Shown here: one piece after another, positions 1-64,000 of the stretch
How positions within the stretch are numbered: the first letter of the stretch is position 1
How the letters are laid out: each line of letters starts with the position of its first letter
DNA from: Verrucomicrobiia bacterium
Lineage (GTDB): Bacteria; Verrucomicrobiota; Verrucomicrobiia; Limisphaerales; UBA1319
Reading direction: 5' to 3'
Assembly (NCBI GenBank): GCA_963664225.1
Contig: OY760937.1
Span: forward strand, 2,176,001 to 2,240,000
DNA length: 64,000 nt
Notes under the pieces: generated by a model
Databases searched by the model: none
What the model was told of the DNA's origin: nothing
What the model saw: only the letters and a program-made list of their open reading frames with translations
Position numbers and translations under genes: made by a program

Positions 1-209
1 GCCCGGCAGGGAATCATGCTGGTGCCGCCTTCCGAGGCCAGCAGCAATTGCGGCTGAGTCAGCAGGCGCGGCGTGAAAAGCAAGCGCAATGTTTTACCGA
101 TGCGTTCCTCGTCGGCCTGGTAATACTCGGTGGATGTTCCGTCTGAAGAACGAATTTCAAGTGTGAGATCAGTTCGGTTTGTGGTCATATCAACTAGGTG
201 GGGGTTCAT
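1..209 (-). CDS. Hypothetical protein, 3' end outside window
   Basis: Manual translation from ATG at 209 (MNPHLVDMTTNRTDLTLEIRSSDGTSTEYYQADEERIG...) is open to the window edge and starts 2 nt after the stop of the preceding gene. Confidence 0.6.
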   Translation of the reverse strand, partial: MNPHLVDMTTNRTDLTLEIRSSDGTSTEYYQADEERIGKTLRLLFTPRLLTQPQLLLASEGGTSMIPCR

Positions 210-211
210 AT

Positions 212-421
212 TTAGGCTCCTCGGGATTGATTTGCGAGTCTTCGATTTACTTCCTGCTCCACATCAAGCCAATCGTTCAATGTCATCTGCCCGGAACCGG
301 CTCGCGCAGCACAAGCCGCATCGATCAACTGGCGAATTCGCAGGATTGTCGGTCGTCCGGCGGAACGCTGTGAAACAGCGGGACGACAGTGGTGGCATGG
401 AACTTCGTTACTCGTTTTCAT
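212..421 (-). CDS. Small hypothetical protein, DUF2934-like C-terminus
   Basis: MKTSNEVPCHHC...NDWLDVEQEVNRR; DWLxxExE resembles DUF2934 proteins; tightly packed in the operon. Confidence 0.5.
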   Translation of the reverse strand: MKTSNEVPCHHCRPAVSQRSAGRPTILRIRQLIDAACAARAGSGQMTLNDWLDVEQEVNRRLANQSRGA

Positions 422-452
422 TTCATCCTTTTTCATTGCCTTCGTCGCCGAA

Positions 453-1505
453 TCAGAAGAAGTAGCCGAGGGAGATTGAGCCGAACCCTTCATGTCCCTG
501 CTGACCCTCGAATTCCTTGCCCAAGAAAATGTAGGTGAAGGAAGCCTGGAAGCGTCGATTGCCCACACACATGCCGACGCCAGTCATTGGCACAAAGAAC
601 TCCTTGTCCACACTCGGGCTGTTCCTAAACGTATTGCCATCAAGCGTGATGTCCCGCAGCACCAGGTTGGCAAAGCTGCCGCCGAAAACCGAGAACCCCC
701 AATCAGAAGACCGGCTCAGCGCGTCGCGCCTTGGCGGCGGCATGTGCCCCATGTCGCGCACCAGTGTCGGGCCGAAATCATCGGGCATGTTGTAGCCGGC
801 GCGCACCAACCCCCCAACCTGGCCCTGGGTGAGGACATTGCCCAGCCATCCGCCGCCCACAGGCAATGCTTGCAGGGACCATTGTTCACGGTCGCCTGTC
901 AGTTGGAACCTGTGCCGGTATTCGTAGGCGAGGTTAAAGATGGGCTCGTTGTGCAATTGGTAACCCCAGCCTTCCGACGTGTCGTTGCCGATGAGACGAT
1001 GCACTGTGTTCTGTGATTCCTCCGCCAATGACCCGGGGCCGACAACGCCTGTCATGAACTTCAGCCCGTGATAAGAGTTCTCCTTCTCCACATGCAATGT
1101 AAGCCCAAAGGAGAGAATTCCGGCATAAGGGCGATCATTTGGGTCCGGGATGCTCCGTTGCGTATCTGCCGGAGTGAACATTCCTTGCGTCACGTCGTAA
1201 CCCACTGTGCGGCGTCCTTCACCCCACGACAGCCAGTTCGCGAATGGGTCTATCCAACTGGGACCAGTGTGGGATACGCCCAATGAGACGCCATCGGTGT
1301 AGAACCGGTCCGTTCCGCCAAACGTATCGTTCTCCCAGCGCACTGACATGGCCCATTGCCGCGGCTCAGCGGCGAGTTGACAGGGAGGATTGTTGGTGGA
1401 TTCAGCCATGCCGCCGGCGGGCGCTCCCATCAAAAGGCTCAACACAATCATTTTTGTGCGGTTTATCCGGGAGTGACCTGATGGATGGGACTCGTGTGGT
1501 TTCAT
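453..1505 (-). CDS. Lipid A deacylase LpxR-family (DUF2219) outer-membrane beta-barrel
   Basis: ENDTFGGTDRFYTDG, QGMFTP, DRPYAG, GWGYQLHNEP and DITLDGN motifs; C-terminal Phe. Start codon uncertain. Confidence 0.85.
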   Translation of the reverse strand: MKPHESHPSGHSRINRTKMIVLSLLMGAPAGGMAESTNNPPCQLAAEPRQWAMSVRWENDTFGGTDRFYTDGVSLGVSHTGPSWIDPFANWLSWGEGRRTVGYDVTQGMFTPADTQRSIPDPNDRPYAGILSFGLTLHVEKENSYHGLKFMTGVVGPGSLAEESQNTVHRLIGNDTSEGWGYQLHNEPIFNLAYEYRHRFQLTGDREQWSLQALPVGGGWLGNVLTQGQVGGLVRAGYNMPDDFGPTLVRDMGHMPPPRRDALSRSSDWGFSVFGGSFANLVLRDITLDGNTFRNSPSVDKEFFVPMTGVGMCVGNRRFQASFTYIFLGKEFEGQQGHEGFGSISLGYFF

Positions 1506-1521
1506 GGAGGAAATAGATTGA

Positions 1522-1743
1522 TTATTTAACGCAAAGGTGATCTCGACGTTGATGCTGGTCCGGCGGCATTGACCTCCGCGCTGTGCCCCGTGGTCGGATG
1601 GGACCGAGGGCGACCTGGAACGATTCGCCGGGATGATCGTCACCCTGCGCAGGGTTGTGTTCCCGGGCGGGCTGGTTGTGCCAGAAGGAGCCATACACCA
1701 TGGCCAAAAGGACGGTTCCGATTATGAGAGGAAGCATTGACAT
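1522..1743 (-). CDS. Small single-TM hypothetical protein
   Basis: Hydrophobic N-terminus (MSMLPLIIGTVLLAMVYG); fills the operon gap without overlap. Confidence 0.4.
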   Translation of the reverse strand: MSMLPLIIGTVLLAMVYGSFWHNQPAREHNPAQGDDHPGESFQVALGPIRPRGTARRSMPPDQHQRRDHLCVK

Positions 1744-1748
1744 GGCGC

Positions 1749-2015
1749 TCACTGATTGGCACTTCGATTAGTTGTGGTCTCAGATCCACGCGCAGAAAGT
1801 TGAAAGCGGCTGCCGGTCGTGTTCGGGTCCAGGGGCTTGTGTCCTGGCGGAGGCGCGTGCCGATCGAGATACTCCATGGCACAGGATGGACTACAAAGCG
1901 AAACCCGGCCTTGGGTTCCGGGAAAATGCGCGAACCAATGCTCTTTTACACTACAACCGCAAAAGCAGCAGATTTCGTTTTCCGTGGCGGGTGCGATTAG
2001 AATTTCAGCCTTCAT
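1749..2015 (-). CDS. Small Cys-rich putative metal-binding protein (TRASH/YHS-like spacing)
   Basis: CCFCGC-x19-LCSPSC; ATG at 2015 lies 8 nt after the upstream stop. Confidence 0.55.
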   Translation of the reverse strand: MKAEILIAPATENEICCFCGCSVKEHWFAHFPGTQGRVSLCSPSCAMEYLDRHAPPPGHKPLDPNTTGSRFQLSARGSETTTNRSANQ

Positions 2016-2023
2016 GGAAGTAT

Positions 2024-2338
2024 TCAACTGACGGCCAGGAGCGAAACCCGCTCGTTGCGGTCGTTGCAGGCAATGCCACTTGCATTCGGATCGAGCGTCG
2101 GCCGACCATCCACAAGGAATACGTACCGATGGAACCCGTGACTCAGCTCCAAGCTGGCCACCCATTGGTCGTCGGGTCGGCGGATCATCGGGGTTGCGTT
2201 GGTCTCCCAATTGTTAAAATCGCCAACGATTGAAACCTGTTTTGCTTCCGGCGCCTGACAAGAGAAGTGCGCATGATGAAGGTTTCGTTTTGCGGAGTAG
2301 CGTGACAGGGTGTCGCAAGTGTGGAATTCCGTAAACAT
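2024..2338 (-). CDS. Stand-alone CBM48/AMPK-beta-type glycogen-binding (isoamylase early set) protein
   Basis: APEAKQVSIVGDFNNW...W..L.LSHG.HRYVFLVDG...LDP. Confidence 0.85.
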   Translation of the reverse strand: MFTEFHTCDTLSRYSAKRNLHHAHFSCQAPEAKQVSIVGDFNNWETNATPMIRRPDDQWVASLELSHGFHRYVFLVDGRPTLDPNASGIACNDRNERVSLLAVS

Positions 2339-2342
2339 GGTT

Positions 2343-2747
2343 TCAATTCTCCTTTCCAGGCTGGCAGCCATCGTTAGTAAGGCCCTTCGCTGACACGACC
2401 GTTTCATTCACGACCCCGAGCGGTTTGAGCTTGGCTAGAATCGCGTCCTTCGTGGCCGTGCCAACGATTCGGAGGCGAGGGATTCCTTCCACAAAGTAGA
2501 GCAAAGTAGGGATGGACTTAATGTCATACAAAAGACTCAGATCAATGCTGGCGTCCGCGTTGATCGTGACCACTTTGACTTTTCCTGCCAGCTCGCAGGC
2601 CAGTTCCTGAAGCACGGAATGGAGGATCTGACACGGTCGGCTCCATGGAGTCCAGAACTCGGCCAGCACCGGCTGTTTGGACTTTAGGGCTTCCTCCTCG
2701 AAGGCCACTTCCGTGATGGTTGCGTTCATATTCATATTTTCATTCAT
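2343..2747 (-). CDS. Thioredoxin-family protein with atypical WSRPC active site
   Basis: PVLAEFWTPWSRPC...YDIKSIPTLLYF matches the thioredoxin fold pattern, including the cis-Pro IPT motif. Confidence 0.85.
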   Translation of the reverse strand: MNENMNMNATITEVAFEEEALKSKQPVLAEFWTPWSRPCQILHSVLQELACELAGKVKVVTINADASIDLSLLYDIKSIPTLLYFVEGIPRLRIVGTATKDAILAKLKPLGVVNETVVSAKGLTNDGCQPGKEN

Positions 2748-2769
2748 TCGTTCAGAGCGACAGGACTTG

Positions 2770-2785
2770 AGCACGCCCTGTGCCA
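2770..2785 (-). promoter_or_regulatory. Sigma-54 (-24/-12) promoter of the leftward operon
   Basis: TGGCAC-AGGGC-GTGCT on the minus strand, just upstream of the thioredoxin ATG and adjacent to a sigma-54 activator gene. Confidence 0.75.
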
Positions 2786-2854
2786 CGAGGCTTTATTCGC
2801 GTTATGGCGTTGAATACAAAAGGCTTGCAATCATCGCTGCGTGGCCTTCCCCTA

Positions 2855-2886
2855 TTACGAAAAATCGAATTCTCGAAAACCCGTAA
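2855..2886 (-). promoter_or_regulatory. Candidate tandem enhancer (UAS) for the sigma-54 activator
   Basis: TTACGGGTTTTCGAGAATTCGATTTTTCGTAA contains two CG-N6-CG dyads; 69 bp upstream of the -24 box, the same spacing as 4666..4697. Confidence 0.6.
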
Positions 2887-2929
2887 TTTGCGATTTGCCC
2901 CGCATCGAAGGGGTCAATATATTCGGGTA

Positions 2930-4570
2930 ATGGAACCAACCAGCGACAGACGGTTCGATTCTCATATCGGAGCGCAGTTGCTTCTGGAGATTGCCCGGGA
3001 GCATTCGGTGGAGCCGATCTTGAAGAAAATTGTCGAGAGCGCGGTCGAGAGCGCGGAGTTTGTTTTCTCCCAGGTCTGGTTGATTAAGAAAGGCGACCTC
3101 TGCGCGACGTGCAAGTATCGGCCTGATTGTCCTGACCAGACCCGCTGCTTGCACCTGGTTGCGGGAAGAGCCAGATCGCTTCCGGAGCACGGAAAGGGGC
3201 CGCGGCCGTGCGAGGATCTCAATGCTCGCCTGCCACTGAATTTCGGTCCGCTTGGAGAGGCTGTGGCCAGCGGGCAGTTGAAAGTGGTAAGAAGCCCGGA
3301 CAAGCAGCCGGTATCCGTTGCCGGATTCGAGTGGTTGCGGGAAGAGGGCATCCTTGAATGCGGAATCCGCCCTATTGAATTTAAGGGAGATGTTTTGGGA
3401 GCTACTTTGGGTTTTGCCCGCGAGTTCATTCCGGAGTCCTTCACGCCATGGGGACGGATCTTTGCGGATTATGTGGGAGCCGCCATCGCCAACGCGCGCG
3501 CCTTTGAGGAAATCCAACACCTCAAAGCGCAACTTGAGCTGCAGAATTCTTACTTGCAGGAGGAGGTGGTGGAGGCCAAGGCCTTTGGCAATCTGGTCGG
3601 CCAAAGCGCGGCCCTCAAATACATCGTCAGTCAGATTGACCTGGTCGCGCCCACGGAAGCTTCGGTGCTCATTCTCGGCGAGACGGGAACTGGCAAGGAA
3701 TTGGTCGCCCACGAAATCCACCAGCGCAGCGCCCGCAAGGATGGCGCGCTGGTTCGAGTCAATTGCGCCTCGATTCCACGGGAGTTGTTCGAAAGCGAGT
3801 TTTTCGGCCATGTTCGCGGTGCTTTTACCGGGGCGCTGAAAGATCGGGCCGGACGTTTTGAAACGGCTGAGGGCGGGACCATTTTTCTAGATGAAGTGGG
3901 AGAAATTCCATTGGACATCCAGAACAAGCTGCTTCGCGTTCTCCAGGAGAAACGATATGAACGCGTTGGCGATGACCGAACCCGCCGCGCGGATGTGCGC
4001 GTTGTGGCCGCGACAAACCGCAATTTGAAAAAGGAGGTCGCCGCCGGACGATTCCGGGAGGACCTCTTCTACCGGCTGAACGTTTTTCCGATCCAGGTTC
4101 CACCGCTGCGAGAGCGAATGGACGACATTCCGTTGCTGGCAAAACATTTTGTCGAATTCTCTGCCAAAGACTTGAAATGCGCGAAACCCCGGCTGACCCG
4201 GGCGGCGGTGGCCAAGCTCCAGAGTTACGATTGGCCGGGCAATATCCGTGAATTGCGCAACGTGATCGAGCGCGCCATCATTTTAGCCCGTGGCGGAGGA
4301 TTGGATTTCGACCTGCCTGTCGCCGGTCCAGCGCCGCTTGTTCCCAGGCCAGGTGTTCAGCCGGATGCCTCGACCAGCAGCCCGGCGCAACCCAAGTTTC
4401 TCACTGAAGCCGAACTTCAACGCCGCGAACGTGAAAACCTCGTGCAGGTGTTGGAGGCGGCGAATTGGAAAATCAGCGGATCCGATGGCGCGGCGGAACT
4501 TTTGGGCGTGAAACCAACCACTCTGCTTTCAAGGATGGACAAGTGGGGTCTCAAGAAACCCGACCGTTGA
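2930..4570 (+). CDS. Sigma-54-dependent enhancer-binding activator (GAF + AAA+ + Fis HTH; FhlA/NifA-like architecture)
   Basis: GETGTGKE Walker A, GAFTGA loop, FLDEVGE Walker B, FREDLFYRLNV, WPGNIREL, C-terminal AAELLG HTH. Confidence 0.95.
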   Translation: MEPTSDRRFDSHIGAQLLLEIAREHSVEPILKKIVESAVESAEFVFSQVWLIKKGDLCATCKYRPDCPDQTRCLHLVAGRARSLPEHGKGPRPCEDLNARLPLNFGPLGEAVASGQLKVVRSPDKQPVSVAGFEWLREEGILECGIRPIEFKGDVLGATLGFAREFIPESFTPWGRIFADYVGAAIANARAFEEIQHLKAQLELQNSYLQEEVVEAKAFGNLVGQSAALKYIVSQIDLVAPTEASVLILGETGTGKELVAHEIHQRSARKDGALVRVNCASIPRELFESEFFGHVRGAFTGALKDRAGRFETAEGGTIFLDEVGEIPLDIQNKLLRVLQEKRYERVGDDRTRRADVRVVAATNRNLKKEVAAGRFREDLFYRLNVFPIQVPPLRERMDDIPLLAKHFVEFSAKDLKCAKPRLTRAAVAKLQSYDWPGNIRELRNVIERAIILARGGGLDFDLPVAGPAPLVPRPGVQPDASTSSPAQPKFLTEAELQRRERENLVQVLEAANWKISGSDGAAELLGVKPTTLLSRMDKWGLKKPDR

Positions 4571-4665
4571 CCCTTTCTGCGATGAGTTCCCTCTGATCTG
4601 CTGGAAACCTTCTTGCCAAAGCCGAATCCTCAATCGTTGGGCTGTTGCTTGAACCAACGATCATT

Positions 4666-4697
4666 CTTCGATTTTTCGGAAATTCGAAATATCGAAT
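4666..4697 (+). promoter_or_regulatory. Candidate tandem enhancer (UAS) for the sigma-54 activator
   Basis: CTTCGATTTTTCGGAAATTCGAAATATCGAAT shares TTCGATTTTTCG with 2858..2869 (minus); 69 bp upstream of the -24 box. Confidence 0.6.
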
Positions 4698-4766
4698 GCC
4701 GTCCCGCGAGTTGCCTCTTTGATGTTAATCGCTGAACTCCAGCTATTTCCGAGCCTATTTGAGGGT

Positions 4767-4782
4767 TGGCATCTGTGTTGCT
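4767..4782 (+). promoter_or_regulatory. Sigma-54 (-24/-12) promoter of the efflux operon
   Basis: TGGCAT-CTGTG-TTGCT, near-consensus. Confidence 0.75.
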
Positions 4783-5070
4783 TAGCTCATGTCTCGTATG
4801 CGAATGGAATTCGAAAGCATGAAGAAGTACCGAGAATGGACGCAAGCGACCGTCCTGAGTGGGATAGGGAATTTTCAAGTTTTATGAAAATCTCAATCTC
4901 ACCAAGCAAAGGGGCGGAGGCGGTGACCAATTCCACAGGAGGCCACTTATCCACTCCCGACCGCGCGCACCCGGAACCGATTTTCTGAGACTTCCAGTGG
5001 GAGCCGTGATTCTCAAGACTTTTAACAAACACCGATTATTCCAGCGATAACAGCGAAAATACAACACAAC

Positions 5071-6237
5071 ATGAAATCCATAGATCATAATCATAACGAA
5101 ACGAGGACGATCGAAGAACTGCCGCAAGTCGACACACATCAGCCCCGGATGGGAACTGACTCGCAGGACCGGATTAAACACGATGGCGATGGGCCTCCAA
5201 ACACGCAGGAAGTTCCGAGCCGGTCAAAAACAAAAAGGCGCATTGCCTTGGTGGTTCTCGCTCTGCTGGCTGGAGCCGCCGCCGCGCTGTATTACTTCCG
5301 GTATGTCGTACCTTTCGAGTCCACCGACAACGCGTTCATTGAAGGTTATGTCGTGCCGATGGCATCGCAAGTGCCGGGACGCGTCGGAGAATTGTTGGTA
5401 AAAGACAACCAGGCGGTCAAACAGGGCGAGGTGATCCTGAAAATTGACCCGCGTGATTACGAGGCAAGCCTCGCACAAGCGCGCGCCGATCTGGCGGCGG
5501 CACGCAGTCGAGTGGAGCAAGCCAAGGCGCAAGTCAATGCAAGCGAAGCTAAAGTCGCGCAGGCGCAGGCTGCAATCATTGCCGCCGACGCGGAAAACCA
5601 ACGCGCGGCGGACGATCTCAAGCGTTACGAATCTGTCGAAAGCCGGGCGGTTTCCAAGAGCGCGTTTGACCTGGCGAAGTCCCAGGCGCGCGCGGCCAGC
5701 GCCAATTTGGAGGCGGCGCGCAGCCAGGCCAGGGCCGCCGAGGCGGAAGTGGCTTTGAGCGCGGCGGGAGTTGAAACCGCGAGCGCCGCCGTGCAACAGG
5801 CTGAAGCCAGACTCAGGCAGTCCGAGTTGAATCTTTCCTACACACAAGTCACCGCGCCCGAAGAAGGCAGGGTCACGCGCCGCGTCGTGGAAAAAGGCGC
5901 GTATATCCAGCCCGGCCAGGCGCTCATGGCGATTGTGCCGCGCCATTATTGGGTCGTTGCCAACTTCAAGGAAATACAACTGACCCGCATGCGCGTCGGC
6001 CAGCCGGTCGAGGTCGTTGTGGATGCCTATCCGGACCGCGTTTTCAAGGGTCATGTGGATGGCATTCAAAGCGGCGCAGGCGCGCGATTCAGTCTGTTCC
6101 CGCCGGAGAACGCCACCGGCAACTATATCAAGGTGGTGCAGCGCGTGCCCGTAAAAATCGTTCTGGATGACCTGCCCGGAAACGACCTCGCCCTTGGCCC
6201 CGGAATGTCCGTGGTTCCCAAAGTGCGCGTGAAGTAA
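5071..6237 (+). CDS. EmrA/HlyD-family periplasmic adaptor
   Basis: ESTDNAFIEG, N-terminal TM, coiled coil, FSLFPPENATGNYIKVVQRVPV. Confidence 0.95.
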   Translation: MKSIDHNHNETRTIEELPQVDTHQPRMGTDSQDRIKHDGDGPPNTQEVPSRSKTKRRIALVVLALLAGAAAALYYFRYVVPFESTDNAFIEGYVVPMASQVPGRVGELLVKDNQAVKQGEVILKIDPRDYEASLAQARADLAAARSRVEQAKAQVNASEAKVAQAQAAIIAADAENQRAADDLKRYESVESRAVSKSAFDLAKSQARAASANLEAARSQARAAEAEVALSAAGVETASAAVQQAEARLRQSELNLSYTQVTAPEEGRVTRRVVEKGAYIQPGQALMAIVPRHYWVVANFKEIQLTRMRVGQPVEVVVDAYPDRVFKGHVDGIQSGAGARFSLFPPENATGNYIKVVQRVPVKIVLDDLPGNDLALGPGMSVVPKVRVK

Positions 6238-6279
6238 CCAAATTCACCCTGCCGAGAAACAATCAATTGCCCGCAGCTT

Positions 6280-7836
6280 ATGAATGGCGATTCGAACCAG
6301 CTTAAAATCAATCCGTGGATCATCGCGATTGCGGTGATTCTGCCGACCTTCATCGAAGTGCTCGACACCACGGTCGTCAGCGTCGCGCTCCAAACCATCG
6401 CGGGCAATCTCGCGGCCACAGTGTCGCAGGCGACGTGGATTCAGACGGGCTACCTCATTTCAAACGCCATCGTCCTGCCTGCCAGCGCGTGGTTTTCCGC
6501 GAAGTTTGGGCGAAAGCGGTTTCTCATGGTCTGCATCGGCATTTTCACAGCGGCTTCGTTTGCTTGCGGCGCCGCGCCGAATCTTCCCTTCCTGATCTTT
6601 GCGTCCATCGTGCAAGGCGCGGGCGGCGGCGCCTTGCAGCCCATCTCCCAGGCCATCTTGATGGAGAGTTTCCCGCCTGCCAGGCGCGGCGCGGCCATGG
6701 CGGCCTATGTGTTGGGCGTGGTGCTGGCGCCCGTGCTGGGACCGGTTGTGGGGGGCTGGCTCACGGAGAATTATTCCTGGCGCTGGATTTTTTACATTAA
6801 CATCCCCTGTGGATTGTTCGCCCTTTGGATGATCCAACAATTCGTCTTTGACCCGGAATACATTCGCAACATCAAGCCTGGGCGCATTGACACCATTGGC
6901 TTCAGCGTCCTGGCGATTTGGCTCGGCACTCTGCAAACAGTCCTGAACAAGGGGCAGGATGAAGATTGGTTCAATTCCCAATACATTTGCTGGCTTTCGG
7001 TGATTTCCATCATTGCGTTTGTCGCGTTTATCGTGAGGGAGTTTTCGACCCGCGAACCGCTTTCCAATCTGCGGGTCTTCGGCGACCGGAACTTTCTGTT
7101 CAGCTCGATTCTGATCTCGATCATCTTCTTCCTTCTCTATGGCATCATGAATTTGCAGCCGCTGATGGCGCAAGGACTGATGGGTTACACCGCCTATGTC
7201 AGCGGATTGACGCAGATGTCACGAGGCTGGGGTATGCTGGTCTTCACACCCCTGGTGGGGGTGTTGACCGGGAAAGTGGATAATCGTTTTCTGGTCGGCC
7301 CCGGAATCCTCATCACGGCTGCGGCGGCCTTTATGATGGGCAATTTCAACCTCGACATTTCCAGCGCCGCGTATTTTTGGCCCAACTTTCTCCAGGGAAT
7401 GGGAATCGCGCTGACCACCGTTCCGCTGATGACCATCGCCGTATCCACCGTTCGCAACGAGGAGATGGGCAATGCCACCGGGCTGTTCGCGCTGGTGCGC
7501 AACCTGGCAGGCAGCATCGGCATTGCCGTTGCGATTGCCATGGTCTCGCGCGGCGCGCTGCGACACCAGGCCTATCTGGTAAGTCATCTGACTCCTTATG
7601 ATCTGCCTTGCCAGAATGCGGTGCAAATGGGGCAAATTGCCCTGACACCCGCGATGGGAGCCGCTCAGGCGCAGCCCGGAGCCTTGGGCGCGATCTACAA
7701 ATCACTGCTGCTGCACTCCAACATGCTCGGCTTTGTTGACGAGTTCCGCTGGCTGGCAACAATCTGCCTCCTCTCTGTGCCGCTTGTGCTTCTTTTGAAA
7801 AAGGCCCAGGCCAGAAAAGACGTAATGCTGCATTAA
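6280..7836 (+). CDS. EmrB/QacA (DHA2) MFS efflux permease
   Basis: EVLDTTVVSVAL, FGRKRF, APVLGPVVGGWLTENYSWRWIFYINIP, GQDEDWF. Confidence 0.95.
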   Translation: MNGDSNQLKINPWIIAIAVILPTFIEVLDTTVVSVALQTIAGNLAATVSQATWIQTGYLISNAIVLPASAWFSAKFGRKRFLMVCIGIFTAASFACGAAPNLPFLIFASIVQGAGGGALQPISQAILMESFPPARRGAAMAAYVLGVVLAPVLGPVVGGWLTENYSWRWIFYINIPCGLFALWMIQQFVFDPEYIRNIKPGRIDTIGFSVLAIWLGTLQTVLNKGQDEDWFNSQYICWLSVISIIAFVAFIVREFSTREPLSNLRVFGDRNFLFSSILISIIFFLLYGIMNLQPLMAQGLMGYTAYVSGLTQMSRGWGMLVFTPLVGVLTGKVDNRFLVGPGILITAAAAFMMGNFNLDISSAAYFWPNFLQGMGIALTTVPLMTIAVSTVRNEEMGNATGLFALVRNLAGSIGIAVAIAMVSRGALRHQAYLVSHLTPYDLPCQNAVQMGQIALTPAMGAAQAQPGALGAIYKSLLLHSNMLGFVDEFRWLATICLLSVPLVLLLKKAQARKDVMLH

Positions 7837-7880
7837 ACCGTCCGCAAACAATGAAAACTATTCCTGATAATTACCACTTT

Positions 7881-9356
7881 ATGAAACACTATCCTCAAGT
7901 CCTCATTCCGGGCGCGGCCCTGGCTCTCAGTCTTTTCCAGGGCTGCGCCGTTGGTCCCAATTACCAGCAACCGAAAACCGCCGCGCCCGCCCAATGGAGC
8001 GCGCCCATGGCCGGCGGCGAAACGAACCTTGCGCCGTCCCTCGCCGGGTGGTGGAAGGGCTTTAACGACCCGCAACTCGACTCCCTAATCGAGCGGGCCG
8101 TGAAAGCCAACCACGATCTGCAAATCGCCGGGGCTCGCGTTCGCGAAGCCCGGGCCCAATACCGCATAGCCTCCTCGCAACTCTGGCCCACGGTAAATGC
8201 CGGCGGCTCCTACGCGCGTCAAAACCAAAGCAAGAATCAGCCGCTCATCGGCTCTCTCCCCGTGCCCCCGGGCACTCCGTTTGAAAACAACGTCTATCAG
8301 GCAGGATTCGATGCCTCCTGGGAAATCGATGTTTTCGGCGGAACACGCCGAGAGGTTCAGGCCGGAAAGGCCGAAGTTGCCGCCGCCGAATTTGGCCGAC
8401 GAAACGTGCTGGTGACGTTGCTGGGCGAGGTTGCGCGCAATTACGTCGAGACCCGTGGTCTCCAGCGCCGGTTGGAAATTGCGAACAAGAACCTCAAAAC
8501 GCAGGAAGAGGCTTTGGCCATTACGGAGAACCGGTGCAAGAACGGACTAACCAGCGACCTCGATGTGCAGCAGGCCGCCACGCTGCTGGCGAATACGCGG
8601 GCGGCTATTCCCATGCTGGAGAGCGGCATTCAAGGTTATATCCACCGCCTTGGCGTGCTCCTGGGCCAGCCGCCCGAAGCGCTCCTGGCGGAGTTGTCTG
8701 CGCCGGCCCCCATTCCTGCCGCCCCGCCTGTCGTGCCGGCTGGACTACCATCCGACCTGCTGCGCCGCCGCCCGGACATTCAACAGGCTGAACGGCAACT
8801 GGCCGCATCCACCGCGCGCATCGGGGTTGCCACGGCGGACTTGTTTCCGAAGTTCTACCTGACGGGTCTGGCCGGATTCCAAAGCACCAGCGCCTCCGAC
8901 TGGTTCACCGGGGATAGCAAGTTCTGGTCAGTCGGGCCGACCGTACAGTGGAGGATCTTCGACGCGGGGCGCATCCGGGCCAACATCCGGGTGCAGAACG
9001 CCCGCCAGGAGCAGGCCCTGGCGGCCTATGAAAAGACCGTGCTGATGTCATTCGAAGACGTCGAAAATTCGCTGGTTGCCTATGCCAAGGAACAGATCCG
9101 ACGGCGTTCGCTCGAGGACGCGGTGAAGTCCAGCCAGGATTCGCTGCGCCTGGCCAGCCAGCTCTACTCCAACGGCCTCGCCAGCTTCATCAACGTGCTC
9201 GATGCCGAGCGATCTCTCTACCTGGCCGAAGACGCGCTGGTCCAGAGTGACAGGGCGGTGACCCAGAATCTCATAAGTCTCTATAAAGCCCTGGGCGGCG
9301 GATGGGAAGCACTGGAGCGGCCGTCTCAACTCGCGCAGACACAAACAACCAAATGA
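7881..9356 (+). CDS. NodT/OprM-type outer-membrane efflux lipoprotein
   Basis: Lipobox FQGC-AVGPNY, ASWEIDVFG, LPSDLLRRRPDI, LYKALGGGW. Alternative start at 7851. Confidence 0.95.
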   Translation: MKHYPQVLIPGAALALSLFQGCAVGPNYQQPKTAAPAQWSAPMAGGETNLAPSLAGWWKGFNDPQLDSLIERAVKANHDLQIAGARVREARAQYRIASSQLWPTVNAGGSYARQNQSKNQPLIGSLPVPPGTPFENNVYQAGFDASWEIDVFGGTRREVQAGKAEVAAAEFGRRNVLVTLLGEVARNYVETRGLQRRLEIANKNLKTQEEALAITENRCKNGLTSDLDVQQAATLLANTRAAIPMLESGIQGYIHRLGVLLGQPPEALLAELSAPAPIPAAPPVVPAGLPSDLLRRRPDIQQAERQLAASTARIGVATADLFPKFYLTGLAGFQSTSASDWFTGDSKFWSVGPTVQWRIFDAGRIRANIRVQNARQEQALAAYEKTVLMSFEDVENSLVAYAKEQIRRRSLEDAVKSSQDSLRLASQLYSNGLASFINVLDAERSLYLAEDALVQSDRAVTQNLISLYKALGGGWEALERPSQLAQTQTTK

Positions 9357-9426
9357 TCTTCGCAGAGGCGAACTGGATGAACCCGTCAGGCGCGGAAGCG
9401 AGGCCATGCAAGCCGGGTGGGAAGGC

Positions 9427-10047
9427 ATGAACGCAATTACTCAATTCCTTATTTCACACGGTGGCTTGATTTTGTTCGCGATCGCCTTCGCGGAACAGTT
9501 TGGCTTGCCGTTGCCGGGAGCGCCGTGGCTCATGGCGGCGGGCGCTCTCTCCGCCAGCGGGAAGTTTGGTCTGCCCGCAGCCATCGGATGGGCGGCTGCG
9601 GGCTGTGTCGTTGCCGACGCGGTTTGGTATTTCCTGGGACATCGCGGCAAGGCGCGCGTCTTCCGGATGTTTCCTCATTTGCATTCAGTGCAGGTCCGGC
9701 TTGAGCGCGCCACGCTCGCCAAAACCGTCCTCCACGGCACGCGGATGCTCACGCTGGCAAAATTCCTGCCGTTCGGCACGGTCATTCTCATGCAAGCCGG
9801 CGCGTTGGAGGTCGATCGGCAGCGCTTCCTGCTCGTGGACGCTTTCACCTCGGTGGTTTATGCGTCCGTGTATGCCGCGTTGGGATTCGCTTTTCACAAT
9901 CAACTCGAACAGGTCGTGGCATTCACGCAAAAGCTGAGCGCCGGTTCTTTGCTGCTGATTGTGATTTTGGCGGGAATATACATCGTTTATCGTGTTCTCA
10001 AGCTCCGCCCGAAGAGGGGGACCGCTATTGTCGAAAACGAAGCATAA
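9427..10047 (+). CDS. DedA/VTT-family membrane protein
   Basis: AEQFGLPLPG, ADAVWYFLG, AKFLP motifs. Confidence 0.85.
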   Translation: MNAITQFLISHGGLILFAIAFAEQFGLPLPGAPWLMAAGALSASGKFGLPAAIGWAAAGCVVADAVWYFLGHRGKARVFRMFPHLHSVQVRLERATLAKTVLHGTRMLTLAKFLPFGTVILMQAGALEVDRQRFLLVDAFTSVVYASVYAALGFAFHNQLEQVVAFTQKLSAGSLLLIVILAGIYIVYRVLKLRPKRGTAIVENEA

Positions 10048-10104
10048 GCGGAGGAAGCGCCGGGCGCAGGACAAAATTCTTCAGCATGCCGAAAAAGGCT
10101 TTTA

Positions 10105-12079
10105 GTAGAGTAGGCGAAATGGACGGATTGAATGGCCGTGGCCAATGACCGTCGCATTTCGCCCCTCATCGAACCGGACAGGCGGTTTTCCCGCATCCGG
10201 CTCTCCGGGGATCATACGTTGCATCGCTTCGACGTCATCGTTTCCATGCCGCATATTCCGGCATTTGGTATAAACCATAACGCTCATAGAGATCCTCCTT
10301 GGGGTATGTGGACCATTGCGCCCGACTACATCCGTGTTTGCGCCACAACCATCGTTGTAACTTGCTGCTGACGTATTCGTTCATCTGGCCCATCACCTTG
10401 GTGCTGTTCCCGTAGTGAAAGTAACCCTTCCAACCTTTGAGTTTCTTGTTGAGCTCGGGAATCACCTCTCCGATATCACGCCATAGCGTGCTTCGGTTGA
10501 GTTTCTCCCGAATCCCGTCTCGAAACTTCTTCTGGCTCTTGGGATGGGGTTCCACATGCGGATATTTCCATTTCCCCTTCCCCTGTCGCATTGTTAGCGC
10601 GAATCCCAAGAATTTGATGCCATCCTGGCGGAGGTCCACCAAGCGGGTCTTCTTCTCGTTGAGCACTAACTCGCGTTGCTTCAGCCATCGTTCCAGTCGT
10701 TCCATCAGTTCCCGTCCCTGCCCCGGCTGTCCGAGTATCACGAAATCATCCGCGTATCTCACCATCACGGGTTTGAGTTCGCAGCGTTCGTTGACTTCCC
10801 AATCCAACTGGTTGAGGTATGCATTGGCTAAAATCGGCGATACAACCCCGCCTTGCGGAGTCCCCCGTCGATTCTGACCTTGCCCCCCCTTTGTCCCGCC
10901 TTTCCCTGTGTCGCTTTGCGGTTCATTCACGGGCGCGCGCAGCCATCCTGCGATCAGCTTGAGAATTGTTCCATCGCTGACCCGCTTGGCCACTATGCGC
11001 AACAAACGCCTGTGGGGAATGCTGTCAAAATACCCGCTTAAGTCCGCGTCTATAACTTCGACGCGTCCTGTCAGCGTAGCCTTCTTGATCGCCTCCATTG
11101 CTTGGTGGGCATTGCGTTTGGGATGATAGGCGTAACTGTTCGGATGACTATCGGCTTCCAGAATCGGCAGCAATACAATCACCACCGCTGTCTGCACCAC
11201 CCGGTCTTTCACTGTCGGGATGCCCAGGGGTCGCAGCTTCCCGTCTCCTTTTGGTATATACACACGCTTCACCGGGCTTGGCCGATACTTCTTCGTGCGT
11301 AACTCCTCCAGCAGTTGGTTCCGCCATTGGTCCCAGGCTTCGTCGCTGGCAAGATAGACGTCGCATGTCTGCCCGTCGATCCCAGCCGCGCCATTGTTGT
11401 GCGCCACGGAGGCCATTGCCGTTTCCAGCACGTCCTTCCGCAGCAGTTCTCCGTAGAGGCTGTAAAACCGATACTTCGGCTCAGCCTTGGCTTTGCAATA
11501 TAGCGCTCGCTGCAGCTTTTGAACTTTTATCGGGGTTGTTATCCGTTGAAAAAGTGTTTCCACTCCCTCAAGGCCATCTCCCTGTCCCTCGCTGTTTTGA
11601 TTCGCTTCGATCCAAGTGCCTTCCCTTGGCTCCGCCGGGGTTTTGGTCGCCCCAGCTTCTTCGCTACTATGGAAGACTCCGACTTCTCTGGCTGCCCGTG
11701 CGGCCTCGGAGGGTGTTCCTCCTTGCACCGGCGGTTGAGGCTTTATCGCCCCGCCTCCAGAGATCTCCCAGCTTACCTTGGTTTCCCTTCCTGTCGTGTC
11801 GCCCTCGCTGACTCCGCCGGAATCAACAGCGCCCATTTGACGATTTGATGACGCCGCGTTTCTGCCTTCGCCGTTCGGGTAGCGGCTCGGCTTACCGGTT
11901 ATTTCGGTTTCGGAGCTCATTTGATGAGGTTTACTTTCGTTACGACCCGACAGTTCTTTCAGCGTCCCGCTTGTGGTTCGGCCTCACGGCCTCGTCCCGG
12001 ACGCTGCATTTCGGTCGTGAACCGTCTAATTCGACCGGCGGGACTTTCACCCACGAGGCTACCAATTTCACTGGCGCAC
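10105..12079 (-). mobile_element. Group II intron, full length (1975 nt)
   Basis: 5' end GTGCG at 12079; domain V GAGCCGGATGCGGGAAAACCGCCTGTCCGGTTC right after the RT stop; domain VI ends CCTACTCTAC at 10105; EBS1/EBS2 match the 5' exon. Confidence 0.95.
10235..11920 (-). CDS. ltrA: Group II intron reverse transcriptase/maturase, no C-terminal endonuclease domain
   Basis: RPLGIPTVKDR, DADLSGYFDSIPH, GTPQGGVVSPILAN, RYADD, FLGF, maturase GWKGYF. The real start is probably near 11563. Confidence 0.93.
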   Translation of the reverse strand: MSSETEITGKPSRYPNGEGRNAASSNRQMGAVDSGGVSEGDTTGRETKVSWEISGGGAIKPQPPVQGGTPSEAARAAREVGVFHSSEEAGATKTPAEPREGTWIEANQNSEGQGDGLEGVETLFQRITTPIKVQKLQRALYCKAKAEPKYRFYSLYGELLRKDVLETAMASVAHNNGAAGIDGQTCDVYLASDEAWDQWRNQLLEELRTKKYRPSPVKRVYIPKGDGKLRPLGIPTVKDRVVQTAVVIVLLPILEADSHPNSYAYHPKRNAHQAMEAIKKATLTGRVEVIDADLSGYFDSIPHRRLLRIVAKRVSDGTILKLIAGWLRAPVNEPQSDTGKGGTKGGQGQNRRGTPQGGVVSPILANAYLNQLDWEVNERCELKPVMVRYADDFVILGQPGQGRELMERLERWLKQRELVLNEKKTRLVDLRQDGIKFLGFALTMRQGKGKWKYPHVEPHPKSQKKFRDGIREKLNRSTLWRDIGEVIPELNKKLKGWKGYFHYGNSTKVMGQMNEYVSSKLQRWLWRKHGCSRAQWSTYPKEDLYERYGLYQMPEYAAWKR

Positions 12080-12243
12080 ACCCGAAATCCGAAATAAGAA
12101 TGGTCAAGACGATGCAATGCTTTGAGACAGCCATGATTTGCAATCGGCGAAGGTGTATTAAACCAATACTCCACAGCCGGTTTCAAACCATGGATGGCCA
12201 AATGATTGCGTCAGATGGGCCGTTCCTATTTCGGATTTCGGGT
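12080..12243. mobile_element. 164-bp MITE, copy 1
   Basis: 17-bp perfect TIRs ACCCGAAATCCGAAATA / TATTTCGGATTTCGGGT; TTA on both sides once the intron is removed; near-identical copy at 23902..24065. Confidence 0.9.
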
Positions 12244-12286
12244 TTAACCAACATGGAAGTATATAGGCCGAATGAACACTGTCGGC

Positions 12287-12592
12287 TCAAAAAACTGAAC
12301 GCGCGATCTTCCCTCTCGCCCTGCGACGCACGAGCGGGGAGCGGACAGGATTACTTCTATCCAAACCGTCCCAGCCGCCTGCTTTGATCTCCTTTTTTAG
12401 TTTTGCGGCACAGCCATCTGCTGTCGCATAAGTGGAGTATCGCCGCCGATGGCGGCTGCACGCAGCGTCATAATAAAAAACCATGGAACGGCTTTCCCCG
12501 TCGTGGGTTTCTTTGTAAATGGTGATGTTTGTGGGATCGCCGGTGACATGCACCAGAAACTCCTCTGGTTCAGTGATCGCATTTTTTTTCAT
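12287..12592 (-). pseudogene. Possible truncated N-terminal fragment of an island integrase
   Basis: Starts about 140 nt from the tRNA 3' end and points away from it; ITIYKE...VFYY...RHRRRYST..A is reminiscent of integrase arm-binding N-termini; no catalytic domain follows. Confidence 0.35.
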
Positions 12593-12733
12593 ACGACCTC
12601 CAGAAAAGACTTTTTTGAGCTTTGCGAGATTCCTTCGGTCACATTTTTGTCACACGGAGCGATGGGACGAATGTGTACCATTGGAAGACCGTTGTAATTC
12701 GTTGCGGCTGAAGGAGTTCCACTTTTTGAGGAA

Positions 12734-12810
12734 TGGAGCGAGCGAAGGGATTTGAACCCTCGACAATCACCTTGGCAAGGTGACACTCTACCAGGCTGAG
12801 TTACGCTCGC
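12734..12810 (-). tRNA. tRNA-Gly (GCC)
   Basis: GCGAGCGTAACTCAGCCTGGTAGAGTGTCACCTTGCCAAGGTGATTGTCGAGGGTTCAAATCCCTTCGCTCGCTCCA: cloverleaf, GCC anticodon, encoded CCA. Confidence 0.97.
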
Positions 12811-12947
12811 ACCCGTAATTCGGAGACCAATCTACAAACCGCTCCGGCTTTTGCAAGCCCCGATTTCGATATTCTTTTTGCCGCCTCTGAAAAGGTCCGT
12901 CGGCGGGTTGTCGCCTCGCGGAGTTGCTCAGGCCTCGTGCGGTTGCC

Positions 12948-13871
12948 CTACGACGCCAGGGCGCGGTTGATCCGCTCGATGGCTTCGTCGATTTCCGCCG
13001 TGCTTTTGAACCCGATGACCACGGCGTCCAGCAAACCCAGCCCCATGGCGAATCGGATGCTTTTCTCGCGGTCCTCGGCCTTGGTGAATTCGCCGTTGCC
13101 GATGATTTTCATGCCAATGATGCCCCGTCCCTTGTCGTGCATGGCCTGCAGTTCCTTCAGAACCTCAGGCAGCGTCGTTTCGTTGCCGGACTCGTTCCAA
13201 TTGCTGCTGTGGCCGTCGATGTGCCGCCCCTGGGGATTGACGCGCGCCAGGTGAATGTCCACCCAGGGCACTTGTGTGGCGCGGGTCAGCGCGGGCAGGC
13301 CGTGGCAGGAAACGCCCTTGGCGCGGATGATCTTCTTCTCTTTGGCCTCTTCCATGGCGTCCATCACGCGCTTCTGCTGATCCTGCCAGCCGTTATCGGT
13401 CATGCAGTGAATCAGCAGGCTGTCGATATAATCGGTGTTCAATTCCTTCCGGTAGCGGTCGATCGTTTCCAGTGGTTTTTGGGCGCCGCCCGACATTTTG
13501 GTCTGAATGAAAAGTTTTTCGCGAGGCAATCCCTTTATGGCTTCCGCGATCCACGTGTGTGTCTGGTAACCATCGGCGGTATCGAAAAAGGTGATGCCCT
13601 GGTCGTAGGCGTAACGAATGAGTTTGTTGAATCCCTCATGGCCCAGCGCGCGCTGAACGTTGCCGCTGTTGCTGCCCGCGCCCAGGCCCAGACGGCTCGA
13701 TTTAATGCCCGTCTTCCCCAAATCGACCTGGTCCGCCGCGGTTCTCTTGCCGGGTTGCGCCGCACGTGCGGCCACGGGGAACATTGGTGCCAGTGGCGCC
13801 AACAGGGCCGCTCCGGTGAGCACCGCGCTTTTGCTGATGAATTGCCGACGGTTGAGATCGTAGGTCTGCAT
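12948..13871 (-). CDS. Aldo/keto reductase with Tat signal peptide
   Basis: NRRQFIS twin-Arg motif; LGKTGIKSSRLGLG, GITFFDTADGY, IRAKGVSCH. Confidence 0.9.
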   Translation of the reverse strand: MQTYDLNRRQFISKSAVLTGAALLAPLAPMFPVAARAAQPGKRTAADQVDLGKTGIKSSRLGLGAGSNSGNVQRALGHEGFNKLIRYAYDQGITFFDTADGYQTHTWIAEAIKGLPREKLFIQTKMSGGAQKPLETIDRYRKELNTDYIDSLLIHCMTDNGWQDQQKRVMDAMEEAKEKKIIRAKGVSCHGLPALTRATQVPWVDIHLARVNPQGRHIDGHSSNWNESGNETTLPEVLKELQAMHDKGRGIIGMKIIGNGEFTKAEDREKSIRFAMGLGLLDAVVIGFKSTAEIDEAIERINRALAS

Positions 13872-14101
13872 AATGTCCTCTGATGGTTTGTGGAGGCCAT
13901 TCTACACCATGACTGACGCGTTGAACAGTCCCCGGTGCACTTTTTTGGCGAGGGTCTGCGAATCCATAAAAATATTTTCGCGCCTCTTGTCGTTGGAAAG
14001 TAACAAATGGACTCACAGGATGCCGCGCCGGATTACTTGTTTTCATTGCGCCAATTCGAGCGTATCTTCGCAGTCGCCTGGACTATTCCATTAATCAAAA
14101 G

Positions 14102-14494
14102 GTGACGGTTGGAGAGTTTCGAGAACTGCTTCTCCGATCAACGCTCGCGGCCCGGCGTCCGATCGATGACACGCCCTGCCTGGAGGGCATGCTTGCGCAC
14201 TCGAACCTGATGGCTGCATGCCGCGATAACGGCCTGCTGGTGGGCCTGGCGCGCTGCGTGACCGATTTTCATTACTGCTGCTATTTGTCCGACCTCGCGG
14301 TCGATGCGGCTTATCAGCGGCGCGGCATTGGCCGGAGGCTTGTGGAGCTCGTGCGCCAGGCCCTGGGACCGCGCTGCCAGATCGTCCTTCTGGCCGCTCC
14401 TGCGGCTGTGGAATACTATCCCCGACTCGGTTTCGAACACCATGATCAGGCCTGGATTTTGCCCCCTGGAAAAGCCCTTCCAAATTCAGTTTGA
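14102..14494 (+). CDS. GNAT N-acetyltransferase
   Basis: YLSDLAVDAAYQRRGIGRRL acetyl-CoA motif, YYPRLGF. The frame is open a few codons upstream. Confidence 0.9.
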   Translation: MTVGEFRELLLRSTLAARRPIDDTPCLEGMLAHSNLMAACRDNGLLVGLARCVTDFHYCCYLSDLAVDAAYQRRGIGRRLVELVRQALGPRCQIVLLAAPAAVEYYPRLGFEHHDQAWILPPGKALPNSV

Positions 14495-14598
14495 ATTGTC
14501 ACTTGACAACTCACGCATCATGGTGCATTTTTTGTAGGAAATCCCGGCGAAGTGATTATGCTGTGGATCTCCAAAACAGCAGTGAAAGGAAAAAAGCT

Positions 14599-14721
14599 AT
14601 GGGCGACAAATCTCCGAAGTCCGTGAACAAAAAAGTGACACAGAAGCAGACCAAGGCCACCGCGGTGGTGCAAAAGAAAAAACAGGCCGTAGCCGCAAAA
14701 GCTGTGGCAAAAAAGAAGTAG
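14599..14721 (+). CDS. 40-aa Lys/Ala-rich basic peptide
   Basis: GAAAGGA RBS before the ATG; MGDKSPKSVNKKVTQKQTKATAVVQKKKQAVAAKAVAKKK. Confidence 0.65.
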   Translation: MGDKSPKSVNKKVTQKQTKATAVVQKKKQAVAAKAVAKKK

Positions 14722-15205
14722 GACTGCCTTCTCAAGAGTTGCCGCGCGCTTCATGCCGGCGGACTCAATTTCCAACCCGGTTCCGGGGATTGCAAAGTTC
14801 CCGAAACCGGCAGTAGTTTTTCGCCGGGCAGCCTTCTGACAAACCAAGTGGAAGGCTGTTGAGGCTCTTTTCAGGCGCGGAAACGATCGCGCCGGAGCGC
14901 CTCCTTTCTGGCGCATCGAATGGTGATGGATCGCCGCTGTGATCTGTTGCCTTGGTGGTGTTTCCTCTCCAGTCATCCATTATCGATTGTCCAATGTCGA
15001 TTGGTGCCCGGGTGCGCAGCGATGCTCCCCGCCAAATCGCTGTCATACTCATTTTGGCCTCATTTCCACATATGCCCGTCCTATCTGTCGTGGCGATCAC
15101 TTCGGTCGCAGCTGCTCCACCCTGCAATAATAAGAAGTTCGATCGCTTGACGCATGAATTTCCGGTTTCTTAAGATCCCATGAATCTGACATCGAAAGGT
15201 CACGG

Positions 15206-16128
<923 letters not shown>

Positions 16129-16132
<4 letters not shown>

Positions 16133-16806
16133 ATACCATCCTCAAGCTCCTCCTCAACGATCTCAGGCGCGACTGGAAGCGCCCTTGGTCGATGCTCCTC
16201 CTCTCCGCGCTACCGTTGATTATGACGGTGATGATCGCCTCGGTCTTCGGCGGCGGCGGCCGCTCCGGCATCATGCCCGTGATTCAGGTGGCCGTCCTGG
16301 ACCAGGACAAGGATATGCTCACCGACCTGTTGCGTTCGCTGCCCGCCCAGGGGGATGCCGCCAAAAACCTCCGTCTTCACTTTGTGGAAACCCGGGACGA
16401 AGGCCTGCGACTGGTCGAAAAGGGCAAAGTTTCGGCCCTCGTGGTCTTGCCCAAGAACATGACCGATGATTTGCTCAAGGGGCAGACCAATACCATTGAG
16501 CTTTACGAGAACCCCGCGCAGCAAATCCTGCCCAAGATCGTGCGCCAGGGCGTCTCCCTGATGGCGGTGGGACTTTCCGGAGCCGCCGAGATTCTTGGCG
16601 ATCCGCTCCGGGACCTTCGGGGCATGATCAAAGGCAACGGCTTTCCAGTCGAAACCGCCGTGACCGGCGTCGCCTCTGCGTCCTTTCAGAAGCTTAAAGG
16701 CATTCGGACTTACGTGTTTCCTCCGCTGGTGAAAATCGAGACGGTCGCCGCGGCGGATTTCGTGCCATTCACCAATAACGCGTCCGTGACGCCCCAGACG
16801 CCATGA
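16129..16806 (+). CDS. ABC-2 permease, N-terminal half (TM1 plus extracytoplasmic domain)
   Basis: ND.RR..K.P N-terminus, one TM, VAVLDQD; TTG start overlaps the upstream stop. Confidence 0.75.
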
Positions 16807-17414
16807 ATGACATCGTTTTAATGCTATTGCCCGGGGCGATGTACTTTTGGGTCCTGTTCATCGGGCAGGGACCGCTGCAGGAAATATTGCAGGAAAAGCA
16901 GAACCTGATTCTGCCGCGCCTCCTGGCCAGCCCGGTCACTCCGGGGCAATATGTAATGGCCAAAATGCTCCGCTGCATGGTCCTGTGCAGCCTTGCGCTG
17001 ATCCTGCTCCTGATTTGCAGCACCTTGATCTTCGGAATCAAATGGGGGAACCCCTTCAAGCTGGCCGGAGTTGTCGCGATCTGGGCGGTATCCATGACCG
17101 GCCTGTTGGCCCTGATCTATTCCCTGGCCCGGACACGCGAGCAGGCCAATGTTCTCTCGCCGCTGGTGCTCATGCTTTTTGCGATGCTCGGAGGCAGCAT
17201 GTTCCCTTACGAGAGCCTGCCCCCCTTTCTGCAATTGATCGGCCAGTATTCCCCCAATCGCTGGGGAGTCCTCGTTCTGCAAGGGGTGGCCCGGTCCAAG
17301 CCGCTGATCGATGTGGCACGTCCGTTCCTGGGATTGCTTGCGCTGGGCGTCCTGGGAACAGGATTCGCCTTCTTTATGTTTCAACGAAAACTGGCCACCG
17401 GAGACCGCAAATGA
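16803..17414 (+). CDS. ABC-2 permease, C-terminal half (TM bundle)
   Basis: EKQ..ILPRLLASPV, AK, LGGSMFP..LP.FLQ...SP..W. Confidence 0.8.
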   Translation: MNDIVLMLLPGAMYFWVLFIGQGPLQEILQEKQNLILPRLLASPVTPGQYVMAKMLRCMVLCSLALILLLICSTLIFGIKWGNPFKLAGVVAIWAVSMTGLLALIYSLARTREQANVLSPLVLMLFAMLGGSMFPYESLPPFLQLIGQYSPNRWGVLVLQGVARSKPLIDVARPFLGLLALGVLGTGFAFFMFQRKLATGDRK

Positions 17415-18571
17415 AGGTTCTGCGCATCATCCTCGGTGATTTGAAGCGGGTGGCCAAAGACCGCATGGCCCTGATGTGGATGCTCGCCATGCCGCTGATC
17501 ATGGCCTATGTCTTTGGCAGCGCCATGCGGGGCGGAGGTCCGCAATCCACCTGGATTCCCGTGATCGACCTGGATCGCCACGAACTTACCGCCCTCTTTG
17601 TGGAGCAACTCCGCGAGGACGGTTATTACATCGAGATGATGGACGCGGGCACGCAGGAAGTGCTCAAGACCAAATGGCCCTACGGCGTGGTGATCCCGCA
17701 CGGGTTCGGCGAAGCCATTTTGAAAGGCCAGTCCATCAAGGTTCCCCTCGTCAAAGGCAACGGCAGTCCCGAGAAAATCATGGAGGTGCAATCCCGCCTG
17801 CTCCACGCCATCGTCAAGTTCACCAAGGGCCTGGCCATCGCGGATGTGAGCCACCGGCCCTGGGACGACGCCTCCCGGGCCGCGCTGAAGGAGGCCCTGG
17901 CCCGTCCGCAGCTTCTGACCATGACACGCCAGAGCCATCGCACACTCCGCCCGCCACCCATGGGCTTCAACCAGAGCCTGCCGGGAATGCTCGTCATGTT
18001 CGTGCTCCAGATGATCCTCACCTATGGAGGGGTCACACTCGTCAACGATCGCATCGGCGGTCAAATGCGCCGTTTGCTCGCCGCTCCATTGCACCCCTAT
18101 GAAGCCTACGCGGGCAAGGTTCTCGCCCGGGTGGTCCTCGGCTGCATCCAGGCATTCGTGCTCCTGGCCTTCGGCGCCATTGTCTTCAAACTTCCAATGG
18201 GCGACCACCCGCTGTTTCTCGTGCCGGTGGTGATCTCGCTGGCGGCGGTCGCAGGCTCCCTCAGCATCCTGGCCGGCCTCCTCTGCAAGGTGGAAAAACA
18301 GGTCATCCTCGTGGCCATATTCGGATCGATGGTCCTCTCCGCGCTCGGCGGCTGTTGGTGGCCGATCGAGATCGTTCCCGAAACCTTCAAGACCATCGCA
18401 TCCTTTACCCCCAGCTACTGGGCCATGCACGGCCTCCAAAGCGTCCTTTACTTTGGCCGCTCCTACGATGTCCTCCTGCTCGACTGCCCGATCCTCCTGG
18501 CTTTCGCCGCCCTCATAGGCCTCGCCGCAGTCCTATCCACACGGTTGCTCTCAAAGGGCCGGGCGGAGTAA
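17411..18571 (+). CDS. ABC-2 permease
   Basis: RRLLAAPL, GKVLAR, ALGGCWWPIEIVP...TPSYWAM; ATGA coupling to the upstream gene. Confidence 0.9.
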   Translation: MKVLRIILGDLKRVAKDRMALMWMLAMPLIMAYVFGSAMRGGGPQSTWIPVIDLDRHELTALFVEQLREDGYYIEMMDAGTQEVLKTKWPYGVVIPHGFGEAILKGQSIKVPLVKGNGSPEKIMEVQSRLLHAIVKFTKGLAIADVSHRPWDDASRAALKEALARPQLLTMTRQSHRTLRPPPMGFNQSLPGMLVMFVLQMILTYGGVTLVNDRIGGQMRRLLAAPLHPYEAYAGKVLARVVLGCIQAFVLLAFGAIVFKLPMGDHPLFLVPVVISLAAVAGSLSILAGLLCKVEKQVILVAIFGSMVLSALGGCWWPIEIVPETFKTIASFTPSYWAMHGLQSVLYFGRSYDVLLLDCPILLAFAALIGLAAVLSTRLLSKGRAE

Positions 18572-18593
18572 GAGGGGCTTCAGATTTCCTCCA

Positions 18594-19052
18594 TCAAGTG
18601 ATCAGGCGATCATCGAAAGTGAATCGCACGGGCGGGCCAATGGTGTTTTTTTTGAAATCGGGATGGGCCGGATTCAGCAGGTAATTGGTTTCGTCCGGGA
18701 TGATGATGCTCGGAACCGCGAGAATTGCCGAGCGCAATGACCGTGCCCAGTCGTCTCCAATTCGCCGGGTGGAGGGAGTCGGCGGCTCCATTCTCCAGTC
18801 GGATGGCAACGCCGCCATTGTGAAACGTTCGACCAAACGCTCCTCGAATTCGATGCGTCTGATGCTGTAACGGAACCGCATCGGAGGATTGAGATGAACC
18901 AGTATTTCCAAAGCCGCCAATGAGCGGGTCGCACTGGTATAGACCATGGCCACGCCACGGGAGTTCCAGCGACCACCAGTCTTGGCGGCTCCTTCACCGG
19001 TGAATGCCGTGGCAGCGAACTTCTCCCGGACCATGCGCCAGGCTTCCAGCAT
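18594..19052 (-). CDS. RES-domain toxin (NAD+ phosphorylase family)
   Basis: GEGAAKTGGRWN, YTS..SLAALEILVH, VPS.IIPDETNYLLNPAHP. Confidence 0.93.
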   Translation of the reverse strand: MLEAWRMVREKFAATAFTGEGAAKTGGRWNSRGVAMVYTSATRSLAALEILVHLNPPMRFRYSIRRIEFEERLVERFTMAALPSDWRMEPPTPSTRRIGDDWARSLRSAILAVPSIIIPDETNYLLNPAHPDFKKNTIGPPVRFTFDDRLIT

Positions 19053-19561
19053 CAGGAATACACTCCGTATTCAATGCGTCCGAGCAAGTCTTCCACTTCC
19101 CGCGCGCCCACTTCGGTTTCCGCGTAATCCAGTGGGACCGCCCCACCCAAACCCACCTGGGCTGAAGCAAGCCAGAGCCGGGCATTTTCCTCTCCTTCCA
19201 TCACTTCCACCGCCCTGCCCATCAACCGGGCATACCGGACCACACGGTCGGACTCCTCCGGTCCAAGCCGCCCCTGGGCCTTGCGCCTGTGCAGTGTGGC
19301 CTTGGACATTCCAAGTTTTGGAGCCAATTTTTCCATCGGGATATCCAGGCTGGTCTGCAAATCGTCCAATTCCCGCATGGGCAGGCCGATGCGGATGATC
19401 TCAATCAATTTGCCCGCGGACAGATCGGCGGCACCGGTTTTGGATTTCAGGCTGTGAATCTGGCCGCTCACCACCCCGGAAAAGCGCATGGCCTTTGTGG
19501 AACCCACCCCGCTTCGTCCAGGCTTGGACGCCAGCTTCGCTTTTGTCACCGCAGTACTCAT
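19052..19561 (-). CDS. Xre/MbcA/ParS antitoxin
   Basis: HTH (LGMSKATLHRRK), ESDRVVR, WL...LGG..PLD...TEVGAREVEDLLGRIEYG. Confidence 0.93.
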   Translation of the reverse strand: MSTAVTKAKLASKPGRSGVGSTKAMRFSGVVSGQIHSLKSKTGAADLSAGKLIEIIRIGLPMRELDDLQTSLDIPMEKLAPKLGMSKATLHRRKAQGRLGPEESDRVVRYARLMGRAVEVMEGEENARLWLASAQVGLGGAVPLDYAETEVGAREVEDLLGRIEYGVYS

Positions 19562-19595
19562 ATGATACTAATAATGGTCTCAAATGAAACCAATG

Positions 19596-20228
19596 TCAAA
19601 TCAATCCCCGGCGCCGCGCAATGTCCGCCGCTTCGGTGCGGTTCTGGGCCTGGAGTTTGCCGAGGATATTCGACACATGGTTTTTGACCGTGCCCTCGGC
19701 GATGTGCAGTTTGTCGGCGATTTCCTTGTTTGGAATTCCCTGCGCCAGCATGACGAGGACCTCCCGCTCCCGGTCGGAGAGCGGCTCAATCAAACCGCCT
19801 TCGGGCCTCAACGCCGCACGGAGGGTACGCGACGCAATTTCGGGCTGGATGAACACCTCGCCGGCATGCACGCAGCGAATCGTTTCCACCAGTTTCCTGG
19901 CTGGAACATCCTTCAACAGATAACCCACCGCGCCCGCCCGCACGCCGTCGAAGACGTAATCGTCACGGTCGAAGGTGGTCAGGATGATGACCCGGGCCTG
20001 CGGCCATGCGCGGCAAATGGCCGCCGTGGCTTCCACACCGTTCATCTGCGGCATCTGAACGTCCATGAGGATGATGTCCGGGTGCAATTGCAGGGCCAGC
20101 TTCACGGCGGATTTGCCGTCCTCGGCCTCTCCGGCCACTTCGAAGCCGGCCTCCAGCTCAAGGATGGTTTTCAATCCCTGCCGCATGAGGGTCTGGTCTT
20201 CCGCGATCAATATTCGGATCGGTTTCAT
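19596..20228 (-). CDS. NarL/LuxR-family response regulator
   Basis: IAEDQ, ILMDVQMP, LTTFD, GYLLKD, LSDREREVL, TVKNHVSNIL. Confidence 0.95.
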   Translation of the reverse strand: MKPIRILIAEDQTLMRQGLKTILELEAGFEVAGEAEDGKSAVKLALQLHPDIILMDVQMPQMNGVEATAAICRAWPQARVIILTTFDRDDYVFDGVRAGAVGYLLKDVPARKLVETIRCVHAGEVFIQPEIASRTLRAALRPEGGLIEPLSDREREVLVMLAQGIPNKEIADKLHIAEGTVKNHVSNILGKLQAQNRTEAADIARRRGLI

Positions 20229-21526
20229 CACGCGATTACGGGAATGCGTGCGGTAATGGCGGTACCTGTGGCTCCCGCCAGCGCGACCGTGAAGGTGCCG
20301 CCAAGCCCTTCCACGCGCTCGCGCAATCCGCGCAAACCATAATGCCCCGGCTTGTCTTCCGCACCCGATGGCAGGCCAATGCCATCGTCGTTTATGCGCA
20401 GCACGATTTCTTTGGTTTGCACGGCGAGATTCACTTCCACGTGGTGAGCATGGGCGTGTTTTTCGATATTCGTCAATCCTTCCTGAGCCACACGCCACAG
20501 GGCCTCGGCTACGGCGGGCGGCAGGGAGTCGGTGCATCCGGCAATCTGGCAGTCGATGTCCGCCCCGAATCGCTTGCCTGCTTTCGCACACAGGGTCTGG
20601 AGCGCTTCGGCAAGCGAACGGTCCCCCAAACCGGCGGCGCGCAGGTTGGCCAGTGACCGGCGCAGGTCCTCCATGCTGGAACGGGTAAGCATCTGCATTT
20701 CCGCCAGCATTGCCGTCACCCGCGCCGGATCGGCCGCCTGCAATCGTTGCGCCGCCTCCAGTTGCACCGTCAGCGTCACCAGCGAGTGACCGAGATTGTC
20801 GTGCAGGTCGCGGGCGAGGCGTTCCCGTTCGCGGAGTGTGGCCAGTTCGATTTCGCGATCCCGGGCCTGTTCCAGTTCGCGTTTCGTCGCCTCCAGCTCC
20901 ATGATTAGTTTTCCTCTCTCGACACTGGTGACAACCATCCGACCCACAAAAAGGACAAGCGCCGCCATGGGAATCACCTGCACCAGAAAGTCGAGCCAGG
21001 CCCCGGGTCCCCACATGGCGAGTGCGCTCCAGCCGAAACGGTTCAGGAGGTAGGCGCCCAGGATTGCAATAGTGGCAGGCACGGTGATCCTGAATCGCAG
21101 GGCGGAAATCTGCCCCACGTATGCGGCCAGTGCCCACGCAAATACAGGGTCTATCCGGCTTTCCGCCAGCACCACCGCCACGCTTGCCCCAATATACACG
21201 CCCCAACAAATCAACGCCGGCCTGTAATAGCCGTCCTGGGGCTGATGTAATCTCCCGAGAACTTCCCGAAACCATCGTGTGGCCGGCCAGCCGGCAAGGC
21301 TTGGGAGCGCAAAGAAAAACAGGTACAAAAGTCCCTGAACCACTGCCAGGAGCAGGAGCGTGATATCGGCTGACGCTGGCGGTCCCTTCAAATTGCGCAT
21401 GTGCGTATAGGACAACAGCACGAGAGCGCCCAGAAACACACCATGAAAGAACAGCAGAAACCCACGAAACTGCCGGTCAGGCAATGGAGAATGAAAATCG
21501 CCCGCTCCTGCTATTTTTGAATTCAT
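20228..21526 (-). CDS. HisKA_3 membrane sensor histidine kinase
   Basis: Multiple TMs; ERERLARDLHDNLGH, QEGLTNIEKHA, DDGIG, GLRGLRERV. Confidence 0.95.
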   Translation of the reverse strand: MNSKIAGAGDFHSPLPDRQFRGFLLFFHGVFLGALVLLSYTHMRNLKGPPASADITLLLLAVVQGLLYLFFFALPSLAGWPATRWFREVLGRLHQPQDGYYRPALICWGVYIGASVAVVLAESRIDPVFAWALAAYVGQISALRFRITVPATIAILGAYLLNRFGWSALAMWGPGAWLDFLVQVIPMAALVLFVGRMVVTSVERGKLIMELEATKRELEQARDREIELATLRERERLARDLHDNLGHSLVTLTVQLEAAQRLQAADPARVTAMLAEMQMLTRSSMEDLRRSLANLRAAGLGDRSLAEALQTLCAKAGKRFGADIDCQIAGCTDSLPPAVAEALWRVAQEGLTNIEKHAHAHHVEVNLAVQTKEIVLRINDDGIGLPSGAEDKPGHYGLRGLRERVEGLGGTFTVALAGATGTAITARIPVIA

Positions 21527-21639
21527 AAGATGTTCCGAGACGATGGTCTCATCCTGATTGAACCGGACTTTTCGTTCCAGCGATTTTTATCGGACGCACC
21601 TCGGCCGAAGAGTTTTATTCCATCACGCATCCTGAGTCG

Positions 21640-22473
21640 TCATTTGCCGGAAGGCTGCGCCAACCGCTTCGGGAGTGCCGAATCGTTCGGATAGATGGCC
21701 GCGCCCCGCTGCCACACTTGTCTGGCGTAATCGGATTTCCCGGCCTTCTGGTATTGATCGCCGAGCCAGACATAGCTCTGCGCGAATTGCGGCTGCGGCG
21801 CCTGTCCCTCCTGTTGGGTGATCAACTGCGTAAAGTTTTCAATCACCTCCTGCCCTTTGTTCAATTGCGGCGGCCAGTAGGACATGGCAACAGCCTTGGT
21901 GAAGCGCGCATCCCAGTTTGACGGATCGAGCTGCAAAGCCACGTCGAATGTCTGGTCCGCTTTCATCGCCAGAATGCCTTGCTCGCGCACGTCCTGCAGC
22001 GTTCCTGCCTTTTCAAGATAAGCCTGGCCGAGCACTGCGGAATACTCCGCCGTCTGCGGACTCCCCGCCACCCGTTGCTCAAGATCGGCAATGGCATCGG
22101 CGAGCTTGCCTGCGTCGCGCAATTGCTTCCAGGCCGCCTGCCTTTCCGGGTAGCTGGCCTGCGGTGACACCAAAGTATCCACAGCCAGTTTCACACCGAT
22201 GGCGGCGGGAGCCGTCGTGTTCACCGCCACAGCAACCGGCCTTGGTCTCGCCTGTTCCGAGGGATTACCCGCAGGCGTCCTGGTGGGTCGGGGCGGACGT
22301 TCTTTTACGATGACATCGTTTTCAGCCTGGCCGGTGCCGGTCGCCTCGATGGAGACTGCCCCGCTCACAGTTTGAGCCGGAGGTGTAACCGGACTTTTTG
22401 GGTGAATTTTATAAAATCCGACTCCGGCACTCAGTAAAACGACTGCAATGATTGCGTAAATCCATTGTTTCAT
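21640..22473 (-). CDS. Membrane-anchored TPR protein
   Basis: N-terminal TM, Pro-rich linker, TPR-like repeats (ALQLDPSNWDA, LGDQYQKAGK..AR..W.RG...YP). Confidence 0.8.
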   Translation of the reverse strand: MKQWIYAIIAVVLLSAGVGFYKIHPKSPVTPPAQTVSGAVSIEATGTGQAENDVIVKERPPRPTRTPAGNPSEQARPRPVAVAVNTTAPAAIGVKLAVDTLVSPQASYPERQAAWKQLRDAGKLADAIADLEQRVAGSPQTAEYSAVLGQAYLEKAGTLQDVREQGILAMKADQTFDVALQLDPSNWDARFTKAVAMSYWPPQLNKGQEVIENFTQLITQQEGQAPQPQFAQSYVWLGDQYQKAGKSDYARQVWQRGAAIYPNDSALPKRLAQPSGK

Positions 22474-22921
22474 AGTTTCCTTTCCATTCATTGCCGCTCA
22501 TGCGGCGCATTTGGTTTCTTGATGCGTTGGGATTTAAACCACTCGGTTCTCCCATCACATGCCGCCAGTTTGCGCCATTACGCCGTCGATCCAACAGACC
22601 CCAAAGTCACGAATTGAATAGGTCGAAGGACATGGGCGAATACCTGCCTGAAGTTACAGTTTGCATTTCGGTTTGCCGTTTTCTTCTTTTGGAGGCGAAC
22701 GTTACTGACACCATCTCTCATTTCGCTTACTCGCTCCTCTTTCGCATGATCCCGACAATCGTGGAAATCGTATGACGCTCTTGCTGTAACAGGATTTGGC
22801 GATAAGTTACCGCACGTGGAAGCAAGAAATCTCCGTGAATATTTGTCGATGGCGGAATTTCTCAACAGGACCAGAACGGCCAGTCCGCGAATCGAAAACC
22901 GCATGGAAATTCATTTATATT

Positions 22922-23470
22922 ATGCCCATCCACATGGCCATCACTCGTAATGTGCGCCCTGGCTGCGAAGCTGAATTCCAGCAGGCGCTCCGCGAATTCT
23001 TTCAGACCTCCTACGCTCACGGCGCCGTGCTGGGCGCGACCATGCTCGTGCCGTCGCCCGGCTCTGACTCGCGTGAATTCGGCATCCTGCGAACGTTTAC
23101 CAATGAAAAAGAGAAGGACGAATTTTACGCGTCGGAGATCTTTAAGGCCTGGGAGGAGCGGTGCAAACCACTGACGGACGGCGGCTGGTCGCATCGCCAG
23201 TTGCACGGGCTGGAAGCGTGGTTTCGTTCGCCCGGCGCGCCGCCCCGCTGGAAGATGGCCATGCTGACATTGCTGGGCGTCTATCCGGTCAGTCTGTTGA
23301 TCGGCATCCTCCTTTCCCCACAGTTGCGCAGGCTGCCATTGGCGCTCAATCTGTTAATCGTTTCGGCGCTGATTGTGGCCTGTCTCACATGGCTGGTGAT
23401 GCCCCGCCTGACGCGTTGGTTCAAACCCTGGCTAAGCTCCCAACCACCAAAGAATGCGGCAAAATATTAA
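22922..23470 (+). CDS. ABM (antibiotic biosynthesis monooxygenase)-like domain membrane protein
   Basis: RNVRPGCEAEF, GLEAWF...PPRWKMA, C-terminal TMs ending VMPRLTRWFKPWL. Confidence 0.85.
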   Translation: MPIHMAITRNVRPGCEAEFQQALREFFQTSYAHGAVLGATMLVPSPGSDSREFGILRTFTNEKEKDEFYASEIFKAWEERCKPLTDGGWSHRQLHGLEAWFRSPGAPPRWKMAMLTLLGVYPVSLLIGILLSPQLRRLPLALNLLIVSALIVACLTWLVMPRLTRWFKPWLSSQPPKNAAKY

Positions 23471-23607
23471 TCCGGTTCCATTTCAAACGTCCGGACCAGG
23501 TGGATCGACAGGTTGAGTAAATGGCGGAGGGTGCCCCACCCGGCGTCCGGCGTTCGTCATTGCAGCTCGGTTGATTGAGAAACCGCCGCATGCGTCGCCC
23601 CACGGAT

Positions 23608-24243
23608 CGCGACGTCCAAGGCTTCTGTATGGAGTCCCGTCTTTAGACGGCGCAGCGCTCAAAAGCGAGGGGTCATGAATATTTTTAACCCCCTCGATAA
23701 TCCGAAAACCTTCGCGAATTCCCCAAGCTCACCGTTGCTCTGTCTCCCATTCAAACAATCCCCCGCCCATCCCACCTGCTTGCGCGTCCAAACCGCAACT
23801 CGTAGCGCAGGTTTCCAACCGTATCGCAGATTTCCAATCTGCTAACCGTCTCACATTCACAGAGCGCACCACAAAAACCTCCGATCCGCGGAAGCCCTTT
23901 AAACCGAAATCCGAAATAAGAATGGTCAAGACGATGCAATGCTTTGAGTCAGCCATGATTTGCAATCGGCGAAGGTGTATTAAACCAATACTCCACAGCC
24001 GGTTTCAAACCATGGATGGCCAAATGATTGCGTCAGATGGGCCGTTCCTATTTCGGATTTCGGGTTTAATACCCCATTGAAGCCTCACCCAACCGAACGA
24101 ACCACCCACGCCATTTCGTAAAACCCACATTCTTCCTGTCTCCCATTCAAACGATTCCCTCCAGGCATCCCGGCAGGGATCGCAGACCCTTTTCCAACGA
24201 ACGCCTGCCTCCCGATCCTACAAATCGCAATCAGAAGCTCCAT
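23608..24243. repeat. Single partial unit of the mosaic REP-like repeat, interrupted by MITE copy 2
   Basis: Near-identical to about 45545-46090 and 47775-48200. Confidence 0.9.
23902..24065. mobile_element. 164-bp MITE, copy 2
   Basis: Almost identical to 12080..12243; empty-site alleles GAAGCCCTTTAATACCCC in sister repeats reveal a TTA duplication. Confidence 0.9.
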
Positions 24244-24607
24244 TCGACCGCCAACTCATCGGTTCGCGGCCACCGTGACGTTCGCGGTAGGAGGGCGTGC
24301 AGTCCTCTGTGCGCCGCCCGCCAATCCCACGCGCCCAATAACTCCATGCGCGGGAAAATTACTTCCTCTCCATCGCCAGATGGGTCGGGGTGAGGTGGCT
24401 TTTTCCCCTCTAGGCCATGCGAAATTACCTCCACGCTTGCTTTCACCACCACCATTCCCTTTTCCCATCGTGCGCATCCTGAACATCCATGTAAAATTCT
24501 GCGCCCCTCTGCGGATACCTTTTCCCCCGTGCCCATCCGCCCGGCGCCCGCCCGATTTTACATGATTTTCCTTTGAAATTAACAACCCAACACGCGATGC
24601 TCCCTCC

Positions 24608-25171
24608 ATGTTCTGGTCTAACTTTTTCAAACCCGGTTCGCACCAAACCGTGAAGTCTCCCCAACGGGCTCTTCCGCGTCGCGCGATTCTTGGCGTCGGT
24701 GTGGCACTGCTCCTTGGCCTGAGCGCCTGCGTCACGAACAAAACCGTTCCCATCACAGAAACCGTGGGACCGAAAGAGGCGGCGGGCGGATTTGCGTCCA
24801 AGGGAATGGTGGTGGTCTATTCGGAAACCGAGGACGTCAATTCCGGGAACATCATGTATCATCCCCATACCGGCTATGGCATCTTCACGCCCGAAGGCAA
24901 ACGCGTGCGCTCCGTGGTCAATCGCGTGGGCTCCACCGATCAGGAGCCGATGACCGTGGTGCTGCCCGCAGGCCAATACCTGGTCAAGGCCCGCGCTGCC
25001 GGTTACGGCCTGGTTTCAGTGCCCATCGTGGTCCTTGGCGGCAAGCGCACCATGCTCTATCTCGAGCGGGAAGGCATGCCCGACGCCTCCGAACTATCCT
25101 CCAACGCCGTGGTCCGATTTCCCGGCGGACCGCCCATCGGCTGGCGCGCAAAGGATGTTCCCAAGCCCTGA
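24608..25171 (+). CDS. Hypothetical lipoprotein
   Basis: RRAILGVGVALLLGLSAC lipobox; beta-rich domain with LPAGQYLVKA. Confidence 0.75.
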   Translation: MFWSNFFKPGSHQTVKSPQRALPRRAILGVGVALLLGLSACVTNKTVPITETVGPKEAAGGFASKGMVVVYSETEDVNSGNIMYHPHTGYGIFTPEGKRVRSVVNRVGSTDQEPMTVVLPAGQYLVKARAAGYGLVSVPIVVLGGKRTMLYLEREGMPDASELSSNAVVRFPGGPPIGWRAKDVPKP

Positions 25172-25196
25172 CCTCAAGGGGATTTGTACAAAATAA

Positions 25197-25220
25197 ACGG
25201 ACGGGATTGTTCCCGTCCGT
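25197..25220. terminator. Intrinsic terminator hairpin between convergent genes
   Basis: ACGGACGGGA-TTGT-TCCCGTCCGT, T-rich tail on the minus strand. Confidence 0.7.
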
Positions 25221-25247
25221 GCGATGGATCAGACTAAACAGACGTTC

Positions 25248-25829
25248 TTACGCCAGTTTGCGACGAAGCGTTTCCAGGCCAATCAAGCTCACGCTCAGAA
25301 GCATCAGCGCGCTGGAACCATCGGGAACCGATGTGCTCTCCCTGACGCCAAAGACCGCCACATGCGAGATGTCGGCCATGTTGTTGGCGTTATTCCAAAG
25401 ACCCTGGTTGTCCACCAGAATATCCGAGAACGTGGAGTTCCATGTGCGGGCGTCCCAGAGCGTCCAACCAGCCCGGCCATCCTTGACGTAGATCGCGGTC
25501 AGGGTCGGAGCAGGCGCGCCCCCGGTGTAATTCAAATCCACGCTTTGAAGATTCTGCAATCCAGTCGTCATGGAACTGGAGAACAGACCTGTGTTGCCTT
25601 CCTCTGCCCCGGTGGATGGAGTCCACTTGTAAAGCAAGGAACCGATTGTTGCCGTGGGATCGCCCAAGGCTGCCTGCCATGCCGCCAGCACCTCCGCATC
25701 GGTCGGGTTGGAGGCCTGAACGATGGGATTATTCGGCAGGAACGTCGGAGTGTAGTTGAGGGCGCTGGCGCTCAACGCGAACCCCAGCGTCAGTGTCGCT
25801 ATCGCTGCTGTGATGAGTTTCATATGCAT
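25248..25829 (-). CDS. VPDSG-CTERM (PEP-CTERM-type) exosortase substrate
   Basis: Signal peptide; C-terminal SVPDGSSALMLLSVSLIGLETLRRKLA. Confidence 0.9.
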   Translation of the reverse strand: MHMKLITAAIATLTLGFALSASALNYTPTFLPNNPIVQASNPTDAEVLAAWQAALGDPTATIGSLLYKWTPSTGAEEGNTGLFSSSMTTGLQNLQSVDLNYTGGAPAPTLTAIYVKDGRAGWTLWDARTWNSTFSDILVDNQGLWNNANNMADISHVAVFGVRESTSVPDGSSALMLLSVSLIGLETLRRKLA

Positions 25830-25894
25830 TTTCAGTAACCGTTCGTAACTTTTTGATGCCGTATTCCGGCACCACCTTTAATAAATCCAAGGAG

Positions 25895-25910
25895 AGCAAT
25901 TAGGATGCCG
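25895..25910 (-). promoter_or_regulatory. Sigma-54 promoter of the VPDSG-CTERM gene
   Basis: CGGCAT-CCTAA-TTGCT, 65 nt upstream of the ATG. Confidence 0.7.
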
Positions 25911-26345
25911 CAGGTTGAATTAGGTCATTGAATGAACGCGAAAGCTATGCGTTAGTACCTGCATATAAAACACTTGCGAAGTGTGTTGCGGAACGTAAAA
26001 AGTTCCCTGAGACGGGCCGAATGCCAACGCAGAATTGTAAGGAATTCCATAATTCACCAATAATAACGGTTCTTGAAACTGCTGTAATATATTCAGCACA
26101 AGTGAGTTACAATTTCCGACAACCCTATGGCGAATTGTAATGTTTTCCGACACCTCTCCCTTCAGGCCTGTAAACCATGCTCTAAACTATTGAAAACAAA
26201 CAAGATACGTAACAACGACTCTTGATAGAATTCCTGACATCCCATCGGTAACCCCCTCAATTCACTTCCGCGAAATACCGTCATAAATGCCACGAGATCA
26301 GGTTTTTGCATTAGACATCTTGATATTTTGGCGATGGTTTGTTAA

Positions 26346-27224
26346 TCACTTTTCCGTCCCCACCGCCTCCACCCATATCGCATCGTTCATGTAAGCCCGG
26401 GCGTAGGCGTAAGGCATGAAACCATCGCGGCCGCCATTATTGGTGTTCCGAAAGATCAATACCCCGCCGCCGGGTTGGCTGGCATCCTCGCGATAGCCCA
26501 CGATCAACACGCTGTGGCCGTCGAACACCCCCTCCGGAGGGCACATGCCAAGAACGTCGTCAGTCCACTGAACCTGTTTGGGCCAGCGAAAGCCGCCGCA
26601 GACCGGCCAGCCTTCTTTGAGCGTGCGTTTGATCTCCAGGAACTCCGCATCGGTCAGCCCGGTCTTCACATTCCATTCCTTGATCCAGTGGTGTCGCAGG
26701 CCGAGCGCCGATTGCGCCTTCGCTTCGGTCAATAGATCCGTTGTTGGTGCGAAGGCCGCATCGAACTTGTCACGATAGGGCAGCGATTTCTCCAGGCAGA
26801 TGCCATATTTGGCATAAGCGCTCCAGAGGTCGGAGAAGAATCCGCCGTCCTGATCCTCGCCCACGATCCGGTTCGCGCCCCAGTTCAGGAACTCCACGCT
26901 GAAACGCTCGCCCTGATGCCGTTTGCTCGCGGCGGCATACTCCAGCGCGCCCGTCATCGTAAAGACCGAACACGTCCCGCGCCCGCCCTGATTGCGCCGG
27001 GCAAGTCCCCATTCCTCGAAATGGGAACGCAAGTCCACAGTATCCGGCAGTGCCGCCGCGCCGTTCGTGGAGGCGGCATTCGTGGTGACAGGTGGATCGT
27101 CCGCCCCTGCCTGGAACGTGAAGAGGCCGGGACAAATCAGGGCGACCGCGATAAGGCGGATCGCCCGTTGAATCACCACGCGCCGCCATGCGGGGCGCAG
27201 CGAACATTGCAGGAATAGTCGCAT
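26346..27224 (-). CDS. Secreted C1 (papain-like) cysteine peptidase
   Basis: LPDTVDLR, NQGGRGTCSVF, GHSVLIVGY, IFRN. Confidence 0.85.
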   Translation of the reverse strand: MRLFLQCSLRPAWRRVVIQRAIRLIAVALICPGLFTFQAGADDPPVTTNAASTNGAAALPDTVDLRSHFEEWGLARRNQGGRGTCSVFTMTGALEYAAASKRHQGERFSVEFLNWGANRIVGEDQDGGFFSDLWSAYAKYGICLEKSLPYRDKFDAAFAPTTDLLTEAKAQSALGLRHHWIKEWNVKTGLTDAEFLEIKRTLKEGWPVCGGFRWPKQVQWTDDVLGMCPPEGVFDGHSVLIVGYREDASQPGGGVLIFRNTNNGGRDGFMPYAYARAYMNDAIWVEAVGTEK

Positions 27225-27231
27225 TTAATTC

Positions 27232-28866
27232 TCAGTTAAAGAGCTTCGGATCCTTGCGCCAGTCGTTGTCCTTGTCGAATCCATATTGCGTCACGCGCGG
27301 ACGCCGCTCCCGCAGACGAACGGACTCGATCCCGAGATAGTTGCCCGTGGATTGCGGGTTCCGGCCCACGCATTCCAGGCGCAGGGTGTATTGGCCGGGC
27401 TCGGGCCAGAAATCGAGCAGGTGCGCTTCCTCGTCAACAACCTTGGCGCTGTAGAGGTCGATCGTCTGTCCCAGTTTCACGCCATTCAGGGACGCCTGGT
27501 ATTGGCCAAAGTCAGGCGCCTTCGCCAGATTCAGCAGCAAGCGCAGGGGCTCCTTTTTCTTCACCTCAAACGGAATCTCGAGCCAGCCGCCCTTGTCCTC
27601 TTTGGGCTTGTAGAGAAGCTGGGGTCCATCGAAAAATTCGAGTGACTGGGGCGTGACCTCGCCGGGGCCATGGTAACGGCTGTCGGCAAACTCCCGCGCG
27701 TAAGCCGTGATGCGTTCCAGGCTGGGCAGCTTGCGTTCTTTGGCGTGCGGCGCGCGGGCGGTGAAGGTCGGCTGACCGGTCTGATACCAAAACGCCACGC
27801 TGGAATAATCATCCTCGCGCTCGTTCCAACTGGTTGTTTTGTGCGCGGGATTTTCATCCGGCGAAATCCAGCCGAAATGCTCGAACGTGACTTTGATCCC
27901 CTTGTTGAAAACCAGCGGATCGTTCAGGTGCCACCGGTAGGCGCTCGTGTGCCCGCCCACAATGCCCCATTGGTCGAAATACGGCACCCCCGCATACGGC
28001 GTGCTCGTGACTTTCAGGCCCCAGGCGGAGAGGAAATAATCTTCCGTGCCCGTGCCCCAGATGGACGCCTTGGCCTCGCCATCGATGTAAATCTTCTCGT
28101 CGCCCTCGCCGAACCAGGCTGGGCTCCGGGTGCGGACGGCGAGAACCGTGCCGACGTAATGGCCTTTGCCCTTGGTATCCAGAACCACGTAATCCTTGCC
28201 GTGCTCAGTGGGATACTCCTGCCTGTATTGCGCGTAGAAGTAAGGAGTGTCCTTTGCGAGCTTCTCCTTCTTGATCCAATCGACGTTGTAATAGAGCAGG
28301 CTGATCTGCTTGTCGCTCTGGTTCACGATCTCGATCCGCGCCGATTTTCGAAACGGCATCTGCCAGAAACAATTGTAGGAATCCGCGTCCTCCACCACCA
28401 CCGGCAGGCTGATCACCTCACGGCGCGCGCCAAAGCAATTCGCGAAAAAGTCGCCCAACGGAACCTCCACCGCTGGCCGGGGATTCCCGTCCCAATACAT
28501 GCGCAGCAGCATTTCCTGGTGATTCGCCGAACCTTCCTTGGCCCAGTCCTGCGGCTCCGGCCCCAGGAACGTGATCCAGATGTGCGTGATCACTCCGGGC
28601 CCTTTCTCATCCAGCAGCACATGCGTCTTTCCGGGCGCCACGCGGTAATTGTCCCAGTTGCTTTGCTCATCGAGATCGCCGCGCGGCTCGGCCTTGGGAT
28701 CGAGCTTTTGTTCGCCCCCGCGCCGCGTCTCGCCCACACGCATGGTTGAGGAAGTGCGCATCGAGCGGCCCTCCTGGGGTTTGGCCAGATCGTCCAGCAG
28801 GCCCGCGCGCGCCGTCGTGGCGCAAATCATTCCCAGGGCCAATGCGAATAGGAGATTTCGTTTCAT
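27232..28866 (-). CDS. DUF2961 / GH172 glycoside hydrolase, secreted
   Basis: GPGVITHIWIT, LRMYWDG, PLGDFF, WFGEGDEKIYIDGE, GTGTEDYF. Confidence 0.92.
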   Translation of the reverse strand: MKRNLLFALALGMICATTARAGLLDDLAKPQEGRSMRTSSTMRVGETRRGGEQKLDPKAEPRGDLDEQSNWDNYRVAPGKTHVLLDEKGPGVITHIWITFLGPEPQDWAKEGSANHQEMLLRMYWDGNPRPAVEVPLGDFFANCFGARREVISLPVVVEDADSYNCFWQMPFRKSARIEIVNQSDKQISLLYYNVDWIKKEKLAKDTPYFYAQYRQEYPTEHGKDYVVLDTKGKGHYVGTVLAVRTRSPAWFGEGDEKIYIDGEAKASIWGTGTEDYFLSAWGLKVTSTPYAGVPYFDQWGIVGGHTSAYRWHLNDPLVFNKGIKVTFEHFGWISPDENPAHKTTSWNEREDDYSSVAFWYQTGQPTFTARAPHAKERKLPSLERITAYAREFADSRYHGPGEVTPQSLEFFDGPQLLYKPKEDKGGWLEIPFEVKKKEPLRLLLNLAKAPDFGQYQASLNGVKLGQTIDLYSAKVVDEEAHLLDFWPEPGQYTLRLECVGRNPQSTGNYLGIESVRLRERRPRVTQYGFDKDNDWRKDPKLFN

Positions 28867-29069
28867 AAAGTTCGAAGGATATCTTTCGATACAACGCCCG
28901 CATTATATATCGAGGCATGCATTAATCTCAGCCCTTTGCGCGTGTCGTATGGTTTGAACGTGGTCATGGCAACAATATGTGGACCCTCCGATTCTGCGCT
29001 TCATAAACCGCGTTGGCAATGTGGGAAATGACTTTGACAACGGCCGAATCCGTAGCCAACACTCCCCGC

Positions 29070-30827
29070 ATGAACCCGATCATCGCATCCTTGAACCTCT
29101 TGCCCATGCTCGTTGTCTGTGCCCTCTTCGGCCCCGTGCAGGCCCATGCGGCCACCTACATCGTGGACCAGGCGGCGCCGGGAGCTGCGGACACCAATGC
29201 TGGCACCGAGGCAAACCCCTTCAAGACCGTTCAGCATGCGGCGGACCTGGTCAAACCCGGCGACACCGTCTTTGTCATGCCGGGCCGCTACGATGAGCGC
29301 GTCAAAATCCGCACCGGCGGCACGGAGGGCCTGCCGATCACGCTGCGGGCAATGCCGCGGCGCTCCGCGGTGGTGGGCGGGTTCGACCTTCAGGCCGGTT
29401 ATATCCGCGTCGAGGGCTTCGAGATCACCGCCGCAAAACCCTCCGTCGCGGTCCAGTTGGACGGCAGCCATTGCGAGGTGCTGGACAACTATATCCACGA
29501 CATGATGGTGGGGGTCAACGGCACGAGCGGCAAACCAAATCCCGACGGCAACACGCGGGATTACTCGGCGGTGGAGCATAACCGGATCGCCTTCAACAAG
29601 GTCTATCACAGCGAGTATGGTTTCGTCATGGGCGGGAACGACTGGCTGCTGGAGAACAACGAGGTGGAACGCCTCTTCATGTTCGCCACGGGCAATAAAT
29701 ACGACGATTGCGATTACTCGCGGTTCTTCGGCAGGGGCTGCGTGGAGCGTTACAACTACTATCACGGCAGCACTTCCTCGGAGATTCGCGTGGCCCATGT
29801 CGATTGCCTCCAGACCTTCACCGCCAATGGCGAGATCGCGCAGGACCTGGTGTTCGAGAACAACACCTGCTTCGACTTCCACCAGATGTGCATGGTGGAA
29901 AGCGCCCCGCACATCGGCAGCGTCCGGGGCTGGACCTTCCGGGGCAACATCGTTTCGGCCAATTCTCCGACCATGAGCGGCGGCTGGGGACCGGACATCA
30001 TTCAGACGCCGGACGTGACAATTGCCAACAACACCATCTCCACCGTGCGCTGGGCTGCCATCGGCCTGCGCGGCAAAGAATCGACCAACGGCCGGATCTT
30101 TAACAATATCCTCTGCAACGCGGAACGCGCCGTCATTCACGGCGACAGCGATTTCTCTGCGGCCAATCCGGTGATGGAAGACAACCTCACGTTTTCCACC
30201 TGGGCGATTCCCGGCGCGAACAATATCAACGGCAAAGACCCGCTCCTCGTGGATCCCGCCAAACGTAATTTCCGTCTGCAGCAGGGCAGCCCCGCCATCG
30301 GCGCGGGCAAGGACGGCGTGACCATCGGGGCTCTGGAGTATCCGAACGTTTACTACGTTGATCCGCGTCATCCAGCCGCCACCGACGAGCCCGCGTGGGG
30401 CTATCCCGCCGTGCCGTTGGCAACTCTCGCCAAGGCCTGCGCGGTCGCGAAACCTGGCGAAACGATCCTTCTGCGCGGCGGCGTGTATCGCGAGACGCTG
30501 CGTCCCCAGTGCGATGGCGTGACATTCCGCGCGATGAAAGGTGAGAAGGTTAGCATCAGTGGCGCGGACGTGATCGAGGGTTGGAAACGTGCCGATGATG
30601 GAAGCTGGTCCGCGTCTCTGGAATCCGAACCAACAAAGCCTCTCCGCGATTGTCAGGCGTGGACCGAATTTACTTATGACAAGGCCGCCCGGCGAATTGT
30701 TGTGAAAGACGGCGATCCCAGGCTGCACCGCTTCGAGACCCTCGTCCGCGATCAGGGAGTCGAACTTGGCGACAGGAAGAACGTGAAGATCGAGGGCATC
30801 GCCGTGGAGAACACCTTGAATAAGTAG
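29070..30827 (+). CDS. Secreted right-handed beta-helix (DUF1565/pectin-lyase-fold) protein
   Basis: GTEANPFKTVQHAADLVKPGDTV..PGRY, Asn-ladder repeats, second DUF1565-like start near the C-terminus. Confidence 0.85.
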   Translation: MNPIIASLNLLPMLVVCALFGPVQAHAATYIVDQAAPGAADTNAGTEANPFKTVQHAADLVKPGDTVFVMPGRYDERVKIRTGGTEGLPITLRAMPRRSAVVGGFDLQAGYIRVEGFEITAAKPSVAVQLDGSHCEVLDNYIHDMMVGVNGTSGKPNPDGNTRDYSAVEHNRIAFNKVYHSEYGFVMGGNDWLLENNEVERLFMFATGNKYDDCDYSRFFGRGCVERYNYYHGSTSSEIRVAHVDCLQTFTANGEIAQDLVFENNTCFDFHQMCMVESAPHIGSVRGWTFRGNIVSANSPTMSGGWGPDIIQTPDVTIANNTISTVRWAAIGLRGKESTNGRIFNNILCNAERAVIHGDSDFSAANPVMEDNLTFSTWAIPGANNINGKDPLLVDPAKRNFRLQQGSPAIGAGKDGVTIGALEYPNVYYVDPRHPAATDEPAWGYPAVPLATLAKACAVAKPGETILLRGGVYRETLRPQCDGVTFRAMKGEKVSISGADVIEGWKRADDGSWSASLESEPTKPLRDCQAWTEFTYDKAARRIVVKDGDPRLHRFETLVRDQGVELGDRKNVKIEGIAVENTLNK

Positions 30828-30854
30828 TCAGAGCCGGAAGCTGAAAGAACCTGC

Positions 30855-31162
30855 CATAGACATGCCGATCCGCTGGGGCTTTGAATTCGACGGGCCTTGG
30901 GCGCTATAAACATCCCGAGCCCCGGCGCTTCTGATGTTGGACTTGGAGATGAACACGCTTCGGATGGGGGACTTGGAGGTGGAAGCGTGTGCGACATGGA
31001 AATGGGCGTGCGCCAGAAGCTCCGTAGGAGCGCCATGTTTATAGAAACGAGACCGCCAAAAGTGACAAGCTCCGTAGGAGCGGCATGATAACGACGACCA
31101 ACACATCGTGGCGGATGATTAATGCGTGTGTTGAGAACATGCCGCCCCTCCGGCGCTGGGGA
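30855..31162. repeat. REP-like palindrome cluster upstream of the Y1 transposase
   Basis: AGCTCCGTAGGAGC at 31018 and 31068; inverted CAT(G/C)CCG...GCT copies at 30861, 30911, 31138. Confidence 0.9.
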
Positions 31163-31270
31163 TGGGGGATTTGCGCGCCCCAGTTGCCTCATCGGTGGCA
31201 CTTGAAAAAACGGCGAAATCTCAGACAATTCTCAGACTGATTGCAAGGTGCCTGATACACAATTATGTTT

Positions 31271-31732
31271 ATGGCCAATACCTACACCCAAATTTACATT
31301 CATGTTGTTTTCTCCGTGCAAGGTCGCCAAAATCTCATTTGTTCCGAACGAAAAGAGGAACTTCATAAATACATCAGTGGCATCGTCACGCGACAAGGGC
31401 AGAAACTTCTGGCGATTCATTGCATGCCTGACCACGCGCACATCCTCATTGGCCTCAAACCGAACATGTCGATTTCAGACCTAGTGGGCGACATCAAGGC
31501 TGGGTCAACGAACCATATCAACGAAAATCATTGGATGATGGGGCGGTTTTCGTGGCAGGAAGGATATGGTGCGTTTTCATATTCACATTCTCAATTGACG
31601 GATGTAATCCAATACATAATGCATCAAGTGGAACATCACACAAGAAAGGGATTTTGCGCAGAATACCGGGAATTCCTGGATAAGTTCCAAGTTCCCTATG
31701 AGGAGCGATATTTATTTGTGCCCGTCGAATAG
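31271..31732 (+). CDS. tnpA: Y1 HUH transposase (IS200/IS605 TnpA-like, REP-associated)
   Basis: IHVVFS, DHAHIL (HUH), FSWQEGYGAFS, YIMHQ (catalytic Tyr); no tnpB. Confidence 0.92.
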   Translation: MANTYTQIYIHVVFSVQGRQNLICSERKEELHKYISGIVTRQGQKLLAIHCMPDHAHILIGLKPNMSISDLVGDIKAGSTNHINENHWMMGRFSWQEGYGAFSYSHSQLTDVIQYIMHQVEHHTRKGFCAEYREFLDKFQVPYEERYLFVPVE

Positions 31733-31734
31733 AG

Positions 31735-32635
31735 TGACATGAGGATGAACACGCACCAAAAGCTCCGTAGGAGCGCCATGTTTATAGAAACCGGACCGGT
31801 AAGAGTCCCAAGCTCCGTAGGAGCGGCATGATAACGATGGCCCGCCCCGCGCGACCGATGATCGACATCCACATTGAGAATGTGCCGCCCCGCTGGGGCT
31901 TGGAAATCGGTGGGGGGCTTGCGTTGCTATAAACATGCCGCGCCTCCGGCGCTTCGGAATGGGACTTTGAGATGATCGCACGCGGGACTTGGAGATGGAA
32001 GCGTGCCTGACATGGAAATGAACGTGCGCAAAAAGCTCCGTAGGAGCGCCATGTTTATAGAAACCGGACCGGTAAGAGTCCCAAGCTCCGTAGGAGCGGC
32101 ATGTTAGCGACAACCAACCCATCGCGACGGATGGTTAACGCGTGTGTAGAGAACATGCCGCCCCGCTGGGGCTTGGAAATGTGATTGGAGCCGCCATGCT
32201 ATAGACGTGCCGCGCCTCCGGCGCTTCGGAATGGGACTTTGAGATGATCGCACGCGGGACTTGGAGATGGAAGCGTGCCTGACATGGAAATGAACGTGCG
32301 CAAAAAGCTCCGTAGGAGCGGCATGTTAGCGACAACCAACCCATCGCGACGGATGGTTAACGCGTGTGTAGAGAACATGCCGATCCGCTGGGGTTTGGAA
32401 ATGTGATTGGAGCCGCCATGCTATAGACGTGCCGCGCCTCCGGCGCTTCGGAATGGGACTTTGAGATGATCGCACGCGGGACTTTGAGATGGAAGCGTGC
32501 CTGACATGGAAATGAACGCGCGCAAAAAGCTCCGTAGGAGCGCCATGTTTATAGAAACCGGATCGCAATAAGTTACAAGCTCAGTAGGAGCGGCATGATA
32601 ACGCCGACCAACCCATCGTGGCGGATGATTAAGGC
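31735..32635. repeat. Tandem REPIN-like array, period about 272 bp
   Basis: Forward REPs at 31761, 31811, 32034, 32084, 32306, 32528, 32578; inverted REPs at 31881, 31934, 32154, 32206, 32376, 32428. Confidence 0.92.
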
Positions 32636-32666
32636 GCGATCCTTTCCATTCCACACAAACCGTTCC

Positions 32667-32924
32667 TCAATGGAAATAGCGTCGAAACACATACGACGCA
32701 AAAGACCACAATCCTGAGAACTTAAATCCAGGATCGACGTAATGTTCGATCACGTAGAATGCGAAGTAGTAGGCGCGGCAAAACGCCCAGACCGTCAATA
32801 CCAGCAGCAGCGCGACCTTGAGTGTCGGGGCCTCCGCGAACAGCAATAGCGCCGCAGCCATCCCCAGCGCCAGAAACAGCGCGCCCTTAAAACAGATGAC
32901 CGTGTGGCTTTTTAGGTCCTTCAT
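32667..32924 (-). CDS. Small membrane protein
   Basis: 85 aa, two TMs, FCRAYYFAFYVIEHYVDPGFKFSGL. Confidence 0.75.
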   Translation of the reverse strand: MKDLKSHTVICFKGALFLALGMAAALLLFAEAPTLKVALLLVLTVWAFCRAYYFAFYVIEHYVDPGFKFSGLWSFASYVFRRYFH

Positions 32925-33051
32925 TCAATTCTCGTATGGCAGCTCATGGTCGTTCAGCACTTGCTTGCCGCATCCAGCAGCAGCCTGTATTGCCTTGCGG
33001 CTGAGTGCTTCAAGGTCGTGCTCCTTAAATGGGTCCAAGATAACCAACAAA

Positions 33052-33363
33052 TTATTGCAGGATTTTTTCATATTCTTGGATGGAATCGCCTTCCATCGCA
33101 GCAAATCCAGCTAATTTGTATCCGCAAACCTTTTCAACAAACAAAAAAGCAGGAACCCAAATTATCTCGGTGTGCCATAAAAATGAGTTATAGTGAAACT
33201 CGACAAAACAAACCTGCTTTCCCTTCCACATCTCGATTTTCGTTGGACTGCTAAACCACCAATATGAAAATGTGCCGATGTAAATGCCAAGGACGAGAAT
33301 CGAACAAAAGACCGCAAGAATATTTCGTCGTCGAAACAGACGTTTAATGTTCAAAACATGCAT
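33052..33363 (-). CDS. Hypothetical single-TM protein, AT-rich
   Basis: Basic N-terminus plus TM; 103-aa ORF in AT-rich DNA. Confidence 0.55.
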   Translation of the reverse strand: MHVLNIKRLFRRRNILAVFCSILVLGIYIGTFSYWWFSSPTKIEMWKGKQVCFVEFHYNSFLWHTEIIWVPAFLFVEKVCGYKLAGFAAMEGDSIQEYEKILQ

Positions 33364-33796
33364 GGCAATGTTGGCGCGCTAAAGCGTTCTTTATAACCAC
33401 TGTTGGGGTGTTCGCCAATAATTCCATCTTTTCTCGTCTAACTCAACCACCGGAAACGAACCGGGATTCCATTGGTTGCTTCAAGGACAATAATCCAGAA
33501 TTGACTTCGCAAGCGAGAGAATTGTTATGGGCGCAACTCGGCATGAAACTGCGTGCGATTATTGCATCTGAAGTCAAAAAAACGCCCGGCAAAGGTGCAG
33601 GCCCCCAGTGTCGCGCGACGTCATCGAGGTTTACGTATTGGCCCATTTGTGCGCCACCGTTATCAAGCCGCGTGCCCTCACCCGGCGTTGTGGTTTTGAA
33701 TTGTAGGCCGGGTGCCCTCACCCGGCGTCCGGGGGGAAATGACCAACGCGCACAAGCTGCTTCGCGCGCGCCGCAATCCTTCATCGTGACAAAGAA

Positions 33797-33820
33797 AAAG
33801 CCCGTTTCAAAACGGGCTTT
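33797..33820 (-). terminator. Intrinsic terminator of the PDH operon
   Basis: AAAGCCCGTTT-CA-AAACGGGCTTT hairpin with a T-tract on the minus strand, 56 nt after the lpdA stop. Confidence 0.8.
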
Positions 33821-33876
33821 GCATTTGTACACGTCTGAATGGCCGGCGTTCATACGGCGGCCAAAATCGCCACGAC

Positions 33877-35310
33877 CTACGTTGCCGCGACGTCCCGTTT
33901 TTTGTGACGGGGCAGGGTGTGCGTGGCGGTGTCGTAGAACACTTCCGCGCATTCCATCAAGGTTTCCGATAGCGTCGGATGCGGATGGATGCACTCTGCC
34001 AGGTCCTTGGCCGTGGCGCCCATTTCGATGGCGAACACGCCCTCGCTGATGAGTTCGCCCGCGCCGTGACCGCAGATGCCCACGCCCAGAATGCGTTCCG
34101 TCTCGCGGTCCACGAGAATCTTGGTCAGGCCGTCGGTGCGGTCGAAGCTCAAGGCCCGGCCTGAGGCGGACCACGGAAACTTGACGACTTCGACATTCAG
34201 TCCGCGCTCCTTTGCCTCCGCCTCGGTGAGTCCCGCCCAGGCCACTTCGGGATCGGTGAAAACAACGGCGGGCATGACCATGTCCTCGGTCGTGCTGTGC
34301 TCGCCCGCGATGACTTCCACCGCGATGCGCGCCTCTTTGGCCGCCTTGTGCGCCAGCAGAATTCCACCGGCAATGTCGCCCACGGCGTAGATGTGCGGCT
34401 CGGCGGTCTGCCCCTGATGATTGACTTTGATGTAGCCCCGCTCATCGCGTTCGACAGCCGTGTTCTCCAGTCCCAGATCCTCGCCATTGGGCGTGCGGCC
34501 CACACACACGAGCACGCGGTCGTAGAGCTCCTCTTTTTTCTCGCCCTCGGTTTCCGAGACGACTTTGATTTTCTTGCCGGCGGTGGCCATGCTCAGCACG
34601 CGGGTTTTCACGCGCATTTCGCGGAAGGCCTTCTGGGCGTAGCGGAGCACGGGCGCGGTCAGGTCGGGATCGGCCCCGGTGAGGATCGAATCCATCGCTT
34701 CCATCACGACGACCTTGCTGCCAAAGGTGGCATAAACGGTTCCCAGTTCCAGGCCGATGTAGCCGCCGCCCACGATGAGGAGGTCTCCGGGAATTTCCTC
34801 GATTTCGAGCGCTTCCGTTGCGGTCATGATACGGGGATTGCCCAGGTCGAAGGCCTTGGGCATCGCGGCTTTGGATCCCACAGCGATGATGGCGTGTTCG
34901 AATTGCACGTATTTCTGGCCCGCCTCGGTTTCCACGCGCAGCGTGTGCGCGTCCTCGAAATAGCCGCGACCATGCATCACATCGCAACCCCGGCGTTTGG
35001 CCAGGCCAACGATGCCCTGGGCCAGTTTGTTGAGGATGGATTCCTTCCATTCCCGCATTTTCACCAGGTCCAGGCGGGGCGGATCGAACGTGATGCCGCG
35101 GAAGCTCGACTCCTGCGCTTCCTTCACGAGTTTGGCCGCGTGCAGATAGGCCTTCGAGGGAATGCAGCCGCGGTTGAGGCACACGCCGCCGAGGCGTTTT
35201 TCCTGCTCGACCATGATGACTTTTTTCCCGAGGTCCGCCGCGTAGAACGCGCCCGCGTAGCCGCCGGGTCCCGCGCCAATAACAACAATGTCCGTCTTGA
35301 TGGTTTCCAT
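33877..35310 (-). CDS. lpdA: Dihydrolipoamide dehydrogenase (E3)
   Basis: GAGPGGY, GGVCLNRGCIPSK, GGGYIGLE, IHPHPTLSE. Confidence 0.97.
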   Translation of the reverse strand: METIKTDIVVIGAGPGGYAGAFYAADLGKKVIMVEQEKRLGGVCLNRGCIPSKAYLHAAKLVKEAQESSFRGITFDPPRLDLVKMREWKESILNKLAQGIVGLAKRRGCDVMHGRGYFEDAHTLRVETEAGQKYVQFEHAIIAVGSKAAMPKAFDLGNPRIMTATEALEIEEIPGDLLIVGGGYIGLELGTVYATFGSKVVVMEAMDSILTGADPDLTAPVLRYAQKAFREMRVKTRVLSMATAGKKIKVVSETEGEKKEELYDRVLVCVGRTPNGEDLGLENTAVERDERGYIKVNHQGQTAEPHIYAVGDIAGGILLAHKAAKEARIAVEVIAGEHSTTEDMVMPAVVFTDPEVAWAGLTEAEAKERGLNVEVVKFPWSASGRALSFDRTDGLTKILVDRETERILGVGICGHGAGELISEGVFAIEMGATAKDLAECIHPHPTLSETLMECAEVFYDTATHTLPRHKKRDVAAT

Positions 35311-35354
35311 GGATGATTAAATTGATTCGATGATTATTTTCCGGGCTGCGTTTT

Positions 35355-36710
35355 TCAAGACAACTTGACCTGCGCCTCGTCGAATTTCTCGAGAGCCTGC
35401 ACCATTTGCGTGATGAACCGCGCGGCGTTCCCGCCGTCGATCAACCGGTGGTCGTAGGAGACGCACACGGGCATCAACATGCGCGCTTCGATCTTGCCCT
35501 CGCGCACCACCGGCTTGAGCACGCTGCGGCCGAGGCCGAGAATCGCCACCTCCGGTCGATTGATGATCGGCGTGAAATGCGCCCCGCCAATGCCGCCCTG
35601 GTTGGAAATGGTGAAGGAGCCCCCCTTGAGATCGTCCCCGGAAATTTTGCGCGAGCGGGTCTTTTCGGCCAGTTCCTGCAATTCGCGGGAGAGTTCCAGC
35701 AGGCTCTTTTTATCGACATCGCGAATGACCGGCACGATGAGTCCCGCCTCCGTATCGACCGCCATCCCGATGTGGTAATAGTTCTTGAAAACGATCTCGT
35801 TGGTGGCCTCGTCGAGGCTGGCGTTGAACGCGGGGGATTGTTTCAGAGCGGCGACCACGGCCTTGAGCGTGAACGGCGTCAGCGTCAGGCGCGCGCCTTT
35901 GGCCTCGTAGGCGGCGGCGTATTTCTTGCGCAACTCGTTCAAACCCGTGATATCCGCGTCATCGAATTGCGTGACATGCGGAATGGCCGTCCAGGATTCG
36001 TGCATGCGCCGCGCAATGGTCTTGCGCAGCGAGGTCATCGGCGTGCGCGTGATCGGGCCGAATTGGGCAAAATCGATGGAGGGCGCAGACGTCGGTGTCG
36101 GCACCGATGGCGCAGGCGCAACCACTGGCGCAGCCACCGCAGCGGGGGCCGCAGGCGCAAAGGCCATCTGCTGGAGGCGTTCGATGTAGGCCTTCACGTC
36201 GTCCATGACAATGCGGCCGCCGCGTTCGCTGCCGCGAATGCGCGCCAGGTCGATGCCCAATTCCCGGGCCAGCTTTCGGATGACCGGTGAGGCGGCCGGT
36301 TTGGCGGCGTCCTCGTCGGGGCTTTCGAGTATGGGGCTTGGGCCTGATGTGGCTGTGGGTGCGGGCGCCATAAAAGGCATCACATCCGGCACCGGCACCG
36401 GCGAGCGTTTGGCGGTCGGACGCGCCGCTGGAGCTTGCGCCGCGGCCGGAGCCGGGGCTGCGGCCTGCACAGCCGATCCGGCTGCGCCTACCGCCAGGAT
36501 GCGCTGGCCCACGGAAATCTTTTGACCTTCCTTGATGAAGATCTGCGTGACCACGCCAGCCTCGGTTGCGGGAATCGGCGCAATGGCCTTTTCGTTTTCC
36601 AGCTCGATGATGTTCTGGTCCTTTTTAATGGTGTCGCCCACCTTGACCAGAACGCTGACGATCGTGCCGCTCTCGGCGCCTTCGCCCAATTTCGGAAGCT
36701 TAATATCCAT
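35355..36710 (-). CDS. aceF: Dihydrolipoamide acetyltransferase (E2), one lipoyl domain
   Basis: ELENEKA lipoyl-Lys, ASPVIRKLARELG subunit-binding domain, SYDHRLIDG. Confidence 0.93.
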   Translation of the reverse strand: MDIKLPKLGEGAESGTIVSVLVKVGDTIKKDQNIIELENEKAIAPIPATEAGVVTQIFIKEGQKISVGQRILAVGAAGSAVQAAAPAPAAAQAPAARPTAKRSPVPVPDVMPFMAPAPTATSGPSPILESPDEDAAKPAASPVIRKLARELGIDLARIRGSERGGRIVMDDVKAYIERLQQMAFAPAAPAAVAAPVVAPAPSVPTPTSAPSIDFAQFGPITRTPMTSLRKTIARRMHESWTAIPHVTQFDDADITGLNELRKKYAAAYEAKGARLTLTPFTLKAVVAALKQSPAFNASLDEATNEIVFKNYYHIGMAVDTEAGLIVPVIRDVDKKSLLELSRELQELAEKTRSRKISGDDLKGGSFTISNQGGIGGAHFTPIINRPEVAILGLGRSVLKPVVREGKIEARMLMPVCVSYDHRLIDGGNAARFITQMVQALEKFDEAQVKLS

Positions 36711-36792
36711 AAATCACAATAATTATAGTCCGGTTACATCGCTAAACACAAATCTCCCCTGTCGGGATAATCGGAACCCTGAATCGCCTGGC

Positions 36793-39513
36793 TCATTGCG
36801 CCAGCGCCGGGAAAACCTTCTCTGGATTCACGCCCAGATCCTGGATGGCCTGGGAGACAATCTTGGAATCGACCAACCCCTTGCCCGCGAGGGTATGGAG
36901 CGTGGCGATCACCGTCATTTCCGCATCCACCTCGAAGAATCGGCGCAATGCGGGCCGGGTATCGCTGCGGCCATAGCCGTCGGTGCCAAGCGTGGTCAGT
37001 CCTCCGGGAACCCACGGCGCGATCTGGTCGGGAACGCTTTTGACGTTGTCGGACAGCGCCACGAAGACGCCCTTTTCGCGCTCAAGCAGGTTGGAGAGAT
37101 ACGGTTTGCGCTGCTTTTCACCCGGATGCAGCATGTTCCACCGCTGGGCCAGCAGGGCGTCGTTGCGCAGTAATTTATAGCTGGTGGCGCTCCAGACATC
37201 CGCGCTCACGCCGTAGCGCTCCGCCAGGATTTCCTGCGCGCGCAGGGCTTCGCGGAGGATCGGGCCGCTCCCCAGCAGATGGGCCTTGATCTTCTTTTTG
37301 TCGTCGCCGGCCTTGAATTTATAGAGGCCCTTGAGGATGCCCTCCTCGGCGCCCTTGGGCATCGGCGGCATCAGGTAGTTTTCGTTGTAGAGGCTCAGGT
37401 AGTAGAAGATTTCCTCGCCTTCCTGATACATCCGGCGCATGCCGTCGCACACAATGACCGCCACTTCGTAGGCGAAGGCGGGGTCATAGGTCAGCAGTGT
37501 GGGCAGCGCGCTGGCCATGAGCTGGCTGTGGCCGTCCTGGTGCTGCAATCCCTCGCCGTTGAGCGATGTGCGGCCCGCCGTGGCCCCCAGCAGAAAGCCC
37601 TTGGCCTTGATATCGCCTGCCAGCCAGATCTGGTCCCCAATGCGCTGGAAGCCGAACATGGAATAGTAAATATAGAACGGGATCATGTTGATCCCATGGC
37701 TCGCATAGGCCGTTCCCGCCGCGATGAAGGACGACATCGCGCCCGCCTCGGTGATGCCTTCCTCGAGGATCTGGCCGTCCTTGGCTTCCTTGTAAAAGAG
37801 CAGCGATTTCTGGTCCACCGGCTCGTATAACTGTCCAAACGGCGCGTAAATCCCGATCTCGCGGAACAACGCGTCCATGCCGAAGGTTCGCGCTTCGTCG
37901 GGAATGATCGGCACGACGTGCGGCCCTATTTTTTCATGCCGCAGCAGGTTGGTCAGCACCTTCACAAACGCCATCGTGGTGGAGACCTCGAACTTCCCCG
38001 AGCCTTTCAGAAACTCCGCGAATTCCTCCAGCGTGGGCGTCGTGATCGGCGCGGCCTTGACCTGCCGGTTGGGCACGCTTCCACCCAGGGCCTTGCGGCG
38101 TTCCGCCATGTATTGGGCCTCGGGACTGTCCTGGGGCGGACGGTAGAACGGAGTCTCGGCGATGTCGTCGTCGGAAATGGGCACCTGGAACCGGGAGCGA
38201 AACTCGCGCAGCTCCTTTTCGTTTAATTTCTTCTGCTGGTGCGTGATGTTGCGGCCTTCGCCCGCCTCACCCAATCCATAGCCCTTGATCGTCTTGGCCA
38301 GAATGACGGTCGGCGCGCCTTTGTGGCGCATCGCCGCGTCATACGCCGCAAAAACCTTCTCGGGATCGTGACCGCCCCGGCCCATCTTGCGCAGTTGCTC
38401 GTCGGTGAGATGATTGACCATCTCGAACAGCTCCGGGTATCGCCCGAAGAAATGCCGCCGGATGTAGCTGCCATGCTCCGCGGTGTATTTCTGATACTCA
38501 CCGTCCACAGCCTCTTCCATGCGCTTGACGAGCAGTCCCTTGTCGTCGGCCTTGAGCAGCGGATCCCAGTCCGAGCCCCAGATGACCTTGATGACATTCC
38601 AGCCCGCGCCGCGAAAGGCGGACTCGAGTTCCTGAATGATCTTGCCGTTGCCGCGCACGGGTCCGTCGAGTCGTTGCAGATTGCAATTCACCACCCACAC
38701 GAGGTTGTCGAGTTTCTCGCGCGAGGCCAGCGTCAGCGCCCCGAGCGTTTCGGGTTCGTCGGATTCGCCGTCACCCACAAAGCACCACACCTTCGGTTCC
38801 TCGGCCTTGATGAATCCGCGCGCCTTGAGGTAGCGGTTAAACCGCGCCTGGTAAATCGACATGATCGGCCCCAGTCCCATAGACACCGTGGGGAATTGCC
38901 AGAAACCGGGCATCAGGTAGGGATGCGGATAGGACGAAAGCCCGCCGCCCTCGGCCAGTTCCTGCCGGAAATGATGCAGGTGATTTTCGTCGAGACGGCC
39001 TTCCAGATAAGCGCGCGCGTAAATGCCGGGCGAGGCGTGACCCTGGAAATAAATCATGTCCGCCGCGCGCCCGGAGGCGTCGGCGCCCCGGAAGAAATGG
39101 TCGTAACCCACCTCGTAAAGCGTCGCGCTGGAGGCGTACGAGGAAATGTGCCCGCCCAGACCGCTGTGATCGCGGTTGGCGTTGACCACCATGGCCATCG
39201 CGTTCCAGCGGATGAAACTCTTGATCCGTCGCTCGATTTCGCGGTTGCCCGGATAAGGGGGTTGTTTTTCGCGCGGGATCGTGTTTGTGTAGGGCGTGCT
39301 CACGGTCAGCGGCACTTTCATCCCCTCGGCGCGCAGCCCGTCGATGAGCTGGTTTAAGAATAGATAGGAGCGCTCGGGAGATTGCTGCTTGAGCAGTCCC
39401 GCGACAAAGGTACGTAAGGACTCAAACCATTGATCCTGTTCGGCCTGGCGGGCTTGCGCTCCGGCCAGAAATGGATTTCCCTGTCCTGCGGCATTATTTG
39501 ACATGTTATTCAA
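36793..39513 (-). CDS. aceE: Pyruvate dehydrogenase E1, homodimeric
   Basis: GGHISSYAS, SSYPHP, FPTVSMGLGP, GDGESDEPE, NCNLQRLDGPV, GEGLQHQDG. Confidence 0.97.
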   Translation of the reverse strand: MNNMSNNAAGQGNPFLAGAQARQAEQDQWFESLRTFVAGLLKQQSPERSYLFLNQLIDGLRAEGMKVPLTVSTPYTNTIPREKQPPYPGNREIERRIKSFIRWNAMAMVVNANRDHSGLGGHISSYASSATLYEVGYDHFFRGADASGRAADMIYFQGHASPGIYARAYLEGRLDENHLHHFRQELAEGGGLSSYPHPYLMPGFWQFPTVSMGLGPIMSIYQARFNRYLKARGFIKAEEPKVWCFVGDGESDEPETLGALTLASREKLDNLVWVVNCNLQRLDGPVRGNGKIIQELESAFRGAGWNVIKVIWGSDWDPLLKADDKGLLVKRMEEAVDGEYQKYTAEHGSYIRRHFFGRYPELFEMVNHLTDEQLRKMGRGGHDPEKVFAAYDAAMRHKGAPTVILAKTIKGYGLGEAGEGRNITHQQKKLNEKELREFRSRFQVPISDDDIAETPFYRPPQDSPEAQYMAERRKALGGSVPNRQVKAAPITTPTLEEFAEFLKGSGKFEVSTTMAFVKVLTNLLRHEKIGPHVVPIIPDEARTFGMDALFREIGIYAPFGQLYEPVDQKSLLFYKEAKDGQILEEGITEAGAMSSFIAAGTAYASHGINMIPFYIYYSMFGFQRIGDQIWLAGDIKAKGFLLGATAGRTSLNGEGLQHQDGHSQLMASALPTLLTYDPAFAYEVAVIVCDGMRRMYQEGEEIFYYLSLYNENYLMPPMPKGAEEGILKGLYKFKAGDDKKKIKAHLLGSGPILREALRAQEILAERYGVSADVWSATSYKLLRNDALLAQRWNMLHPGEKQRKPYLSNLLEREKGVFVALSDNVKSVPDQIAPWVPGGLTTLGTDGYGRSDTRPALRRFFEVDAEMTVIATLHTLAGKGLVDSKIVSQAIQDLGVNPEKVFPALAQ

Positions 39514-39588
39514 TAATTCGACCGACGTAATCCGCTCTTAATTGAACGGATGAAACTGATTCTGTAATTATATTGATTTTTTGGAGAA

Positions 39589-40305
39589 ATGCAACACCTA
39601 GACCTCACATGGTCCGACGCGGCAATGAACCTGGCCTGCGACCACGCCTTGCTGGACGCCTGTGAGGCGGGCCGCCTGGGCGGGATGCTAAGATTCTGGT
39701 CCCCCACGAATTATTTTATCGTTGTCGGCTATGGGAACCAGATCGGCACCGAGGTGAATCTGGCGGCATGCGCGGCGCGGGGCATTCCGGTGCTGCGGCG
39801 CTGCAGCGGCGGCGGCACGGTGCTCCAGGGTCCCGGCTGCCTCAATTACGCCCTGATCGCCCCAGCGGAAGGTCCCCTCTCAACGATAACCGGGGCCAAT
39901 CGCCACATCATGGAAACCCACCAGCGCCTCTTCACCGGACTGCTCGGCCAGCCCGTTCACACGCTGGGAATCACCGATCTCGCGGTCGGCGGTCGCAAGT
40001 TTTCTGGAAACGCCCAGCGCCGCAAGCGCAACTGGCTGCTCTTCCACGGCACGTTTCTGTTGGACATGGATATTCCGCTCATCGAAACGCTCTTGCGCCG
40101 ACCCTCCCTGGAACCCGATTATCGCGAAGGCCGCTCCCACGAAGCCTTTCTCATGAACACAGGTTTAAGCGCCGACCGCATCAAAGAATCCCTGTGCCAG
40201 ACATGGGGAGCCTCTGAGCCCCTGGCCCTGACTCTCGAGCCCGAGACCCGCCAATTGGTTGCCGAGAAATACTCCCGCCCCGAGTGGAACCATAAACTTC
40301 TTTAA
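39589..40305 (+). CDS. Lipoate-protein ligase A family
   Basis: NLACDHALL, RRCSGGGTV, RKFSGNAQ, HGTFL; divergent from the PDH operon. Confidence 0.92.
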   Translation: MQHLDLTWSDAAMNLACDHALLDACEAGRLGGMLRFWSPTNYFIVVGYGNQIGTEVNLAACAARGIPVLRRCSGGGTVLQGPGCLNYALIAPAEGPLSTITGANRHIMETHQRLFTGLLGQPVHTLGITDLAVGGRKFSGNAQRRKRNWLLFHGTFLLDMDIPLIETLLRRPSLEPDYREGRSHEAFLMNTGLSADRIKESLCQTWGASEPLALTLEPETRQLVAEKYSRPEWNHKLL

Positions 40306-40498
40306 AACATCCGGTTGGCAGGGCCAGCGTCCCGGTAGGGCGAGGCTCCTGCCGAGCCGCTTTCGCCGTCCCCTGCGGACTGACAGGACGGTGATAACCC
40401 TGGTTCCATGGTCGAATTATTGACGATGTTTTACATTATATGACTTATCTTACCTTTTCAATTTGACGGACTTATTATGACATATCAGATTAACCCAT

Positions 40499-40765
40499 AT
40501 GAGCGCGACATTGAAAACCGACGCCGTTTGGTTCACCACCAAAGGCCAGATCGTTATCCCTGCCTGGTTGCGAAAACAGTTCCACATTGAGGACGGTACC
40601 AAGGCTGTCGTCGAAGCCACGCCCGACGGGATTTTGCTCAAGCCCGTCACAAGCTGGGCGATTGAACGGGGCTATGGCTTGCTAAAACGCAAGGCGGGCG
40701 GGAAAACCTTCGCCGAGGAATGGGCGGAACACAAACGCGAGGAGCGGGAACTGGAGGAGAAATAA
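40499..40765 (+). CDS. vapB: AbrB/MazE-type antitoxin
   Basis: TTKGQIVIPAWLRKQFHI...GILLKP; directly upstream of a PIN gene. Confidence 0.88.
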   Translation: MSATLKTDAVWFTTKGQIVIPAWLRKQFHIEDGTKAVVEATPDGILLKPVTSWAIERGYGLLKRKAGGKTFAEEWAEHKREERELEEK

Positions 40766-40766
40766 G

Positions 40767-41168
40767 ATGACGGCCGCTGTTCTGGATTCCCACGCGCTAT
40801 TGGCCTTCTTCCGAGGCGAAGAAGCTGGAGTCCTGGTGAAGGACCTGCTTTACAAAGCCGCCAGCGCCGACCGACCGCTGCACATGACCGAGGTGAATTA
40901 TGCCGAAGTTAAATACATGCTGGTCAGGAAAGATGGCGTGCAGGCTTGGAAACAAGCCGCCGACATCCTGACCAGCTTGCCCATTGAATTTCATCCAGCC
41001 GACCGTCAACTCGCAGACCTGGCTGCCGACTTCAAATCCCGCCACAAAATCAGTCTGGCCGACGCCTTTGCCGCCGCGCTCGCCAGGGAGCGAAAAGCCG
41101 AAATGGTCACAGGCGATCCCGAATTTAAGTCACTTGAAAAAGAAATCAAAATCAACTGGCTGAAATAA
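40767..41168 (+). CDS. vapC: PIN-domain toxin
   Basis: VLDSHALLA, NYAEV, SLADAFAAALA, VTGDPEF. Confidence 0.92.
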   Translation: MTAAVLDSHALLAFFRGEEAGVLVKDLLYKAASADRPLHMTEVNYAEVKYMLVRKDGVQAWKQAADILTSLPIEFHPADRQLADLAADFKSRHKISLADAFAAALARERKAEMVTGDPEFKSLEKEIKINWLK

Positions 41169-41227
41169 CGAAAACAGGGAGATGAATTGGGCTGGCTATA
41201 CCGCATAAAGGCGCCGGAATAAAGATT

Positions 41228-41281
41228 CAATTGGTGGTGGAAAAATACACTCGCCCCGAGTGGAACCATAAATTGGTCTGA
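41228..41281 (+). repeat. Duplicate of the lipoate-ligase 3' end (partner at 40252..40305)
   Basis: Exact 21-bp core CGCCCCGAGTGGAACCATAAA at 40276 and 41252; QLVVEKYTRPEWNHKLV* vs QLVAEKYSRPEWNHKLL*. Confidence 0.85.
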
Positions 41282-41410
41282 CGCGCCCCGGAAAGGTATG
41301 GCATCCGGATCGCCGGTCTCCAGACCGGCTTTGTGTGTCCGCGTTCTCCCAACGCGCCGCTTTACCTTTTCGCCGTCTCTTCCACCTTGACCACTTTGCC
41401 TATGCCGCCT

Positions 41411-42919
41411 CTACTTCCGCACCGGCTTTTTCAGCGGTTTGACTGCGCTCGGTTTCGCGGGCGCTGGCGGGGGGACCGGCGCTTTTTTGACAGGCGTCAG
41501 ATTCACCAGCTTCAACGCAATGTCGTCCTTATAGACTGGCGAGACGAGCGTGGCCACGCCGTTGGGATGCTCGATGTTCTGGGCCATCTCCTCCGTGCCC
41601 GTGCTGGGATTGAACCACGCCACGCGGTAAGTGCCGGCGGGCAGATCGAGCAGCAGCCCCCTGGCCTGAGTGCCGCCCTGGAGGTAAACCGCGTAGGACT
41701 TGCCCGGCTCGGCCAGCACCCGCGCCGTCGCGCCTGCGGGAACACCGCCTTTGATGATCCCATTGGCCGGCTTCATTTTCACCAGGTCGAACGTGTGAAT
41801 GAACTCCTGCAAATGCATGAGCTGCCGCCGCAACGCCACGCTGCCGCCCCCCGGTTGATTGGCGGGATACGCGAACGTGCCGTCTTCGTGTCCCACCGTA
41901 AATGAATAATCCAGGTTATTGTAGAGTGCGCCTCCGGCCATGATGAAGTCCCAGCCCTCGCGCCGGTAGGTGAAATCGTTGGTGCCCTTGAACCCGGTCT
42001 CATTGTCCCCGATGACCTTGCCCAGACCATAGTTCATGGGAACCGTTTCCGGCGGCGTGGCGTAATGAAAATTAAAAATCGAGACCGCCGGATGCGGATT
42101 TTCAACCTTCGCCTTGTCGTTGGCGATGTTCTGGGAAATCAGGTGGATGCGCCCCAGCTTTTTCTCGGTCTCGACGATCACATCCGCAATATGCCGCTGC
42201 CAGTCGAGCGTGACGCCGCCGAAGTAAGGCTCGTTGCAAATCTCGTAATACACATTATCGAAATCCTTCAGCGCGGTCACAATCTGGCGCACCATGGACT
42301 CCTGAATGGCGAGCAACCCGCCGTTGTTATCCAGCGTATAGACATTCGTGCGGGCGATGTCGCCGACCGCGTTGACATTGTTTTTGGCGTTGAGCGGGCT
42401 GATCTCCCATTGCGACTCATCGTAGAACGGGCAGAAGAGATTCATCTCCACAATGATCCCGCGCCGTTCCGCCTGGCCCACGAAATCCCGCAGCCGGATA
42501 AAATAGGCCGGATTCCATTGCGTCAGATCATATTTGACCGTCGTCCCGCCCGGCGCATTGGTCTTGACCCAGGGGCAGATAAAGCGGTCGGCCTTGGGCG
42601 CCAGGACATTGTTGGCGATGTTAAACGCGCCCGCCGGTTCGTAATACGCCCCCGAAAAGGTCCGCGTCAGGTTGAGCTTGTTGGACTGGAGCGTATCCAG
42701 ATACTTGACGTAGTTGAAATCCAGATTCAGCACCGCTCCGTAATGCTCGCCGGAAGTGATGAGCACCTGCGGCCTGCCGTGATAAAGGAAGTAATGCGGA
42801 TTGGCCGGATGCAACGCCAGCGGCGCGCCGAAAAGCGCATTTCCGGAAACGAGCGCCAGTGCACACAGATGGCACAGACCGCGCATGGCCGTGGCAACGA
42901 TCGAGCGGAGTGATTTCAT
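41411..42919 (-). CDS. Secreted clan GH-A (GH5-like) glycoside hydrolase with C-terminal beta domain
   Basis: HPANPHYF, YEICNEP acid/base motif, DNETG, GTYRVAWFNPSTG. Confidence 0.8.
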   Translation of the reverse strand: MKSLRSIVATAMRGLCHLCALALVSGNALFGAPLALHPANPHYFLYHGRPQVLITSGEHYGAVLNLDFNYVKYLDTLQSNKLNLTRTFSGAYYEPAGAFNIANNVLAPKADRFICPWVKTNAPGGTTVKYDLTQWNPAYFIRLRDFVGQAERRGIIVEMNLFCPFYDESQWEISPLNAKNNVNAVGDIARTNVYTLDNNGGLLAIQESMVRQIVTALKDFDNVYYEICNEPYFGGVTLDWQRHIADVIVETEKKLGRIHLISQNIANDKAKVENPHPAVSIFNFHYATPPETVPMNYGLGKVIGDNETGFKGTNDFTYRREGWDFIMAGGALYNNLDYSFTVGHEDGTFAYPANQPGGGSVALRRQLMHLQEFIHTFDLVKMKPANGIIKGGVPAGATARVLAEPGKSYAVYLQGGTQARGLLLDLPAGTYRVAWFNPSTGTEEMAQNIEHPNGVATLVSPVYKDDIALKLVNLTPVKKAPVPPPAPAKPSAVKPLKKPVRK

Positions 42920-43036
42920 GAAGCCAAAATAGCGAATTTCCTGAAAATGGAAATAATTAATAGATGAATCAAACGCACTTTTCGAGTTCAAGAATTCCAA
43001 TCATTCGGTCAGTCATCCAAACATCCAGTAATCCAG

Positions 43037-43537
43037 TCAACCTTTTGCCCAAAAACCCTCGTGGAAAACAGCGGCGCCCTTTGGGATGGTTTTCGCGAAC
43101 GGCAGCGCCAGCACGTACTCCTGCGGAACCCCCTCGTGCGTTAATTCTGGATAGGACCTGAACCCGAAGCGCTCATAGTATTTTGGATCGCCCACAAGCA
43201 CACACCCCTGGGCTTCCCGCGCCTGGAGCAGGGACAGCCCCTCACTGACCAGCGCCTTCCCAATGCCCTGCTTCTGGCAGGATGGCAATACAGACAGCGG
43301 GCCGACACCATACCAATCCCGGCTCCCATCCGAAATGGTGATCGGCGAAAAAGCGATATGCCCCACCACTTTTCCATCCAACTCCGCGACCAATGAAATG
43401 GACAGCGCGCGCGCGGCCCGCAACGCATTGATGATGAATTGCTCTGTCTGGTGGCTGAATGGATGATGCTCGAAGGCCGCCTTGGTGACCTCGAATATCG
43501 CCTCAATGTCGGATTCCGTTTCCTTGCGTATGATCAC
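43037..43537 (-). CDS. YhbS-like GNAT acetyltransferase
   Basis: GKVVGHIAFSP, GPLSVLP..QKQGIGKAL, LVGDPKYYERFGF; GTG start inferred. Confidence 0.9.
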   Translation of the reverse strand: MIIRKETESDIEAIFEVTKAAFEHHPFSHQTEQFIINALRAARALSISLVAELDGKVVGHIAFSPITISDGSRDWYGVGPLSVLPSCQKQGIGKALVSEGLSLLQAREAQGCVLVGDPKYYERFGFRSYPELTHEGVPQEYVLALPFAKTIPKGAAVFHEGFWAKG

Positions 43538-43751
43538 ATGGACAAAATAGCTCGAATATTCCTCACACATCAAGTCATATATTACATGCAGTAACGGCAT
43601 CAACGTTATGGCCTGGCCAATCTGCATTTAATATCCGGAGGCGAATCGCCATGTGATGAGCCGTGGTTTTTTTAAAGACCGACAACGAACGATATTATGG
43701 GTGGCCACTTTTCGGTCGTATTATAATCTCGGTCAGGCAGCATCACGCATT

Positions 43752-43976
43752 ATGAAAAACGCAGTCATCATGGGAGTCATGTCAGCCACCTTTGCATTGG
43801 TCGGTTGCAGCAAAGAGCCGTCGAATAGTTCCACTACACCTGCGTCTGGCACCAATTCGACCGCGGTTACCAATGCCAGTCCTGAATTCTTATTAGGAGC
43901 CACCACCATCAACGGTACCAATGTTTCACGCACAAATGTATCCGTTGGGGTCAGGACACGTGAGACGTCAAAATGA
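43752..43976 (+). CDS. Small Ser/Thr/Asn-rich lipoprotein
   Basis: MKN...FALVGC lipobox. Confidence 0.6.
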   Translation: MKNAVIMGVMSATFALVGCSKEPSNSSTTPASGTNSTAVTNASPEFLLGATTINGTNVSRTNVSVGVRTRETSK

Positions 43977-44055
43977 AAAAGGGGTCACAAAAAATGTTCT
44001 GAAAGTGCGATGGAAATCAGACCATAACCTACGCTTCACCGTTTTCTCCCTGGCA

Positions 44056-44400
44056 TGGAGTCCCGAGCTTCAGCCGACGCGGCCATCGCATCGTTGAGAG
44101 CCTGCAAATCGGCCATCCCCTCCAAATTCAAACTCCCCCCTGCGCGCGCCACCCATCCTCCGGCCAACCCGGAACGGGTTGCAATCATTCAGACCCGGGT
44201 TGCCCGCCCAGGGCTACCCGGGGCCGCCGTCCCCTCGGAATCCCCAACGCTGTAAGCGTTGAATCAAATCCCTTTCCTCATCCCGTACATCCCCCCCCAT
44301 TCGTTGCCGCCACACGCGATGCTCCATTGCGCGGCGACGGTTGAAACACCCGTGGCGGAGCGCCGATTTTCAATCGGCTTATCGCATCCGCTGAAACCAG
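44056..44400. repeat. Cluster of REP-like palindromes
   Basis: AACCCGGAACGGGTT and CCCGGGTTG...TACCCGGG module shared with the 45.3-48.5 kb array; GCCGATTTTCAATCGGC. Confidence 0.7.
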
Positions 44401-44578
44401 TAGGCGGGAATATCCTTTTGTAAAATTGAATTTGCGATGTGCTGGGATTGCCGCTCCCAAAAGCCCAACCACGTGCCTTCTCCCTGCCACCATGCCAATG
44501 CAAGTGGGCTATTTCACTGGAGAAATTTGTCGTGCACCCGAGACCCAATGCTTTTGTTGCCCCGGCGCTTCAAAGGGA

Positions 44579-45115
44579 TCACGCCCGACCCCGCATAAAA
44601 ACCGCCCAGGTGGCGCGCATCGATGAAAACGCCAGGTCGTCGGGATTCACGGTCACGGGATCGAGCCACAGGACGCTATCCACCTCCACGGGCGAGCCTA
44701 CTTCGCCGGCTTGATCGGCCGTGGCCGTAAAGAAAAGGTCCACCACGGGATACGTGATTTCCTTGTAAAAATAACGATTGGTCTGGGAGCAGAGGAAGGC
44801 GACCTCGCGAATGGGGATGTTCACCTCCTCGCGGACCTCCCGGGTCAGCGCGTCCTCGGCGCGTTCTCCAATATCGATAAATCCACCCGGGAACGCCAGC
44901 TTGCCCCGGGACGGCTCCTTGGCGCGGCGGATGAACATGATTTGCCCCACGCGATTGCGGATCAGGGCGGCCACGGCCACGGCGGGGTTGAAATAGAGCA
45001 CCAGGTGGCACGCGGGGCATTCGATCACAGCCGAACGCGGGCGGATCAGTCCGTCATGGCCGCAGCGTGGGCAAAACCGATGACATTGAACAGGTTCCAT
45101 TACCGCAGGTTCCAT
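44579..45115 (-). CDS. NUDIX hydrolase with N-terminal zinc ribbon
   Basis: FCPRCG...CPAC, PGGFIDIGERAEDALTREVREEV Nudix box. Confidence 0.93.
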   Translation of the reverse strand: MEPAVMEPVQCHRFCPRCGHDGLIRPRSAVIECPACHLVLYFNPAVAVAALIRNRVGQIMFIRRAKEPSRGKLAFPGGFIDIGERAEDALTREVREEVNIPIREVAFLCSQTNRYFYKEITYPVVDLFFTATADQAGEVGSPVEVDSVLWLDPVTVNPDDLAFSSMRATWAVFMRGRA

Positions 45116-45299
45116 GAATGGGGAACCTAACGCACCCCGCCGCAAAACACCATCCAATTGTGGCTCACCCTGAATTTCCCTCATGAAACAACCCACGCAG
45201 ACGCATTTTCCGAATCGTTCAAACTTTCCTGCGATCCGCCCTGCTTCTTCTTTCTGGAAAGCCAGAATGAGCGCGTGTGTCAATTCCGTTTTGCATTTA

Positions 45300-48200
45300 A
45301 TTGTCCATTGACCATTTTCAATTATCCATTCTGCCCTCACCCACGCCCATCCTCTTCCAAAGCCTCCTCACCTCCAACCCGGAACGGGTTGGAATCCCCA
45401 ACCCCAACGCGGGTTGAATCACCCCCCCACGCCGGACAACCCGGAACGCAAATTCCACGTCAAACCACTCAAATCACATGGTCTGGAAACCGATGATCCT
45501 GCAGCTAAAAGTGTAATGCCATGGGTGACGCCTTTCTCGGCGCGCGACGGCCGAGGCTTCTGTATGGAGTCCCGTCTTTAGACGGCGCAGCGCTCAAAAG
45601 AGAGGGGTCATGAATATTTTTAACCCCCTCGATAATCCGAAAACCTTTGCGAATTCCCCAAGCTCACCATTCCCCTGTCTCCCATTCAAACAATCCCCCG
45701 CCCATCCCACCTGCTTGCGCGTCCAAACCGCAACTCGTAGCGCAGGTTTCAAACCTGCCGTATCGCAGATTTCCAATCTGCTAACCGTCTCACATTCACA
45801 GAGCGCACCACAAAAACCTCCGATCCGCGGAAACGCCTTAAGACCCCATTGCAGACTCACCCAACCTAATCAACCGCCCGCGCGATCTCGCAAAATCTTT
45901 GTTCCCGCCTCCCATTCAAACAATTCCCTTCAGGCATCCCGGCAGGGATGGCAGCGATTAGCCGGGGGTCAAGGTCGTCCGCGACCGACACCCCCGGACG
46001 CATAACCCAAACGACCACGATCCCGGCAGGGATCGCAGACCCTTTTCAATGAGGTCGTGCGTCCCCGACCCTGCGAATCGCAATCAAAATCTCCATCGCA
46101 TCGCCTGTTTTTCCACCTTCCAAACCATCCAATTCTCCCCGCGACTTGCGAAACTTCCATTCCCTCAATTATCCATTCTTCCCTCACCCACGCCCATCCT
46201 CTTCCACAACCTCCCGGCCGCCAACCCAGAACGGGTTGGAATCATCCAGCCCCGGGTTGGCCGCCGAGGCCTACCCGGGGTAATCGCCCCCTGGAATCCC
46301 CAGCCCCAACGCGGGTTGAATCACCCCCCCCGCCGTGCAATCCGAAACACAAATTCCGCGTCAAACGCACTAAAATACCCTGATCTGGAAACCGATGATC
46401 CTGCAGCTAAAAGTGTAATGCCCTGGGTGACGCCTTTCTCGGCGCGCGACGGACGAGGCTTCTGTATGGAGTCCCGTCTTTAGACGGCGCAGCGCTCAAA
46501 AGCGAGGGGTCATGAATATTTTTAACCCCCTCAATAATCCGAAAACCTTCGCGAATTCCCCAAGCTCACCATTCCCCTGTCTCCCATTCAAACAATCCCC
46601 CGCCCATCCCACCTGCTTGCGCGTCCAAACCGCAACTCGTAGCGCAGGTTTCAAACCTGCCGTATCGCAGATTTCCAATCTGCTAACCGTCTCACATTCA
46701 CAGAGCGCACCACAAAAACCTCCGATCCGCGGAAACGCCTTAAGACCCCATTGAAGCCTCACCCAACCGAATGAACCGACCGCGCGAATTCGTAAAACCC
46801 ACATTCTTCCCGCCTCCCATTCAAACAATTCCCTTCAGGCATCCCGGCAGGGAACCGCAACTCGTAGCGCAGATTTCCAATCTGCTAACCGTCTCACATT
46901 CACAGAGCGCACCACAAAAACCTCCAATCCGCGGAAGCCCTTTAATACCCCATTGAAGCCTCACCCAACCAAACGAACCACCCACGCCATTTCGTAAAAC
47001 CCACATTCTTCCCGCTTCTCATTCAAACAATTCCCTTCAAGCATCCCGGCAGGGAACCGCAACTCGTAGCGCAGGTTTCAAACCTGCCGTATCGCAGATT
47101 TCCAATCTGCTAACCGTCTCACATTCACAGAGCGCACCACAAAATTCTCCGGTCTGCAGAAGCCCTTTAATACCCCATTGAAGCCTCACCCAACCGAATG
47201 AACCGACCGCGCGAATTCGTAAAACCCACATTCTTCCCGCCTCCCATTCAAACAATTCCCTTCAGGCATCCCGGCAGGGATGCAAGCGATTAGCCGGGGG
47301 TCGAGGTCGTCCGCGACCGACACCCCCGGACACATAACCCAAACGACCACGATCCCGGCAGGGATCGCAGACCCTTTTCAATGAGGGCGTGCGTCCCGCC
47401 CGGTGAATCGCATCCAAAACCTCCATCGCATCGCCACGTCTATCCACCTTCCAAACCATCCAATTCACCCCGCGACTCGCGAAACTTCCATTCCCTCAAT
47501 TATCCATTCTCCCCTCACCCACGCCCATCCTCTTCCAAAGCCTCCTCACCGCCAACCCGGAACGGGTTGGAATCATTCAGCCCCGGGTTGGCCGTCGAGG
47601 CCTACCCGGGGTAATCGCCCCCTGGAATCCCCAACCCCAACGCGGGTTGAATCAAACCCCCACGCCGGACAACCCGGAACGCAAATTCCACGTCAAACCA
47701 CTCAAATCACATGGTCTGGAAACCAATGATCCTGCAGCTAAAAGTGCAATGCCATGGGTGACGCCTTTCTCGGCGCGCGACGGCCGAGGCTTCTGTATGG
47801 AGTCCCGTCTTTAGACGGCGCAGCGCTCAAAAGCGAGGGGTCATGAATATTTTTAACCCCCTCGATAATCCGAAAACCTTTGCGAATTCCCCAAGCTCAC
47901 CATTCCCCTGTCTCCCATTCAAACAATCCCCCGCCCATCCCACCTGCTTGCGCATCCAAACCGCAACTCGTAGCGCAGGTTTCAAACCTGCCGTATCGCA
48001 GATTTCCAATCTGCTAACCGTCTCACATTCACAGAGCGCACCACAAAAACCTCCGATCCGCGGAAGCCCTTTAATACCCCATTGAAGCCTCACCCAACCG
48101 AATGAACCGACCGCGCGAATTCGTAAAACCCACATTCTTCCCGTCTCCCATTCAAACAATTCCCTTCAAGCATCCCGGCAGGGAACCGCAACTCGTAGCG

Positions 48201-48521
48201 CAGGTTTCAAACCTTGCATCGCGGATTTCTAATCCGCAAACCATCTCACATTCACAGAGCGCACCACAAAAACCTCCGATCCGCGGAAGCCCTTTAATAC
48301 CCCATTGAAGCCTCACCCAACCAAACGAACCACCCGCGCCATTTCGCAAAACCCACATTCTTCCCGTCTCCCATTCAAACAATTCCCTTCAAGCATCCCG
48401 GCAGGGATGCAAGCGATTAGCCGGGGGTCAAGGTCGTCCGCGACCGACACCTCCGGACACGCAACCCAAACGAATACGATCCCGGCAGGGATCGCAGACC
48501 CTTTTCAATGAGGGCGTGCGT
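45300..48521. repeat. Mosaic tandem array of several REP-like families (3 large units with internal ~200-225 bp subunits)
   Basis: Unit starts CAATTATCCATTC at 45319, 46166, 47497; subunits from GCATCCCGGCAGGGA at about 46839, 47041, 48170. Confidence 0.92.
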
Positions 48522-48707
48522 CAATCCCCACCAAGTCCTCCGCCAGATCCTCCGCAATAACGCACCCAATTTTTCCGCGGCAAACCACTATTATCTTGCT
48601 TTACACGGCGATACAGGGTTAATCTCCCCGAAAGGGCGCCGGCAACCCGGTTTGTTTCCGGCGTCTGAGTTAGAGCCAATAAATACTGATCGACCGCCAC
48701 CCACGCC

Positions 48708-49136
48708 ATGCCACCATCAAACCTTAATCCCGGAGATAAAGTCGTCGTGCTTGCCGCACTCGCCGTTTCGGCTGCGGTTGCGACTGGTGCTGTGTCTGGT
48801 GCCTGGGTTGTCTGGCTCATCAAGAAGAGTTGGCTGGCATCAGCGGGAGCTCTTATCGCTGGCGCAGTTATCGGCTTTTCGGTGAGTCAGATATTGGTGC
48901 GCATTCTTTACCGCACACCTGACGGTAAGACGACCATCGTGAAGATTGGCAGTGCGGGATTATCCGCAACCATTCCGGCCGGACTGGCTGGAGGCATTAC
49001 CACAGCCATTGCTGTTGGTCTCTTCGCTATGTTACTTTTTGGCGCGAAGAGTCAGGCATTGTCTTTATTCGGCGTTGCCATCGGTTGTGGCATCGTTTTC
49101 GGCATGCTATTCGCTTTTTTGGGTTCACTGACATGA
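48708..49136 (+). CDS. Cassette-like membrane protein (about 4 TMs)
   Basis: Hydrophobic ORF followed by an attC-like site. Confidence 0.75.
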   Translation: MPPSNLNPGDKVVVLAALAVSAAVATGAVSGAWVVWLIKKSWLASAGALIAGAVIGFSVSQILVRILYRTPDGKTTIVKIGSAGLSATIPAGLAGGITTAIAVGLFAMLLFGAKSQALSLFGVAIGCGIVFGMLFAFLGSLT

Positions 49137-49158
49137 GATTTCAGATCACACATCGGCA

Positions 49159-49256
49159 ACCCAACAATTCTCCGCAGCCAACCGCCGTTGGCGCTGTCGG
49201 TTCCGCCATTGCAGTCCACGCCGCGAGTCGGCAGGACTCAGCTTTCTACGGTATCC
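49159..49256 (+). other. attC-like site 1 (degenerate)
   Basis: ACCCAAC...CAGCCAACCGCCG...GAGTCGGCAGGACTCAGC...GGTATCC. Confidence 0.7.
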
Positions 49257-49269
49257 CGCATCACACTTT

Positions 49270-49596
49270 ATGAAAGTCTTTCCGTGGCTTTTGACTATGG
49301 CATTTGCAGTCGTTTGTTTTGCTTGCTGGGCTATGTCGGGACTCGCGTTGCGTTCCCTCGGCGACACCCATTGGGAGTCGTTGCCTGCAGTTACGGTCTT
49401 GGTGATTCGTCCGAATGGTTGGATTCTTGCCTGTCCGTTTCCGTGGGTGGTCTATTCTCTGGTTCTCACGATGCGTCGAGAGGTGACACCGGCTGCCGCT
49501 TTTCTTTTTGCAGGCACAATGTTTCTGGCATTGACAATTCTTGTATGTGCGGTATTCATTGCATGCGTTATTCCTTTCATTACCTTGAAGGCATGA
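49270..49596 (+). CDS. Cassette-like membrane protein
   Basis: 108 aa, about 3 TMs, lies between attC-like sites. Confidence 0.75.
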   Translation: MKVFPWLLTMAFAVVCFACWAMSGLALRSLGDTHWESLPAVTVLVIRPNGWILACPFPWVVYSLVLTMRREVTPAAAFLFAGTMFLALTILVCAVFIACVIPFITLKA

Positions 49597-49615
49597 GTGA
49601 AAGACACTTTATGTC

Positions 49616-49714
49616 GCCTGCCAAGTCGCCAGAACCTGCCGCCGAGGGCGCTGTCTGCTCCACTTCGCAGACGAAGGGTTTTATCCGGCGATGGCTCGGC
49701 TTTCTGCGGTAGGC
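49616..49714 (+). other. attC-like site 2 (degenerate)
   Basis: GCCTGCC...GAACCTGCCGCCG...CCGGCGATGGCTCGGC...GGTAGGC. Confidence 0.7.
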
Positions 49715-49727
49715 CACAAGACACGTT

Positions 49728-50063
49728 ATGGGCACATTCGCATGGATAGCAGCAATGGCTGGTATTGCGTATTTAATTACGCGGTTACTTTGTCGGCGGA
49801 CTATTGCAGTACATCGTCAGCCTTCCTATCTGCTGGCGGTGATTGGATCATTTTGCGCCCCGCTCATAATGCCATTTATGATTTTCGGCAGTCGTCTGTT
49901 CACTCGCCATTTTTGGACAGACCTTTTTAATGATGACCGTTTACCGGCAGTTATTTTTGTGCCGCTTGTTTTTGGGGTTTGCTTTGTTGTGAGCCTTGTT
50001 CCAGCGCTGCTGGCCGTCTGCCACTGTCGGCATAAATTGAGAAATGAAAACCATGTGGCCTAA
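49728..50063 (+). CDS. Cassette-like membrane protein
   Basis: 111 aa, 3 TMs; its TAA stop lies inside the GCCTAAA core, as is typical of cassettes. Confidence 0.75.
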   Translation: MGTFAWIAAMAGIAYLITRLLCRRTIAVHRQPSYLLAVIGSFCAPLIMPFMIFGSRLFTRHFWTDLFNDDRLPAVIFVPLVFGVCFVVSLVPALLAVCHCRHKLRNENHVA

Positions 50064-50156
50064 AATGTCTCCGGAACCAGTCGCCCTTAACGCTGTCCGT
50101 TCCGCTGTCGCGGTTCACGCCACGAGTCGGCGGTGGCCGGCCTTTCTAATTTAGGT
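50058..50156 (+). other. attC-like site 3
   Basis: GCCTAAA...GTCGCGGTTCACGCCACGAGTCGGCGGTGGC...TTTAGGT. Confidence 0.75.
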
Positions 50157-50175
50157 GGCATTGAACGTTTGCCGT

Positions 50176-50484
50176 ATGAAGCCAAAATATATCGTAGCGG
50201 TGATTCTCATACTGGTCGGCACGAACCTTTTCACCTATGCGACTGCCCGCTACTGGACGACGGGTTATGTTTTGACGCGCGCTAAGGAGCGCACCTATGC
50301 GGCACTCAGAAAAGAGGGACTGGATTATTTGATTTATCCTCCAGAAAAGATAATCGCTTCGAAACCGAACTTCTCCGTTTTCATGGCCATCAATCAGGCT
50401 GGCGGAATGTACTATTGGTGGAATGATGGATTGCTTTATTGGGGATTGGGCAGTGTTCTAGTTATTTATTGGTTACACAATTAG
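50176..50484 (+). CDS. Cassette-like membrane protein
   Basis: N- and C-terminal TMs; starts 20 nt after site 3. Confidence 0.7.
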   Translation: MKPKYIVAVILILVGTNLFTYATARYWTTGYVLTRAKERTYAALRKEGLDYLIYPPEKIIASKPNFSVFMAINQAGGMYYWWNDGLLYWGLGSVLVIYWLHN

Positions 50485-50496
50485 CGTCCAAGGATC

Positions 50497-50940
50497 ATGA
50501 TGATGCCTAAACAGTCGCCATCACCAACTGCCGTAGGGACTTTCCGTTCCTTTGTCGCGGTTCTCCTCTTGGTGCTCACTGGCTGTCAGTTCACTCCCTC
50601 ACCCACCAGCAAGAGCGTCACGGCAAACGATGTTGTTGGAGTATGGTCGTTTACTGAAGACTACGGCAAGACCACCGTGTTCATGACATTCCTGCCTTCC
50701 GGTGAATTTACGCAACGGGTTGTTGCGGTCACCTACACGAATACTCAGGTTGGCAAATGGTCATTGGATGGCCCGCATTTGCAGCTCACCGACTTTTTGG
50801 CGGAGATTGATGGCGGTTGGAAGCCATATTCGATGCACTGGTATTTCATTGATGGTGATCAGAGGTTGGATATTTTTGGGGGTGCATTCCCAGACCCGGA
50901 TGCCTATCAGCACTTGAGGTATTTGAGAGCAGCACCATGA
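50497..50940 (+). CDS. Putative lipoprotein whose 5' end overlaps a half attC-like site
   Basis: VLTGC lipobox, DVVGVWSF...GKWSLDG beta-rich domain. Confidence 0.7.
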   Translation: MMMPKQSPSPTAVGTFRSFVAVLLLVLTGCQFTPSPTSKSVTANDVVGVWSFTEDYGKTTVFMTFLPSGEFTQRVVAVTYTNTQVGKWSLDGPHLQLTDFLAEIDGGWKPYSMHWYFIDGDQRLDIFGGAFPDPDAYQHLRYLRAAP

Positions 50941-50947
50941 AAAAAAC

Positions 50948-51046
50948 GTCTGACCAGCCGACGCAGCTAACCGCCGTTTCCACTTTCCGTTCCCCTATCG
51001 CGGTTCACGCCGCGAGTCGGCGGTGTCTCAGCATGATTCGTTTGAA
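50948..51046 (+). other. attC-like site 5
   Basis: GTCTGAC...CAGCTAACCGCCG...CGCGGTTCACGCCGCGAGTCGGCGGTGTCTCAGC...GTTTGAA. Confidence 0.75.
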
Positions 51047-51055
51047 TTGGAGTAT

Positions 51056-51484
51056 ATGAAAAGAATTGTCCTAATATTTCTGGCCGTGGCAGGCCTGTAT
51101 TCCCTCTACTACATTGGCTTGGGTTTTATGGAGGCTGCAAAACATGGCGGAAGCCCGGCTGCACGTGAGCGCCGCCTTATCGCGATCTCCAAGCAACTGA
51201 ACGTGGGATTGCCCATTAAACACGGCGAGGGAACTGTCATGGTTGCGACCAAGGCCGGACCAGGGCTTCGTTTCACATACGTCTTCAAGCTTGTCAATCT
51301 TAAGAGCACTAATGTTGATACTGCCGCCCTCGCGGCCATGACGAAAAACAAGCTCATGGAAATGTACAAAACGACTCCAGAAGCGGCGAACTTGCGAAAA
51401 TGGGAGGTCGAAGTACGCTGGCAGCTCCTCGACAAGGATGGAAGCGAGATTACGACGGTAGCAGTTGCCGCAAAAGACCTATGA
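51056..51484 (+). CDS. Cassette-like exported or membrane-anchored protein
   Basis: MKRIVLIFLAVAGLY N-terminus; starts 10 nt after site 5. Confidence 0.75.
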   Translation: MKRIVLIFLAVAGLYSLYYIGLGFMEAAKHGGSPAARERRLIAISKQLNVGLPIKHGEGTVMVATKAGPGLRFTYVFKLVNLKSTNVDTAALAAMTKNKLMEMYKTTPEAANLRKWEVEVRWQLLDKDGSEITTVAVAAKDL

Positions 51485-51539
51485 TTGAAAAATAAGAACG
51501 CGCTCATTCGCGGTTCCATCTTCCTTTTTCAGCACGTCC

Positions 51540-51716
51540 TTATCTGCATTTCTCTGCGCCATCTGCGGATTTCCCTGGCTTTTCCCCATCCATTGGATGT
51601 TTGTTTTTTTTTAAAATTCTCAATTGTCCATTGTCAATTATCCATTTTCTCCCTCATCCGTGCCATCCGTGATATCCGTGGTTAACAATCCTGTTCATCC
51701 TGTCTATCCATGTTAA
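51540..51716. repeat. Stack of 7-mer and 9-mer short tandem repeats
   Basis: TTCTCAA-TTGTCCA-TTGTCAA-TTATCCA; ATCCGTGCC-ATCCGTGAT-ATCCGTGGT; ATCCTGTTC-ATCCTGTCT. Confidence 0.75.
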
Positions 51717-51826
51717 TATTTCTTCTTGATCGCGTTTGCGGTTGTCCGCCCGCCCGTTCACAGTTTCCCAACCCAATTTCAATATCAAGTCTTGGAACGC
51801 CGCCATCGCTCCTGTATGCAATACCC

Positions 51827-54800
51827 ATGAATAACACGCGCAGGTTAAGAGGAATCATGAGATCGCGGCAGGCGTTATGGCTCTCCCTCGTTTGGATGGC
51901 CTTTGCAACAGTCGGGAACGTCCCGGGCGCCGTGGCACCGGCGGTCCCGGAAGCCGCACTGCAGCATCAGGCCTTCGGCAAGTCCGACACCGCCGCATTT
52001 CGCAAACCGGCGCAGGTTTACCATCCCGAAACCTGGTTCCACTTCATCGGCGGCAACGTGGCCAAGCCGGGCATCACGGCGGACCTCGAGGCGATCTCGG
52101 GCGCGGGCATCTCGGGCGTGCAATTCTTTCACGGCCAGTTCGGCGGAGCCTGGCCGGGCGTCGAACCCCAGATCCAGTGCCTGACCGAATCCTGGGACGG
52201 CGCGGTGCGTCATGCGGCCACCGAGAGCCAGCGGCTGGGATTGCGATTCACCATGCAGAATTGTCCGGGCTGGGCCATGGCCGGCGGACCGTGGATCACG
52301 CCGGACAAGGCGATGCGGCATCTGGTGTGGAGCCGCACGGACGTATCCGGTGGCAGCAATCTGTCCCTGTCGTTGCCCCAGCCTCAGCCCAGCCAGGAGG
52401 AGTGGCGCGATTACCGCGACGTCGCCGTGGTGGCCTTTCCAACACCGGACGGCGATTCGGGCAAGGCGCTGACGCCCGTGTCGATTAAGAGCAACCGCGA
52501 AAACCTGCCGTGGGCAAAATGCCTGAGCGGCGAAAAGAACGGCAACGACGGTCAGATCGTTCTGCAACCCGCGAGCGAACCAGACTGGGTCGAAGCCACT
52601 TTCGAGGAACCGGTCACACTTCGCACGGTGGAATTCCCCTCGGTCCAATCCTTCAACCATCAATGGAACTACGTGCCCGGCGTGACCATCACGGTCCAGG
52701 CCGTTCTGCCGGATGGCCTGCGCGAAGTGGCGAAGCACGAAATGCCCGAGAGCAACTGGCAGGGCAATAAACCCATCTCGCTGGCCTGTTCGGAAATTCC
52801 CGCGAAAACCTACCGCATCACCATCGACCACAAACACACGATGAACCTCTCCAGCCTCCAGCTTTTCACGGCGGCGCGGAAGAACAACTGGGAGGCGGAG
52901 GCGGCGTGGGTGTTGGGCGGTCTGGATCGCGCGCCCGAAGCCCGGCAAGCCAAGACGACGTGGATCGATCCCGCGCGCATCGTCAATCTCACGGATCGCA
53001 TGGATGCGAAGGGCCAGCTCAACTGGCAGGCGCCAGTCACACCATCTGGCCAATGGACAATCCTGCGCTGGGGCCATGTGAACAGCGGCCGGCGCAACGG
53101 ACCCGCCCCGGCCGAAGCCACGGGCTGGGAGTGCGACAAGCTTTCGCCGCTCGGCGCCGACGCCCATTTTGCCGGATACATCGGCCGTCTCTCGGCCAAA
53201 AACGGGCCGGTGGGTGACGGCCTTTTGAAGGGCATGCTCTGCGACAGTTGGGAGTGCGAGACACAAACATGGACCCCGGGCATGGATGGCCAGTTCCTGC
53301 GGCTGCGCGGCTATCCGCTGCTGCCCTGGATTCCCGCCCTCGCAGGCTATGTGATTGGCGATCCTGAAACCACGGGCCGCTACCTGCGCGACTGGCGTTC
53401 AACGGTCAACGACCTGGTCGTGACCAATTTCTTTGGCCGCATGGCCACTCTCGCTCACGAGCGCGGTCTGGCGGTCTCCTACGAAACGGCCTCGGGCGAT
53501 GTCTTTCCCGGTGACATCCTGGAATACTACAAAAACGCCGATGTGCCGATGTGCGAATTCTGGCAGCCAAGGATGGATGCGTTCGTCGGCAGCTTTGATT
53601 TCAAGCCGGTCAAACCCTGCGTCTCGGCCGCCCGGATGTATGGCAAGCCGCGCGTCGCTGCCGAGGCGTTCACGTCGTTTAATCTGACCTGGAAGGAGCA
53701 CCCGGGCATGCTGAAAAACATTGCGGACATGCATCTGGCCGAAGGCGTGACGCATCTCGTGTTTCACACCTACACGCACAATCCGCGAACCGACTTTCTG
53801 CCGCCGGGCACCGCGTTCGGCTCGGGCATTGGCACGCCCTTCCTGCGCGGGCAGACTTGGTGGGGCCACATGCCGGAATTCACGGAGTATCTGGCCCGTT
53901 GCAGTTACCTGCTGGAACGCGGCCGCCCGGTTTCCGACGTGCTCTGGTATCTCGGCGACGAACAGGATCACAAACCGCCGCAAAATGCGCCCTTTCCCGC
54001 AGGCTACCGTTACGACTATTGCAACCCGGATGCCCTCCTGAACCGGCTCTCGGTGCGCAACGGTAAAATCGTCACCCCGGAAGGCCTGCAATACCGCGTG
54101 CTCTGGCTGCGCGATTGCCCGCGCATGCTGCCTGAGACGCTTGAGAAAATGGTGACGCTCGTGAAAAACGGCGCGGTGATCGTCGGCGAACGTCCCCAAG
54201 GTCTCGCAACCCTGAGCGGCGGCGCAAGCGCGGAGCAACGTTTTCAGGGTGCCGTTGAAACACTGTGGGGCAGGACCACGGCCAAAACCAATGCCAATGC
54301 TGCTATCCGCGTTGTCGGTAAGGGCAAAGTCATTTCCGGCACCTCGTTGGCCGATGTCCTAACCAGTCTCAAGATTCGTCCTGATGTTCAGGGCGAAGGT
54401 GTGGTCTGGACCCATCGCCAGACCGATGGAGCGGACTGGTATTTTGTGGCCGCCCCGACAGCGGATGGTTTTCGCGGATCGCTCCAGTTCCGGGCCATCG
54501 GCGCAGTCGAGTTATGGAACCCCATCACAGGCGAGACCACCCCTGCGGATGTGCAACGTCGCGAGGGAGGCGCCAGCCTGGTCGTGCTCGATCTGCCCGC
54601 CTCCGGCTCCGTGTTCGTGGTGTTCCGCGCCGGTCACGCCAGCGGCAGGACATTGACCCGGCAAGCTGTCGCCGTGGCTCCCCGCAGCGTCCCGGTGGAG
54701 GGTCCCTGGAAACTCGCCTTTCCCGCCGGTTGGGGCGCGCCCGAATCGGTGAACTTGGATCGCTTGATCTCCTGGACCGACCTCGACCTTTCGCCCGAGG

Positions 54801-55162
54801 CCCGCGCATTCTCGGGAACCGCCACCTACACCACCGAGTTCACTGTGCCACCTCTGGCGGCTGGAACGCAGGTGGAACTCGACCTGGGACGCGTGGAAGC
54901 CCTCGCCAGCGTGGAAATCAATGGAAAACCGGCGGGCAACCTCTGGACACCCCCCTTTCGGGTCAACGTCACCCGTTTGGTCAACCCGGGAGTCAACCGG
55001 TTGAACGTTGCTGTGGTCAACCCATGGTTCAACCGCCTGGCCTATGACGCGGGCCTCGACGAAAAGGCGCGCAAGACCTGGACCATCAACGGTCCCGGCA
55101 AGGACAGCCCCCTGATTCCATCGGGCCTTTTGGGTCCGGTGATACTGCGCCTCGGTCAATAA
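51827..55162 (+). CDS. GH106 (alpha-L-rhamnosidase-like) glycoside hydrolase, secreted
   Basis: PETWFHFIGGNV, GWAMAGGPWITP, DSWE, PMCEFW, AAEAFT, C-terminal LDLGRV...PSGLLGPV. Confidence 0.92.
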   Translation: MNNTRRLRGIMRSRQALWLSLVWMAFATVGNVPGAVAPAVPEAALQHQAFGKSDTAAFRKPAQVYHPETWFHFIGGNVAKPGITADLEAISGAGISGVQFFHGQFGGAWPGVEPQIQCLTESWDGAVRHAATESQRLGLRFTMQNCPGWAMAGGPWITPDKAMRHLVWSRTDVSGGSNLSLSLPQPQPSQEEWRDYRDVAVVAFPTPDGDSGKALTPVSIKSNRENLPWAKCLSGEKNGNDGQIVLQPASEPDWVEATFEEPVTLRTVEFPSVQSFNHQWNYVPGVTITVQAVLPDGLREVAKHEMPESNWQGNKPISLACSEIPAKTYRITIDHKHTMNLSSLQLFTAARKNNWEAEAAWVLGGLDRAPEARQAKTTWIDPARIVNLTDRMDAKGQLNWQAPVTPSGQWTILRWGHVNSGRRNGPAPAEATGWECDKLSPLGADAHFAGYIGRLSAKNGPVGDGLLKGMLCDSWECETQTWTPGMDGQFLRLRGYPLLPWIPALAGYVIGDPETTGRYLRDWRSTVNDLVVTNFFGRMATLAHERGLAVSYETASGDVFPGDILEYYKNADVPMCEFWQPRMDAFVGSFDFKPVKPCVSAARMYGKPRVAAEAFTSFNLTWKEHPGMLKNIADMHLAEGVTHLVFHTYTHNPRTDFLPPGTAFGSGIGTPFLRGQTWWGHMPEFTEYLARCSYLLERGRPVSDVLWYLGDEQDHKPPQNAPFPAGYRYDYCNPDALLNRLSVRNGKIVTPEGLQYRVLWLRDCPRMLPETLEKMVTLVKNGAVIVGERPQGLATLSGGASAEQRFQGAVETLWGRTTAKTNANAAIRVVGKGKVISGTSLADVLTSLKIRPDVQGEGVVWTHRQTDGADWYFVAAPTADGFRGSLQFRAIGAVELWNPITGETTPADVQRREGGASLVVLDLPASGSVFVVFRAGHASGRTLTRQAVAVAPRSVPVEGPWKLAFPAGWGAPESVNLDRLISWTDLDLSPEARAFSGTATYTTEFTVPPLAAGTQVELDLGRVEALASVEINGKPAGNLWTPPFRVNVTRLVNPGVNRLNVAVVNPWFNRLAYDAGLDEKARKTWTINGPGKDSPLIPSGLLGPVILRLGQ

Positions 55163-55252
55163 ACTAAACCGTTCGCATTCTGGCATTTACGTCGCCGCAA
55201 AAGCTCGCTTTACAGCCGCCGCGGCCTCACCTCATAATACGCCACATTAGTG

Positions 55253-55837
55253 ATGAAAATTTCCATCATACTGGGTCACCCCACACCGGGCAGTTTTAAC
55301 CACGCCATCGCCACGAAGGCAACCGAAACGCTTTCCGCAATCGGCCACGAAGTGATTTTTCACGATCTCTACGCCGAAAATTTCGATCCGATCATGCGCA
55401 CCGCGGAAATTCCCAGGGGCGCGCCTGCGCCTGCTGAGATCGAGCGTCACAGCGCTGAAATCGTTGCCGCAGATGGTGTTGTGATCATTCACCCCAACTG
55501 GTGGTGCCAGCCTCCCGCGATTCTCAAGGGCTGGGTGGATCGCGTGCTGAGGCCGGGCCAGGCCTACCGGTTCGAGGCGGGGCGCTCTGTCGGAATGCTC
55601 AAGGCGCGCACGGCTCTCGTGATCACCACCGCGAATAATGCCCAGGAGAACGAGGTGGCAATGTATGGCGACCCGTTGGAGGTATTCTGGAAGAAAGTGG
55701 TGTTCGGCCTCTGCGGGGTGCCCTGCGAACGCCTGATTTTCGCCCCCGTGATTTTGAGCACGCCGGACCAGCGCGCCCAATGGCTTCAACAAACGGGTCA
55801 ACGTCTGAGCGCCGTGTTCGCCCGGTCGAACTCTTAA
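55253..55837 (+). CDS. NAD(P)H-dependent quinone oxidoreductase (flavodoxin_2)
   Basis: GHPTPGSFN, DLYAENFDP, HPNWWCQPPAILKGWVDRV. Confidence 0.92.
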   Translation: MKISIILGHPTPGSFNHAIATKATETLSAIGHEVIFHDLYAENFDPIMRTAEIPRGAPAPAEIERHSAEIVAADGVVIIHPNWWCQPPAILKGWVDRVLRPGQAYRFEAGRSVGMLKARTALVITTANNAQENEVAMYGDPLEVFWKKVVFGLCGVPCERLIFAPVILSTPDQRAQWLQQTGQRLSAVFARSNS

Positions 55838-55878
55838 ATCTCCGTTGCGCGTCAACCCAATCTCGCAAACATTGATTT

Positions 55879-56733
55879 ATGCAATTGTGGGATAGTCACG
55901 CGCATTTGCAGGACCCGGAGCTTGCGCCGCATTTGGAGGCGGCACTGGGCCGCGCCGTGCTTGCCGGTGTGCGTCACATCGTTTGCAACGGCACACAGGA
56001 AACGGACTGGCCAATGGTGGCCAGGCTGGCCCAATGGGCTCCATTGAACCCGTTGGCCGCACCGCATCCCACTGTGATTCCCTGCTACGGGTTGCATCCC
56101 TGGCATGTGGCGGCGCGTTCATCCGGGTGGCTCCAAACCCTCGAGGCCGCGCTCATCGCGGAACCGTCGGGCGTGGGGGAAATTGGGTTGGACCGCTGGA
56201 TTGAGCCCCGCGACGAAGCGGCGCAGGAATGGGTGTTTCGCGAACAACTGGCGCTGGCCGTCCGCTTGAATCGTCCCGTGATGATTCACTGTCTCAGGGC
56301 GTGGGACTGGCTGATGCGTGTGTTGCGCGACTCACCGCCGCCGTCTGCGGGAATGTTGCTGCACGCCTTTGGCGGACCCCTCGATTGCATCAAACCGCTC
56401 GCGGATATGGGCACTTATTTTTCGTTTGCCGGAGATGTTCTCCTCGCGCGCAAGGCGCAAAAGCGCGCCGTCCTGCCACACATTCCCCCGGATCGCCTTC
56501 TGCTGGAAACCGATGCCCCGGACATGATCCCGCCGGATCCTTTCCGAGTGCCCGCGTTGGTTGGTGTCCGCCGTCCGCAACTCAATGAGCCCGCCAATCT
56601 CGCCGGGATTCTGCGTGGTGTATCGGAACTTCTGGGCGAAACCCCGGAGCGTCTGGCCGCCCGCGTGTTCGAGAACAGCCGCCGTTTTTTTAAACCGATC
56701 ATGCCATCTTTGCATAACAAAACCGCCGCATGA
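55879..56733 (+). CDS. TatD-family deoxyribonuclease
   Basis: DSHAH, GLHPW, GEIGLD, IHC, LLLETDAP. Confidence 0.93.
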   Translation: MQLWDSHAHLQDPELAPHLEAALGRAVLAGVRHIVCNGTQETDWPMVARLAQWAPLNPLAAPHPTVIPCYGLHPWHVAARSSGWLQTLEAALIAEPSGVGEIGLDRWIEPRDEAAQEWVFREQLALAVRLNRPVMIHCLRAWDWLMRVLRDSPPPSAGMLLHAFGGPLDCIKPLADMGTYFSFAGDVLLARKAQKRAVLPHIPPDRLLLETDAPDMIPPDPFRVPALVGVRRPQLNEPANLAGILRGVSELLGETPERLAARVFENSRRFFKPIMPSLHNKTAA

Positions 56734-57494
56734 GTCAGGAACGCTTTCAACGAATGGAGCGCCTGCTGGGTGGCGAGGCGCTGGAAAAATTGAGTCAGGC
56801 GCGCGTGGCGGTGATTGGCCTGGGCGCGGTGGGCAGTTACGCGGTCGAGGCCCTGGCCCGCGCGGGCGTGGGTCATTTGCGGTTGGTGGACTACGATGTG
56901 GTCAACATCAGCAACATCAACCGCCAGCTTTACGCGCTGGAATCAACCATCGGAAAGCCCAAGGCGGAATTGGCGGGCACGCGCGTTCGGGATATCAACC
57001 CCGCCTGCCAGGTCGAGTGCCTCTCGTGCTTTGTTCATACCGAAACCATGGATCTGGCCCTCGCCAGACCCTTGGATCTTGTCGTGGATGCCATTGATGC
57101 GCTGTCGCCGAAGGTCGCCCTTCTGGAGGCGGTGCAGGCGCGCGGTCTGCCGGTGGTTTCGAGCATGGGCGCGGCGCGGCGCACCGATCCCCAGGCCATC
57201 CGCACAGGACCGCTCTCTGGCGCGGCGGGTTGTCCGCTGGCCCGCATGGTGCGCAAATGGCTCCGGCGTCGTGGGGCCTCCGTGGAATTCACCTGCGTCT
57301 ATTCGGTGGAACCGGTGCGGCGCAGCGCCCACGAAATTCCACCTGGTGATGCCCCGCCGGATTTCCTGGAGCGCGGACGGCGTCGCCAAACATTGGGCAG
57401 CATGCCCACGCTGACAGGGATTTTTGGCCTGAACCTGGGCCATGCGGCCATCAGCCATATTCTGGGCGGATTCGAAGCCTATAAACCGGACTGA
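56730..57494 (+). CDS. tcdA: tRNA threonylcarbamoyladenosine dehydratase (ThiF family)
   Basis: GLGAVGS, SNINRQ, VVDAID, SSMGAA...DP, CPLAR, CVYSVE. Confidence 0.88.
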   Translation: MSQERFQRMERLLGGEALEKLSQARVAVIGLGAVGSYAVEALARAGVGHLRLVDYDVVNISNINRQLYALESTIGKPKAELAGTRVRDINPACQVECLSCFVHTETMDLALARPLDLVVDAIDALSPKVALLEAVQARGLPVVSSMGAARRTDPQAIRTGPLSGAAGCPLARMVRKWLRRRGASVEFTCVYSVEPVRRSAHEIPPGDAPPDFLERGRRRQTLGSMPTLTGIFGLNLGHAAISHILGGFEAYKPD

Positions 57495-57564
57495 AGCCTT
57501 GCGTCTGTGTTTGCCCGGCCAATTGCGCCTTGCTGGTCCCTCTCTGAAGATGTATTCATCCGGG

Positions 57565-58833
57565 ATGAACTCCATCCGATGGATTTTGACGCTCATCATC
57601 GCAGTTTGGTCCGTGGCCGCGCAGGCGGACGCGCGGGCCATCGCGGCCAGCAAATTCAAGAAACAGTTGGAGGAGCAGGTGTTGCCCTACTGGTACGATA
57701 CCGCGCTGGATAAGACCAACGGTGGTTATCTGCTCTCCGACAACGCGGACAAGACGGCTCCACCCGCCTCCGTGAAGCAGTTGGTTTCACAGGCCCGGAT
57801 GATCTGGGGCTTTTCTCATGCCTGGAACAAGGGTTACCGGGACCCGAAGCGCGATTACCTGGAGGCGGCGCAATCCGGGTACGATTTTCTCATCAAGCAT
57901 TTCCTCGATAAGAAGAATGGCGGCTATTTTTGGGAGACCGATCTTCGCGGAACACCCACCAATGAGCGCAAGATTCTCTACGGCGAGTCGTTCGTGCTTT
58001 ATGCGCTGGTCGAATATCACCGCGCCAGCGGCCAATACACGCCCCTGCGCCAGGCAATGGACCTGTATGAAGTCATCCAAAAAAGGGCGCATGATGCGAA
58101 AAATGGTGGATGGATCGAGCATTTCGAACGGGATTGGAAACCGATCCTGACGGATGATCCGGGAGTCCAGGTCGAGGTGGGCGGCCTCAAGAGCGCCAAT
58201 ACGCATCTGCACCTGATGGAGGCCCTGGCTGAACTTTACCAGACCACAGGGGATGATAATGTGGGCGCATCCTTGAAGGAAGCCCTGCATATCAACACCA
58301 CATACTTCTACCCGTTGGATCCCGGCAAATCCTGTTTCCACAAGCAACAGGACTGGAAGCCTGCCACGGGTGGCCGTAGCGCCGGTCTATCCTACGGGCA
58401 TAACGTCGAATTCGCATGGCTGATGATTCGCGCCCAGCAGGTGATGCGCGAGGAGTTTTCGTGGGAGCATTTCAACGCCCATTTGAACCACGCGCTCAAG
58501 TACGGCTTTGACAACAAACGCGGCGGGCTTTACTCCCGTGGCGCCGATGACAAACCGGCCACGGATCGCGACAAAATCTGGTGGGTGCAGGCCGAAATGC
58601 TCGCCGCGCTCACCGACGCCCTGAAGTACGATTCAAACCGCGCCTATTCCAAGGCCTTGAAGCAGGAGGTGGATTTCATCTTCCAATACCAGGTCGATCC
58701 CAAAACCGGTGTCTGGTACGATACCGTGGCTGAGGACGGGAAACCCAAAAATTCCGCGCTGGCTCATAATTGGAAGGCCAACTACCACGACGTTCGCGGC
58801 ATGATCAAATTCATCGACGCGTTTGGCAAATGA
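57565..58833 (+). CDS. AGE-family epimerase (cellobiose 2-epimerase-like) with signal peptide
   Basis: QARMIWGFS, NTHLHLMEA, SYGHNVE, KIWWVQAE, WKANYH. Confidence 0.9.
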   Translation: MNSIRWILTLIIAVWSVAAQADARAIAASKFKKQLEEQVLPYWYDTALDKTNGGYLLSDNADKTAPPASVKQLVSQARMIWGFSHAWNKGYRDPKRDYLEAAQSGYDFLIKHFLDKKNGGYFWETDLRGTPTNERKILYGESFVLYALVEYHRASGQYTPLRQAMDLYEVIQKRAHDAKNGGWIEHFERDWKPILTDDPGVQVEVGGLKSANTHLHLMEALAELYQTTGDDNVGASLKEALHINTTYFYPLDPGKSCFHKQQDWKPATGGRSAGLSYGHNVEFAWLMIRAQQVMREEFSWEHFNAHLNHALKYGFDNKRGGLYSRGADDKPATDRDKIWWVQAEMLAALTDALKYDSNRAYSKALKQEVDFIFQYQVDPKTGVWYDTVAEDGKPKNSALAHNWKANYHDVRGMIKFIDAFGK

Positions 58834-58913
58834 ACACTAGCGATTCCACGCGCGGCTGATCCTGCGCAGTAGGCAGCCGCGCGTGACAACGAGACTTGAT
58901 CCAGGCCGAACGC

Positions 58914-61900
58914 CTAGGGCAGCCACACCGCGCGATAGAAGCGAGGGGAGCGCGCGGTATTTCCTGAATCGGCGATCTCGTACCGGTTTGTTTCGGACAG
59001 ACGTTGGTCAAGCGTTGTCCAAGTAATCAAATTTTCCGAGTATTGAACCTCATATTTTTGCCCGGGCAATGCCACGATCGTCACGCGTGGAGCAAAAGTG
59101 CGGGCGCTGGCGGGATTCAAACTGATTACCGGTGCCAGGACCTTGCGCAGACCCGATGCGAAGCGCCCCAGTTCATTGCGATCTCCTTGATCGGTATCCT
59201 GCAATGTGGAAAGAGCTCCGCGGTAATTGCCCAACTTGAGCGCCGCATTCGCCGACATCATGTGCGTGCCTTCAGCCAGCAATAGTGAGCGCGCGTCCGC
59301 CACTTCCAGCGCCGCCTGGGAATGCTGCCATGCCGCAAGGTAATCTCCCGCCGCATAGGCCTGAAAAGCCAGCCGGTGTTTGTGAATGGCTCTTTGAACG
59401 TCGTTGGTGGCAGCGTTGACTTTAAAACGAATATCCTGGGCGGACATGTAACCGAAATCAGGGAGGGCTTCCTCTTCCACCATGCCGTCACCGTCCCAGA
59501 GGACAGACAGGAAATATTCGCCCGGTGTCAATTGAATGGCTTCAGGTGGCAGCAACCATTCCCGGCTTCGAGCCAAAGGTTTCATGCCAAAGGAATCAGG
59601 CGAGACGGCCAATGGCCGCAGGTAATTGTTCGATGAACTACTCGACGATAAAACTTCCACCCATCGGGAATCGTCCTCGTAGCGAAAGAGCACAAAGTCG
59701 AGATTCTCATGCCAATTGGTTGAGATGGTCGGATACAGGAGCGTGGCGGGCACATTGGTTCCAGTCCGCGCGGCCTGGAGCAGGGCCTGCTGATAGGCGC
59801 GACAGGCGAGGCTGACTTCAATCCGCAGCGGATCACCGGCCAGGGGCGCATCCCAGAGCAACTCAGAAGTTAGCGTCAAGGCGGGGGCCGCATCGACCAA
59901 TGTTCCTGCCAGATGGGAGCTGATGGGATCGCTGAGCAAATAAATTCTCTCACGGCTGCGCAGACCAGCAGCAGCCGGAGACCGAGGAGCGTCCGAACGG
60001 TCCGTGACCTGAATCTGATTCCAGCAGGAAATTCCATCGACAGTCCCCACGGCACTGCGGCAATAAATGTCCGGCCAGGGACTGCGCGAGGCAAGTTCGA
60101 AGCGGTCGTTGGGCGTTCGCGATCCGGCCCATTGGAAATAGCGCATCACGCAGTTGGAAGGGCCAAAAAAACCGGGGCTGGTCAGGTCTTTGATGCCCAG
60201 ACCGTGTCCCACTTCGTGCGTCAGCGTCGCGGCAAAAATGCTCCAGTTGCGTTTTTCATACGAATCCGAATTCGCCGTTATGTACTCGTCCCGAAGTGTC
60301 CTGGCGCGTTCATCGAGCCGGGTCCGTTCTGCGGCGCTGGTGGCTGGGTCGCTGTAGTGTGCGAACTCGGGCAGGCCGAACGTGTGAAAAAGGGCGGCAT
60401 CACGGGTCCACTTGTCGATGTTATTTGCGTACACTTCAACGGCCATCCAGCCGGCAGGCGAACCCCAACTGGAGGCTGTCTGATCGGGAAACGTCAATCC
60501 CAGTGCGGTGACGGCCTCCGTATTATTGGTACCGAATTTCGCCTTGAGCATGTCGTTGTAGTCGGCGGGGTACAGGGGGCTGTCGGTGAACGGAAAACGC
60601 AGGTGCAAGGCGTGCTGATCGGTGGTATGCACATCGTCGGTCGAATTGAAATTGACGAGCCGTTTTTTAGCTCCGGATCCACCCGGCCCCGTCCAGTTCT
60701 CTTCATCCACAAAAATCACCTCGCAATCCAGGGCGTCGATGAAACTCACTCCACCCGGTTCGGTGGTCGTCTTGAGCGCCCATCCGGTCGGGTCATAAAC
60801 AAACACATGCTTTTTGTGAGGCTCCAAACGCTGGTGATAGCCTTTGACGACGAATCCGCGATATTTCTCGTATAACGATATGCCATCGCCCAGGGTATAT
60901 TGGCCGGACGGTTGATCCGCCTCATCCCATTTGGCGGGGAGTTCCTCAACGCCCTTCTCCTGTTCCCAGGCGTCGGCGATGTGATTGTGATTATCGTCCT
61001 TGGGCAGATCCAGGTAGTCCTTGCCGGGATCGCCTTCCAAATGTGCTTTAACAGTGGTGCCATCATTGACCACCACCTCCACCCTCAATCGGCCGTACGC
61101 TCCAAAGTCGTAGCTTTCAATGGTCACAGATTGCTCGTTGGTATCTTCCTCCGTCTGGCCTGTGGCATCGTCGTCCAGCAATAAATTGTCGCCTTCCTTC
61201 AATTTCAAATCAGGATCATCGCTGGCCTCGTCCTTGGTGGGTGCGTTGACACAATACCCAGGCTGTTGAGAAACATCCTCCAGTGTGACATAAAAAGTTC
61301 CGGTCATGTCTGCGGCGGGTTCTTTTTCCCCTTTGTGGCGAAGCTGAACATTCACGCCAATGCTGTTTCCCGGCTTGTAGCGATCCTTATTCCCGGCTGC
61401 CAGCCATGTGTCGAAGTCCGATGGGGGAATGATCACGGCCTCCCACTCGCCCGGTGTATAAGTAAGGGTGCAGGTGGCCTGGATCGAGTCCGACCCGCAG
61501 GTTCCTGACTGCGACCAGTTCGTCGAGCCCGTGGCGCTGAACGCCTTGTTACCGGGCGTGAATTCCACATGGATTTCCTCCGGGGCAAAACTGTTCTGGT
61601 TGGTGTTGATGGAGGCCATACAATCCCCAATGGCTGCGATGGCGATGAAACCACATTCGAAGCATTCCGGCTCTGTCGTTGTGGACGGTTTGCCAAAGCG
61701 AATGACGGCGATTCCTCCCTCAAAATCCAATGTTCGGATACTGACATGCCCATTGGTGGACCCCGGATCGCTCAAGACAGACGTAACACTCTTGCTGATC
61801 GGATTTTTTCCGGTAATGGAATACTTTCCCGCACCCGACGCGCTCGTTTGCGACTTTTCATCCACGATTTCCCATGAGCCATCGACTTGCTCGAACGTCA

Positions 61901-62141
61901 AATCGCCTGAGAGGCTCACCTGCTCATCGGCAGCAATTGACATGTTGTAAGGTTTATCCTCTGAATCACGAAAGTCCTTGCTCCAGCCGGTGATGCTAGT
62001 CCAGGTGACCTTGCAACTCACCTTCAATTGGGCGGCGCCCGGGGTGGAAGCCGAATCCACTTTGGTTCCACCCCAAAGCAAACAGAGGGCCGTCAGGGAT
62101 GTGCAAACACGATGAATCAAAACGCCAAAATGCTTTTGCAT
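58914..62141 (-). CDS. Large secreted multidomain protein with HEXXH zinc-peptidase motif
   Basis: Signal peptide; DDNHNHIADAWE; THEVGHGLG...CVMRY; TPR-like helix; C-terminal YEVQYSENL..W...PRFYR. Confidence 0.8.
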   Translation of the reverse strand: MQKHFGVLIHRVCTSLTALCLLWGGTKVDSASTPGAAQLKVSCKVTWTSITGWSKDFRDSEDKPYNMSIAADEQVSLSGDLTFEQVDGSWEIVDEKSQTSASGAGKYSITGKNPISKSVTSVLSDPGSTNGHVSIRTLDFEGGIAVIRFGKPSTTTEPECFECGFIAIAAIGDCMASINTNQNSFAPEEIHVEFTPGNKAFSATGSTNWSQSGTCGSDSIQATCTLTYTPGEWEAVIIPPSDFDTWLAAGNKDRYKPGNSIGVNVQLRHKGEKEPAADMTGTFYVTLEDVSQQPGYCVNAPTKDEASDDPDLKLKEGDNLLLDDDATGQTEEDTNEQSVTIESYDFGAYGRLRVEVVVNDGTTVKAHLEGDPGKDYLDLPKDDNHNHIADAWEQEKGVEELPAKWDEADQPSGQYTLGDGISLYEKYRGFVVKGYHQRLEPHKKHVFVYDPTGWALKTTTEPGGVSFIDALDCEVIFVDEENWTGPGGSGAKKRLVNFNSTDDVHTTDQHALHLRFPFTDSPLYPADYNDMLKAKFGTNNTEAVTALGLTFPDQTASSWGSPAGWMAVEVYANNIDKWTRDAALFHTFGLPEFAHYSDPATSAAERTRLDERARTLRDEYITANSDSYEKRNWSIFAATLTHEVGHGLGIKDLTSPGFFGPSNCVMRYFQWAGSRTPNDRFELASRSPWPDIYCRSAVGTVDGISCWNQIQVTDRSDAPRSPAAAGLRSRERIYLLSDPISSHLAGTLVDAAPALTLTSELLWDAPLAGDPLRIEVSLACRAYQQALLQAARTGTNVPATLLYPTISTNWHENLDFVLFRYEDDSRWVEVLSSSSSSNNYLRPLAVSPDSFGMKPLARSREWLLPPEAIQLTPGEYFLSVLWDGDGMVEEEALPDFGYMSAQDIRFKVNAATNDVQRAIHKHRLAFQAYAAGDYLAAWQHSQAALEVADARSLLLAEGTHMMSANAALKLGNYRGALSTLQDTDQGDRNELGRFASGLRKVLAPVISLNPASARTFAPRVTIVALPGQKYEVQYSENLITWTTLDQRLSETNRYEIADSGNTARSPRFYRAVWLP

Positions 62142-62552
62142 AAATGTCTCCTGCATTGCTGCGATGCGTAGGCTTGATAATATTGAAGGCGCGCCAGTTC
62201 TGTCAATATATATGATAAAATAAACAGGCATGGATCGCGAACTCCTTGTGGCCGCTTGGCGGGAGACCGGGAGACTGCGAGGCCGGATGGAAGGAATGAG
62301 ACCATCCTAAGATCCTTCGTCTCTGGGTGGATCAGCCCAGGAATCCGGGATGGTCATAATAAGAGTTGGCGAAATGTGTCAGGGGGGATAAACAGAAGGC
62401 GATCCCGGGCCGACCGCTGCGGCACAAGACAATCGTGATCCCGAGGTGGATTGGGTCAGTGCCCGGACATGGCACAGGCGCAGACGGACCATGTCACTTG
62501 CAAGCCGGCTCAAGAACAGTGCCAAATGTCCATGGTGAGGCCCGACAGCTAT

Positions 62553-64000
62553 ATGAAGAATATGACAAAAACCATGATCAGACAGGCGTTAACCACCGAT
62601 GCAACATCAGCAAGTCGCCGGTGGTGTTTGCATCTCATTGCGGTTATTGTTTTCGCTCTGACGGTGAGAGGCACACCATTGGCTTTCGCCCAGGAGGTCA
62701 AGGTGGTGACTTCGTCCAAAGCAGGCGATCGTTTTGCCCCGAAGCCTACCACCCGCTTTCTGACCTCGTCTGGAACAAAAAGCCAGTTCCAGATAACTGA
62801 AACAGTCCACCACCAGACTGTCGCGGGGTTTGGAGCCTCGTTCCTCGAAGCGGGAATGGTTTGCATAAACAGCCTGCCGGAGGACGGGCAGGAAAAGGTT
62901 TTGCGAGCTTTGTTTGATCCCGTCAACGGCGTCGGCTTCTCGGCCATGAAAACCGTGGTCGCCGGCACTGACTTCATGTCCGCCGGTCCGTGGTACAGTT
63001 ACGACGACGTTCCGGGCGATGTGGAGATGAAGAAATTTTCCATTGCTCGCGATCTCGGCACCAACGGCCTCGTCAATTACATCAAGCGCGCCCGGAAACA
63101 TGGCAGGTTCGTGCTCCAGGCGCCGATGGATTATCCGCCGGACTGGATGCTGTTCGACGTCAATAAAAACCAGGACGTCAACCCTCAATATTTCGACGCC
63201 CTGGCCCTTTATTATCTGCGCTACCTGCAGGAGTACCAAAAACAAGGCATATTCATCGACTACCTCAGCCTTTTCAATGAACCGGGCATTTACACCAAGA
63301 TCCCGTATCCGAAGATTCGCGACCTGATCAAAAACCACGTCGGCCCTCTGCTGCGAAAAGAGGGCATTCAAACGAAACTCCAACTCAGCGAGGCTAGCAG
63401 CCGCGACGATGCCTCCCGGAAATATCCGGTGGTGTTGGACGATCCCGAGGCCCGGAAGTACATCTCGGTTCTGCCCTATCACGGGTACGATTTGCAGCAC
63501 TTCAACCTGATTGCCTCGCTGCGGGAACGTTATCCCGATCTGCCGTTGTGGATGACAGAGTTATGCCACGCCTACCAGGCCGGCACCCCGAAATCCATGA
63601 AACTGCCACGGTACGACTTCGAGGACGGCGAGTTTTGGGCCAACCAGATTTTCTCTGATCTCGAAGCAGGCGCGTCCGCCTGGATTTATTGGAACATGAT
63701 TCTCGATCAGAACGGCGGGCCATGGCTCGTATCGCCCGTTCACGGCAATCCCGATCCGAACGTCCAGCATCCGGTGGTCATCATCGACCGTAAGACCCAA
63801 CAGGTGACTTATACCGGCCTTTATTACTATTTAGGACATTTCAGCAAGTTTATCCGTCCCAGATCGATCCGCATCGGCGCCACCGGGAATGTCAGGGATG
63901 TTCGATGTCTCGCTTTTCAAGATCAGAATCACCAAATCGTGGTTCAACTTCTTAACAGCAACACCGAAGACACCCAGGTCGGTTTGGACTGGCATGGCCA
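62553..64000 (+). CDS. GH30 glycoside hydrolase (glucosylceramidase-like), 3' end outside window
   Basis: Manual translation; absent from the ORF track because no stop falls in the window: QTVAGFGASF, SLFNEP, LWMTELC, WIYWNMILD..GGP, YYLGHFSKFIRP. Confidence 0.92.
   Translation, partial: MKNMTKTMIRQALTTDATSASRRWCLHLIAVIVFALTVRGTPLAFAQEVKVVTSSKAGDRFAPKPTTRFLTSSGTKSQFQITETVHHQTVAGFGASFLEAGMVCINSLPEDGQEKVLRALFDPVNGVGFSAMKTVVAGTDFMSAGPWYSYDDVPGDVEMKKFSIARDLGTNGLVNYIKRARKHGRFVLQAPMDYPPDWMLFDVNKNQDVNPQYFDALALYYLRYLQEYQKQGIFIDYLSLFNEPGIYTKIPYPKIRDLIKNHVGPLLRKEGIQTKLQLSEASSRDDASRKYPVVLDDPEARKYISVLPYHGYDLQHFNLIASLRERYPDLPLWMTELCHAYQAGTPKSMKLPRYDFEDGEFWANQIFSDLEAGASAWIYWNMILDQNGGPWLVSPVHGNPDPNVQHPVVIIDRKTQQVTYTGLYYYLGHFSKFIRPRSIRIGATGNVRDVRCLAFQDQNHQIVVQLLNSNTEDTQVGLDWHG

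Follow-up and report, generated by a model that had tools for sequence, protein, structure and literature searches.

The window analysed here, a 64,000-nt stretch of contig OY760937.1 from a Verrucomicrobiia bacterium, contains a group II intron lying directly beside a MITE, and the question that this locus raises is what brought the two elements together. The preliminary description had proposed that the intron finds its target by pairing of its exon-binding sites (EBS) with the terminal inverted repeat (TIR) of the MITE. Our results are best explained by an endonuclease-less intron that very probably inserts by site-specific retrohoming where an IS1380-family element (IS or MITE) meets the flanking DNA.

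The intron is complete, 1975 nt long and located on the minus strand at 10105..12079 (5′ GUGCG ... UAC 3′), with the GTGCG start at 12079 and the final CTAC ending at 10105, as confirmed by a coordinate check on that strand. It has the features of a group II intron, including the GUGYG...AY ends, a D5 triad, a bulged A in D6 and a protein with RT and maturase (X) parts. The domain I core of the ribozyme (11802..12047, minus strand) was recognized by the Rfam model group-II-D1D4-6 (RF02005; 54.9 bits, cut-off 49), and domains V and VI (D5/D6; 10105..10205, minus strand) by RF00029 (49.3 bits, cut-off 40). In the RF00029 alignment both the D5 triad AGC and the bulged A of D6, 7 nt from the 3′ end, are visible. 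The size of the ribozyme is approximately 640 nt. The intron-encoded RT/maturase of about 440 AA (10235..11563, minus strand) carries the YADD motif and matches TIGR04416 with 357 bits (cut-off 300); its start codon is uncertain, the GTG at 11563 being our reading. As had been claimed, the protein has no endonuclease. The only Pfam domains found were RVT_1 (1e-34) and GIIM (7e-14), and the protein stops 25 residues past GIIM with no D/En domain and no further Pfam match. A search of plasmids gave no relative of the protein above 41.7% identity. Upstream of the MITE a single weak sigma-70-like promoter site was detected (12285-12258, minus strand), which scored no better than shuffled sequences.

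The neighboring MITE is 164 bp long (12080..12243, minus strand) and ends in perfect 17-nt terminal repeats at 12243-12227 and 12096-12080. It is short, non-coding and multicopy, with about 19 near-full copies plus fragments in the genome, and has terminal repeats in common with an IS. This parent IS is present in five identical copies of 1534 bp with 13-nt terminal repeats and a short target duplication, and encodes a DDE transposase of the IS1380 family (NF033539, 227 bits, cut-off 180; PF13701 match). Members of this family have CC ends and produce target duplications of 4-5 bp. The tips of the MITE and the IS are alike in 12 of 13 bases, differing at -8, and the subterminal similarity between the MITE and IS end c is weak (reached by 8 of 300 shuffles). 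The MITE was not found among the 20 relatives searched, including a same-genus genome of 93% completeness.

Flanks of the elements fit a TTAA/TTWAA target duplication. At the locus studied, the left copy of the duplication, TTAAA, lies at 12243-12247, and the right copy, again TTAAA, is made up of the T at 12080 and the 3′ exon TAAA at 10101..10104 (minus strand). The intron 5′ end had been said to abut the outermost base of the TIR, and on the minus strand the coordinates agree with this. We note, as a refinement, that an equally valid reading makes the outermost A/T of the TIR part of the 4-5 bp TTAA/TTWAA target duplication, in which case the intron is inserted 1 nt outside the element proper.

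Genome-wide tabulation of the intron flanks revealed 19 copies of the intron, 100% identical across 1975 nt, all 19 of which sit after the same 13-mer, TCGGAKTTCGGGT, and before TWAA (TAAA or TTAA). This 13-nt core of the 5′ exon, at 12080..12092 on the minus strand in the window (IBS1 12080-12086, linker 12087-12088, IBS2 from 12089), equals the tip of the terminal repeat of the IS1380-family IS and the MITE plus the first T of the target duplication. The association between intron and 13-mer is far beyond chance; the 13-mer would be expected 0.34 times in a random genome. Exact sites are occupied in 19 of 51 cases, and none of the approximately 158 near-miss sites with 1-2 mismatches (a number that we obtained by subtraction from 209 sites) carries an intron, single-mismatch MITE ends included. 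Six kinds of 5′ exon were distinguished, namely MITE end A (8 copies), MITE end B (5), IS end c (3), IS end e (1) and the solitary sites d and f. With 13/19 copies at MITE ends, 4/19 at IS ends and two at solitary sites, the proposed specialisation on the TIR of a multicopy MITE and its parent IS is well borne out. At the solitary sites the repeat-like sequence is limited to 13 and 16 nt. We considered them as relics of the MITE and rejected this, as beyond these 13-16 nt no significant similarity was found (53/300 and 21/300 shuffles scored as well).

MITEs that carry introns are 92-100% alike and their introns are identical, indicating that the introns arrived after the MITEs had diverged. 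With 19 identical copies, intact ORFs and cognate sites that are still empty, all of them indirect signs, the intron appears to be active or very recently active. The same comparison bears on the idea that MITE and intron transpose as a composite unit, so that their association would come from the transposase and not from intron homing. The target duplication does enclose the MITE and the intron together. Yet the identical introns accompany MITEs of both orientations with up to 8% divergence, the intron is found in addition at two different IS ends and two solitary sites, its far end has no terminal repeat, and its strand pattern tracks replication, all of which makes a composite unit very improbable.

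EBS1 (ACCCGAA; 11874..11880, minus strand) is situated in the 9-nt loop of a GCCG/CGGC hairpin, where the preliminary description had placed it, and pairs with exon positions -7..-1. In all five homologues with a 5′ exon (L032, L034, L035, L036 and L003) the respective exon ends in 7-8 nt complementary to the EBS1 loop, and EBS1 is thus confirmed by covariation between the two sequences. Close homologues at unrelated sites, which had been named beforehand as evidence against the pairing with the TIR, do occur (L032-L036), but they do not refute it: because their EBS1 loops have changed to fit those sites, they support EBS-driven targeting.

The proposed EBS2/IBS2 pairing is a candidate interaction. 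CCGAAATAA at 11907-11899 is a perfect complement of exon positions -18..-10 (12097-12089), and the candidate EBS2 (CCGAAAUAA; 11899..11907, minus strand) falls within an unpaired bulge of 12 nt, bordered by a conserved stem and the CCGG stem. In a consensus fold of seven sequences EBS1 occupies the loop of a hairpin and the EBS2 candidate stays unpaired within a bulge, with one compensatory change in the stem flanking it. A single-sequence fold pairs 3/9 nt of the candidate in a weak 4-bp hairpin, and this fold is no better than those of shuffled sequences (z = -0.11). Covariation was not seen; in five close homologues the bulge has no run of at least five Watson-Crick pairs to its own exon beside IBS1. 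Locating EBS2 by means of 42%-identical Bradyrhizobium-type relatives was also tried and abandoned, because these have a different D1 type (RF02003, unlike RF02005 here) and a scan for 5′-end motifs came back empty. The 9-nt EBS2 is plausible, not proven.

It is conceivable, though in our judgement rather unlikely, that retrohoming occurs as proposed while the match of CCGAAAUAA is a by-product of low complexity; positions -9..-13 would then be read by the protein or left unread, and the RNA would derive its specificity from EBS1 plus position +1. The tip of the repeat is indeed a tandem of TTTCGGA/TTTCGGG, a conserved intron CCGAAA directly precedes the match, and the first CCGAAA is kept in the Rfam consensus, partly in a stem. 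In addition to the inconsistent pairing between bulge and exon in close homologues, sites d, c and e retain just 4-5 contiguous pairs in our reading, and the EBS2-IBS2 interaction is dispensable for self-splicing of IIE and IIF introns according to Nagy et al. (PMC3753933). On the other hand, the chance of a perfect 9-bp complement is about 3e-4 by simple counting, and the unpaired segment holding the match is hypervariable when 77%-identical homologues are compared, between flanks that are conserved. The same bulge in another RF02005 intron (in G063) forms 6 bp with exon positions -11..-6 in 2/5 copies, and the 2-nt linker agrees with that of the intron RmInt2, to which we return below.

Given that the MITE is self-complementary (~73%) along its full 164 nt, we also considered recognition of DNA shape, as in class C (IIC) introns: the single-stranded MITE would fold as a long hairpin and the intron would insert after its 3′ arm. 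The solved structures closest to the intron protein are IIC reverse transcriptases (7uim, 183 bits; GsI-IIC, 166 bits), and among four homologues with sufficient upstream DNA, two (L035 and L036) have the insertion site directly against an inverted-repeat 3′ arm. However, TeI4h, a IIB protein, scores nearly as high (160 bits), and assignment of the intron protein to a class by PDB comparison was set aside, the values for IIC (183, 166 and 160 bits) and IIB (160 bits) being undecisive. No nearby partner arm exists at 6/19 sites, that is, at the four IS ends, whose arms are 1.5 kb apart, and at sites d and f. No intron is present at MITE ends that keep the hairpin but have one mismatch in IBS1. 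Moreover, EBS1 is 7-8 nt long and covarying, as opposed to the short IIC pairing, the ribozyme has ~640 nt vs. ~400, and the D5 triad is AGC here and CGC in IIC introns. Recognition by shape is for these reasons improbable. The likeness to IIC introns, which are found after terminators and attC sites, extends to the lack of an endonuclease domain, the intergenic location and the position just 3′ of an inverted repeat. As described in two papers (PMC3753933, PMC4424553), IIC introns use a DNA stem-loop and a very short IBS1, with no EBS2. The intron studied here relies instead on an EBS1 of 7 nt that covaries and on an exact site of 13 nt, in 6/19 cases without a hairpin partner, and the IIC combination of very short EBS1, no EBS2 and upstream hairpin was not found.

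Occupancy of the sites depends on their strand. Among elements with two exact ends, 16 carry exactly one intron, none carries two and three carry none; each element has the intron at one end only, and both end types are usable. The earlier claim of two homing sites per element therefore stands in so far as both end types are used, but 0/16 occupied two-site elements have two introns. The introns lie on the plus strand at 0.05-0.95 Mb (5 copies), on the minus strand at 1.66-2.19 Mb (6) and again on the plus strand at 2.99-5.61 Mb (8), and of the two strand switches one matches an inflection of the GC skew near 1.3 Mb, the other dnaA at 2.990 Mb. Exact sites in the orientation of their block are occupied in 18/24 cases vs. 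0/23 in the opposite orientation (Fisher p = 4e-8), in a test that leaves out four sites beside dnaA and uses blocks partly defined from the introns themselves. The strand of the intron thus seems to follow the direction of replication, as for retrohoming into the lagging-strand template, with a putative origin and terminus. The GC skew is flat from 1.3 to 3.7 Mb, the implied replichores are very unequal (~4.1 and ~1.7 Mb), and the copy at 2.986 Mb would be on the wrong strand if the origin lay beyond dnaA. The strand rule accounts for the use of one end per element. The second MITE copy in the window (23904..24065, minus strand) is intron-free; one of its ends is an exact site on the non-permissive strand, and the other is on the permissive strand with one mismatch at exon position -2. 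The genome thereby offers a clean natural experiment, in which 51 identical sites are occupied to about three quarters in one strand orientation and not at all in the other, and single-mismatch sites are empty. The intron strand pattern could also serve as an independent marker of replication direction where GC skew is uninformative, across 2.4 Mb.

Under retrohoming into the element junction, the intron RNA would read the terminal 12 nt of the repeat together with the T that opens the TTAA/TTWAA target duplication. The 7 nt of EBS1 pair with exon positions -7..-1, positions -8 and -9 form a 2-nt linker, EBS2 would probably pair with the exon starting at -10, over 9 bp at MITE ends and no fewer than 4 bp at any site, and the invariant +1 T would be the partner of an EBS3. 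With no endonuclease to rely on, the RNA may reverse-splice into the lagging-strand template at the replication fork, the inserted intron then being copied from the nascent lagging-strand primer. Owing to the symmetry of the terminal repeat and of the palindromic duplication, the same site occurs at both ends of an element on opposite strands, and exactly one end should be usable in whichever orientation the element lies. Being outside the element, the intron would leave the IS or MITE unbroken and would not be carried along when the element moves, and each new transposition would create a fresh empty site. The case suggests that an endonuclease-less intron can stay harmless by using intergenic DNA outside its carrier, and that a retroelement can exploit both the symmetry and the target preference of a DNA transposon. 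In contigs of four public runs (X3-X6), no joint removing the intron alone was detected. A joint from 10100 to 12243, which skips the MITE and the intron, was examined as an empty allele and discarded, since it arises from paralogous copies of the repeat family of the flanks; the two flanks adjoin one another elsewhere in the genome, e.g., near 2.940 Mb.

The idea of an intron that homes to the ends of an IS has already been published for the rhizobial intron RmInt2, whose natural targets are the inverted repeats of ISRm17 (2014, PMC4615759; review PMC5894124). RmInt2 resembles the intron studied here in being endonuclease-less and naturally targeting inverted repeats of an IS, in having two opposite-strand sites per element, of which one always falls on the lagging-strand template, in its lagging-strand bias, and in the 2-nt linker (-8, -9) between IBS1 and IBS2 with a tolerance of as few as 4 EBS2 pairs. 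RmInt2 inserts inside the repeat and has 7 copies; here the cut is at or 1 nt past the last base of the element, within the target duplication, which leaves the element intact, and there are 19 copies. Unlike in RmInt2, the main target is a non-autonomous MITE (13/19 copies) and no head-to-tail tandems are present; the IS family is IS1380 and the D1 type RF02005. RmInt1 of S. meliloti, specialised on the multicopy ISRm2011-2, is likewise endonuclease-less, retrohomes on the lagging-strand template and recognizes its target through EBS1, EBS2 and EBS3. According to the review (PMC5894124), it has a single site inside the IS and its insertion blocks IS spread, in contrast to the symmetrical boundary site and uninterrupted element described here. 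A ribozyme and a DNA transposon also live together in IStrons, group I introns fused to an IS; these (PMC4227781) are single chimeric elements moved by the transposase, whereas here two separate elements are involved, the intron using its own reverse transcriptase to move. In our literature search we met no paper that describes MITE ends or IS1380 elements as homing sites of a group II intron. What is new is the different intron lineage, the MITE as the main target and insertion in the target duplication instead of inside the element. A MITE can thus be the main niche of an intron, and a highly specific targetron that depends on replication could be built from this one.

A wider reading, which we put forward tentatively, is that the lineage specialises on multicopy non-coding palindromic repeats generally and not on one IS, with EBS1 and the 9-nt EBS2 tuned to the repeat of the MITE rather than that of the IS, and with the cut placed in the target duplication that the IS has made. 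If so, the intron might perhaps form a third tier of parasitism above transposase and MITE, with its carrier undamaged and its sites re-supplied by each transposition; we would not favor this over a narrower view. One relative of 77% identity, from another genome (G191), has had its EBS1 rewritten and resides in a different repeat of at least 27 copies, where it directly adjoins an inverted-repeat arm of 26 nt. Such an arm is likewise found next to a third relative (L036).

The group II intron occupies 1975 nt on the minus strand of the window (10105–12079), where it starts with GTGCG (12079) and ends with CTAC (10105), followed by TAAAAG. The Rfam model RF02005 recognized its domain I (11802–12047, minus strand) at 54.9 bits against a cut-off of 49, and RF00029 its domains V/VI (10105–10205, minus strand) at 49.3 bits against a cut-off of 40; the Rfam alignment shows the AGC triad and, 7 nt before the 3′ end, a bulged A. 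The ORF between these domains encodes a product with RVT_1 and GIIM domains only, which retains YADD and scores 357 bits against TIGR04416 (cut-off 300). No D/En region was found in the protein by domain search.

BLAST searches of the whole genome, a single contig of 5.78 Mb in which the window is C1:2176001–2240000, revealed 19 full-length copies of the intron, each 100% identical, and no intron fragments. The preliminary description had noted that the window copy abuts the terminal repeat of a MITE (164 bp; 12243–12080, minus strand; 17-nt perfect terminal inverted repeats), and indeed the intron directly follows its last base. The same 13-mer, TCGGAKTTCGGGT, was found directly 5′ of the intron in 19/19 copies, with TAAA (10) or TTAA (9) as the 3′ flank. 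Six types of 5′ exon occur: the two MITE ends, with 8 and 5 introns, the two ends of a 1534-bp IS, with 3 and 1, and two solitary sites named d (2.065 Mb) and f (3.974 Mb). The IS is present in five identical copies and codes for a 472-aa DDE transposase assigned to the IS1380 family (NF033539, 227 bits, cut-off 180; PF13701). Its 13 terminal bases differ from those of the MITE only at −8; further similarity between MITE end A and IS end c is weak (8 of 300 shuffles reach it). Sites d and f have just 13 and 16 nt in common with the repeat tip, beyond which no similarity was found by shuffle comparison, and this match is too exact for chance.

The 13-mer has 51 exact sites on both strands of the genome, compared with 0.34 expected at random, and 19 of the 51 are occupied. 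Among 209 sites within two substitutions of its T variant, the intron was seen at four IS ends (G variant) only; true near-miss sites, including MITE ends with a single mismatch, are all empty (0 of about 158, by subtraction). A second MITE copy in the window (23904–24065) is intron-free, with its exact end on the non-permissive strand and one mismatch, at exon position −2, in its permissive end. The earlier reading of an endonuclease-less intron specialized on the MITE terminal repeat is supported, leaving EBS2 aside. A composite MITE–intron unit that moves as a whole is excluded: although the introns are identical, divergence among their MITEs reaches 8%, intron-bearing MITEs occur either way round, and at 6 loci IS ends or solitary sites take the place of the MITE.

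The flanks of the elements fit a 3-bp TWA duplication (ends ACCC..GGGT) or equally one of 4–5 bp, TTAA/TTWAA (ends CCC..GGG). Uninterrupted paralogues of the window flanks are compatible with both readings, and the MITE at 5.611 Mb fits the 4-bp duplication only. A duplication of 4–5 bp matches IS1380 elements; on this reading the intron cut would lie within the duplication, 1 nt outside the element. The MITE flanks in the window (10056–10104 and 12244–12341) are members of another short repeat family and adjoin each other directly at several other loci, among them those near 2.940, 2.354 and 1.450 Mb; therefore, the MITE has inserted into a repeat. An apparent 'empty site' joint in contigs was misleading, being produced by this flank family. 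A tRNA gene (65.9 bits; 12737–12810, minus strand) precedes the MITE by about 500 nt. Three-level nesting, in which an IS with the intron at one end interrupts the central TTAA of a MITE, was seen at positions 828002–831676 and 2984654–2988329 of the contig, the latter 1.7 kb from dnaA. Another MITE is split by a different, 1858-bp insertion (264642–266499); its outer end, at the minus-strand site 264553, then has neither TWAA nor intron.

Relatives of the intron comprised five introns of 76–78% nucleotide identity (L032–L036) and an ORF-less one of 695 nt (L003). A 5′ exon is available for five relatives, and in each of them the loop corresponding to ACCCGAA has an altered sequence that complements the last 7–8 nt of the relative's own exon. 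Because of this covariation we regard ACCCGAA as established as EBS1 on comparative sequence grounds; it sits at 11880–11874 within a loop closed by a GCCG/CGGC stem, exactly as first described. Recognition of a hairpin as the main determinant, as in IIC introns, is unlikely: 6 of the 19 sites are without a partner arm, EBS1 is long and covarying, and single-mismatch MITE ends are empty. The nearest solved protein structures to the intron-encoded protein are, however, IIC.

The EBS2 candidate, CCGAAATAA, again correctly placed in the preliminary description (11907–11899), lies in a 12-nt unpaired bulge of the consensus fold of seven sequences, between a CCGG stem and a conserved stem with one compensatory change (U-A for C-G), 5′ of the EBS1 hairpin. 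No part of the alignment varies more than this bulge. All 9 nt pair perfectly with −18 to −10 of MITE end A, leaving −8, the sole variable base among the 19 sites, and −9 as linker, of the length also found in RmInt2; by simple counting, the chance of a match this long is about 3e-4. The same bulge pairs 6 bp with −11 to −6 in 2 of 5 copies of another RF02005 intron, in genome G063, and its CUC pairs with GAG in 4/4 copies of a second RF02005 intron of the studied genome. In close homologues, no runs of at least five Watson–Crick pairs were found between the bulge and the exon next to IBS1. At the IS ends and at both solitary sites contiguous pairs go down to 4–7, and a single-sequence fold, no better than shuffles, places CCG of the candidate in a 4-bp hairpin. 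The folds did not show both segments base-paired inside domain I. Of the two pairings originally claimed, EBS1 stands, and for EBS2 the 9-bp match is real and its pairing role unproven; we consider it somewhat probable that the bulge segment is EBS2.

Among elements with exact sites at both ends, 16 (12 MITEs and 4 IS copies) hold one intron each, three hold none and none holds two. The introns lie on the plus strand at 0.05–0.95 Mb (5), minus at 1.66–2.19 Mb (6) and plus at 2.99–5.61 Mb (8); the probability that six minus copies form one block on the circular chromosome by chance is 7e-4. The switches match the sole clear GC-skew inflection (near 1.3 Mb) and dnaA (2.990 Mb); a long-ORF strand proxy agrees weakly with the blocks. 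Taking these positions as the inferred terminus and origin, the intron sense strand would be the lagging-strand template in 18/19 copies, and the copy at 2.986 Mb, 4 kb from dnaA, is ambiguous. Exact sites are occupied in 18 of 24 cases in block orientation vs. 0 of 23 in the opposite one (p = 4e-8), in a test that leaves out four sites beside dnaA and whose blocks are partly read off the introns themselves. From 3.7 Mb across position 0 to 1.3 Mb the GC skew is strongly positive, whereas between 1.3 and 3.7 Mb it is flat. Given the location of dnaA (2.99 Mb), this implies that the replichores are very unequal or that large rearrangements took place recently, which 19 identical 2-kb introns could drive.

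Searches of a same-genus genome and the other relatives recovered neither intron nor MITE, apart from two partial relatives and some short D5 matches. In the genome carrying L035 (G191), the intron is inserted flush against a 26-nt inverted repeat, whose 3′ arm forms its 5′ exon. The 75-nt core of this repeat has 44 matches, of which 27 reach at least 91% identity. Among 10 G191 loci inspected, the repeat is uninterrupted at 7, continues into the intron at 2 (including L164, the query's own locus) and is cut off by the end of a contig at 1. L036 adjoins an inverted-repeat arm of an element that is single-copy in its own genome; L034 and L003 showed no inverted repeat flush with the insertion site. 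Since introns of this lineage are repeat-associated in three cases, the lineage may favour multicopy palindromic repeats.

The closest known system is RmInt2 of S. meliloti. According to Martinez-Rodriguez et al. 2014 (PMC4615759), RmInt2 is a class D intron without endonuclease domain, every copy lies inside the inverted repeats of ISRm17, and each IS offers two opposite-strand sites, one assured on the lagging strand; the lagging-strand bias and a 2-nt linker between IBS1 and IBS2, which the EBS2 candidate of our intron would also leave, were demonstrated experimentally. A review (PMC5894124) restates this account. Homing to IS inverted repeats as such is already known from RmInt2. Four features had no counterpart for group II introns in the published literature searched: the main target is a MITE, the carrier belongs to the IS1380 family, the intron enters where element and duplication meet and so leaves its carrier intact, and a relative of the intron resides in a different palindromic repeat of many copies.

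Other introns were met in the same searches. The ORF-less derivative of about 695 nt (L003/L016; G034:C102:13087–13781, minus strand) is 71% identical to the intron in D1–D3 and 84% in D5–D6, and its EBS1 matches its own exon. The second RF02005-type intron of the studied genome has four copies of 70.4 bits each (L117, L128, L135 and L138; 1676575–1676808, 2331182–2331415 on the minus strand, 5161454–5161687, and 5605822–5606055 on the minus strand), whose targets have ..TGAG..TCTGG in common. It has AAGCG where GUGCG is expected to align, and its EBS1-paired exon bases end 2 nt upstream of this point, suggesting that the 5′ splice site is shifted or non-canonical. In G047, an RF02005 intron is present in 10 copies in repeated coding-like sequence (L113, L126, L133, L136, L156–L160); EBS1 loop variants match exon variants within this one genome (UGCCG/CGGCA, UUCCG/CGGAA, UGCCUA/TAGGCA), which looks like retargeting in progress. 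Finally, Bradyrhizobium genosp. P BDV5111 (NZ_CP188195.1) carries head-to-tail tandem arrays of an RF02003-type intron (L058/L062), with 3 and 2 D1 matches at 1926-nt spacing and a protein 42–43% identical to that of the studied intron; they recall the tandem insertions reported for RmInt2.

Follow-up and report, generated by a model that had tools for sequence, protein, structure and literature searches.

It is a long-standing question how bacterial group II introns persist and yet do their hosts no damage; the known answers are to hide behind terminators or within other mobile DNA. Class C (IIC) introns, which lack an endonuclease, are intergenic and harmless to the host and sit at the 3' foot of a stem-loop; they have a short EBS1 and no EBS2, require the upstream stem-loop and recognize structure. 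Their insertion sites are described as lying after terminators or attC sites (PMC7306698). The endonuclease-less intron RmInt1 of Sinorhizobium meliloti is described as proliferating in a multicopy IS, ISRm2011-2 of the IS630 family, with retrohoming that favors the lagging-strand template at replication forks (PMC5894124). The closest described system is RmInt2, found in the inverted repeats of ISRm17 in S. meliloti GR4 and described and tested in 2014 by Martinez-Rodriguez et al. (PMC4615759); homing to transposon ends is already published for that pair and is not new. For ISEcp1 and ISPme1, which belong to the IS1380 family, DNA adjacent to an end is reported to be transcribed from the IS in some cases and sometimes co-mobilized (PMC9330008).

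The window analyzed here, a stretch of 64,000 nucleotides from a Verrucomicrobiia bacterium, contains a group II intron that abuts a MITE (Table 1). A preliminary description of this DNA had placed an endonuclease-less intron against the terminal inverted repeat of the element and matched two intron segments to the exon; all of these elements are present, the boundaries, EBS matches and MITE having been checked in the sequence. With a probability of roughly 0.85, our reading is that the intron homes by EBS pairing to the inverted-repeat ends of an IS1380-family IS and of the MITE. This reading draws on the anatomy of the intron, the identity of the site in all 19 copies, the positions of the EBS elements, the covariation of EBS1, the dependence on IBS2 and the strand pattern.

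Table 1. Positions in the window of the intron, its recognition elements and the adjoining MITE.
Feature	Position	Strand	Remarks
Complete group II intron	10105..12079	-	1975 nt, 5' GUGCG ... 3' CUAC; 1 of 19 identical genomic copies
Domain I portion	11802..12047	-	Rfam RF02005 (group-II-D1D4-6), 54.9 bits versus gathering score 49
Domains V and VI	10105..10205	-	Rfam RF00029 (Intron_gpII), 49.3 bits versus gathering score 40
Intron-encoded protein ORF (RT and maturase, without endonuclease domain)	10235..11563	-	GTG start at 11563 uncertain
EBS1 (ACCCGAA)	11874..11880	-	9-nt loop of GCCG/CGGC hairpin
EBS2 (CCGAAATAA; CCGAAAUAA)	11899..11907	-	12-nt unpaired internal-loop strand
Candidate EBS3 (A), tentative	11959	-	alignment column covaries with first base of 3' exon
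IBS1 (UUCGGGU, exon -7..-1)	12080..12086	-	six element-end bases and one flanking T
IBS2 (TTATTTCGG; UUAUUUCGG, exon -18..-10)	12089..12097	-	within MITE inverted repeat
3' exon start	10101..10104	-	10104 is IBS3 (+1 T); with 12080 forms the downstream duplication copy TTAAA
MITE, 164 bp, near-palindrome	12080..12243	.	core CCCG...CGGG at 12081-12242
Upstream target duplication copy TTAAA	12243..12247	-	5 bp

The intron is intact and IIB-like in structure. Its ends follow the group II boundary pattern (5' GUGYG, 3' AY), with GTGCG at 12079 and CTAC at 10105; on the minus strand, the 5' junction reads CATTCTTATTTCGGATTTCGGGT/GTGCGCC at 12080/12079 and the 3' junction CCTACTCTAC/TAAAAGCC at 10105/10104. 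The alignment to RF02005 covers model positions 1-225 of 225, which corresponds to a domain I-IV architecture. The protein, encoded in domain IV, shows RVT_1 (1e-34) and GIIM (7.4e-14) domains, a TIGR04416 score of 357 bits against a cut-off of 300, and a YADD motif. No endonuclease domain was found in it, only RVT_1 and GIIM, and the C terminus lies 25 residues past GIIM; together with the Rfam matches, this bears out the proposal of a group II intron without an endonuclease next to a MITE. A start by programmed frameshift from a conserved out-of-frame ATG was considered and set aside, as no conserved slippery site was seen. A regular-expression search of the protein did not find the class D C-terminal motif LX3AX3PXLF[V/A]HW, so the intron is a variant distinct from RmInt2. 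In tblastn comparisons with plasmid-borne introns, rhizobial ones included, RT identity was at most 42%, a level that supports no class assignment beyond the exclusion of the class D motif. The intron appears to have been active recently, and it probably splices and may be active at present; public RNA runs contained only 0.05-0.07 of the sampled words, and the contigs of the four runs that were aligned were of DNA or unspecified kind.

The MITE is short, has no ORF, and combines terminal inverted repeats (arms of 45 nt, 78% complementary) with a target duplication and multiple copies: 19 are contiguous, 3 are split by IS insertions, and there are also fragments, with identities of 93-100%. 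Of its bases, the outermost A and T may be part of the target duplication. The IS is 1,534 bp long and belongs to the IS1380 family (NF033539, 227.2 bits versus a cut-off of 180; PF13701, 2.3e-27); its five copies are 100% identical, and two of them sit inside MITEs. Over the terminal 13 nt, MITE and IS differ at one position, and both yield a TTWAA duplication; the IS may therefore mobilize the MITE. Among 40 related genomes searched, a relative of the IS (86%) turned up in G003 alone; the hits in three others were limited to 23-36 bases (E about 1e-4 to 1e-3). The MITE was not found in the 12 relatives searched for it, all of them draft genomes. A scan of the MITE region for an outward promoter gave one sigma-70-like site only, against an expectation of 0.7; located at 12285-12258(-), it lies upstream of the MITE and not inside it, and was dismissed as evidence for such a promoter.

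In the genome there are 19 copies of the intron, 100% identical over 1975 nt, and in a public run of a coded isolate the intron contig has a depth of 157 against 8.2 for the flank, which is about 19-fold. All 19 copies share a 5' exon ending in TCGGA(T/G)TTCGGGT; their 3' exons begin with TAA in 10 and TTA in 9 and are otherwise unrelated to one another. Thirteen copies adjoin MITE ends, divided 8 to 5 between the two, and four adjoin IS ends (3 and 1), so that 17 of the 19 are at element ends and both ends are usable, as in introns that home to IS inverted repeats. The remaining two are at isolated look-alike sites that carry 14-17 nt of the end sequence. This tabulation of flanks agrees with the earlier proposal that the intron specializes on the terminal repeat of a multicopy element, since sites with the end sequence are the only ones occupied.

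Occupancy also depends on the sequence inside the repeat. The 13-nt end pattern occurs at 51 genomic sites, of which 19 are occupied. TTCGGGT itself occurs 602 times genome-wide: none of the 549 sites with at most 3 contiguous IBS2 bases is occupied, compared with 4 of the 8 that have exactly 4 such bases and 15 of the 45 that have at least 5. Every occupied TTCGGGT site thus has at least 4 contiguous IBS2 bases, and each also has T at +1. Because all 19 copies share the 5' exon and occupancy is limited to IBS2-matching sites with +1 T, the match between EBS and exon is not due to chance.

Both matches proposed at the outset hold without a mismatch, the 7 bp of EBS1 against exon -7..-1 (TTCGGGT) and the 9 bp of EBS2 against exon -18..-10. 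Folding of domain I, suggested earlier as a check, places both in loops of the family consensus, on which the Rfam alignment and an RNAalifold consensus of the intron and 6 relatives agree. The single-sequence minimum free energy structure differs, pairing ACCG of the EBS2 region with CGGU and involving 3 EBS2 bases, but that helix is impossible in the sequences of the relatives and is not conserved. EBS1 covaries with the exon: in all six introns of known exon (this one and five relatives, whose exons differ from that of this intron), EBS1 forms 7 of 7 Watson-Crick pairs with its own exon, whereas cross-pairing with the exons of other introns gives 2-6 of 7. Homologous introns in unrelated sites had been named beforehand as evidence against specialization; the sites of the relatives do differ, but their EBS1 has changed to match. 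An EBS2/IBS2 match was not evident in five relatives (L018, L020, L021, L022, and L007) when the alignment was inspected by eye, and the support for EBS2 therefore comes from the site statistics in this genome and its loop position rather than from covariation. At the candidate EBS3 column, the six sequences with a 3' exon beginning in T carry A, and L022, with a 3' exon beginning in A, carries T; this single case constitutes the covariation.

A near-identical copy of the intron was not found in the 40 related genomes, which gave partial matches only. The two best were 71% over bases 1-508 in G034, where the derivative has no ORF and occupies an unrelated site that its EBS1 matches, and 68% over bases 1393-1975 in G005. 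In the one multicopy relative examined, that of G041 (RT 75% identical), insertion is again at a symmetric inverted repeat: 16 of 16 junctions lie at the feet, both of which are used, of the central hairpin of another MITE-like repeat.

That hairpin, 75-80 nt long and with the intron at its 3' foot in all 16 cases, raises the question of whether such introns recognize DNA structure in the manner of class C, with the foot of a single-stranded hairpin as the target and base pairing as a secondary matter. The MITE in the window would offer a comparable structure, as its single strand forms a long hairpin (dG -40.7 kcal/mol, z = -6.6, with none of 200 shuffles as stable) and the intron stands at the 3' foot. 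However, four copies are at IS ends, where the partner repeat is 1.5 kb distant, and the two at isolated sites have no partner repeat at all. The IIB-type 7-bp EBS1 and 9-nt EBS2 are unlike the class C features given above, occupancy is predicted by IBS2 content, and the hairpin would itself pair the IBS bases and make them less accessible. We consider targeting by structure improbable and favor recognition by EBS pairing.

The intron enters one base past the IS end, probably within the 5-bp target duplication. As this point is outside the element, the transposon stays intact, and the intron is not carried along when the element transposes; the earlier suggestion that the intron hitch-hikes on the transposon does not hold in this respect. 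A related possibility is that the intron was a passenger of another kind, spread when one-ended transposition of the MITE or IS carried adjacent DNA as a transposable module. ISEcp1 and ISPme1 are described as mobilizing end-adjacent DNA through a misrecognized downstream end (PMC9330008), and every intron copy touches an element end. Yet copies of the intron occur at either end of MITE and IS alike as well as at two sites without an element, and their strand pattern (below) tracks the direction of replication, not the orientation of the element. Target duplications were found in 18 of the 19 paired elements, and in these 18, removal of the intron alone restores the 5-bp duplication exactly, which means that insertion of the element preceded that of the intron. 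Furthermore, the introns are identical although MITE copies differ by up to 7%, indicating that the insertions were separate and recent and not co-amplified with the MITE. In principle, identity among copies could also come from gene conversion. The spread of the intron as a passenger is strongly disfavored, to the point that we give it almost no credence, and separate homing events account better for the 19 copies.

A scan of metagenome contigs with the 18-nt exon-intron junction gave 17 matches, none of which runs on as intron; all were set aside as chance matches, and in that scan the exact junction was absent outside this organism's own data. One metagenome run contained the intron with 7 differences, joined to the MITE end. 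Contig joints that lead from 10100 directly to 12243 were rejected as an empty site, being paralogous copies of another repeat family that hosts the MITE insertion; these joints confirm that MITE, duplication and intron make up the 2142 skipped bases.

Among the 19 elements with both ends intact, 16 have one intron, 3 have none and none has two. The proposal that each MITE and its parent IS offer two homing sites thus stands in that both ends are used genome-wide, but the two were never both filled (0 of 19). Which end is filled follows the strand. Occupied sites make up 18 of 26 on the lagging-strand template but 1 of 25 on the opposite strand (p = 1.1e-6, Fisher test), with the origin set at dnaA (C1:2.99 Mb) and the terminus near 1.35 Mb, where the skew peaks, both of them deduced positions. 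GC skew stays flat between about 1.7 and 3.65 Mb, and the two replichores that follow from this placement differ greatly in length (about 1.65 and 4.15 Mb); the terminus was picked after the intron orientations were known, but the skew maximum and the gene-strand bias are independent of those orientations. The filled end is the one deduced to lie on the lagging-strand template. One exceptional copy, C1:2986270 (+), stands 4 kb to the left of dnaA and is scored as wrong-stranded; an origin still further to the left would remove the exception. On the favored strand, 8 intact sites are empty. The pattern fits endonuclease-free retrohoming at replication forks, and priming would presumably depend on the fork.

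The presence of an intron at 16 of the 19 paired elements also bears on whether the insertions serve the host. On that account, which has been proposed in print for RmInt1 and RmInt2 of Sinorhizobium (PMC5894124), the intron would cap transposon ends and limit the spread of IS and MITE, and would not be simply selfish. However, the intron lies outside the element end, so the inverted repeat and the transposase gene are intact, and in the G003 relative of the IS the base after the end CGGG is T or C. In addition, the identity of the five IS copies, two of them in MITEs, points to recent IS activity. A benefit of this kind to the host is very unlikely here.

In the homing model that we prefer, the intron RNA would recognize a DNA target of 18-19 nt by base pairing: EBS2 with -18..-10, EBS1 with -7..-1 and, presumably, the EBS3 A with the +1 T. 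The target would be the outermost part of the inverted repeat common to IS and MITE, plus the T/T that starts the TTWAA duplication, and because of this composition, each integrated element would offer two symmetric sites on opposite strands. Filling would be restricted, for each element, to the end on the lagging-strand template. The transposon would be left whole, and every new transposition would supply fresh homing sites. A site made of element end plus duplication arises only after transposition, and its use would leave the transposon functional.

Given the relative in G041, the habit may be recurrent. It is possible, although we hold this only tentatively and think it somewhat less probable than its opposite, that a lineage of endonuclease-less introns outside class D repeatedly retargets to the symmetric arms of multicopy palindromic noncoding elements. 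If this is a habit of the lineage and not two coincidences, such introns would be obligate followers of DNA transposons, and target symmetry would be the adaptation by which every copy is sure to offer a lagging-strand site. Both targets contain tandem subrepeats, ATTTCGG twice here and ATCCGTGnn three times in G041, and these may belong to what the introns recognize.

Among natural examples, this genome illustrates unusually clearly a third answer to the question of persistence: an intron that exploits the termini of a family of DNA transposons, chiefly in its noncoding miniature form, without breaking the transposon, while the host element keeps generating homing sites. Its strengths as an example are the identity of all 19 copies, a target known to single-base precision, filled and empty sites side by side and a near-complete strand asymmetry. 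The pattern could mark the direction of replication in genomes where GC skew is uninformative, and the intron, in which EBS1 and EBS2 are both long, is a candidate for retargeting studies.

Among known systems, the single published case, RmInt2 in ISRm17, is here joined by a second that involves an unrelated intron lineage, a different IS family and MITEs. Both introns are endonuclease-less and of IIB type, and as described, all RmInt2 copies are in the terminal inverted repeats of ISRm17, as the copies here are at element ends; there too the left and right repeats are opposite-strand sites, one of which is always on the lagging-strand template (PMC4615759). Tolerance at EBS2 is likewise similar, four pairs being reported to suffice for RmInt2 (PMC4615759) and occupied sites here going down to 4 contiguous IBS2 bases. 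RmInt2 differs in belonging to class D, with the motif that this intron lacks, and in being placed "within" the repeat by its description (PMC4615759), whereas insertion here is one base outside the element end. The main host also differs, being here a noncoding MITE, with an IS of the IS1380 family, rather than ISRm17. The strand pattern matches the behavior published for RmInt1 and RmInt2 (PMC5894124, PMC4615759). For RmInt1, the site is described as inside the IS, one per IS, and insertion as blocking the IS (PMC5894124); here, in contrast, the element is left intact and has two sites. ISEcp1 and ISPme1 share the IS1380 family with the host IS, but the pattern here argues against co-mobilization, and the sigma-70-like site is upstream of the MITE only. 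Finally, unlike class C introns, this intron has a long EBS1 and a long EBS2, the 9-nt EBS2 predicts occupancy, and sites without a hairpin partner are used, 6 of the 19 having no partner arm nearby.

The intron copy abutting the window's MITE is one of 19 counted across the single 5.78-Mb contig to which the window belongs, all 100% identical over their full length. Each is preceded by the same 5' exon, ...TCGGA(T/G)TTCGGGT; downstream, 10 copies continue with TAA and 9 with TTA, after which the flanks are unrelated. Eight copies lie at one MITE end and five at the other, three at one end of a 1534-bp insertion sequence (IS) and one at its other end, and two at isolated sites. The genome-wide flanks thus agree with the preliminary description, which had the intron specialize on a MITE terminal repeat: one terminal sequence serves all 19 copies, at both ends of MITE and IS. 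One isolated copy sits 18 nt past the stop codon of a 552-amino-acid ORF, with 14 nt in common with the element end, and at the other, about 16 nt of end sequence adjoins a truncated member of a different repeat family; no partner arm was found near either site. The 13-nt end pattern occurs at 51 genomic sites, 19 of them occupied. The genome also carries a second group II intron family (four copies of about 1.97 kb at C1:1677049, 2329700, 5161928, and 5604340; reverse transcriptase [RT] 41.7% identical) and a third RT gene (C1:2134896, 32% identical), at sites unrelated to the MITE and IS ends.

Features of the intron, its surroundings, and a related intron (window positions unless stated otherwise)
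Feature	Position	Strand	Details
5' junction	12080/12079	-	reads ...CATTCTTATTTCGGATTTCGGGT/GTGCGCCAGTG...
3' junction	10105/10104	-	reads ...CGCCTACTCTAC/TAAAAGCC...
Group II domain I-IV, RF02005	11802-12047	-	Rfam, 54.9 bits (gathering score 49)
Domain V/VI, RF00029	10105-10205	-	Rfam, 49.3 bits (gathering score 40)
EBS1, ACCCGAA	11880..11874	-	exact complement of exon -7..-1
EBS2, CCGAAATAA	11907..11899	-	exact complement of exon -18..-10
Candidate EBS3, A	11959	-	A in six aligned sequences with 3' exon starting T
Out-of-frame ATG	11577-11539	-	opens 12-codon ORF
MITE	12080-12243		upstream of intron; 164-bp near-palindrome, 45-nt arms 78% complementary
101-amino-acid ORF	12287-12592	-	same strand as intron, upstream of MITE
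tRNA gene	12737-12810	-	upstream of MITE; 65.9 bits; anticodon loop reads as GCC, glycine
G041 intron junctions	5' L127, L131-L145; 3' L146-L163		loci in a relative genome

The window copy is a complete intron of 1975 nt and, in line with the preliminary description, lacks an endonuclease. Both Rfam models match, domain IV holds a long ORF with RVT_1 and GIIM domains, and the domain search of this intron-encoded protein (IEP) found no endonuclease domain, the protein stopping 25 residues past GIIM; against the group II RT/maturase model TIGR04416 it scores 357 bits (cut-off 300). The sole conserved ATG ahead of the RT frame, found in the same region of loci L018-L022, is out of frame and opens an ORF ending at a conserved GGATAA in the window intron and five relatives, and in-frame start candidates vary among relatives (GTG, ATG, TTG, and CTG). 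Read-through from the upstream tRNA gene or 101-amino-acid ORF could transcribe the window copy.

In the Rfam alignment and in an RNAalifold consensus of the intron and six relatives, EBS1 occupies the 9-nt loop of a GCCG/CGGC hairpin and EBS2 an internal-loop strand of 12 unpaired nt, and the EBS1 and EBS2 columns are the most variable of the RNAalifold alignment. The 7-bp EBS1/IBS1 and 9-bp EBS2/IBS2 matches noticed earlier are both exact, and both EBS segments fall in loops of the consensus fold. In the single-sequence minimum-energy fold, EBS1 stays in its loop, and ACCG of the EBS2 region pairs with CGGU in a 4-bp helix (z = -1.3, not significant) that was given little weight because the relatives are unable to form it. 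Among six introns with a known exon (the window intron and those at L018, L020, L021, L022, and L007), the 7-nt EBS1 loop pairs 7/7 with its own exon and 2-6/7 with the exons of the others. The covariation to be checked across homologs was seen for EBS1 but not for EBS2, for which no IBS2 match was found in the aligned relatives. The candidate EBS3 column switches to T in L022, where the 3' exon begins with A, a single covarying case. Within this genome EBS2 does matter, since occupancy of all 602 TTCGGGT (IBS1) sites varies with the number of contiguous IBS2 bases: 0/549 with three or fewer, 4/8 with exactly four, and 15/45 with five or more.

The IS encodes a 473-amino-acid transposase that fits an IS1380-family model (227 bits, cut-off 180). 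Taken as CCCG...CGGG, 18 of 19 elements that retain both ends have a perfect 5-bp duplication, TTTAA or TTAAA, which the intron divides after the first T. A 3-bp duplication, with the A and the T belonging to the repeat, fits these flanks equally well. In the relative genome G003, an 86% identical IS ends in ...TTCGGG followed by TTGAA (three cases) or CTTAA (two cases), and therefore the base next to CGGG is flank, not element. Members of the IS1380 family terminate in CC and generate duplications of 4 to 5 bp. The homing site thus comprises 17 nt of element end plus the T/T of the duplication, and the intron stands outside the transposon, whose repeat and transposase gene are left unbroken. 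The pre-insertion sequence of the window copy is visible in paralogous uninterrupted copies of another repeat family, against which 2142 bases are skipped (intron 1975, MITE core 162, duplication 5). The window MITE lies in a member of that short family (10066-10104 and 12244-12341); uninterrupted copies occur at, e.g., C1:2939998-2940131 and C1:2353675-2353808. At C1:828002-831676 and C1:2984654-2988329, a MITE was struck in its central TTTAA by the IS1380-family IS, which then gained an intron at one end, so that mobile DNA is nested three deep; an IS1634-family IS interrupts a third MITE (C1:264553-266581).

It is very unlikely that the intron spread as a passenger together with the transposon, because MITE copies differ (93 to 100% identity) while the introns are identical, and because it is found joined to both ends of MITE and IS alike. 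The insertions were probably independent and recent. Depth in a public run from a coded isolate is 157 for the intron contig versus 8.2 for flank, about 19-fold, and in a metagenome run an intron with seven differences is joined to a MITE end. The earlier picture of hitch-hiking needs correction: the intron is not carried by the transposon but comes after it, its insertion point being outside the element.

Sixteen of the 19 intact-ended elements (14 MITEs, 5 IS) carry one intron, three carry none, and none carries two. Two homing sites per element had been proposed, and both ends are indeed used across copies, but no more than one is filled per element. Minus-strand copies are confined to 1.66-2.19 Mb, with plus-strand copies everywhere else; dnaA lies at 2.99 Mb, cumulative GC skew peaks at about 1.25-1.45 Mb, and long-ORF strand bias is negative from about 1.3 to 3.1 Mb, with mainly positive values outside that interval. 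For an origin at 2.991 Mb and a terminus at 1.35 Mb, the latter set after the orientations were known, and with a GC skew that is flat from 1.7 to 3.65 Mb as a caveat on strand assignment, 18/26 sites on the lagging-strand template are occupied versus 1/25 on the other strand (Fisher p = 1.1e-6). The single wrong-strand copy is 4 kb from dnaA, and an origin a few kilobases further left gives 19/26 versus 0/25. The filled end of an element is thus the one on the inferred lagging-strand template, in agreement with PMC5894124, where endonuclease-less introns reverse-splice into single-stranded DNA at forks. Positive skew extends from about 3.65 Mb across position 0 to about 1.3 Mb, and weakly negative skew from 1.3 to 1.7 Mb; combined with the dnaA position, this profile implies replichores of very unequal length (about 1.65 and 4.15 Mb) or large rearrangements in the recent past.

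The RT scan, run on one genome per species, yielded 181 relatives; the best 80 were retained, representing 78 loci, and among these, six loci are 67 to 77% RT-identical and the rest 52% or below. The six come from MAGs labelled Rhodocyclaceae, Planctomycetales, Hyphomicrobiaceae, Akkermansia, and Verrucomicrobia. Close homologs at unrelated sites would have spoken against target specialization; the close relatives do occupy different sequences, but EBS1 is matched to the exon in each, having changed in step with it. In G041, the genome of L021, an intron with a 75% identical RT has 100%-identical copies at at least 16 sites. Its first 30 bases end 16 different contigs/loci, and 16/16 5' exons finish ...ATCCGTGnnATCCGTGG, the 3' foot of a hairpin of 75-80 nt whose 26-nt arms each consist of three 9-mers. 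The hairpin is the center of a larger MITE-like repeat, with variable sequence beyond its outer ends. Introns occupy both feet: one family accounts for 7 junctions in one orientation and 5 in the other, and a second family for 4. The nearest multicopy relative is thus likewise housed in the symmetric inverted arms of a non-coding repeat, though not at transposon ends, a hint that this lineage targets inverted repeats recurrently. The same lineage includes an ORF-less derivative of about 700 nt (L007; G034:C102, ~1306-2002, - strand), which is 71% identical to the window intron over domain I-III and 84% over DV/DVI; its exon, unrelated to the window's, is matched by its own EBS1.

The initial observation is confirmed and its interpretation is supported, subject to three corrections: the intron comes after the transposon, it uses the lagging-strand end only, and the strategy has precedent. 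As a natural data set on endonuclease-free retrohoming, the genome is exceptionally clean. Mobile elements are known hiding places of group II introns (PMC7306698), and outward promoters and co-mobilization of adjacent DNA are reported for IS1380-family members in PMC9330008, which could bear on expression of the abutting intron. In titles, abstracts, and passages on group II introns, MITEs, inverted repeats, IS1380, repetitive extragenic palindromic sequences, and RmInt2, an intron targeted to MITE ends was not found. Specialization on transposon ends is supported but is not new: according to PMC4615759, RmInt2 of S. meliloti GR4 lies only within the inverted repeats of ISRm17, which offer it two sites on opposite replication strands, and it accepts reduced EBS2 pairing, retrohoming into such a target in assays. 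The present IEP lacks the class D C-terminal motif described there, and RTs of plasmid-borne introns, rhizobial ones included, are at most 42% identical to its RT. Whereas RmInt2 sits within the repeats of ISRm17, the present intron stands one base outside its hosts, an IS1380-family IS and, mainly, a MITE.
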